DNA from: Corynebacterium glutamicum ATCC 13032
GTDB taxonomy: Bacteria; Actinomycetota; Actinomycetes; Mycobacteriales; Mycobacteriaceae
NCBI RefSeq assembly: GCF_000011325.1
Contig: NC_003450.3
Location: forward strand, 3,090,001-3,122,000
Direction: 5' to 3'
Length of the DNA: 32,000 bases
Notes under the pieces: model-generated
What the model was told of the DNA's origin: nothing
Seen by the model: the letters and a program-made list of their open reading frames with translations, nothing else
The model's database searches: none
Position numbers and translations under genes: made by a program
Part shown: piece by piece, positions 1 to 32,000 of the stretch
Position numbering within the stretch: the first letter of the stretch is position 1
Layout: each line of letters opens with the position of its first letter

Positions 1-2
1 CA

Positions 3-668
3 AGCAATGCTCCTTCGACGACCACTGCCCAGCCTGTAACTCCCGCTGAACCTCAGCAGTACAGCGAATCCGATGCCCTGGCAGCTCTGCTGACAGGTGG
101 CTCTTCCGGCGGCACCGACCTGCTCAATGGCGCAAACTCTGAGCAGCTCCTGACTGGCCTGGGTTCCATTGCGGCTGTGCTGATTGCTGCGTCTTTGGCT
201 GATGGTGGCCTGAATGGTCTGATCAGCAATGTTGGTAGCAACAACGGCGTCCCAGTGCTTGGCGATATCAAGATCACTGACGTCATCCCAATCGTTGATA
301 CCGCGATCAACCTAACCGGAGACAATAAGTACTCTCGCGGTTGGAACGACCTGAACAACACGCTTGGACCAGTGCTTGGCGCTGCCACTGGTGGCGAAAC
401 CACCGTGAAGTACACCAGCGACCAGAACTCTGAGGTTACTTTCGTGCCGTTTGAAAATGGCATCATGGTGTCTTCCCCTGAGGCTGGAACTCACGGCCTG
501 TGGGGCGCAATCGGTGACGCGTGGGCTCAGCAGGGCGCTGACCTTGGCCCTCTGGGACTTCCAACCAGTAATGAATACACCGTTGGCGAACAGCTTCGTG
601 TTGATTTCCAGAATGGTTACATCACTTACGATTCTGCGACTGGCCAGGCAAGCATTCAGCTGAACTAG
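3..668 (+). CDS. C-terminal part of a secreted LGFP-repeat protein. The 5' end lies outside the window.
   Basis: Frame 3 is open from the window edge to TAG at 666-668; the ORF track reports it only from the internal Met at 177. The C-terminus (GLWGAIGDAWAQQGADLGPLGLPTSNEYTVGEQLRVDFQNGYITYD) looks like an LGFP cell-envelope repeat. A hairpin terminator follows. Confidence 0.75.
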   Translation, partial: SNAPSTTTAQPVTPAEPQQYSESDALAALLTGGSSGGTDLLNGANSEQLLTGLGSIAAVLIAASLADGGLNGLISNVGSNNGVPVLGDIKITDVIPIVDTAINLTGDNKYSRGWNDLNNTLGPVLGAATGGETTVKYTSDQNSEVTFVPFENGIMVSSPEAGTHGLWGAIGDAWAQQGADLGPLGLPTSNEYTVGEQLRVDFQNGYITYDSATGQASIQLN

Positions 669-682
669 TCTCAATTAGAGCC

Positions 683-720
683 GAAAACCCCGCTACCTTC
701 CCTGAGGAGGCGGGGTTTTC
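683..720. terminator. Bidirectional hairpin terminator between the convergent LGFP-protein gene and glpK
   Basis: GAAAACCCCGC (683-693) pairs with GCGGGGTTTTC (710-720). A/T runs lie on both sides, and the hairpin sits between two convergent stop codons. Confidence 0.7.
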
Positions 721-757
721 TCCAATCAAAAGCCAATTAAAGGCCGACCCAAATCAG

Positions 758-2287
758 CTAGGCCTGGTCATAAGAATGCTCCACTGCCCTATTCCATTCG
801 GCATAGCGACGTTCGCGCTCTTCTTCGCTCATGTCAGGGTTCCAGACTTTCTTCACTGCAATAAGTTTTTCGATCTCGTCAGTTGTTTTGAAGAATCCAG
901 AGCCGAGACCTGCAGCGAATGCGACGCCGACGGCGGTGGTTTCTACGTCCTCGAGACGTTGGACGTCGATGCCGAGGAAGTCGGCTTGCATTTGCATGAG
1001 GAGGTCATTTTCCACCATCGCACCGTCGACGCGGAGGGATTCGAGGGCTTTGCCTGCGTCTTTGGCCATGGCGTCCACAACTTCGCGGGTTTGGAAGGCG
1101 TTGGCTTCAAGGACTGCGCGGGCGATGTGTTTGCGGTTGGCAAAACGGGTGAGGCCTGTAATGACGCCACGAGCATCGGGGCGCCAACGTGGTGCGAACA
1201 GTCCGGTGAATGCTGGGACAACATGAACGCCACCGTTGTCTTCGACTTCTCGGGCGAGGTTTTCAATCGCTGGTGCGTTGGGGATTAGCTGTAGGTTGTC
1301 GCGCAGCCACTGCACCAAGGAACCGCCCATGGATACGGAACCTTCCAGCGCGTAGACCGGAGCGGATCCTTCCCGTTGATAGGCGATGGTGGACAGCAGG
1401 CCGTGCTCGGAAATCTTCAACGAGGTGCCGGTGTTCATCAGCAGGAAGAGGCCGGTGCCGTAGGTATTTTTAGCAGCACCTTCGTGGAATCCGCCCTGAC
1501 CAAAAAGGGCCGCTTGCTGGTCGCCGAGCACGCCAGTAATCGGGACGTCGGCTAGGGTTCCGCGGTGGCGCACGGAGCGGAATTCTCCGACGGAGGGACG
1601 AATCTCAGGGAGCATGGACATCGGAATGTCTAGGGCTTCGCATAGTTCTGGATCCCACTGTTGCGTGCGGAGATCCATCAATAGTGTGCGGGATGCGTTG
1701 GTGACATCGGTGACGTGGATGGCATCATCACCGTCGTCGCCGCGGACACCGCCGGTCAGGTTCCACAGCACCCAGGTATCCATGGTGCCAAACAAAAGGT
1801 CGCCCTTTTCGGCGCGTTCGCGAGCTCCCTCAACGTTGTCGAGAATCCACTTGATTTTGGGCCCCGATGGGTAGGAGTTGATCAGCAGGCCGGTGCGGTC
1901 AAGCCACTTTTCCTGGCCTTCTTCGCCCGCGATCTCTAGGCAAATGTCAGAGGTGCGGGTGTCTTGCCACACGATTGCGTTGTAGACAGGTTCGCCGGTG
2001 TGCTTGTCCCACACCACGGTGGTTTCGCGCTGGTTGGTGACTCCCAGCGATGCAACCTCGTGTGGGGTGATGTCAATGGAGACCATCGCCTGGCTGACGA
2101 CAGATCGGATGTTGTCCCAAATTTCTTCAGGATCGTGCTCTACCCAGCCCTGTTGTGGGAAGATTTGGCGGTGCTCCTTGGAAGCAGAAGACACCACTTT
2201 TCCTTGGGCATCAATGAAGATGCACCGAGTGGAAGTGGTGCCTTGGTCAATCGCTGCAACATACGCATTGGCCTTTGAGATTCTCAT
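758..2287 (-). CDS. glpK: Glycerol kinase
   Basis: The 509-aa ORF has an FGGY-kinase N-terminus ([16 protein letters not shown]) and the motifs [11 protein letters not shown] and [10 protein letters not shown], which are typical of GlpK. Confidence 0.96.
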
Positions 2288-2339
2288 GGCCTTATTTTTG
2301 CACGTATTGGGCCACTAAGCAGTGTTTTAACACCACCTA

Positions 2340-3176
2340 TTAGAACCACCACTCCAATACATCTGCTACACCGGCGTCGTCGTTGGTGCGGGTGATGTGG
2401 TCTGACACGGCTTTGACCTCTGGTCGGGCGTTGCCCATCGCCACTCCCCGGCCGGCCCACTGGAGCATTTCAATATCGTTGGGCATGTCGCCGAACGTTA
2501 TAACGTCCTTTTGCGCAATCTTTAGGCGCTCTGCCAGCATCGATACGCCCAGTGCCTTGGTCACGCCGGGCGCTGCGATCTCAATGAGTCCGCCGGACAT
2601 GGAGAAGGTGACGTGGACTTGATCCTCGGGAACGGAGGCGCGGACGATATCAAAAAGCTGCTTGGAATCGAGGTAATCGCTGCGCATCAACAATTTGGTG
2701 GCTGGTTCGGAAAGCACTTCGGCTTCCTCGAAGGTGCCGTGATCATTTGAGGGCCACGCGTGGCTGTATTCCGGGGTGACCAAAAACAGCTCATCGGCTG
2801 GATCGTAAGCGGATTTTCCAGCGCGCTCGACAGCAATACTGACCCCGCCATGCTCTTCCAAAGCGGCACGCGCAGCCATGACGGCACTCGCCATAACCTC
2901 CGGACTAAGCGTCTGAGCTGCAAGAATCTCATCGGCAGCGGAATCGTACAGCACCGCGCCATTCGCGCAGACGCAAATCGGCTTCACGCTCAGCTGATCC
3001 AGCACATAATGAATCCAGCGCGGCGGGCGGCCCGTGGACAGCGCCAGGGTCACGCCCTGATTGGTCATCCGCGTGATCACATCGCGCAGGCGTTGCGGCA
3101 CGCGCTCAGAACTATTGATGAGGGTGCCATCAACATCGGAGGCAACCAGCTTGGGCGCTGAACCCAGTGCAATCAT
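2340..3176 (-). CDS. Cof-type HAD-IIB phosphatase
   Basis: The 278-aa ORF has HAD motif I (SDVDGTLI) and a C-terminal GDMPNDIEML motif. Its ATG overlaps the upstream gene's stop as ATGA (3173-3176). Confidence 0.88.
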   Translation of the reverse strand: MIALGSAPKLVASDVDGTLINSSERVPQRLRDVITRMTNQGVTLALSTGRPPRWIHYVLDQLSVKPICVCANGAVLYDSAADEILAAQTLSPEVMASAVMAARAALEEHGGVSIAVERAGKSAYDPADELFLVTPEYSHAWPSNDHGTFEEAEVLSEPATKLLMRSDYLDSKQLFDIVRASVPEDQVHVTFSMSGGLIEIAAPGVTKALGVSMLAERLKIAQKDVITFGDMPNDIEMLQWAGRGVAMGNARPEVKAVSDHITRTNDDAGVADVLEWWF

Positions 3177-4060
3177 TTTTTAAAGATTTTCCTTATAAAG
3201 GTGGTGCGTTTCTTGGCGACCTTTGCCGCGCGTTTTGCTTGTCGACGTTCCCGTTCGGCGATTTCCAACATTTTCGCCTGCTCCAACGTTGGGGCGCCGC
3301 CGCCGAGGGATTTCGGGCGCCACAATTCTCCACCTTCGAATGGGCCATACTTTTGTTCGTAGGCGGTGCGGGTTTCGTCGAGAAGCTTTTTCATAGCCTC
3401 GTAGAGGCGTTCCGTTGCTTCGTCGGGATCGCCGCTGGCGTCGACGGGTTCACCCACGCTGATGAATACGGGGATGTGGGAGCGGCCGAAGTCGCGCTCG
3501 ATGTCTTTGGTGATGATGCGCTGGCCGCCCCAAATAATAAGTGGCAGCAGCGGAACGTTAGCGCTGTCGGCGATGCGGACGGCGCCAGTTTTTAGTTCCT
3601 TGATTTCAAAGGACCGTGACACCGTCGCCTCAGGGAAGATACCGACGAGGCTGCCGGCGTCGAGACGCTTCCGCGCATCTTCCATGGAACCGGCACCTGC
3701 GGAGCGGTCCACAGAGACGTGCTTCATCCAGCGCATGAGGGTGCCGACAACTGGGGTGTCGAAAATTTCCTTCTTCGCCATGAATCGAACCAGGCGCTTA
3801 CCCCGCACGAATGCGGGGATACCACCCAGAATGAAGTCATAATAACCAGTGTGGTTGATGGCGAAAAGTGCGCCGCCGGTGGTCGGAATGTTCTCCGCAC
3901 CGAAGATGGAAATCTGCACATCCTGGGCTTTCATCACCGTCCGCACAGCACTAATGATGATGCGCCCATAAAACGTCTCCCGTGACTCTTCGGGATGCAG
4001 CGGAACCTTAGGCAGGGAATCCTCTACGAAAAAGCCAAACCTTTTGACCATGTCGACCAC
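3173..4060 (-). CDS. 1-acyl-sn-glycerol-3-phosphate acyltransferase family protein (PlsC-like)
   Basis: The 295-aa ORF has the acyltransferase HX4D motif (NHTGYYD) and a later FPEATVS motif. It starts 15 nt downstream of serS, with the HAD gene and glpK following on the same strand. Confidence 0.88.
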   Translation of the reverse strand: MVDMVKRFGFFVEDSLPKVPLHPEESRETFYGRIIISAVRTVMKAQDVQISIFGAENIPTTGGALFAINHTGYYDFILGGIPAFVRGKRLVRFMAKKEIFDTPVVGTLMRWMKHVSVDRSAGAGSMEDARKRLDAGSLVGIFPEATVSRSFEIKELKTGAVRIADSANVPLLPLIIWGGQRIITKDIERDFGRSHIPVFISVGEPVDASGDPDEATERLYEAMKKLLDETRTAYEQKYGPFEGGELWRPKSLGGGAPTLEQAKMLEIAERERRQAKRAAKVAKKRTTFIRKIFKK

Positions 4061-4075
4061 GAGCTTTCCGCTTAA

Positions 4076-5344
4076 TTAACCGGCTTGTTTCACTGGCTTG
4101 AGCACGTCTTTGCCCACGAATGGACGAAGCGCCTCAGGAACAACAACAGAGCCATCGGCCTGCTGGTTGTTCTCCAGGATCGCGACAAGCCAACGAGTGG
4201 TAGCCAACGTACCGTTCAGGGTTGCGGCGATCTGTGGCTTGCCGTTTTCATCGCGGTAACGAGTCTGCAGGCGACGAGCCTGGAAAGTGGTGCAGTTAGA
4301 GGTCGAGGTGAGTTCACGGTAGGTGTCCTGGGTTGGCACCCATGCCTCGGTGTCGAACTTGCGGGCAGCAGATGCACCCAAGTCTCCACCGGCAACGTCG
4401 ATGACGCGGTAAGGAACCTCGATGGCTGCGAGCATTTCCTTTTCCATGCCGAGCAGCTGCTGGTGTACATCTTCAGCATCTTCAGGCTTGCAGTAGACAA
4501 ACATCTCAACCTTGTCGAACTGGTGCACACGCAAAATGCCTCGGGTGTCCTTGCCGTAGGAACCAGCCTCACGGCGGAAGCAGGAGCTCCAACCGGCGTA
4601 CTTCACTGGGCCTTCGTTGAGATCAATGATTTCGTCCTTGTGGTAACCCGCAAGAGCCACCTCAGAGGTACCCACCAAGTACATGTCATCGCGTTCGAGG
4701 TAGTAGATCTCCTCGGAGTGATCACCCAAGAATCCAGTGCCCGCCATGATTTCAGGGCGCACCAAAACTGGAGGGATCATCATGCTAAATCCAGCTTCGC
4801 GCGCCTTCTGAGCAGCCAACATGAGCATGCCCAACTGCAGCATTGCGCCGTCACCGGTGAGGTAGTAGAAACGTGCACCGGAAACCTTGGTGCCGCGCTT
4901 CATATCGATAAGTCCGAGGGATTCACCGAGCTCCAGGTGATCCTTTGGCTCGAAATCAAAAGTGCGAGGCTCGCCGATGGTCTCCAGGACGACGAAATCA
5001 TCTTCGCCACCAGCAGGCGCGCCGGAAACCACGTTGGAGAGCTTCATCTGCAGCTCATTGACTTTCGCCTCAGCAGCTTCCTGTGCAGCCTCAGCATCCT
5101 TCACCTTGGCTTTGAGTTCGTTGGAACCCTCCAGAAGTGCAGGGCGGTCCTCCGGAGAGGCCTGTCCGATCTTCTTTCCAAAAGCCTTCTGCTCAGCGCG
5201 CAAATCGTCGGCAGCCTTGATTGCTTCGCGACGAGATTCATCAGCACTAATCAGTTCGTCCACAAGCGCGGGGTCTTCGCCGCGAGTGATCTGGGAGGCA
5301 CGAACAACGTCCGGGTTATCACGGAGGAATTTCAGATCGATCAT
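4076..5344 (-). CDS. serS: Seryl-tRNA synthetase
   Basis: This is a class II aaRS. I place the start at [12 protein letters not shown] (ATG at 5344), the canonical SerS N-terminus. The track ORF extends 10 codons further, to 5374. Confidence 0.95.
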
Positions 5345-5490
5345 AAAGAACAATCTACCGTGATCGGTAGACATGTGGGCACTTAGGGCTTATCTGTTTT
5401 CCAGCCTTGCTTTTTACTAGGCGCTCCTGTCCCGCTTCAGTCACCAAAACCACACCCCTGGTTATGACCAGATCGGCTAAAATGAACACC

Positions 5491-6291
5491 ATGCCTGACC
5501 AACCGCTCAACCAGGACGGATTCCCTACCGCATCCAAAGGGGTGGAACCCGACAACCTCCCCGACCGCGTTCTCGTGGACGGCCTTAAACCAAAGCATCA
5601 GCAGCTTCGTGAAATTTTGGAGGAAATCTGCACCACCCAGCTTCAGCCTGGGGACATGCTGCCTGGTGAGCGCATCCTGGAAGAAAAGTATGGCGTCAGC
5701 CGAATTACGGTTCGTCGGGCGATTGGTGATCTGGTCGCGTCCGGCAGGTTGAAGCGAGCTCGCGGCAAAGGTACCTTCGTGGCCCACTCGCCGTTGATTT
5801 CCCGCCTGCATTTGGCCTCGTTTTCCGCAGAGATGGCCGCCCAGAAGCTATCGGCTACCAGCAGGATTTTGAGTTCTTCCCGCGGTCCCGCCCCAGATGA
5901 TATTGCTGATTTCTTTGGTACCGATCGCGCGGCCCAGCACATCACGTTGCGCCGCCTGCGCCTTGGAAATGGTCGACCCTATGCCATTGACAACGGCTGG
6001 TACAACTCCGAATTCGCACCTGACCTGCTGGAAAATGATGTGTACAACTCCGTGTACTCCATCCTGGACCGCGTCTATGGCGTCCCCGTCACCCAGGCCG
6101 AGCAAACGGTCACCGCCGTAGCAGCCGACGAAGACACCGCACGGCTTCTCGACGTCACCCCCGGCGCCCCACTCCTTCGTATCCTTCGACAGTCACTTTC
6201 TGGCGATAAGCCCGTGGAATGGTGCGTTTCCTTGTACCGAACCGACCGATATTCTTTAAAAACATTGGTTACACGCTCCGAAGATCTCTGA
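5491..6291 (+). CDS. farR: HutC/FarR-subfamily GntR transcriptional regulator. The start is uncertain: alternatives are 5407, 5464 and 5482.
   Basis: It has a winged-HTH (LPGERILEEKYGVSRITVRRAIGDLVASGRLKRARGKGTFV) followed by a UTRA-like C-terminal domain. No Shine-Dalgarno precedes any candidate ATG. TAAAAT (5478-5483) lies 7 nt before ATG 5491, which suggests a leaderless mRNA. The farR symbol comes from remembered C. glutamicum synteny with serS. Confidence 0.8.
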   Translation: MPDQPLNQDGFPTASKGVEPDNLPDRVLVDGLKPKHQQLREILEEICTTQLQPGDMLPGERILEEKYGVSRITVRRAIGDLVASGRLKRARGKGTFVAHSPLISRLHLASFSAEMAAQKLSATSRILSSSRGPAPDDIADFFGTDRAAQHITLRRLRLGNGRPYAIDNGWYNSEFAPDLLENDVYNSVYSILDRVYGVPVTQAEQTVTAVAADEDTARLLDVTPGAPLLRILRQSLSGDKPVEWCVSLYRTDRYSLKTLVTRSEDL

Positions 6292-6311
6292 CGTGAACCC
6301 ATTTTGGTGGC

Positions 6312-7427
6312 ATGATGGTGTCAATTATGAGTACAAACTTTGACACTTCGACGTCTCCAGAGGGTGAAACCAAGAAGAACTCTTCTTTCCGCACTGCGGC
6401 CTCTGTGCAGACCATGCTTGTTGCAGCTTTGGCAGCAACGGCTGCTGTTGGCGTGTACTCCTACAACACGGACAATTCAGCAAACGGCGGCGAATCCCCC
6501 ACAGGACCTGAGCAAAGTACAGTGTCCACCACCGCAACTATTGCCTCATTTACCACTGCTGACGTGGGCCAATGTGCAACCTGGGATGTTAACAATGAAG
6601 GTCTAGTGTCTGGTTTTGAACAAACCAGCTGCGATCAAGAGCACCGCTTTGAAATTTCTGCTCGGGAAAACTTGGCAACTTACCCAAGTTCGGAATTCGG
6701 TCCGGACGCAGCTCCACCAAACCTCACCCGTCAGGCGCAGCTGCGTGAAGAGCTCTGCCAATCTCCTACCTTGGCGTATTTGAATAACCGTTTCGATCCA
6801 TCGGGGCGCTACACCATCGCCCCGATCCTGCCACCTGCGGAAGCGTGGGCTGCGGGAGATCGCACCATGCTCTGTGGACTTCAGGCAACCGACGCTTCAG
6901 GCACTCCACAACTCACCGTCGGACCGATAGCAGCCAATGACCAGGCACGCGTTTTTGAAACCGGCGCCTGCGTGAAGGTGGAATCCTCCGCAGAGTTCCG
7001 CCAAGTTGATTGCACGGAAGATCACCACCTCGAATCAATTTTGACAGTCAACCTTGGTGTCCCCTTCCCACAGGGCGCGCCCAGCACGGATGAGCAGAAC
7101 AATTTCCTCGGAAACACCTGCACCCAAGCATCCATTGATTACCTAGGCTCCGAAGAAAACGTCTACCAATCCACCCTGCAGACCTTCTGGCCAACGATTA
7201 CCTCCAACTCCTGGTTGGGCGGTTCACACAGCGTGAACTGCTTCCTCATGTCACCATCCACCGAGGGTGCTGCAACATTTAACACCCTCAACGGTTCAGC
7301 GACTGGCACATTCACCATCAACGGTGAAGTTCCCCCACCTCAGCCAGAGCGCGATCCGCTCCGTGACACTGCAGGAACGACAGCATCCGCGGAGGTCGGA
7401 GTACCTGTAGAGGAGAACGCTCCATGA
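6312..7427 (+). CDS. Membrane-anchored protein with two Septum_form-like Cys-containing domains
   Basis: The 371-aa ORF has an N-terminal TM helix (MLVAALAATAAVGVYSY). Two similar modules follow: GQCATWDV...TSCDQEHRFEI and GACVKVES...VDCTEDHHLESI. Confidence 0.8.
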   Translation: MMVSIMSTNFDTSTSPEGETKKNSSFRTAASVQTMLVAALAATAAVGVYSYNTDNSANGGESPTGPEQSTVSTTATIASFTTADVGQCATWDVNNEGLVSGFEQTSCDQEHRFEISARENLATYPSSEFGPDAAPPNLTRQAQLREELCQSPTLAYLNNRFDPSGRYTIAPILPPAEAWAAGDRTMLCGLQATDASGTPQLTVGPIAANDQARVFETGACVKVESSAEFRQVDCTEDHHLESILTVNLGVPFPQGAPSTDEQNNFLGNTCTQASIDYLGSEENVYQSTLQTFWPTITSNSWLGGSHSVNCFLMSPSTEGAATFNTLNGSATGTFTINGEVPPPQPERDPLRDTAGTTASAEVGVPVEENAP

Positions 7428-7768
7428 TTGAAGTCAGCGACGAACGCTTCGAGGAACTGGTCGAACTAGCCTTCGACCAAGTTCCCCAGCAATTCCTGGA
7501 TCATATGCGCAACGTGGTTTTACTCATTGAGGATTTCAACCCAGATTCGCCTTATATCTTGGGTTTATACCACGGCGTTGCTCTCACAGAGCGCACATTC
7601 AACCACGGTGGCCTGCCGGATTCCATCACCATTTATAAAGGTGCGTTGCAAAATTACTGCAATTCAGAGGAACAACTAGTGGAGCAGGTGCGGGTGACCG
7701 TGCTGCATGAGATTGGGCATTATTTTGGCCTCGGCGAAGAGGACCTGCACAGGCTCGGATACGCCTAA
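7424..7768 (+). CDS. Small zincin-like metallopeptidase family protein
   Basis: The 114-aa ORF has an HExxH motif (VLHEIGHYFG). Its ATG overlaps the upstream stop as ATGA at 7424-7427. Confidence 0.82.
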   Translation: MIEVSDERFEELVELAFDQVPQQFLDHMRNVVLLIEDFNPDSPYILGLYHGVALTERTFNHGGLPDSITIYKGALQNYCNSEEQLVEQVRVTVLHEIGHYFGLGEEDLHRLGYA

Positions 7769-7786
7769 AACGCCTCATTAGGTGCA

Positions 7787-7899
7787 CAGACCAAGAACCC
7801 CTAAAAAGTGGGCGTCCTTGGTCTGAAACAGCAGTTTCCCAAGCCTAAAAAACGTCGTTTCGGACCAAAGACCCACCAAAAATCCGAGCCTTTGGTCTC
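7787..7899 (+). repeat. 113-bp extragenic repeat, copy A. It has four GACCAA/TTGGTC units that form two hairpins.
   Basis: The four units are CAGACCAAG, CCTTGGTCTG, CGGACCAAAG and CTTTGGTCTC. It aligns end to end with 15864-15976 at the same length and in the same orientation. Confidence 0.8.
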
Positions 7900-7901
7900 A
7901 A

Positions 7902-8573
7902 TTACTCCTGCCATGGCAGTGGGCTGTCAGTCCAGCGCACAACATCCCATTGGCTGAATTTCTTACCGTTTGGCTCCAGCACCACGAAGCGGCAGTTGCC
8001 CAGGTAGGTGTTGAACGCAAAGTTGGGATCCACACCAGTTGCGTGTGTTGCCACGATGCGGATGACGGCGCCGTGGCTGACAACGGCAACGTCGCGGTCG
8101 TCGTCAAGGTCGTGGCTGTCCATGATTCGATCAAGAGTCGGCTGGTAGCGGTTCAGCACGTCTTTGTAGGTCTCACCGCCGGGAAGACCAGCGGCAGGAT
8201 CCCCGTGAAGCCAGCCGTTGAGTGCGCGGGAGTAATTCATGTGGGCTTCTTCATCGCCGCGCATTTCAAAGTCGCCGACGTTGATTTCCTGAATGCCTTC
8301 CACAACGTCGAGTGGAATCGCACCGGACTGCATGTCGCGAGCTTTTTCAAAGGTAGAGGTGGCAAGCACGGCGGTTTGTTGGGCGCGCAACACGATGGAG
8401 CTGTACACATGGGCGAGGCGCTCACCGGAGTAGGTGGCTAGTTCGTGGCCAACTTCAAGGGCTTGTTTACGGCCCAGGTCGGTGAGTTCAGCTCCTGGTG
8501 GGCGGGTGTCCAGGAGGTGTTTGACGTTGTTGTGAGTCTGCCCGTGTCGTAGCAAAATAATCCGGCCGGCCAT
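7902..8573 (-). CDS. Histidine phosphatase (phosphoglycerate mutase) family protein
   Basis: The 223-aa ORF has an N-terminal RHG motif (IILLRHGQTHNN) and a later VSHGAVIR motif. Confidence 0.88.
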   Translation of the reverse strand: MAGRIILLRHGQTHNNVKHLLDTRPPGAELTDLGRKQALEVGHELATYSGERLAHVYSSIVLRAQQTAVLATSTFEKARDMQSGAIPLDVVEGIQEINVGDFEMRGDEEAHMNYSRALNGWLHGDPAAGLPGGETYKDVLNRYQPTLDRIMDSHDLDDDRDVAVVSHGAVIRIVATHATGVDPNFAFNTYLGNCRFVVLEPNGKKFSQWDVVRWTDSPLPWQE

Positions 8574-8575
8574 GG

Positions 8576-9523
8576 CTAGTTAAGTTTCCTTCCTTCGCTT
8601 GCTGCGCGAACCCATTCGTCCGCCTTGTGTAGCTTAGCTAGTTGGTCGGTTTGGGGCGTGCTGTCTTCCGCACGGTTGGAGGGCCAGGAGCCGACGAAGA
8701 CGAGTTCTTCGGCTTGGAGGTGGAGTGCGCGGAGGGCTTCGGCGACGGGGATATCGCGGATATGTCCGGATATGTCCAGGTGGAAGCGGTAGGTTCCGAA
8801 GACTTTGCGGGTGGGGCGGGATTCGATGCGGGTGAGGTCAACGCCGCGGATGGCGAATTCGTTGAGGGCGCGCACGAGGCTGCCTGGCACATTCGGTAGG
8901 GAGAAAATGACGGAGGTGCGGTCGTGGCCGGTCGGTTCGGAAACGGCTGCTTGGGCTTGGACAGCAACGAAGCGGGTGCGGGCGCCACGGACGTCGGCGA
9001 CATCATCAACAAGGCGTTCCAGTCCGAAGAGTTCGGCTGCGCGGGAGGGCGCTGCGGCTGCGTCGGCGGTTCCTTCGGCAACCATTTGTGCGCCGGCGCC
9101 GTTGGAGCTTGCTGAAAGATACATGGCGTCCGGAATGGTGGTTGCCATCCAGTTTTTCACTTGTTGGTACCCAACCGGGTGGGTGGCGAGGGTTTTGACG
9201 TCGGCAAGCGAAGTCCCTGGCCGGACCATGATGGAAAAGGCGATGTCGAGTTCTTCTTCGGCGATGATTTGCACGTTGGAGCCCTGGTCAAGGGCGTCGA
9301 AGGTGGGGGTGACGGGGCCGTCGACGAAGTTTTCGATGGCGACCACCGCGAACTGGGCGGTGCCGTGGCGGACGGCGTCGACAGCTTCTTGTGGCGATTT
9401 GGCTGGTAGCTGCTCGATCTCACCGTCGCCGAATACGCCGGCGTCGGCAAATTTGTAGAGGGCTTCTTCGGTGAAGGTTCCGGCAGGCCCCAAATAGGCC
9501 ACAACAGTTGGTGCGTCGCTCAT
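8576..9523 (-). CDS. pheA: Prephenate dehydratase
   Basis: The 315-aa ORF has a PDT domain (AYLGPAGTFTEEA ... TRFV) followed by an ACT domain (TSVIFSLPNVPGSLVRALNEFAIRGVDLTRIESRP). Confidence 0.94.
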   Translation of the reverse strand: MSDAPTVVAYLGPAGTFTEEALYKFADAGVFGDGEIEQLPAKSPQEAVDAVRHGTAQFAVVAIENFVDGPVTPTFDALDQGSNVQIIAEEELDIAFSIMVRPGTSLADVKTLATHPVGYQQVKNWMATTIPDAMYLSASSNGAGAQMVAEGTADAAAAPSRAAELFGLERLVDDVADVRGARTRFVAVQAQAAVSEPTGHDRTSVIFSLPNVPGSLVRALNEFAIRGVDLTRIESRPTRKVFGTYRFHLDISGHIRDIPVAEALRALHLQAEELVFVGSWPSNRAEDSTPQTDQLAKLHKADEWVRAASEGRKLN

Positions 9524-9562
9524 GGTTACACAGCTTAACCCGCCGAACTAAGGTGGGTGTCC

Positions 9563-10702
9563 ATGTCTGTTGCTCAATTAGCGAACCGCTTGGCCCAACT
9601 CTCCCCCGCCGAGCATGGTTTTGCATGGTTCGACCCTGAAATCACCGCTGGCCATGGCGTTGGCCCGTTGCATGGCATGGTGATTCCAGCCAAGGACCTC
9701 AACGATGTCGCAGGCATGCCCACCGCGTTCGGAAATGCATCTCGGCGAAAGGTAGCAACAGATACCGATCCGTTCATCCAAAATCTCATCGACCGCGGCG
9801 CGATCATCGCTGGCAAAACCCAAACCAGCGAGCTCGGCATGACGGCGTATTGCGAACCCATCGACATGGACGCACCCAGCAACCCGGTTTTGCCTGGTCA
9901 CACGCCCGGCGGTTCGTCGGGTGGTGCGGCGGTTGCCGTTGCCAGGTCGCTTGTCGACGCCGCCCACGCCTCAGACGGAGGCGGCTCGATCCGGGTTCCA
10001 GCCGCCGCGTGCGGGCTGGTCGGGTTTAAACCCGCCCACGATTCCAGCGGCGGAAACCCCTCCACGCAGGGGTTTATCACCCGCGATGTGGCCACCCAAG
10101 TGCGCTTGCACGCACTTCAACCACGCACCAGGCGCCTGCGCATCGGCGTTCTCGCTGAGCCCATCCATGCTAATTCGCTTGTCGACGCCCCCTTCCTGAG
10201 CATCCTCGAATCCACCGCCCACCTCCTGGAGAAAGCTGGCCACGAAATAGTGTCCGTACCCCTCCCTTATGGCGCTTGGGCTTTTGACGCTTATACAGAA
10301 GTTTTCATGATGAAATCCGCTGGACTAACCAACCTGGGTAGCCCCATTACAAGATGGTTGAGTGAACAAGGCCGTAGTCTTTCTCCTTCTGATAGACAAT
10401 CAAGTGTCAAGGCTTTTGATTCCGTGGCTGAGACTGTACACGGAGCATGGGACATCGATGTTTTATTAACCCCTACCTTGGCTTATGCACCTCCCAAGAT
10501 TGGGTACTTTTCATCCATGCCACCTGAAGAAGACTTCCTTGCACAAACCAAATGGACGCCGTGGGCAACGCTGTTCAACATGACCGGTGGTGCAGCCATC
10601 AGCGTGCCTGTTGAAGGTGTCGGCATTCATCTTGGTGGGATACGCGTACGAGATGAAGACCTCTTAGGATTAGCAGCATTTGTGGAAAGAGCTGTGGCAT
10701 GA
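9563..10702 (+). CDS. Amidase-signature family amidase
   Basis: It has the AS motif GGSSGGAAVAVA, a catalytic-Ser context (DGGGSIRVPAAACGLVGFKP) and the Lys in IPAKDL. I prefer ATG 9563, which follows AAGGTGGG; the track starts at GTG 9557. Confidence 0.88.
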   Translation: MSVAQLANRLAQLSPAEHGFAWFDPEITAGHGVGPLHGMVIPAKDLNDVAGMPTAFGNASRRKVATDTDPFIQNLIDRGAIIAGKTQTSELGMTAYCEPIDMDAPSNPVLPGHTPGGSSGGAAVAVARSLVDAAHASDGGGSIRVPAAACGLVGFKPAHDSSGGNPSTQGFITRDVATQVRLHALQPRTRRLRIGVLAEPIHANSLVDAPFLSILESTAHLLEKAGHEIVSVPLPYGAWAFDAYTEVFMMKSAGLTNLGSPITRWLSEQGRSLSPSDRQSSVKAFDSVAETVHGAWDIDVLLTPTLAYAPPKIGYFSSMPPEEDFLAQTKWTPWATLFNMTGGAAISVPVEGVGIHLGGIRVRDEDLLGLAAFVERAVA

Positions 10703-11430
10703 GTAGTTCAGTAATGTCACCGCGTCGAATAAAGGCGGAAATACTTATCGTTTTAGCCATCACCTTTGGCATGAGCGGCCTGCGATCAATCCTGCGCCTC
10801 ATCGACGATCTCCTCGCACCGGTTGCGCTCAACGACCAGCAAGTTGCACTGAATGCCTCAATGGCAAACTCCGCATGGCTGGATCTCACCTTGCAATTGT
10901 GTTCCGCCGGAGTGCTGTTTTCCTGGGGAGCACTAGCGATCTACCTGCTAGGTGAACGTTTTCAGTGGATTAAACCCAAAGACTGGGCATGGGGTGCAGG
11001 CCTTGCAGCACTCATTGGTATTCCAGGGTTAATCTTCTACGCCAGTGCTGTTCATTTGGGGCTGTCCAAACAGGTTGTGCCCACCACGTTGGAAACCTGG
11101 TGGGAAATCCCAGTACTTCTTATCTGGTCAGCTGCCAACGCCTTTGGTGAAGAGATCGTGGTAGTCATGTGGTTTTTCACCAGGCTGCGCCAGCTGAAGT
11201 GGAGTGTGCCTGCAGTTATCGTGACATCTTCAGTACTACGCGGTTCCTATCACCTCTACCAGGGAATCTCTGCAGGCTTGGGCAACATCATCATGGGAGT
11301 AGCGTTCGCGTACTTCTATCACCGCACGGGCAAAATCTGGCCACTGGTAATCGCTCACTTCTTGATTGATGCGGTGGCTTTTGTGGGCTACTCCGCAATT
11401 GGCGGGAATTTAAGTTGGTTAGGGCTTTAA
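10699..11430 (+). CDS. CPBP (CAAX-type) intramembrane glutamic endopeptidase family protein
   Basis: This polytopic 243-aa ORF has the CPBP motifs EEIVVVMWFFTRL, SYHLYQG and HFLIDAVAF. It shares an ATGA overlap with the amidase stop at 10699-10702. Confidence 0.85.
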   Translation: MSSSVMSPRRIKAEILIVLAITFGMSGLRSILRLIDDLLAPVALNDQQVALNASMANSAWLDLTLQLCSAGVLFSWGALAIYLLGERFQWIKPKDWAWGAGLAALIGIPGLIFYASAVHLGLSKQVVPTTLETWWEIPVLLIWSAANAFGEEIVVVMWFFTRLRQLKWSVPAVIVTSSVLRGSYHLYQGISAGLGNIIMGVAFAYFYHRTGKIWPLVIAHFLIDAVAFVGYSAIGGNLSWLGL

Positions 11431-11527
11431 ACTGAAGTTCCTATTTTATTGGGATTAGAAAAACACGAGAGATTTAAGGCAAATCCGCTAAATACATCTG
11501 TCCCTCCTAGGCGCTACTCTATTAACC

Positions 11528-12772
11528 ATGGATTCACCAGGACAGGGCGAGATTGCCCGCGATAGTCAAGGACGCCCGATACTGGACCGGTATGGTCGGC
11601 CGGTTCGGGTTCGTCCGCAACCGCGGCAAACTCCCCCGACTCCTCGAACCCCTCCGGTGAATGAAACAAGGGTCTATCAGCCAAGGCAAACGCCACCGCG
11701 CCAGACTCCTCCAAGGCAGACACCTCCACGACAAATGCCTCCTAGGCAAACCCCACCGAGGCAGGTTCCCCCACAACAGCAGTACCAGCAGCCTGGTCAG
11801 ATCGGGCAGGTTCGTCCACAGCCGCCGGTGATTGCAGGGGATGGGGGGAGGCGTCGAAAAGCAATATCTTTTAAGCCCCGTGGCTGCCTGGGCACGATCG
11901 CGGGCGTGCTTGCTGTGGGCTTGGTGCTTGTGTTTGTGGTGACGCTGTGGGCGGATTCGAAGCTGAATCGCGTGGATGCCACGCCTGCGACGCAGGTGGC
12001 GAACACTGCCGGAACGAACTGGCTGCTGGTAGGTTCGGATTCGCGGCAGGGTTTAAGTGATGAGGATATTGAGCGGCTAGGTACCGGCGGCGATATCGGT
12101 GTGGGCCGTACGGACACGATCATGGTGTTGCATATGCCGCGTACTGGCGAGCCGACGCTGTTGTCGATTCCGCGTGATTCTTATGTCAATGTCCCTGGCT
12201 GGGGCATGGATAAGGCAAACGCCGCATTTACCGTGGGTGGCCCGGAACTGCTGACGCAAACCGTGGAGGAGGCAACTGGCCTGCGAATTGATCACTATGC
12301 AGAAATCGGCATGGGTGGTTTGGCGAACATGGTTGATGCCGTGGGCGGCGTGGAAATGTGTCCTGCTGAGCCGATGTATGATCCGCTCGCGAACCTGGAT
12401 ATTCAGGCTGGTTGCCAGGAATTTGATGGGGCAGCCGCGCTGGGTTATGTGCGCACTCGTGCCACAGCCCTGGGTGATCTGGACCGGGTGGTGCGTCAGC
12501 GGGAATTCTTCTCCGCTCTGCTGAGTACAGCTACGTCCCCGGGCACGTTGCTGAATCCGTTCCGCACCTTCCCGATGATCTCCAACGCGGTGGGAACATT
12601 CACCGTCGGCGAGGGCGATCACGTGTGGCACCTGGCCCGATTGGCGCTGGCGATGCGCGGAGGAATCGTGACGGAGACCGTGCCGATTGCCTCATTCGCA
12701 GATTACGATGTGGGAAATGTTGCGATTTGGGACGAAGCTGGAGCCGAAGCACTATTTAGCTCCATGCGCTAA
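11528..12772 (+). CDS. lcpB: LytR-CpsA-Psr (LCP) family cell-envelope phosphotransferase with a Pro-rich N-terminal tail
   Basis: The 414-aa ORF has a cytoplasmic Pro-rich tail, one TM helix (LGTIAGVLAVGLVLVFVVTLW) and an LCP domain (NWLLVGSDSR...RTDTIMVLH...SIPRDSYV). The symbol is from remembered C. glutamicum nomenclature. Confidence 0.88.
   Translation: MDSPGQGEIARDSQGRPILDRYGRPVRVRPQPRQTPPTPRTPPVNETRVYQPRQTPPRQTPPRQTPPRQMPPRQTPPRQVPPQQQYQQPGQIGQVRPQPPVIAGDGGRRRKAISFKPRGCLGTIAGVLAVGLVLVFVVTLWADSKLNRVDATPATQVANTAGTNWLLVGSDSRQGLSDEDIERLGTGGDIGVGRTDTIMVLHMPRTGEPTLLSIPRDSYVNVPGWGMDKANAAFTVGGPELLTQTVEEATGLRIDHYAEIGMGGLANMVDAVGGVEMCPAEPMYDPLANLDIQAGCQEFDGAAALGYVRTRATALGDLDRVVRQREFFSALLSTATSPGTLLNPFRTFPMISNAVGTFTVGEGDHVWHLARLALAMRGGIVTETVPIASFADYDVGNVAIWDEAGAEALFSSMR
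11681..11773 (+). repeat. Six tandem 15-nt units inside lcpB that encode P-R-Q-(T/M/V)-P
   Basis: The six units read cca agg caa acg cca | ccg cgc cag act cct | cca agg cag aca cct | cca cga caa atg cct | cct agg caa acc cca | ccg agg cag gtt ccc. Confidence 0.9.
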
Positions 12773-12894
12773 AACCCCAGGTAATCGTTCACAGGAAGTG
12801 TCCAGTCAACTTTTTGGTTAATTGATTATCTTACCTAGAGACTTGGATACTTCCCTCCACGGATTGCTAACGATCCAGTTTTATCGTTGGACTC

Positions 12895-13767
12895 ATGAAA
12901 AAGATCCACATGATTCCAGCGGCCCTCCTCATCGGTTCCCTTGCGCTTGTTAGCTGCGCGCCTTCACAACCTACCCAGAACGCGCAGACGGTTTCTTCTG
13001 TCATGACGGAAACTCCTACTTATACCTCTTCATCTAGGTCGGTGGAATCTACCGCGGGGACGATCGCTGCCTCGGAGGAAGCCACGATGACGCTACTGGA
13101 GAATAGTTCGGGGGATCCGGGATCTGATTCTGGGGGTGCACGCTATAGCCTCAATTCGCTCAAAGTTTCTGAGCAGGCCGCGGCTAACGCCGTCTTAAAG
13201 GCCGTGCTTAACGACGTCTCCTACCAAGAGTTCGCAGACTCCTCCTACTTAGAAATCACAGGAACGCCCTCCGCCGACGGAACATGGGGCATCTCATTTG
13301 GCGGACCTTCCGAATCGGCCTCCGTGGAATTCTCCGACGGCAGCATCAGCTTCTCCCCTGTTGACATGACAGTGCCCGCAACACGATTGCCTCAGATGGG
13401 CGCATTTTATGAAACCCTGACCGAAGAACAATTAGGCATGCTGGAGACTGGCCTCGCGGTTTCCACCGTGGATTCGAGCCAACAGGAAATGCTTCTGGAC
13501 TTGGTCTCCAACTCGATCGGCCTGGCAGATACTGAAACCACTGCGACTGCAATTAGTAAAATCCGAGCAACGCTTTCCGAGACCTACCTGTTCGGAACCC
13601 CCGACGGATTAACCTTGGCGCTTAGTGGCCCACACGTTGATTTCGAAGTCTCCCACCAGGGCAGCACCGCGAAAATTACTTACCGCGATCCAAGCACCGA
13701 CACCTTAACCGCCGAAGATCGGGTAGATACCGCAAGTGTGGCTGCTGCTCCGCCGGAGGTTGTTTAG
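12895..13767 (+). CDS. Lipoprotein that is a degenerate, histidine-less paralog of the DUF3500 protein at 14437-15723
   Basis: It has a signal peptide plus lipobox (MKKIHMIPAALLIGSLALVSC). Blockwise similarity to the downstream paralog is clear: WGISFGGPSESASVEFSDGSISFSP matches WSIQFGGHHIGINTTFSDGAITFAP, and ITYRDPSTD matches TIYRDPTND. Confidence 0.82.
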   Translation: MKKIHMIPAALLIGSLALVSCAPSQPTQNAQTVSSVMTETPTYTSSSRSVESTAGTIAASEEATMTLLENSSGDPGSDSGGARYSLNSLKVSEQAAANAVLKAVLNDVSYQEFADSSYLEITGTPSADGTWGISFGGPSESASVEFSDGSISFSPVDMTVPATRLPQMGAFYETLTEEQLGMLETGLAVSTVDSSQQEMLLDLVSNSIGLADTETTATAISKIRATLSETYLFGTPDGLTLALSGPHVDFEVSHQGSTAKITYRDPSTDTLTAEDRVDTASVAAAPPEVV

Positions 13768-13790
13768 GCGTTTGCCGAGAAATTTTCATT

Positions 13791-13819
13791 GGGCCTGGAT
13801 TTCATTGAAATTCAGGCCC
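13791..13819 (+). terminator. Hairpin downstream of the first DUF3500-like gene. It is a weak or partial terminator.
   Basis: GGGCCTGGATTTCA / TGAAATTCAGGCCC is a near-perfect palindrome, but it has no strong T tail. Confidence 0.4.
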
Positions 13820-13926
13820 TTGCCATTCCCGATGCTGCTAGGTTCGTGTTAAGCAACCACAAGTTGCACCACCATTCTTCCATCCAGAGAATACGAATTC
13901 GTTTACCTCTAGAAAGGCACTTTCCC

Positions 13927-14256
13927 ATGTCTTACCACGATCACAGCGACATCGAATACCTCAAGAAGATCGGCGCCAACTCCCCTGACGCCTTCAAAGC
14001 TTTTGTCCATTTTGATGAGGCAGCTCTCCGCGGCCCGAACAAGAAAATCCCACGCAACTACACCGAAATGATCGCACTTGCGGTCGCATTCACAACCCAA
14101 TGCGCCTACTGCATCGACATCCACACTGCCGCTGCGAAGAAGGAAGGTGTCACCACCGAGGAGCTCGCTGAGGTTGCGCTCATCGCCGCAGCACTTCGGG
14201 CAGGCGGCGCCATGACGCACGGCGCACTTGCCATGAAGCTTTACGACGAAAACTAG
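13927..14256 (+). CDS. Carboxymuconolactone decarboxylase / AhpD-like family protein with a CxxC motif
   Basis: The start is at MSYHDHSDIEYLKK (ATG 13927, GAAAGG about 10 nt upstream). The AhpD-core motif is AFTTQCAYCIDIHT. The track ORF begins 46 codons upstream at a non-ATG start. Confidence 0.85.
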   Translation: MSYHDHSDIEYLKKIGANSPDAFKAFVHFDEAALRGPNKKIPRNYTEMIALAVAFTTQCAYCIDIHTAAAKKEGVTTEELAEVALIAAALRAGGAMTHGALAMKLYDEN

Positions 14257-14286
14257 AAGCGATTCTGCACATTTTTTAACATCCCC

Positions 14287-14319
14287 AAGGCGTGATTTCG
14301 ATTTTCGGAATCACGCCTT
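14287..14319 (+). terminator. Rho-independent-type terminator after the AhpD-like gene
   Basis: AAGGCGTGATT (14287-14297) pairs with AATCACGCCTT (14309-14319), followed by a T-rich TCCCATTTCC. Confidence 0.6.
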
Positions 14320-14436
14320 TCCCATTTCCGCGTTAAAATACCAGGTCAACACACACAGGAACCGTTCAGAAACCTTCCAGATTGCTCACTTTTTAATTTC
14401 ACTTTTTTGAGAAGTTTTACTTTTATATTAGTTCTC

Positions 14437-15723
14437 ATGCGCCTCAACAAACGACTCCCAGCGGCACTCTCCGGACTGCTGCTCTCTGCTGCCCTTCTTG
14501 CCGGATGCTCCACTTCTGGAACCGCCGAGACCACGACAACAACCGTTTCATCTGCTGCGGCATCAACAACCACTTCCACCTCCTCTGCTTCGTCTTCCTC
14601 TTCCTCCTCCTCTTCCTCCTCTTCCTCCGACTCAAGCACCACCGCCGAAACCATCTCCAACACCGCGGAAGCTGCCCAAGCTTTCTTGTCCACCCTGTCC
14701 ACCGAAGAACAAGACGCCGTACTCTACGACTACGACGCCGAAGAAAAGTCCACCGGCTGGTCTAACTTCCCAGTCACCTTCGTGCAGCGTTCCGGCGTGA
14801 ACCTCACCGACCTCACTGAGGAACAGCAAGCAGCTGCCCTCAACGTGCTGAAGAACCTGCTCAACGACGACGCCTACCAAATGATCGAAGACATCATGGC
14901 TAGCGATCAGTACCTCAACGACGAAAGCAACACCACCGAGGATTCCCTCGGCCAGTACTACATCGCATTCTTCGGCGATCCAAGCAGCGACTCCGACTGG
15001 TCCATCCAATTCGGCGGACACCACATCGGCATCAACACCACCTTCTCCGACGGTGCCATCACCTTCGCCCCAACCCACCTTGGCACCCAGCCTTCCGAGT
15101 GGACCAACGAGGACGGCGAAACCGTTGCAGCACTAAGCAACATGTACGAAACCGCCTTCGCCTTCTACGACAGCCTCGCCGAAGAGCAGCAAGCACAGCT
15201 CTACCAGGGTGAAGAGTTGGATTCCATGGTGTGCGCACCGGGCAGCACGTGCGACTACCCAACCGGCACCGGCTTGAAAGGCTCTGACCTCACCGATGAG
15301 CAAAAAGAATTGCTCATCGATGTCATCGCAAACTGGGTTGGCCTCGCCGATGAGGAAACCACCGAAACTGAACTCGATGCCATCCGCGAAACCCTGGATG
15401 ACACCTACATCAACTGGTCCGGCGCCACCGAGTACGACACCTCCACCGGCGACGGCATCTACTTCCAGATCAGTGGCCCAAAGGTCTACATTGAGTTCGC
15501 TAACCAGCAAGGTTCTGCAGGTGCCGACATCGACGGTGTCATCACCGCTGGATGGGGCCACATTCACACCATCTACCGCGACCCAACCAATGACTACGCT
15601 AACTCCGTAACTCAGGAAGCAGCCAGCGGAATGATGGGCGGCGGCCCTGGTGGTAATGGTGGCGAGATGCCTAGCGGTGACATGCCTACTGGTGAGATGC
15701 CTTCTGGCGCTCCATCAAACTAA
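14437..15723 (+). CDS. DUF3500-family lipoprotein with a Ser/Thr-rich linker and a Gly/Pro/Met-rich C-terminal tail
   Basis: The start is at MRLNKRLPAALSGLLLSAALLAGC (lipobox LAGC). The DUF3500 hallmarks FGGHHIG and YFQISGPKVYIEFANQQ...GWGHIHTIYRDPTNDY are present. The track start at 14407 is a non-ATG extension. Confidence 0.88.
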   Translation: MRLNKRLPAALSGLLLSAALLAGCSTSGTAETTTTTVSSAAASTTTSTSSASSSSSSSSSSSSSDSSTTAETISNTAEAAQAFLSTLSTEEQDAVLYDYDAEEKSTGWSNFPVTFVQRSGVNLTDLTEEQQAAALNVLKNLLNDDAYQMIEDIMASDQYLNDESNTTEDSLGQYYIAFFGDPSSDSDWSIQFGGHHIGINTTFSDGAITFAPTHLGTQPSEWTNEDGETVAALSNMYETAFAFYDSLAEEQQAQLYQGEELDSMVCAPGSTCDYPTGTGLKGSDLTDEQKELLIDVIANWVGLADEETTETELDAIRETLDDTYINWSGATEYDTSTGDGIYFQISGPKVYIEFANQQGSAGADIDGVITAGWGHIHTIYRDPTNDYANSVTQEAASGMMGGGPGGNGGEMPSGDMPTGEMPSGAPSN

Positions 15724-15863
15724 CGCCATTTAAGAGGCCGAACCCGTGAGACGAGCATTTACATCACCTCACGGGTTTGGATCCCTCAGAGGCGATTCTG
15801 TGAAGTCGGTTTCTGCTGGGCCCAGGTCAGTTTCTCCAGGCGGTTAGCATTGGAGAGGCGTTT

Positions 15864-15976
15864 CAGACCAAAAGCGCTCGGGTTCTTCCGATCCTTGGCC
15901 TCGAATGACAGTTTCCACGCCTACAAAGTGCTGTTTCAGACCAAGAACCCCACTTTTCGACTGGCCCTTTGGTCTC
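15864..15976 (+). repeat. 113-bp extragenic repeat, copy B. It has the same orientation and length as copy A.
   Basis: The four units are CAGACCAAA, CCTTGGCCTCG, TTTCAGACCAAG and CTTTGGTCTC. The shared blocks with copy A include CAGTTTCC..GCCTA.AAA and GTTTC.GACCAA. Confidence 0.8.
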
Positions 15977-15996
15977 TTTTTCAAGTCCACCCACAA

Positions 15997-16030
15997 AGCG
16001 CGTGTCCCTCATCAAAGAAGGGCACGCGCT
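15997..16030 (-). terminator. Hairpin terminator downstream of the 16051-16965 gene
   Basis: AGCGCGTGTCCCT and AGGGCACGCGCT form a 12-13 bp stem that begins 21 nt after the minus-strand stop. Confidence 0.6.
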
Positions 16031-16050
16031 TGAAGTGTTTTTAAGAGATT

Positions 16051-16965
16051 TTAGCGGATGGTCACCTGGCGGGACTTGATGTTCTCCAGCTGACGGCGCT
16101 CGTCGGCGTTGAGCTGTGCATCGTTATCCAGTTCAGCGACGATCTTCTCGTTGAGTGCAACCAAAACATCGGCGTAATCGGTGGATGGACGCTCAGGATC
16201 GAGATCCCACACTGGGACGACGATGCCGTGGGTGCGGAAAGCACCAGCGAACTTAGTTTCTTCGCCGAGATTCAGCTCGCCACGTGCTGCGATGCGTGCC
16301 AAAGCGTTGAACAGTGCGGTTTCGTTTTCGGTGCGGACCCAACGGATGTGCGCTTTTCCGCCTGGGTTGACCCACCAAACAGCGCCTGGGACGTCTGCTT
16401 CGACTTCGTGTGAAGGCAGGATGGAGTCATTGGCTGCCTGCATGTGCTGCGCAACTTCTGGGGAGAGGTTGTCGTTTTCCGCCAGCCACCAGTTGAAGTC
16501 CTGGTGAGTGGTGATTTCGAGGGTGTCGGCGTCGTTAAGCAAGCTCTTTAGCTCTGGCTGGGTGCCGTCCGCTGTGGCGGTGGCCAGTGACTCGCCGGCT
16601 TTTGCGTTGATGACCCAGTTCAGCGCGAACGCGAGGTCCTTGCTTGGGTTGTTGGAGCGGATGGCCTGCTGCATTGCAACAAACGCTTCGCCGCCGAATG
16701 CTTCTTCGCGGACAAGTGCCGCAGCTGCGCCTGGAAGCACGGTACAGAGGGTGATCTTGCGATCGGTGCCTGCAACGGTGATGGGTGCGGTTGCAGATGG
16801 AATGAATTCCTGCAGTGCAACGAGCTGTGACTCCATTGCCAGGCCCTCGAATGGGCGAGGTTCACGCTCAAGTGCTGCACGTTCAGCCGCGCGGGCTGCA
16901 AGTTTTGCCTGACGACGGCTCATGCCCTCCGGCAGCTGTTCATTCTTCTTAGTCTTCTTTGCCAT
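16051..16965 (-). CDS. Conserved actinobacterial hypothetical protein, possibly of the DUF5926 family
   Basis: The ~304-aa ORF has a basic N-terminus (MAKKTKKNEQLPEGMSRRQAKLAARAAERAALE). An alternative ATG lies at 16971. Its 5' end overlaps the 3' end of glpQ by 17-23 nt. The family name is from memory and was not verified. Confidence 0.75.
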   Translation of the reverse strand: MAKKTKKNEQLPEGMSRRQAKLAARAAERAALEREPRPFEGLAMESQLVALQEFIPSATAPITVAGTDRKITLCTVLPGAAAALVREEAFGGEAFVAMQQAIRSNNPSKDLAFALNWVINAKAGESLATATADGTQPELKSLLNDADTLEITTHQDFNWWLAENDNLSPEVAQHMQAANDSILPSHEVEADVPGAVWWVNPGGKAHIRWVRTENETALFNALARIAARGELNLGEETKFAGAFRTHGIVVPVWDLDPERPSTDYADVLVALNEKIVAELDNDAQLNADERRQLENIKSRQVTIR

Positions 16966-17710
16966 GCGCATTAGCGTACATGGCGGGCTTGGGATGTGCG
17001 TTCAAAAGCTCCGCCGCACGGTCCGGATAATTGGTGGCGAGCATGTCGACGCCCTGTTCGCGCGCCCACAGCATGTCTTTTTGCTTATCGACGGTGAAAA
17101 GATAGGTGGGTAACCCTTTCGCCCCAATCATCCTTGGATCCATCTTCGCCCGCTCCAGCGACAACCCCAAACCGGTGGGTACACCGCAGCGCACATCGCG
17201 CGGATTACCCCAACGCTCCCACGACCTGCGCAGATGAATGCGATCAAGCTGTGGAGCAAGGCGAGCCATGCGATACATCGCGGGAAGTGCAAAAGAAATG
17301 ATGTGGATGCGTGGGTCTTCCGTCAGCCCACGATATTTTAAGATTTTTGTGATTTCTTCTTCCAGCATGACCGCGTAGCGCATTGGGTGCTTGGTTTCTA
17401 TATAAAGGTGCTTATCTGGATAATCCTCAAAAATATCTAATAGATTGTTTAAAGTAAGCACTTTTTCTGGGGTTTCTTTGGTTCCAAAGTTCAAGCTCAG
17501 CAAGGATTCCAAGTCCAAACGCGACACCCGACCGCGACCATTCGACACGCGATCCACAATGGGGTCATGGACGTTAACCACTTCGCCACATTTAGTCAGC
17601 CGGACATCAGTTTCAATTCCATGAATCGGTAGCTCTAGAGCCGCCCGAAACGCAGACTCTGTTAATTCGGGAAAGCGAGACGATAAACCTCGGTGCGCGA
17701 TGACTTTCAT
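16949..17710 (-). CDS. glpQ: Glycerophosphodiester phosphodiesterase (GDPD family, no signal peptide)
   Basis: The start is at MKVIAHRGLSSRFPELTESAF (ATG 17710, preceded by AGGAGAG). The GDPD motifs HRG and IETDVRLT are present. The track ORF extends 20 codons upstream. Confidence 0.88.
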   Translation of the reverse strand: MKVIAHRGLSSRFPELTESAFRAALELPIHGIETDVRLTKCGEVVNVHDPIVDRVSNGRGRVSRLDLESLLSLNFGTKETPEKVLTLNNLLDIFEDYPDKHLYIETKHPMRYAVMLEEEITKILKYRGLTEDPRIHIISFALPAMYRMARLAPQLDRIHLRRSWERWGNPRDVRCGVPTGLGLSLERAKMDPRMIGAKGLPTYLFTVDKQKDMLWAREQGVDMLATNYPDRAAELLNAHPKPAMYANAHGKED

Positions 17711-18078
17711 GAACCCATCTCTCCTGGCCTTTATATACCTGCTATCGACTCTAGTATCCCTCCAAACCACCAGCCCCGCAGCGTGAACGGAAATAAATAC
17801 ACTGCACTAATTTTGTGATGCAGATTACTTTTTCTTTTCACGACCTAGCAAGGATCTACGAGGAAAATGTCCGGCGGGTTAGATGAAGGGATTTTTGAGG
17901 AAGCCGGATACAATCCCAATACAGCAATCGATTGCATAGTTTCTTAAGAGGGCTTGATTGTGGCTTTACCGCCCGATCGGGGTATGAAAATTCCGACCAG
18001 AAGCGCCAGTAGAAGTAAATTATTCAGTGATAACCATTGGGTATTAAGAAATTTGTGGCTTAGATCTCAATTTCTGTA

Positions 18079-18094
18079 TAGTTTGATCATACTA
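18079..18094. promoter_or_regulatory. Candidate GntR-type operator overlapping a TATAGT -10-like box upstream of gntP
   Basis: TAGTTTGA/TCATACTA is a 16-bp imperfect palindrome (7 of 8 per half) lying 38-53 nt upstream of the gntP ATG. TATAGT is at 18077-18082. Confidence 0.35.
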
Positions 18095-18131
18095 ATTCAT
18101 CCACTTCCAAATTTTCACGAAGGATCACCCC

Positions 18132-19523
18132 ATGGACACCTGGGAACAAACCCTTGGAACAGGGCCACTGCTAGGCATTGCAGCCGGCGCCATTGCCCTC
18201 ATCTTGGTTCTCGTCATCGTTTTTAAACTCCATGCTTTTCTCACCCTAATACTGGTTTCAATTGTTACCGCACTTGCTGCCGGCATTCCCGTCACCGCAG
18301 TAGTGGACACTCTCCTTGACGGTTTTGGTAAAACACTCGCCTCGGTCGCCCTATTGGTAGGCCTGGGTGCCATGCTTGGTCGATTGGTTGAAACATCCGG
18401 TGGCGCAAAATCTCTAGCCGACACTATGGTGCGAATCTTCGGTGAAAAACGAGCAGCTTTCGCACTCGGTGTCGCATCGCTGATCATGGGATTCCCTATC
18501 TTCTTCGATGCTGGCCTCGTGGTCATGCTCCCAGTGATCTTCGCAGTAGCTCGACGCCTCAACGGCTCCGTCCTTACTTTTGGTATCCCTGCAGCTGGCG
18601 CCTTCTCTGTCATGCACGTGTTCGTCCCACCTCACCCAGGCCCAATTGCAGCCTCTGAATTCTTCGGCGCACAAGTTGGATACGTACTAATCGCTGGCAT
18701 CATCGTTGCACTACCCACCTGGTATTTAACCGGTTACCTGCTAGGTAAGTTCTTAGGCCGAAAGTTCCCCCTTCCCGTACCCGATCTACTCAGTGGTGGA
18801 GCACAGGAAGATGATCAGCCTCAGAACCCAGCTAACGCAGTGTCGATCATTGTCATTTTGCTCATTCCTATGCTCCTTATTTTTGGCAATACCGGAACAT
18901 CAATGGCAGTTTCCGCCGGCCTCCTAGATGCAGAATCCACCATGGTGAAAATTCTAGGATTCCTCGGCGAAACACCAGTGGCACTGCTCATTACCTTGAT
19001 CATTGCCCTGTTCTTCCTAGGCAACCGACGTGGCATTAATGGTTCTGCTCTAGAGAAAACCATCGAAGGCGCACTCGGCCCAATCTGTTCAGTCGTATTA
19101 ATCACTGGCGCCGGTGGCATGTTCGGTGGAGTGCTACGCACGTCTGGAATTGGAGGAGCGCTTGCAGACTCCATGGCAGATCTAGGACTTCCAGTTATCG
19201 CAGGTTGTTTCATCGTGGCAGCCGTCCTTCGTGTCGCGCAGGGTTCTGCCACCGTTGCGCTAACCACCGCCGCAGCACTCATGGCACCTGCTGTTGCCGC
19301 TGCTGACTTTAACGAATTCCAGCTTGCTGCCATCGTTATTTCCACTGCCGCTGGTTCTGTTATTGCCAGCCACGTCAACGACTCCGGATTCTGGCTCGTT
19401 GGTCGACTCATGAACGCCGACGTACCCACCACGCTAAAAACTTGGACCGTAAACCAAACCTGCATTGCGATTGTGGGATTTGTGATGGCCTATGCAATGT
19501 TCGGATTGGCATCGCTTGCATAG
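18132..19523 (+). CDS. gntP: Gluconate:H+ symporter (GntP family permease)
   Basis: This 463-aa polytopic membrane protein has a GntP-family sequence throughout. A GAAGGA RBS lies 8 nt upstream of the ATG. Confidence 0.93.
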   Translation: MDTWEQTLGTGPLLGIAAGAIALILVLVIVFKLHAFLTLILVSIVTALAAGIPVTAVVDTLLDGFGKTLASVALLVGLGAMLGRLVETSGGAKSLADTMVRIFGEKRAAFALGVASLIMGFPIFFDAGLVVMLPVIFAVARRLNGSVLTFGIPAAGAFSVMHVFVPPHPGPIAASEFFGAQVGYVLIAGIIVALPTWYLTGYLLGKFLGRKFPLPVPDLLSGGAQEDDQPQNPANAVSIIVILLIPMLLIFGNTGTSMAVSAGLLDAESTMVKILGFLGETPVALLITLIIALFFLGNRRGINGSALEKTIEGALGPICSVVLITGAGGMFGGVLRTSGIGGALADSMADLGLPVIAGCFIVAAVLRVAQGSATVALTTAAALMAPAVAAADFNEFQLAAIVISTAAGSVIASHVNDSGFWLVGRLMNADVPTTLKTWTVNQTCIAIVGFVMAYAMFGLASLA

Positions 19524-19550
19524 TCCGCTGACCCCATTGATTCACAGGCT

Positions 19551-19685
19551 TTAAGTTCGAGACCTTAACTGCGATTTCTTATTACCGAGACCGGTCGATT
19601 TCGGGTGATAATCCGACTGAAATCGGTGTTAAGAAATTGAGCTTGAGGTCTTAGTAATGTGGTATCGAACTTAAGAAATCGCCCT
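19551..19685 (+). repeat. Left arm of the long imperfect inverted repeat bounding the gntP-pyk2 island
   Basis: Three blocks at 19551-19578, 19613-19642 and 19664-19685 are reverse-complementary to 20415-20442 (25/28), 20323-20352 (25/30) and 20266-20287 (22/22). Confidence 0.85.
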
Positions 19686-20265
19686 CTGTCGTCAACGTAC
19701 TCAGAGCCCTTCTAAGGCGTCGAAAATCTGCGATGAGCATAGGTATGGATAGGGCCAATAAAGAGGCTTAGAAGCAATTCTGGAGCCTCATGTTTTTTGG
19801 GGTCGGGCTCCAAAAATCTCTCCACCCAGTCGAAACCAAACATACGTGACAAAAATACTGAAAACCCTGCAATTTTGGTACCTATGTTTGGTTTATCTCG
19901 CCCTCAACCAGCCCTCAACCAGACAGGGAGGACAAGAATCTGGGAAAACCCAAATCCTTGTCACCCATGTTTGGTGCGAGCCGAACCAGGGTGCCCGCAA
20001 TCCTTGAAGATCCAAATGTTGGGCATCTGTTTCCGACCCCAAGCCGAAACCGTCCTATATGGCCAAGCAGAGATGAGTTTGAAGTTCGTTGGTCACCTGG
20101 TTTGGTCGAGGAGCAAAGAATGAAAAATGGCTTTAGGCTCACAAAAAGGGACCTCACAGAATCGCTCCTAAGGGTTTTTAATGTGAGGTCAATACCAAAA
20201 AGCTCCCTCCAGATTTACAAGACTTTAAAAGCACTCTGAGGGGCTTAGGGATTTGGGAGTTGTTA

Positions 20266-20442
20266 AGGGCGATTTCTTAAGTTCGATTTCGTATAACCGC
20301 TACCTTGATTCCAATACCTTCCGCTCAATTTCTCATTTCCAATTTCAGTCGGAAAAGCGCTCAAAACTGACTGGTATCTAACCTGAGAAATTGAGCGCTC
20401 GAAACTGTAAACGTGAAATCGCTGTTAAGATCTCGAAGTTAA
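20266..20442 (-). repeat. Right arm of the long imperfect inverted repeat. It carries an extra internal 14-bp perfect inverted repeat.
   Basis: The block matches are listed under the left arm. The additional inverted repeat is CGCTCAATTTCTCA (20322-20335) with TGAGAAATTGAGCG (20384-20397). Confidence 0.85.
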
Positions 20443-20461
20443 CGCCAATCGCCTTTGTGAG

Positions 20462-22321
20462 TTACTCTTCCCAGCTCTTCACCTTGCGCAGCAGCAGCCT
20501 ACTCTTTCGTTGGGATGCACCAAGTTTGCGGCTCATTTCGGTGAGGACCTTGATGGCGTCGTTGATGTGTGGTCCCTTGTTCAGCATGACGCATTCAGCG
20601 CGAAGTGCCATTGCTGCGTCGGTGATTTCTGCGCGAGATGGGAGTCCGTTTTTGGCCATGTTTTCCAGGACTTGGGTGGCCAAGATGGTTGGGACGTGGG
20701 CGGCTTCGGCAAGGGCCATGATCAGTTGGGGGACTTCTGCCATGCGGTCGAAGCCGAGTTCGACGGCGAGGTCTCCGCGGGCGATCATGATGCCGAAGTT
20801 TTCGTGGCGCATGCCGGTCAGGAGGATTTGGGCGAGGCCTTCGTAGCCTGGGATGGTCTCGATTTTAAGGACGAGGCCAAGGCGTTCGACGGCTACTGGA
20901 TCTCCGATGTCGGCGAGTGCTTGGAGGAGGTATTCCACGTCGGCGACGTTTCGGATGAAGGAGATGGCTGCGATGTCGGCGTATTTGACGACAAAGCGCA
21001 GGTGTTGGAGGTCTTCTTCAGTGAGGCTTGGGAGTGGAAGTTCGGAGTCTGGGAGGTTGATTCCCTTGTATGCGGCCAGGTTTACGCCTTGTGGGCGGGC
21101 GTGGGTGACTTCCAATTCTACGTCGTTGTGGCCGTCGGCAGTGGAGGTCTTGTCGATGCAGACTGCGGCGATGGCTCCGTCGTCGAAAAGCACGCGGTGC
21201 CCGACTTTAATTGCATCGACTGCTTGTGGAAGGGTGCAGCTGATGCGTGGTGTGCGGCCGGATCCGAGGGATGGATCGTAGGTGAGTTCTTCGTCGGTAA
21301 GGATGAGGCGGTCGCCGACTTTGAGGTTGATGCGCTGAACTACGGCGGGGATGCCGTAGACCCGGGAGCGGTCGTAGTTGTGTTCCAGGAGGGTGCCGTT
21401 GGAGATGTAGGCTTTTTGTGGGCCTTCGGCGAGGACCGCGCCATCAAAAACCCTGGTCACGGTGAATGCTCGGCGGGATCCGCGGGTGTCTGGGACGTTG
21501 ATGACGCTGCCGATTTCTAGTTTGTCGAACCATTCTGGGGTGACTTCAATCGGCAGAGCGGGGCGACCGGGCAGGCTTTCGGGGGCTGGGACTGGTTCGG
21601 AGCCGTGGGCGGTGATCCACAGTTTTGCGGGCGTCAGTACTTTTCCGGTTTCGTCGCGGGTTACTCGTGCGCGACCTACTTCTGCGCCTGGGGCGATTTC
21701 GCCGGTGCGTACTTTTGGTCCGGCGAGGTCCATGCTGACGCGGATTTCCCGGCCAACTTCTTCTGCAACGGTGTGGACGTTGTCGATCATCTGCTTCCAG
21801 ACGGTTTCATCGTCGTGTGCACAGTTGATGCGAGCTAGATTCATGCCGCTTTTGGCGAAGCCACGGACAAGTTCAATGTCGGTGGCGGCTTCGGTGGGCA
21901 GGGTGACCATGATGCAGGATGGAGTATCCGGTAGGGGTTCGCCAAGGAGAATTTCGGCGTGCTCGTCGAGAATCTCATCGGCATCTTCGAAGGCATCGAC
22001 GACATCTGAGGGTGGATAAAGTGGGCCTTCACCTGCGAAAGCTCCGATAACATTGCGGGCGGCCTTGAGGCGGGCCTGCACTGCTGGTTCGGTGGTAGTC
22101 AAGCGGGTAGCTCCCACAGAGGAGAGGCGTTGCTGCAGGCCACGGAGGTCTTTGGTGCGAAGATGCGCGTAATGCATGAGGTTGCGGGCACCAACGTAAT
22201 GGGTTGGGGAGACCTGCCCGATGGCCTCGCTGTGAGTTTGTGTCACCTCATCAAGTTCTAGAATTAACTCGTCGAGTTCAGTCTTGATCTCCTGGAGAAT
22301 GTCCTGGTCAAACTCATTCAT
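20462..22321 (-). CDS. pyk2: Pyruvate kinase-like protein with noncanonical architecture
   Basis: The 619-aa ORF keeps the PK catalytic motifs ARINCAHD, DLAGPKVRTG, KIETIPG, MIARGDLAVELG and ATQVLENM. It also has a ~135-aa N-terminal extension, an insert of about 240 aa where the B-domain sits, and no C-terminal allosteric domain. An AAGGAG RBS is present. Confidence 0.9.
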   Translation of the reverse strand: MNEFDQDILQEIKTELDELILELDEVTQTHSEAIGQVSPTHYVGARNLMHYAHLRTKDLRGLQQRLSSVGATRLTTTEPAVQARLKAARNVIGAFAGEGPLYPPSDVVDAFEDADEILDEHAEILLGEPLPDTPSCIMVTLPTEAATDIELVRGFAKSGMNLARINCAHDDETVWKQMIDNVHTVAEEVGREIRVSMDLAGPKVRTGEIAPGAEVGRARVTRDETGKVLTPAKLWITAHGSEPVPAPESLPGRPALPIEVTPEWFDKLEIGSVINVPDTRGSRRAFTVTRVFDGAVLAEGPQKAYISNGTLLEHNYDRSRVYGIPAVVQRINLKVGDRLILTDEELTYDPSLGSGRTPRISCTLPQAVDAIKVGHRVLFDDGAIAAVCIDKTSTADGHNDVELEVTHARPQGVNLAAYKGINLPDSELPLPSLTEEDLQHLRFVVKYADIAAISFIRNVADVEYLLQALADIGDPVAVERLGLVLKIETIPGYEGLAQILLTGMRHENFGIMIARGDLAVELGFDRMAEVPQLIMALAEAAHVPTILATQVLENMAKNGLPSRAEITDAAMALRAECVMLNKGPHINDAIKVLTEMSRKLGASQRKSRLLLRKVKSWEE

Positions 22322-22383
22322 TTGAGCTCCTTAAGCTACAAACACTCTAAATTCCATCCAACAGTTTCATTGTGCCCGTAAAC

Positions 22384-22432
22384 CAAAAAGTTGGCAGCGC
22401 AAGTGTTCCAATGAAACACTTGCGTCGCCAAC
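22384..22432 (-). terminator. Rho-independent terminator of ldhA
   Basis: On the minus strand, GTTGGCGACGCAAGTGTT and AACACTTGCGCTGCCAAC form the stem, followed by TTTTT. The hairpin starts 15 nt after the ldhA stop. Confidence 0.8.
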
Positions 22433-22446
22433 TAGGCGCCAAAGAT

Positions 22447-23391
22447 TTAGAAGAACTGCTTCTGAATTTCGCGCAGGGTATTTGCGGAATGCTTGAAGCG
22501 TTCCATCTCGTGGTCGGTGATTTCTAGTTCGACAACGCGGCGGATGCCTCGGCGGTTCACCACAGCTGGGGTGCCGATGTAGATGTCTTCCTCACCGTAT
22601 TCACCGTGGAGCAGTGCAGAGACTGGGACTGCAACGTCTTGGTTCTGCAGGATTGCGCGGGTGATGCGAGCAAGACCCATGCCGATGCCGTAGGAAGTGG
22701 AGCCCTTGGCGTCGATAATGTGATAGGCAGCGTCGCGGGTGTCTTCGAAAATTTTCTCTAGACGGCCCTCAAGCTCTGGGTCTTTGTCCAGCATTCGGCT
22801 AAGCGATACGCCTGCGATGGTCGCGGAGGACAGGACTGGAAGTTCAGTGTCGCCGTGTTCGCCGATGATGTAGGCGTGGACGGAGCTTGGTGCCACTTCG
22901 TAGAGTTCGCCCAGCATGTAGCGGAATCGAGCGGAGTCCAGGACAGTTCCGGAGCCGATCACGCGGTTCCATTCCAAGCCGGAGAATTTCCACACTGCGT
23001 AGGTCAGGATATCCACTGGGTTGGACGCCACGAGGAAGATGCCGTCGAATCCGCTGTCCATGACATCGCCGACGATGGATTTCATAATCTTGACGTTTTT
23101 GTCCACCAGCTGGAGGCGGGTCTCGCCTGGCTTTTGGGCTGCGCCGGCACAAATGACAACCATGGCTGCGTCTTCGCAGTCAGCGTAGGTGCCCTTGGTG
23201 ACGCGGGTGCGGGAATCGGCCCACACAACACCATGGTTTAAGTCCATGACGTTGCCTTCGAGTTTCTTTTCATCGATGTCGATGATCGCAAGGTGATCTG
23301 CCATGCCCTGGTTGATCAGTGCGTATGCGTATGCAACTCCAACATCTCCTGCGCCAATGAGGACAATCTTGTTACCGACGGTTTCTTTCAT
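22447..23391 (-). CDS. ldhA: NAD-dependent L-lactate dehydrogenase
   Basis: The start is at [23 protein letters not shown] (Rossmann GxGxxG). Typical L-LDH motifs GEHGDTE and [11 protein letters not shown] are present. The track ORF begins 4 codons upstream at GTG. Confidence 0.95.
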
Positions 23392-23503
23392 TTTCGATCC
23401 CACTTCCTGATTTCCCTAACCGGACAACCCACAAAGCAGCTCAGAAAATCAGCAAGAGCTTGTGCCCGGATTCCTTTGTTACACCTTTAATTATGCCCGA
23501 TTA

Positions 23504-23510
23504 TGTCCGA
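23504..23510 (-). promoter_or_regulatory. Possible SugR-type half motif (TCGGACA on the ldhA strand) next to a CATAAT -10-like box
   Basis: TGTCCGA on the plus strand reads TCGGACA on the minus strand and fits the remembered TCRRACA motif. CATAAT-like boxes lie at 23500-23505 and 23490-23495 (minus-strand reading). A 7-mer could occur by chance. Confidence 0.3.
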
Positions 23511-23515
23511 AAATG

Positions 23516-23526
23516 TGGTCAGACCA
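23516..23526 (-). promoter_or_regulatory. LldR (FadR-type GntR) operator in the ldhA promoter
   Basis: TGGTCAGACCA on the plus strand reads TGGTCTGACCA on the ldhA strand. It fits TNGTNNNACNA and is identical to the site at 28210-28220. It overlaps a TTGGTC -35-like hexamer 16 nt upstream of CATAAT. Confidence 0.7.
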
Positions 23527-23619
23527 AGTGTTATTTTTGTTGAAAAAATCACATTGTAAATCGAGCAAAACCAACCTATGCCCTGCAGAATTGTGCATGC
23601 TCTGCCAAGATGACTCAAT

Positions 23620-25398
23620 ATGGTTTCGCTCCCCAGACTAGCGTCTCTGCTCACCACTCGCCTGGCAACGCTTAAACCCGCACTAAAACCTGCCACCCAC
23701 CTCGCCTCCCTCGGCGCGCAGGTCATTGCAGAGCTAGTTCCGGGGATCCGAATGTCGCCAAACCGCAGGCGAATCCTCCCTGCAAATATGGGCGCTGGCT
23801 TTATCGGAGCGGAAATCGCAATGTGGTGGGCTCTCTCGCCGTCATTGTTGCCGAAACCGTGGTGGGTTACGGCTGCTAACCTGGCTGTTTTACAAGCGGT
23901 GGGGCATGCGGCAGCGACGGGAATCCACTCGATCCTCCCCAGAACCAACCGGCGGGTATCCAGGAAAATTTACAACGCCACCCACATCGCAACTGGTGCC
24001 ATCACGTTGACCACCACGGTTGTGGGATTGATCAGGCATCGCACCCAAATCCGGCTGATTGGGCAGAAGAATTTTGGACCGAAGGAGACGATCGCGGGCA
24101 TTAGTGTCGGCACCTTGGGGTACGGCGCGCTGCTGATCACCGGCGAATTAACCCAGCACAGTATTAATGAGGTCAAGCTCCTAATTGAGAGGTTTTTACC
24201 GCCGTGGATAAGTTTCATCGCAGCGGTTTCGGTCATTACATTGACCACTTTGACCTTGGCCGATCGCGTTTTGTTGCGGCGCATCTTGCATAATTCTGCA
24301 ATTCAAGCAGCGCACCTTAATCGCATGGTGTTCCCAGGAACTGAGCAGCCGTGGGAGCCGGAGCGTTCGGGTAGCCCGTGGTCGTATGAAAAATGGGGTG
24401 CGGTGGGTTCGCAGGGCCGTGCAGTGTTGTCGGGAGGCCCACGCAAAGATGACATCATCACGGTAACCAGGCTTTCTGACACGGAAACACATGAACCGAT
24501 TCGTATTTTTATCGGTATGGTTCCGGGACGATCCTTAAGCGATCAGGTGGATCTTGTCATTCATGAAATGCGCCGCACGGGAGCCCTGCGCCGCGACCAC
24601 ATCGTGATCAACAATTCCACGGGCACCGGCTGGATCACCGATTGGTCCGCCCACACCTTTGAGTTCCTCACCGGCGGAAACTGCGTGACAATTTCCATGC
24701 AATATTCTTATCTTCCCAGTGCACTGAGCTGGTACAAGGACAACGACGGCCCCATTAATGCGGCGAGAATGCTTATCGACGCCGTCCTCCACGAGCTAGA
24801 CCAGCTTCCCACCGGGAGTCGCCCAAAGCTGTTCCTCGCGGGAGAGTCACTGGGGGCGTATGGGTTGGCTGAGGTGTGGGGAGACGTCGAAAAGCTTCTT
24901 GGAACCGCTGACGGCGTGCTGCTCAGTGGGGCGCCGCGTTTTTCGGACGCCATGAATGCGTTGCGCACCCGGCGCGATGCGAGCAGCTCCGAGCGGCTGC
25001 CCGTGATTGATAGCGGGCGGCACATCCGTTTTGCGGGCGAGCCTGAGCACCTTGATATGCCGGCTACCTGGCAGTTTCCGCGCATGATCGTGGCGCAGCA
25101 CGCCTCTGATCCAATTGTGTGGTGGAACGCGGAGCTGTTTATTCGGCGGCCGGAATGGTTGAAAACTCCCAAGCAAGACCACCAAGATGTCTTTCCCCGC
25201 TTGCGATGGATGCCGTTTGTAACCGGCTGGCAGGTGGCTTTGGATTTGTTCACTTCAACCTCCGTTCCCGGCGGGCACGGGCACAATTATCACGAGGAGT
25301 TTATTGATTATTGGGCAGCTCTTTTGGACCGCGAAGTCACCCCCGAGCTGCGCCACAGCATTGCTTATTGGATCCGCGCGAACCACATCAAACGCTAG
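23620..25398 (+). CDS. Membrane-anchored alpha/beta-hydrolase family protein of unknown function
   Basis: The 592-aa ORF has an N-terminal ~230 aa with several hydrophobic helices and a C-terminal hydrolase domain with a GxSxG elbow (AGESLGAYG). The start codon is uncertain. Confidence 0.8.
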   Translation: MVSLPRLASLLTTRLATLKPALKPATHLASLGAQVIAELVPGIRMSPNRRRILPANMGAGFIGAEIAMWWALSPSLLPKPWWVTAANLAVLQAVGHAAATGIHSILPRTNRRVSRKIYNATHIATGAITLTTTVVGLIRHRTQIRLIGQKNFGPKETIAGISVGTLGYGALLITGELTQHSINEVKLLIERFLPPWISFIAAVSVITLTTLTLADRVLLRRILHNSAIQAAHLNRMVFPGTEQPWEPERSGSPWSYEKWGAVGSQGRAVLSGGPRKDDIITVTRLSDTETHEPIRIFIGMVPGRSLSDQVDLVIHEMRRTGALRRDHIVINNSTGTGWITDWSAHTFEFLTGGNCVTISMQYSYLPSALSWYKDNDGPINAARMLIDAVLHELDQLPTGSRPKLFLAGESLGAYGLAEVWGDVEKLLGTADGVLLSGAPRFSDAMNALRTRRDASSSERLPVIDSGRHIRFAGEPEHLDMPATWQFPRMIVAQHASDPIVWWNAELFIRRPEWLKTPKQDHQDVFPRLRWMPFVTGWQVALDLFTSTSVPGGHGHNYHEEFIDYWAALLDREVTPELRHSIAYWIRANHIKR

Positions 25399-25407
25399 AG
25401 TGATTCC

Positions 25408-26046
25408 ATGACGCATGCGATCCTCTTTGACCTCGACGGCACCCTCGTTGATCACGCTTCCGCCGCCCGCGCCGCCCTGCACGCCTGGTCGCCGACCGTG
25501 GGCGTCGACACGGATGTTGAGCGCTGGATTGAGCTGGATAAGTGGGGTTTTGCCCGTTTTGAGCGCGGCGAAACCACGCATTTAGGTCAGCGGCGCGACC
25601 GCATCAGGGCGTACCTCAACAGAGAGCTTGACGACGCCACCTGCGATGATATTTACTCCGGCTACCTTAAAGCATATGAGCAAAACTGGACTGCCTACCC
25701 CGATGCCAAGGGCGTTCTCGATCGCGCGGTAGCCACCGGTGCCCCTGTGGGAATCCTGACCAATGGCGCAGCCCCCATGCAGCAAGACAAGCTTGATCGC
25801 ACCGGCCTTGGCCTGCCAGAACTCGTCATGTTGGCGGCGTCCACTCTGGATTCTGCGAAGCCTCGCCCCGAAATGTATGCCCGAGCGCTCACCCATTTGG
25901 GTGCCCGAACCGCAACAATTATCGGCGATGATTGGACCAACGATGTCGCAGCTCCCCGCGAACTTGGCTGGAATGCTCTCTATTTAGATCGTTCCGGAAC
26001 CGATCCACGCGCCGATATCCACTCCCTGGATGAACTCTTTCACTAG
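25408..26046 (+). CDS. HAD-superfamily hydrolase (subfamily IA-like)
   Basis: The 212-aa ORF has motif I (ILFDLDGTLVD) and a C-terminal IGDDWTNDV motif. Confidence 0.88.
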   Translation: MTHAILFDLDGTLVDHASAARAALHAWSPTVGVDTDVERWIELDKWGFARFERGETTHLGQRRDRIRAYLNRELDDATCDDIYSGYLKAYEQNWTAYPDAKGVLDRAVATGAPVGILTNGAAPMQQDKLDRTGLGLPELVMLAASTLDSAKPRPEMYARALTHLGARTATIIGDDWTNDVAAPRELGWNALYLDRSGTDPRADIHSLDELFH

Positions 26047-26079
26047 GCTGGCCTTTATTGTTTCCGGAAAGGGGTTGCT

Positions 26080-26625
26080 ATGAAAATTGGTGTCATCCTG
26101 GGCAGTATCCGCGAAGGCCGCTTCGGCCAAGGCGTTGCCGATTGGGTCATGGAACAAATCGGGGCTTATGACGCACCCGATGTGGAATTTGAACTCATCG
26201 ACCTCAAAGCTTTCAACGTGCCCCTGTTGGAATCCGCGACAGTTCCAGGTTCCGCGGATAAACAGTACGACGACCCGCGCGTAACTGCCTGGTCACAGGC
26301 CATTGATGCCTGCGATGCCTTCCTTTTCATCACCCCGGAATACAACCACGGTGTGCCCGGCGCGTTCAAAAATGCGTATGACATCCTGGGCAATGAATGG
26401 CTGAACAAAACCGTCGGTTTCATTTCCTACGGTGCAGTCGAAGGGATCCGTGTTGTCGAACAGTGGCGTCAGATCGTCGCCACCTTCAACATGTACGATA
26501 TCCGCAGCCAGCTATCCTTTTCCACCTTCACCGAGAACAACAACGGCACTTTTGCGCCCAATGATCGACGCCCCGGTGAACTAATCCGCCTCCTTGATAG
26601 CCTCCTAACGGCTGTCCGCGATTAA
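26080..26625 (+). CDS. NADPH-dependent FMN reductase family protein
   Basis: The 181-aa flavodoxin-like ORF contains MKIGVILGSIREGRFG and ITPEYNHGVPGAFKNAYD. Confidence 0.88.
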   Translation: MKIGVILGSIREGRFGQGVADWVMEQIGAYDAPDVEFELIDLKAFNVPLLESATVPGSADKQYDDPRVTAWSQAIDACDAFLFITPEYNHGVPGAFKNAYDILGNEWLNKTVGFISYGAVEGIRVVEQWRQIVATFNMYDIRSQLSFSTFTENNNGTFAPNDRRPGELIRLLDSLLTAVRD

Positions 26626-26640
26626 GGCTCTGAAATACTA

Positions 26641-27336
26641 ATGAGTGTGAAAGCACATGAATCTGTCATGGATTGGGTCACCGAGGAGCTCCGCAGCGGT
26701 CGCCTAAAAATCGGTGACCACCTCCCCAGCGAACGGGCGCTCTCCGAAACCCTCGGAGTTTCCCGAAGCTCCCTGCGCGAGGCGCTTCGTGTGCTCGAAG
26801 CCCTCGGCACCATTTCCACCGCCACCGGATCCGGCCCGCGGTCTGGCACCATCATCACTGCTGCCCCTGGCCAGGCGCTTTCCCTCTCCGTGACGCTGCA
26901 GTTGGTCACCAACCAGGTCGGCCACCACGATATTTATGAAACCCGCCAACTCCTTGAAGGCTGGGCTGCCCTGCATTCCAGCGCCGAACGTGGCGACTGG
27001 GACGTGGCAGAAGCGTTGCTGGAAAAGATGGACGACCCCTCGCTACCGCTCGAGGATTTTTTGCGTTTCGACGCCGAATTCCACGTTGTTATCTCCAAAG
27101 GCGCGGAAAACCCTCTGATCAGTACGCTCATGGAAGCCCTCCGTTTGTCCGTGGCAGATCACACCGTTGCCAGGGCCCGGGCGCTCCCCGATTGGCGAGC
27201 CACCTCGGCGCGTCTGCAGAAAGAACACCGCGCAATCCTCGCAGCACTTCGCGCAGGCGAATCCACAGTGGCCGCAACCTTGATCAAAGAACACATCGAA
27301 GGCTACTACGAAGAAACCGCTGCCGCCGAGGCCTAA
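26641..27336 (+). CDS. lldR: FadR-subfamily GntR regulator of L-lactate utilisation
   Basis: The 231-aa ORF has a wHTH (LPSERALSETLGVSRSSLREALRVLEALG) plus an FCD domain. It lies two genes upstream of the permease-lldD operon, and its cognate-type operators are present in the window. Confidence 0.88.
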   Translation: MSVKAHESVMDWVTEELRSGRLKIGDHLPSERALSETLGVSRSSLREALRVLEALGTISTATGSGPRSGTIITAAPGQALSLSVTLQLVTNQVGHHDIYETRQLLEGWAALHSSAERGDWDVAEALLEKMDDPSLPLEDFLRFDAEFHVVISKGAENPLISTLMEALRLSVADHTVARARALPDWRATSARLQKEHRAILAALRAGESTVAATLIKEHIEGYYEETAAAEA

Positions 27337-28125
27337 ATGTCCCGCACTCTGTGGGCGGTTTCAGATCTACACGTCACCTTCGCCCAAAACCAAAACACCG
27401 TTGATGCCCTCATGCCGCAGGACCCCGGCGACTGGCTGATCGTCGCTGGCGATGTAGCAGAGAAAATCCCCGATGTGGTACGTACCTTATCCGCGCTGGT
27501 CAAACGCTTTGACACCGTGATTTGGGTGCCGGGCAACCACGAACTCTTCAACCGGAAAACAGACCGCGTCAACGGCAAAGCCCGCTACCGAGCATTAGTC
27601 GGACAACTCCGAGCCATCGGCGTGATCACCCCCGAAGATCCCTATCCGATCTTTGGTGGCGTCACCATCTGCCCACTTTTCACACTTTACGATTACTCTT
27701 TCCGTCCCCTCGGCCTCACCGCGAAACAAGCCCTCGCCCAAGCAAAAATAAAGCTAGACGACGAACTAGCCATCGCCCCCTACGTAGACATCCCCGCCTG
27801 GTGCGCCGAACGAGTCACCTACACAGAAGACCGCCTAAAAGCCACCAAAGGCCCAAAAGTCCTGGTCAATCACTGGCCGCTGGTCATTGAGCCCACCCAC
27901 CGGCTCTTCCAAAAAGACATCGCGCTGTGGTGTGGAACCACCGCCACCAGGGATTGGGCCGTACGATTCAACGCTCTCATGGCCATTCACGGTCACCTAC
28001 ATATTCCTGCCGAAACCCGCGTTGATGGGGTAAGCCACGTGGAGGTTTCTTTGGGTTACCCCTTTGAAAAACACCCACCTCACATGAAGCGTCCGTGGCC
28101 GTTTCCGGTCATGCAGATTAACTAA
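27337..28125 (+). CDS. Calcineurin-like metallophosphoesterase
   Basis: The 262-aa ORF has the motifs SDLHV, AGDV, VPGNHE and IHGHLH. Its ATG directly abuts the lldR stop (TAAATG at 27334-27339). Confidence 0.88.
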   Translation: MSRTLWAVSDLHVTFAQNQNTVDALMPQDPGDWLIVAGDVAEKIPDVVRTLSALVKRFDTVIWVPGNHELFNRKTDRVNGKARYRALVGQLRAIGVITPEDPYPIFGGVTICPLFTLYDYSFRPLGLTAKQALAQAKIKLDDELAIAPYVDIPAWCAERVTYTEDRLKATKGPKVLVNHWPLVIEPTHRLFQKDIALWCGTTATRDWAVRFNALMAIHGHLHIPAETRVDGVSHVEVSLGYPFEKHPPHMKRPWPFPVMQIN

Positions 28126-28175
28126 CTCTGTTGCTTAAATGGGGGTAATTGGATTCGACTGTTTTCCACACCCCA

Positions 28176-28205
28176 TTGACAATTAAAGGTGACACGCCTT
28201 ACATT
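28176..28205 (+). promoter_or_regulatory. Putative sigma-70-type promoter of the permease-lldD operon
   Basis: TTGACA (28176-28181) and TACATT (28200-28205) are separated by an 18-nt spacer. The predicted TSS falls inside the operator at 28210-28220. Confidence 0.6.
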
Positions 28206-28209
28206 CTTG

Positions 28210-28220
28210 TGGTCTGACCA
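28210..28220 (+). promoter_or_regulatory. LldR operator of the permease-lldD operon
   Basis: TGGTCTGACCA is a perfect 5-1-5 palindrome that fits TNGTNNNACNA. It lies 65 nt upstream of ATG 28285, directly after the -10 box. Confidence 0.75.
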
Positions 28221-28284
28221 TGAGGTTGGGCCAATCGGTTTCAGCCCGTTTACTCCCGCCGTCCGTTTCAGAGAAGAGGTCACC

Positions 28285-29586
28285 ATGACAACCGCAGTAG
28301 ATCAAAACTCACCGCCCAAGCAGCAACTCAACAAGCGCGTCCTGCTGGGCAGCTTGAGTGGCAGCGTTATCGAATGGTTCGACTTCCTGGTTTACGGAAC
28401 CGTCGCCGCGCTGGTCTTCAACAAGATGTACTTCCCCAGCGGCAACGAGTTCCTCTCCACAATCCTGGCGTACGCATCCTTCTCCCTGACCTTCTTCTTC
28501 CGCCCCATTGGTGGCGTCATCTTCGCCCACATCGGCGACCGCATTGGGCGTAAGAAGACCCTGTTCATCACCTTGATGCTCATGGGTGGCGGCACCGTCG
28601 CCATTGGTTTGCTGCCCGACTACAACGCCATCGGCATTTGGGCACCAATCCTTCTGATGTTCCTCCGCATTTTGCAGGGCATCGGAATTGGCGGCGAATG
28701 GGGTGGCGCACTGCTCCTGGCATACGAATACGCTCCAAAGAAGCAGCGTGGGCTCTACGGCGCAGTTCCTCAAATGGGCATTTCCCTGGGCATGCTGCTT
28801 GCAGCTGGCGTGATCTCTCTGCTCACCCTCATGCCGGAAGATCAGTTCCTCACCTGGGGCTGGCGCATCCCATTCGTCGGATCCATCCTCCTAGTGTTCA
28901 TCGGCCTGTTCATCCGAAACGGCCTTGATGAAACCCCCGAGTTCAAGCGTATCCGCGATTCCGGCCAGCAGGTAAAGATGCCTCTGAAGGAAGTTCTGAC
29001 CAAGTACTGGCCAGCCGTTCTGGTCTCCATCGGCGCAAAAGCTGCCGAGACCGGCCCCTTCTACATCTTCGGCACCTACATCGTTGCTTACGCAACCAAC
29101 TTCCTGAACATCCGCGACAACATTGTCCTTCTGGCAGTTGCTTGCGCCGCCCTCGTTGCCACCATCTGGATGCCACTGTTCGGATCCTTCTCCGACCGCG
29201 TCAACCGTGCAGTGCTCTACAGGATCTGTGCATCCGCAACCATCGTGCTGATTGTCCCTTACTACTTGGTCCTCAACACCGGCGAAATTTGGGCACTGTT
29301 TATCACTACCGTGATTGGCTTCGGCATCCTCTGGGGTAGCGTCAACGCAATCCTCGGAACCGTCATCGCAGAAAACTTCGCACCTGAGGTCCGCTACACC
29401 GGCGCTACCCTGGGTTACCAAGTCGGAGCAGCACTCTTCGGCGGTACCGCACCCATTATCGCAGCATGGCTGTTCGAAATCTCCGGCGGACAATGGTGGC
29501 CAATCGCCGTCTACGTCGCTGCATGTTGCCTTCTCTCTGTGATCGCCTCGTTCTTCATCCAACGCGTCGCGCACCAAGAGAACTAA
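28285..29586 (+). CDS. MFS transporter (metabolite:H+ symporter type), co-transcribed with lldD
   Basis: The start is at MTTAVDQNSPPKQQ (ATG 28285, after GAAGAGG). It has 12-TM-like hydrophobicity and the MFS motif GDRIGRKK. The track ORF extends 32 codons upstream across the promoter and operator. Confidence 0.9.
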   Translation: MTTAVDQNSPPKQQLNKRVLLGSLSGSVIEWFDFLVYGTVAALVFNKMYFPSGNEFLSTILAYASFSLTFFFRPIGGVIFAHIGDRIGRKKTLFITLMLMGGGTVAIGLLPDYNAIGIWAPILLMFLRILQGIGIGGEWGGALLLAYEYAPKKQRGLYGAVPQMGISLGMLLAAGVISLLTLMPEDQFLTWGWRIPFVGSILLVFIGLFIRNGLDETPEFKRIRDSGQQVKMPLKEVLTKYWPAVLVSIGAKAAETGPFYIFGTYIVAYATNFLNIRDNIVLLAVACAALVATIWMPLFGSFSDRVNRAVLYRICASATIVLIVPYYLVLNTGEIWALFITTVIGFGILWGSVNAILGTVIAENFAPEVRYTGATLGYQVGAALFGGTAPIIAAWLFEISGGQWWPIAVYVAACCLLSVIASFFIQRVAHQEN

Positions 29587-29620
29587 AATCTAAGTAAAAC
29601 CCCTCCGAAAGGAACCACCC

Positions 29621-30883
29621 ATGGTGAAACGTCAACTGCCCAACCCCGCAGAACTACTCGAACTCATGAAGTTCAAAAAGCCAGAGCTCAACGGCAAGAA
29701 ACGACGCCTAGACTCCGCGCTCACCATCTACGACCTGCGTAAAATTGCTAAACGACGCACCCCAGCTGCCGCGTTCGACTACACCGACGGCGCAGCCGAG
29801 GCCGAACTCTCAATCACACGCGCACGTGAAGCATTCGAAAACATCGAATTCCACCCAGACATCCTCAAGCCTGCAGAACACGTAGACACCACCACCCAAA
29901 TCCTGGGCGGAACCTCCTCCATGCCATTCGGCATCGCACCAACCGGCTTCACCCGCCTCATGCAGACCGAAGGTGAAATCGCAGGTGCCGGAGCTGCAGG
30001 CGCTGCAGGAATTCCTTTCACCCTGTCCACCCTGGGCACTACCTCCATCGAAGACGTCAAGGCCACCAACCCCAACGGCCGAAACTGGTTCCAGCTCTAC
30101 GTCATGCGCGACCGCGAAATCTCCTACGGCCTCGTCGAACGCGCAGCCAAAGCAGGATTCGACACCCTGATGTTCACCGTGGATACCCCCATCGCCGGCT
30201 ACCGCATCCGCGATTCCCGCAACGGATTCTCCATCCCGCCACAGCTGACCCCATCCACCGTGCTCAATGCAATCCCACGCCCATGGTGGTGGATCGACTT
30301 CCTGACCACCCCAACCCTTGAGTTCGCATCCCTTTCCTCGACCGGCGGAACCGTGGGCGACCTCCTCAACTCCGCGATGGATCCCACCATTTCTTACGAA
30401 GACCTCAAGGTCATCCGTGAAATGTGGCCAGGCAAGCTCGTAGTCAAGGGTGTCCAGAACGTTGAAGACTCCGTCAAACTCCTCGACCAAGGCGTCGACG
30501 GCCTCATCCTCTCCAACCACGGTGGCCGTCAACTCGACCGCGCACCAGTCCCATTCCACCTCCTGCCACAGGTACGCAAGGAAGTCGGATCTGAACCAAC
30601 CATCATGATCGACACCGGCATCATGAACGGCGCCGACATCGTCGCAGCCGTAGCCATGGGCGCTGACTTCACCCTCATCGGTCGTGCCTACCTCTACGGA
30701 CTCATGGCCGGAGGCCGCGAAGGCGTCGACCGCACCATCGCCATTCTCCGCAGCGAGATCACCCGCACCATGGCTCTCCTCGGTGTTTCCTCCCTCGAAG
30801 AACTCGAGCCACGCCACGTCACCCAGCTGGCCAAGATGGTTCCAGTTTCTGACGCAACTCGTTCTGCAGCGGCGGAGATTTAA
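29621..30883 (+). CDS. lldD: FMN-dependent (quinone-linked) L-lactate dehydrogenase
   Basis: This 420-aa alpha-hydroxy-acid oxidoreductase has the motifs [12 protein letters not shown] and [22 protein letters not shown] is present, and the gene starts 34 nt after the permease gene. Confidence 0.95.
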
Positions 30884-30906
30884 AAGTTTCTCTCCTTAGC
30901 TATTAA

Positions 30907-30936
30907 AAGGTGCCCATCCGTTTGGATGGGCACCTT
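30907..30936 (+). terminator. Rho-independent terminator of lldD
   Basis: AAGGTGCCCATCC pairs with GGATGGGCACCTT across a GTTT loop, followed by CTCGTTTCTT. Confidence 0.8.
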
Positions 30937-31080
30937 CTCGTTTCTTGCAATCGGCATATTCAGTCAAAAAATGTTGAAATCAGCACTTTCAATTTGGGAC
31001 ATCTACTCTTAGGAGAAAAGCCACAAACCTTTCCCACCCCACAACCGTGTGTTCTGCAGTCGACCCAGTTTAGAGGAAAC

Positions 31081-31516
31081 ATGAGTGACTTCACGGAAAA
31101 TACTTGGACTGTCCACTACGACGAAGATGGTGATTTCCCAAAATTCTTCAACTCTCTAAAGGAACACGAGCGCGCTGCAGTTATCTTGACCATCGAAAAT
31201 ATTCTAACTCCTCTAGGCATTAACATTTGCCAGACTGAATGGGGAAAAGCGCTGGGCCAGGGCCTTTACGAAATTAGGATTAGACATACCGTAAAAAAAT
31301 CTCAAGAACCTCACTAGAAATTCAGGCTCAGAACTAGCCCTCAACGCTGGAGAAAACTCACCGGTGTTGCTTCGGGTATTTTGTACTTTTCATGGAAAGA
31401 AGATTGTCTTGCTACTCGGCGGATATAACAAACAGCGAGACTCTTCAAAGAAGCGCCAAGAAACTGAAATTAAGCGAGCCCGAAAAGTCCTCAAAGCATG
31501 GAAAGCCAAACAGTGA
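31081..31516 (+). pseudogene. HigB / Gp49-like (RelE/ParE superfamily) toxin gene split by a frameshift at an A7 run
   Basis: The N-terminal part runs in frame 1 (31081-31317, ...GLYEIRIRHTVKKSQEPH*). The C-terminal part runs in frame 2 (open from 31295 to TGA at 31514-31516, ...VLLRVFCTFHGKKIVLLLGGYNKQRDSSKKRQETEIKRARKVLKAWKAKQ*). The two frames overlap at AAAAAAA (31293-31299). An AGAGGA RBS precedes ATG 31081. Confidence 0.75.
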
Positions 31517-31598
31517 CCATTGATAGAATATGTGTCAAAACATATATTTGGATTTGTGCTTTTACTTGTCTCGCGAATTGGCAATAGGAGTCAGCAAC

Positions 31599-31913
31599 AT
31601 GTCATTAAAGAGTTTTAGTTCTCTAGCACAATCAGAGAAGTCAACATGGAGTAAAGAAGCTAAGCAAGATTACGAGGACGCTTCCGCGCTAATCACTCAA
31701 GAACTCGCCTCACGAAAAGCTCTTGGCCAAAAACTAGTCAAGGCTCGGAAACAACGAGGAGTCACCCAAGTTCAACTTGCTGAAGCTTCTGGAGTCCAAC
31801 AGGCAGAAATAAGCAAGATTGAACGTGGCCTCGCCAATCCCACTTTTTCCACACTTGAAAGCCTCGCATCCCACCTAGGACTTCAATTCACTTTTACAGA
31901 ATCAGCCGCATAG
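31599..31913 (+). CDS. XRE-family HTH antitoxin (HigA-like)
   Basis: The start is at MSLKSFSS (ATG 31599, AGGAG at 31586-31590). The HTH is RGVTQVQLAEASGVQQAEISKIERG. It lies downstream of the toxin, as in higBA modules. Confidence 0.82.
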   Translation: MSLKSFSSLAQSEKSTWSKEAKQDYEDASALITQELASRKALGQKLVKARKQRGVTQVQLAEASGVQQAEISKIERGLANPTFSTLESLASHLGLQFTFTESAA

Positions 31914-31945
31914 CATCCAACCCTTAATAAATAACTCCAAAAGTT

Positions 31946-31976
31946 GGGGCACCAATTATTGAATAATTGGTGCCCC
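31946..31976. terminator. Bidirectional rho-independent terminator
   Basis: GGGGCACCAATTATT and AATAATTGGTGCCCC form a perfect 15-bp palindrome, flanked by CCAAAAGTT on the left and ACTTTTTGG on the right. Confidence 0.85.
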
Positions 31977-32000
31977 ACTTTTTGGACTTTTATTCAGTTC

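Follow-up and report, generated by a model that had tools for sequence, protein, structure and literature searches.

The Spacer Between gntP and pyk

The window analyzed here is a 32,000-nt stretch of the Corynebacterium glutamicum ATCC 13032 chromosome. Within it, gntP, which encodes a gluconate:H+ symporter (18132-19523, plus strand; TIGR00791, 370 bits), and pyk (cg3218), which encodes a PRK14725-type pyruvate kinase (20462-22321, minus strand; NF011314, 851 bits), converge on a 938-bp spacer at 19524-20461. As the original prediction held, this is the largest noncoding stretch in the window, the runner-up among ORF-free gaps measuring 474 bp, and it is a low-GC island (45.6% G+C vs 55.3% for the window); the hand count of 43 G+C per 100 at 19801-19900 is exact. 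Alignment also confirms the three ordered inverted blocks that had been described at its flanks. The outermost pair, 19547-19578 and 20415-20446, is 88% complementary, and the inverted pair 19631-19685 and 20266-20320 contains a 22-mer, ATCGAACTTAAGAAATCGCCCT, whose left copy (19664-19685, plus strand) is the perfect reverse complement of 20266-20287. When the left arm is aligned with gaps to the reverse complement of the right arm, 75% of the columns are identical and the right arm carries insertions of 28 and 14 nt. An 18-mer had been said to recur, whole and in pieces, within the arms; it occurs twice in the window against a chance expectation of 0.01, and the motif TTAANNNCGATTTC has five exact matches in the window, all within the gntP-pyk spacer.

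The distinct core of ~580 bp that the arms were thought to enclose did not survive closer alignment. The stretch 19686-19978 aligns with the reverse complement of 19979-20265 at 160 of 266 positions (60%, z = 6.1 relative to shuffles), and the control comparison of the two halves in direct orientation stays at shuffle level. Because the core halves are themselves inverted-homologous, there is no separate core or cargo, and the entire spacer is one degenerate palindrome of ~900 bp.

No transposase, RBS-preceded open reading frame, or known RNA had been recognized in the spacer, and our searches agree. The four longest ORFs have no match in Pfam, blastn of the spacer against plasmid and phage collections returned no match, and an Rfam scan with E values up to 10 yielded no family, its best matches being to miRNA models from eukaryotes, which score 26 and 19 bits where the thresholds are 80-91. 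A simple promoter and terminator scan found no promoter-like site; it missed the bulged and large-loop terminator hairpins that folding later showed.

Two Inverted Copies of a Hairpin-Rich Module

Judged from its sequence, the spacer is two inverted copies of a noncoding, hairpin-rich 3′-end module of ~430-470 nt, arranged tail to tail. The left copy, L (19547-19976, plus strand), runs in the sense direction from the gntP stop codon and the right copy, R (19977-20446, minus strand), from that of pyk, and each begins 15-23 nt past the stop codon of its neighbor. Read in the sense of that neighbor, a module consists of an arm (A), which is an imperfect palindrome of ~140-185 nt built of 14-nt units; a stem-loop followed by a U-tract (T); and two hairpins of ~60 nt with 22-bp stems of the form ACCAAAC...GTTTGGT (H-H). 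Five module copies from three genomes are collinear end to end, as assessed from the alignment and from profile matches, and no gene is called in any copy across nine C. glutamicum loci, C. suranareeae, and strain R. A module profile matches the window at 19525-19980 (E = 2e-130) and at 20459-19918 (E = 7e-114).

The left arm (19547-19685, plus strand) carries 14-nt units, TTAAnnnCGATTTC in forward and GAAATCGnnnTTAA in reverse orientation, around an apical GTCG..CGAC stem. The right arm (20266-20446, minus strand) has the same unit architecture with three extra 14-nt units (28 + 14 nt) and contains the 22-mer at 20266-20287, which is kept with at most one mismatch across all five copies in the three genomes. 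The left T element (19763-19798, plus strand) is the hairpin GAGGCUUAGAAGCAAUUCUGGAGCCUC at 19763-19789 followed by U6 at 19793-19798, in sense to gntP, with a folding energy of -14.3 kcal/mol in RNAfold (z = -2.5). The right T element (20143-20190, minus strand; -14.2 kcal/mol) is the hairpin GACCUCACA...UGUGAGGUC at 20190-20150, followed by CC and U5 (20147-20143), in sense to pyk; the homologous stem in strain R retains pairing via a G-U change. The columns GCGATTCTG and the T-run are kept in every module copy. A stem followed by U5-6 in the sense orientation is thus present in both copies, its position is conserved in 5/5 copies, and we regard these terminator-like hairpins as predicted terminators in sense to gntP and pyk.

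Folding likewise shows stable hairpins in the H-H part. In the left copy, H1 lies at 19833-19894 (plus strand; ACCAAAC...GTTTGGT; -17.7 kcal/mol, z = -3.6; H-unit profile E = 1.8e-10), with stem covariation described below, and H2 at 19917-19976 (plus strand; -32.4 kcal/mol, z = -5.9; E = 3.4e-11). The hairpin pair of the right copy (19981-20107, minus strand) comprises a clear unit at 20047-20107 (E = 9.5e-7) and a degenerate one at 19981-20027 (E = 0.0023), and a profile of the H dimer matches 20112-19976 with E = 5e-23. L is collinear with the gntP-side copy of C. suranareeae (L024, 17490-17122) over 369 nt with 78-79% identity and no indels. R is 81% identical to the ansP-pyk spacer of strain R (L026, 16204-16635) and 66-69% identical to the pyk-side copy of C. 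suranareeae.

Paired Hairpins at Other Convergent Genes

Selection on the H stems was assessed with 13 units from four genomes over a 22-pair stem. In this set, 75.9% of cells are paired, compared with 65.5% after shuffling (reached in 0/500 shuffles) and 30-42% when the partner is slid, and double compensatory changes occur at 13 of the 22 pairs. Such hairpin pairs are found in three convergent spacers of the window, at 7776-7903, 15853-15989, and 19828-20112, and the pattern GACCAA-N12-42-TTGGYC has five distinct sites, all in these three spacers, vs 0.37 expected.

The second of these spacers holds a paralogous T and hairpin pair with no arm (15723-15993, plus strand) directly after the stop codon of a plus-strand DUF3500 gene. 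A module profile built from the five gntP/pyk copies only matches this DUF3500/DUF5926 spacer in strain R (L026 7519-7763, E = 6e-17) and C. suranareeae (L024 21036-21262, E = 2e-8) and, weakly, in the window (15747-15828, E = 0.006), and the alignment shows blocks shared between 15723-15993 and the gntP/pyk modules. Later strong profile matches at 15723-15993 are circular because the stretch was in the training alignments. In the third spacer, GACCAAG...CTTGGTC occurs twice, 74 nt apart, and is a probable further hairpin pair (7776-7903, plus strand); a profile built without it matches marginally (window 7901-7789, E = 7e-4), and the match at E = 1.2e-12 is circular because this stretch was in the training alignment. 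The dispersed T-H-H copies are oriented in sense to the stop of the adjoining gene. From these observations, we infer that the H hairpins are selected for structure and form a small dispersed family at the 3′ ends of convergent genes.

The H units resemble the REP and BIME elements of enterobacteria and pseudomonads, which are short imperfect palindromes with selected stems, arranged in clusters or pairs in transcribed 3′ regions, often between convergent genes. REPs have been described with GTAG or CGTC heads and an associated RAYT transposase. The H units open with (A/G)ACCAAAC, and neither GTAG nor CGTC heads any of the 13 aligned units; no RAYT gene is known for them, and they also differ from REPs in their length of ~60 nt, their 22-bp stems, their fixed pairing ~73 nt apart, and their occurrence at three loci in 32 kb. 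The literature that we searched describes no repeat family or small RNA at the gntP-pyk locus, and it mentions neither the paired, structure-selected hairpins at convergent 3′ ends in the C. glutamicum clade nor the conserved palindrome of 14-nt units.

The ans Operon at the Same Site in Relatives

In the sister species C. suranareeae, the gene order is gntP, an L copy, a 4.7-kb ansR-ansA2-aspA2-ansP operon, an R copy, and pyk. In C. glutamicum R, a spacer of 115 nt containing an ordinary terminator separates gntP from the ans operon, and a 524-nt R copy separates the operon from pyk, so that only the pyk-side module is present. The more distant species C. deserti and C. callunae, and a metagenomic relative (L020), also have the operon between gntP and pyk but with neither copy of the module. 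Its products are a FadR-type regulator, an asparaginase II family protein, an aspartase, and an L-asparagine permease-like protein, and it is the published ans operon, which ATCC 13032 does not have; ATCC 13032 does not grow on L-asparagine (PMC9145765). A tblastn search with the four ans proteins found no remnants in the spacer (all E > 0.05), and the operator of AnsR is missing from the window as well. The inner ends of L and R, as set by the limits of module homology, meet at the palindrome center (19973-19981), which corresponds to the site of the ans operon in relatives. The C. suranareeae L copy is homologous up to ~19976 and the strain R copy is clearly so from 20046 onward, with the degenerate R-type hairpin between the two.

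We consider it probable that the island is an empty site where the ans operon once lay, with the two inverted modules that bracketed it now joined tail to tail. Of the options in the original prediction, the carcass of a larger mobile element comes closest, in that the spacer appears to be the remnant of something larger; what was lost would be the chromosomal ans operon, which is not a mobile element and which occupies the same site without repeats in relatives. In contrast to the refuting case named in the original prediction, a region that is single-copy or unchanged in all relatives, the locus is strain-polymorphic and paralogous copies exist.

The order of events can be proposed from the three copy-carrying genomes only. 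The pyk-side module would be the older copy, and it, or its T-H-H part, would have been copied in inverted orientation behind gntP. The lineage of ATCC 13032 would then have lost all sequence between the inner ends of both copies. The long inverted repeats are likely to have drawn the operon ends close to one another while the DNA was being replicated or repaired, in the manner of repeat-stimulated excision; no clear deletion microhomology can be assigned because the same inverted sequence lies at both ends. The modules may function as long 3′ untranslated regions with putative terminators and insulators that serve the convergent genes.

Long flanking inverted repeats promote the precise and nearly precise excision of Tn10 and Tn5, a RecA-independent form of deletion. 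The ans locus is similar in that a 4.7-kb segment between ~450-nt repeats is missing in ATCC 13032, the breakpoints fall at the inner ends, and the repeats are joined as a palindrome. It differs in that the flanking repeats are something other than IS ends, what was lost would be a resident operon, and both repeats, far from being removed, are kept almost whole. On the deletion reading, a genome oddity in the main industrial amino-acid producer is explained, the gap being the remains of a lost operon: ans lets strain R grow on L-asparagine, and the type strain would have lost ans here. The locus would also offer a clear case from nature in which long inverted repeats enclosed an accessory operon and the segment between them was deleted, which bears on genome stability and on strain engineering at this site.

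Two complications of this history concern the strain R and C. suranareeae copies. DNA identity between ATCC 13032 and strain R is 80.9% for gntP, 81% for the R copy, and 97.9% for pyk. Because its gntP allele is deeply diverged and its R copy is diverged, strain R is, by these comparisons, a recombinant haplotype and not a simple ancestor. The pyk-side copy of C. suranareeae groups with the L-type copies and not with the C. glutamicum R copies, a grouping that calls for gene conversion or crossover between the inverted copies. Identity between the copy types is 72-77%, which indicates that the copies are old.

Conservation of the Arms

The left arm is 88% identical to its C. suranareeae orthologue, compared with 60-64% at four-fold degenerate sites, and the right arm is 87% identical to that of strain R. 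The arms are more conserved than the remaining module in 10/10 copy pairs; the hairpin part of the left copy, at 60% identity, is at the neutral rate. From these identities, we infer a constraint on the arm sequence that clearly exceeds the neutral level. The arm hairpin has halves that are only ~67% complementary to one another, and RNAalifold detected only two compensatory pairs, with a positive covariation term. The sense strand folds more stably than the antisense strand in 4/5 arms. A strand-neutral count of G-U-compatible against A-C mismatches gave 23 vs 16 (p = 0.34), and as this difference is not significant, RNA-level selection on the arm hairpin was dropped as evidence.

High conservation, far above neutral, in halves that are ~67% complementary and show no covariation is what might be expected if the arms were candidate arrays of binding sites for a DNA-binding protein, such as a nucleoid-associated protein, a regulator, or a recombinase, marking the borders of ans, and the arms do hold three to four forward and four to five reverse copies of C(G/A)ATTTC at 14-nt spacing. 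We nevertheless judge such arrays to be quite improbable. The 14-bp spacing puts the sites off one helix face, and we know of no C. glutamicum regulator whose motif matches that of the arms. The AnsR operator, tried as a candidate for the arm motif, has a different sequence and is absent from the window. To our knowledge, the arm motifs also do not fit integron attC sites, the LexA/SOS box, the sites of GntR1/2 or GlxR, parS/dif, or Tn7- or Mu-type ends.

As imperfect palindromes of 140-185 nt that lie just past stop codons, the arms are reminiscent of ERIC/IRU and BOX elements, and their length varies by one or two whole 14-nt units, comparable to the variable number of boxB copies in BOX. 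ERIC and BOX are multicopy families, whereas the arm was found at the gntP-pyk locus only in the sequence searched, and it has no sequence similarity to them and no Rfam match. An arm profile found no further copies in 143 kb of the window and related loci, and a 22-mer pattern had zero matches in metagenome collections. Two metagenome matches of an outer-block pattern lie within a GC-rich coding region, show no wider similarity, and are attributed to chance; viral scans gave one chance match in AT-rich phage DNA and none for a second pattern. An 18-mer scan of a whole-genome collection returned five chance matches in unrelated MAGs and is uninformative on copy number, since the known C. glutamicum and C. 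suranareeae loci were not returned either. In C. callunae, a shorter palindrome with the same TCGAGACC motif lies directly after pyk, which points to an origin of the arm in place.

Mobile-Element Readings of the Island

The original prediction offered a MITE-like element with terminal inverted repeats, that is, a reading of the whole 938 bp as a nonautonomous (MITE or foldback) transposable element with subterminal transposase-binding repeats, inserted between gntP and pyk. The long inverted arms with their repeated 14-nt motifs and the TTAA in their outer ends would fit such an element, as would the presence of the left copy in ATCC 13032 and C. suranareeae and its absence behind gntP in strain R and C. 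deserti, and one MAG contig breaks inside the right arm. Most of the evidence points the other way, and we regard insertion of such an element as very unlikely. No unambiguous target-site duplication had been seen, and there is none: the arm flanks, gattcaca (19539-19546) and aatcgcct (20447-20454), share no direct repeat, and TTAA sits inside the arms, not beside them. Because the interior is also inverted-homologous, the spacer is two module copies and not terminal repeats around a unique cargo. In C. suranareeae, the orthologues of the two arms are separate copies on either side of a resident operon, 4.7 kb from one another. No other arm was found in the 143 kb or among plasmids and phages, and the viral and metagenome matches are chance only. 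Logan contigs (k-mer assembled) of 87 and 108 kb cross the spacer unbroken, the copies are old (72-77% identity between types), and the C. callunae palindrome suggests an origin in place.

A composite transposon or islet that carried ans, with the repeats as decayed insertion sequences, would likewise leave a remnant of this kind. It would account for the ~450-nt inverted repeats that flank the operon in C. suranareeae and for the variable presence of the operon among strains and species. We give this reading very little credence, and it is largely refuted by the operon lying at the same gntP-pyk site without repeats in C. deserti, C. callunae, and the metagenomic relative. No copy shows ORF or transposase similarity, the terminator-like hairpins face the outside genes, and T-H-H recurs after unrelated genes.

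Transcription Across the Spacer

Published RNA-seq data list a 575-nt plus-strand RNA, "cg3216 x cg3218", for which neither a start site nor a -10 region was found, at genome positions 3082943-3083517 (PMC3890552, Table S7). Since genome coordinates equal window coordinates plus 3063306, this RNA covers 19637-20211, and its listed sequence starts with ttgagcttgaggtc at window 19637. It extends from within the 3′ strand of the left-arm stem to a point 20 nt past the hairpin at 20150-20190. The ends are placed as they might be if the core encoded an independent structured noncoding RNA and the arms served as processing or protection structures, and structure is not lacking, as the left copy folds better than its shuffles (z = -3.7) and the H hairpins covary. 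We regard an RNA gene of this kind as improbable. The transcript has neither start site nor -10 region, and a study devoted to small RNAs places neither a start site nor a small RNA in the spacer. No Rfam family matches, and the hairpin part of the left copy is at the neutral rate. Because the RNA spans the deletion junction, it is not an ancestral gene. The fold-back structured RNA locus that had been suggested therefore stands in part: the spacer is packed with hairpins, two of them with covariation, and is transcribed on the plus strand, but the RNA lacks its own start site and covariation is absent from the arm hairpin.

The modules share with intrinsic and bidirectional terminators a stem with U5-6 in the sense orientation, additional hairpins between convergent genes, and one TransTermHP prediction, a bidirectional terminator at 3083230-3083275, which corresponds to H2 (window 19924-19969; PMC3890552, Table S9). 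They differ from such terminators in being far larger and in having a conserved long palindrome upstream, and the published coverage indicates read-through: the TransTermHP site was scored as "no significant termination" for gntP and "insufficient coverage" for pyk (PMC3890552), and the published RNA continues past the left T hairpin as far as 20211.

A broader proposal, which goes beyond the deletion itself and which we consider unlikely though worth stating, is that A-T-H-H is a clade-specific family of "terminator cassettes", once or still mobile, that sit in sense at 3′ ends and that, as an inverted pair, would make an accessory operon cleanly excisable. The arms of TTAAnnnCGATTTC units would then be an undescribed cis-element, either bound by a protein or cut by a double-strand-specific RNase that releases the 575-nt RNA. 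Within the left copy, an 11-bp tandem repeat, GCCCTCAACCA, is present in two copies at 19900-19922 and in four copies in strain CP041729.

Inverted Architecture of the gntP-pyk Spacer

The 938-bp ORF-free stretch at 19524-20461 lies between gntP (18132-19523, plus strand) on the left and the convergent pyk (20462-22321, minus strand), encoding a PRK14725-type pyruvate kinase, on the right. The original prediction described a gene-free, lower-GC island of about 940 bp with flanks reverse-complementary in three blocks and arms of unequal length, and each of these points holds. The gap is the largest ORF-free one in the window, its GC content is 45.6% where the window as a whole has 55.3%, and all three blocks are present, including the perfect 22-mer at 19664-19685 and 20266-20287. 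The difference in arm length comes from right-arm insertions of 28 nt and 14 nt, exactly two and one of the 14-nt units that make up the arms. The prediction had also seen no target-site duplication and no known RNA; none of the former was found at the flanks, and an Rfam scan gave no family for the spacer. ORFs in the spacer have no Pfam domain, and plasmid and phage collections contain no match to it. The window is C. glutamicum DNA of ATCC 13032 type, and identical GntP and Pyk proteins are encoded in many NCBI C. glutamicum genomes. The pattern of the island is real and non-random.

The inverted homology is not confined to the arms. When 19686-19978 is aligned to the reverse complement of 19979-20265, 160 of 266 aligned positions are identical (z=6.1), and the same halves in direct orientation, as a control, score at shuffle level. 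This makes the spacer a single degenerate palindrome of ∼900 bp, with a left copy at 19547-19976, a right copy at 19977-20446, and a center at ∼19973-19981. A "core" carried as cargo is ruled out by this homology, which, together with the lack of a target-site duplication, leaves the suggested MITE-like element unsupported.

Probable Loss of the ans Operon

Orthologous loci were fetched via Pyk and GntP homologues. In C. deserti, C. callunae, and one metagenomic relative, four genes in the orientation of gntP lie between gntP and pyk, encoding a FadR-type GntR regulator, an asparaginase II family protein, an aspartate ammonia-lyase, and an L-asparagine permease-like protein. The same four genes are present in C. 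glutamicum R, where they are the experimentally characterized ans operon, ansR-ansA2-aspA2-ansP (PMC9145765). The absence of this operon from ATCC 13032, which does not grow on L-asparagine, is already published (PMC9145765).

In C. suranareeae, the operon sits at the position of the palindrome center and is bracketed by two inverted noncoding copies that share 78% identity over ∼390 nt. The gntP-side copy begins at the gntP stop codon and matches window 19524-19892 at 79% with no indels; the second begins at the pyk stop codon. Strain R has the pyk-side copy only (81% to window 20046-20461), and 3′ of its gntP lies a simple terminator-bearing spacer of 115 nt, common to C. deserti. An alignment of all five copies, drawn from three genomes, shows them collinear from outer to inner end. 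Because the same site is occupied in species without the repeats, the operon is ancestral. The 13032 arrangement is a deletion. Judged by C. suranareeae, the missing segment is ∼4.7 kb long, and judged by strain R, 4.8 kb; the spacer contains no protein remnants of the four ans genes, and the AnsR operator is absent from the window. The second suggestion, the carcass of a larger mobile element, also falls, as the segment lost is the ans operon, found at this site in species lacking the repeats. Taken together, we consider it likely that the island is a palindromic scar left by loss of the ans operon from between two inverted composite 3′-end modules; we infer the deletion mechanism, the order of duplication events, and the terminator function. 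The C. suranareeae pyk-side copy clusters with the left-type copies, which implies that the inverted copies exchanged sequence by conversion or crossover.

Other fetched loci differ in this region. In metagenomic relatives (L022, 11771-14155, and L023), the aspartase and asparaginase genes are each broken into two ORFs, which is an independent decay of the ans operon; the relative's Pyk is ∼80% identical, an Nramp gene lies 3′ of pyk, and gntP is missing. C. crudilactis (L011, 6858-7221) has no ans operon and an arm-less pyk-gntP spacer of 364 nt, with an 18-nt tandem repeat (CTTCAGAA...) adjoining pyk. C. callunae (L013, 326-864) carries a ParE toxin and PhdYeFM antitoxin pair, absent from the window, inserted near a flavodoxin-like gene upstream of ldh. 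In a Logan contig (L009, 1-1600; SRR15901615), an MFS sugar transporter gene is beside pyk in the usual ldh position, and the source is probably an engineered ldh-replacement strain.

Composition and Conservation of the Modules

Read in the sense of its adjoining gene, each module of ∼430-470 nt comprises an arm, a stem-loop with a U-tract (T), and a hairpin pair (H-H). Each arm is a palindrome in its own right, built of 14-nt units (TTAAnnnCGATTTC) that run forward and then reversed about an apical stem, which reads GTCG...CGAC on the left and AGTCGG...CCGACT in the five-copy consensus. An arm profile gave no match beyond the gntP/pyk copies over 143 kb. The 18-mer of the arms is present in both C. 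glutamicum and C. suranareeae. Straight after the pyk stop codon of C. callunae (L013, 6862-6941) is an 80-nt palindrome, AGGTCTCGAAATCAC...GTGATCTCGAGACCT, shorter than the arms but having TCGAGACC and CGAAATC motifs in common with them. It may represent an early, short version of the arm, and it hints that the arm grew in place out of a pyk terminator.

C. glutamicum and C. suranareeae agree at 60-64% of four-fold degenerate sites. Their left copies match at 78% over 369 nt without indels (arm 88%, middle 75%, first hairpin 60%). The arm is higher than the remainder in 10 of 10 copy pairs (71-88% vs 44-76%). Complementarity of the arm halves is just ∼67%, RNAalifold detects essentially no covariation in the arm, and the asymmetry of G-U versus A-C is not significant. 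The arms seem to keep sequence rather than hairpin shape.

The T hairpin holds its position in all copies of the five-copy alignment. The left one (19763-19789, U6 at 19793-19798) is sense to gntP and the right one (20190-20150, U5 at 20147-20143) to pyk. The H-H part consists of two ∼60-nt hairpins, ACCAAAC...GTTTGGT, ∼73 nt apart. Across 13 H units from four genomes, the 22-pair stem is 75.9% paired, compared with 65.5% when shuffled (0 of 500 shuffles reach the observed value) and 30-42% with slid partners, and 13 stem pairs show double compensatory changes. The excess pairing and compensatory changes therefore indicate that the hairpin shape of H is selected.

A module profile trained only on the five gntP/pyk copies finds T-H-H in the C. 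crudilactis spacer, at its gntP end and facing gntP (E=9e-13), and an arm-less T-H-H in the convergent DUF3500/DUF5926 spacer of strain R (E=6e-17) and C. suranareeae (E=2e-8). The match in the same spacer of the window is weak (15747-15828, E=0.006), and alignment of the copy in this spacer shows blocks in common with the module. Paired hairpins related to the island H units occupy 15723-15993 in this second convergent spacer, and a third contains a probable shorter pair at 7776-7903, from a marginal profile match (E=7e-4) and the pattern count. Both have the form GACCAAr...yTTGGTC, ∼73 nt apart with a homologous linker; stronger matches from later profiles are circular, as both stretches were in the training alignments. 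The pattern GACCAA-N12-42-TTGGYC occurs at five distinct window sites (0.37 expected), all in the three convergent spacers, and every copy is sense to the gene whose stop codon precedes it. The hairpin pairs look as if they form a small family of repeats dispersed among 3′ ends, seen at three spacers in the 32-kb window. In the literature searched, we found no description of the repeat architecture, the hairpin-pair family, or the conserved arms.

Strain Variation

Identity between ATCC 13032 and strain R is 97-98% across pyk and ldh and 92-95% upstream of gntP, but only 80.9% for gntP itself and 81% for the right copy; the diverged tract ends ∼50 nt into the right arm. For the gntP alleles (window 18016-19513 vs L026 9885-11382), identity is 80.9% at the DNA level and 95.9% at the protein level. 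R-type GntP resembles the C. deserti and C. crudilactis proteins more closely than it does the 13032 allele, and two allele classes segregate within C. glutamicum, which suggests introgression or old polymorphism. Strain R is therefore a recombinant haplotype and not the direct ancestor.

Within the spacer, close 13032-type strains are distinguished only by the copy number of an 11-bp tandem repeat, GCCCTCAACCA (19900-19922; four copies in L003, CP041729, and two in most strains and the window), and by two SNPs, also in CP041729. Two Logan k-mer assembled contigs (87 and 108 kb) cross the spacer without a break, which argues against long near-identical copies elsewhere, not against diverged ones.

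Transcription across the Spacer

BX927147 coordinates equal window positions plus 3063306, anchored on the start and 5′ untranslated region published for cg3218. Pfeifer-Sancar et al. list in Table S7 a 575-nt plus-strand RNA, "cg3216 x cg3218", at 3082943-3083517 (window 19637-20211), for which neither a start site nor a -10 region was detected (PMC3890552). In their Table S9, a TransTermHP hairpin falls at window 19924-19969; for gntP it is scored "no significant termination", and for pyk "insufficient coverage" (PMC3890552). Mentz et al. list no small RNA or start site in the spacer (PMC4046766). The simplest reading of the 575-nt RNA would be gntP read-through, possibly processed in the left-arm stem and with its 3′ end just beyond the right-copy hairpin. 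Within gntP itself, Mentz et al. 2013 report an antisense RNA, cgb_32165, from a SigA promoter in the 5′ part of the gene (window ∼18194; genome 3081541, minus strand).
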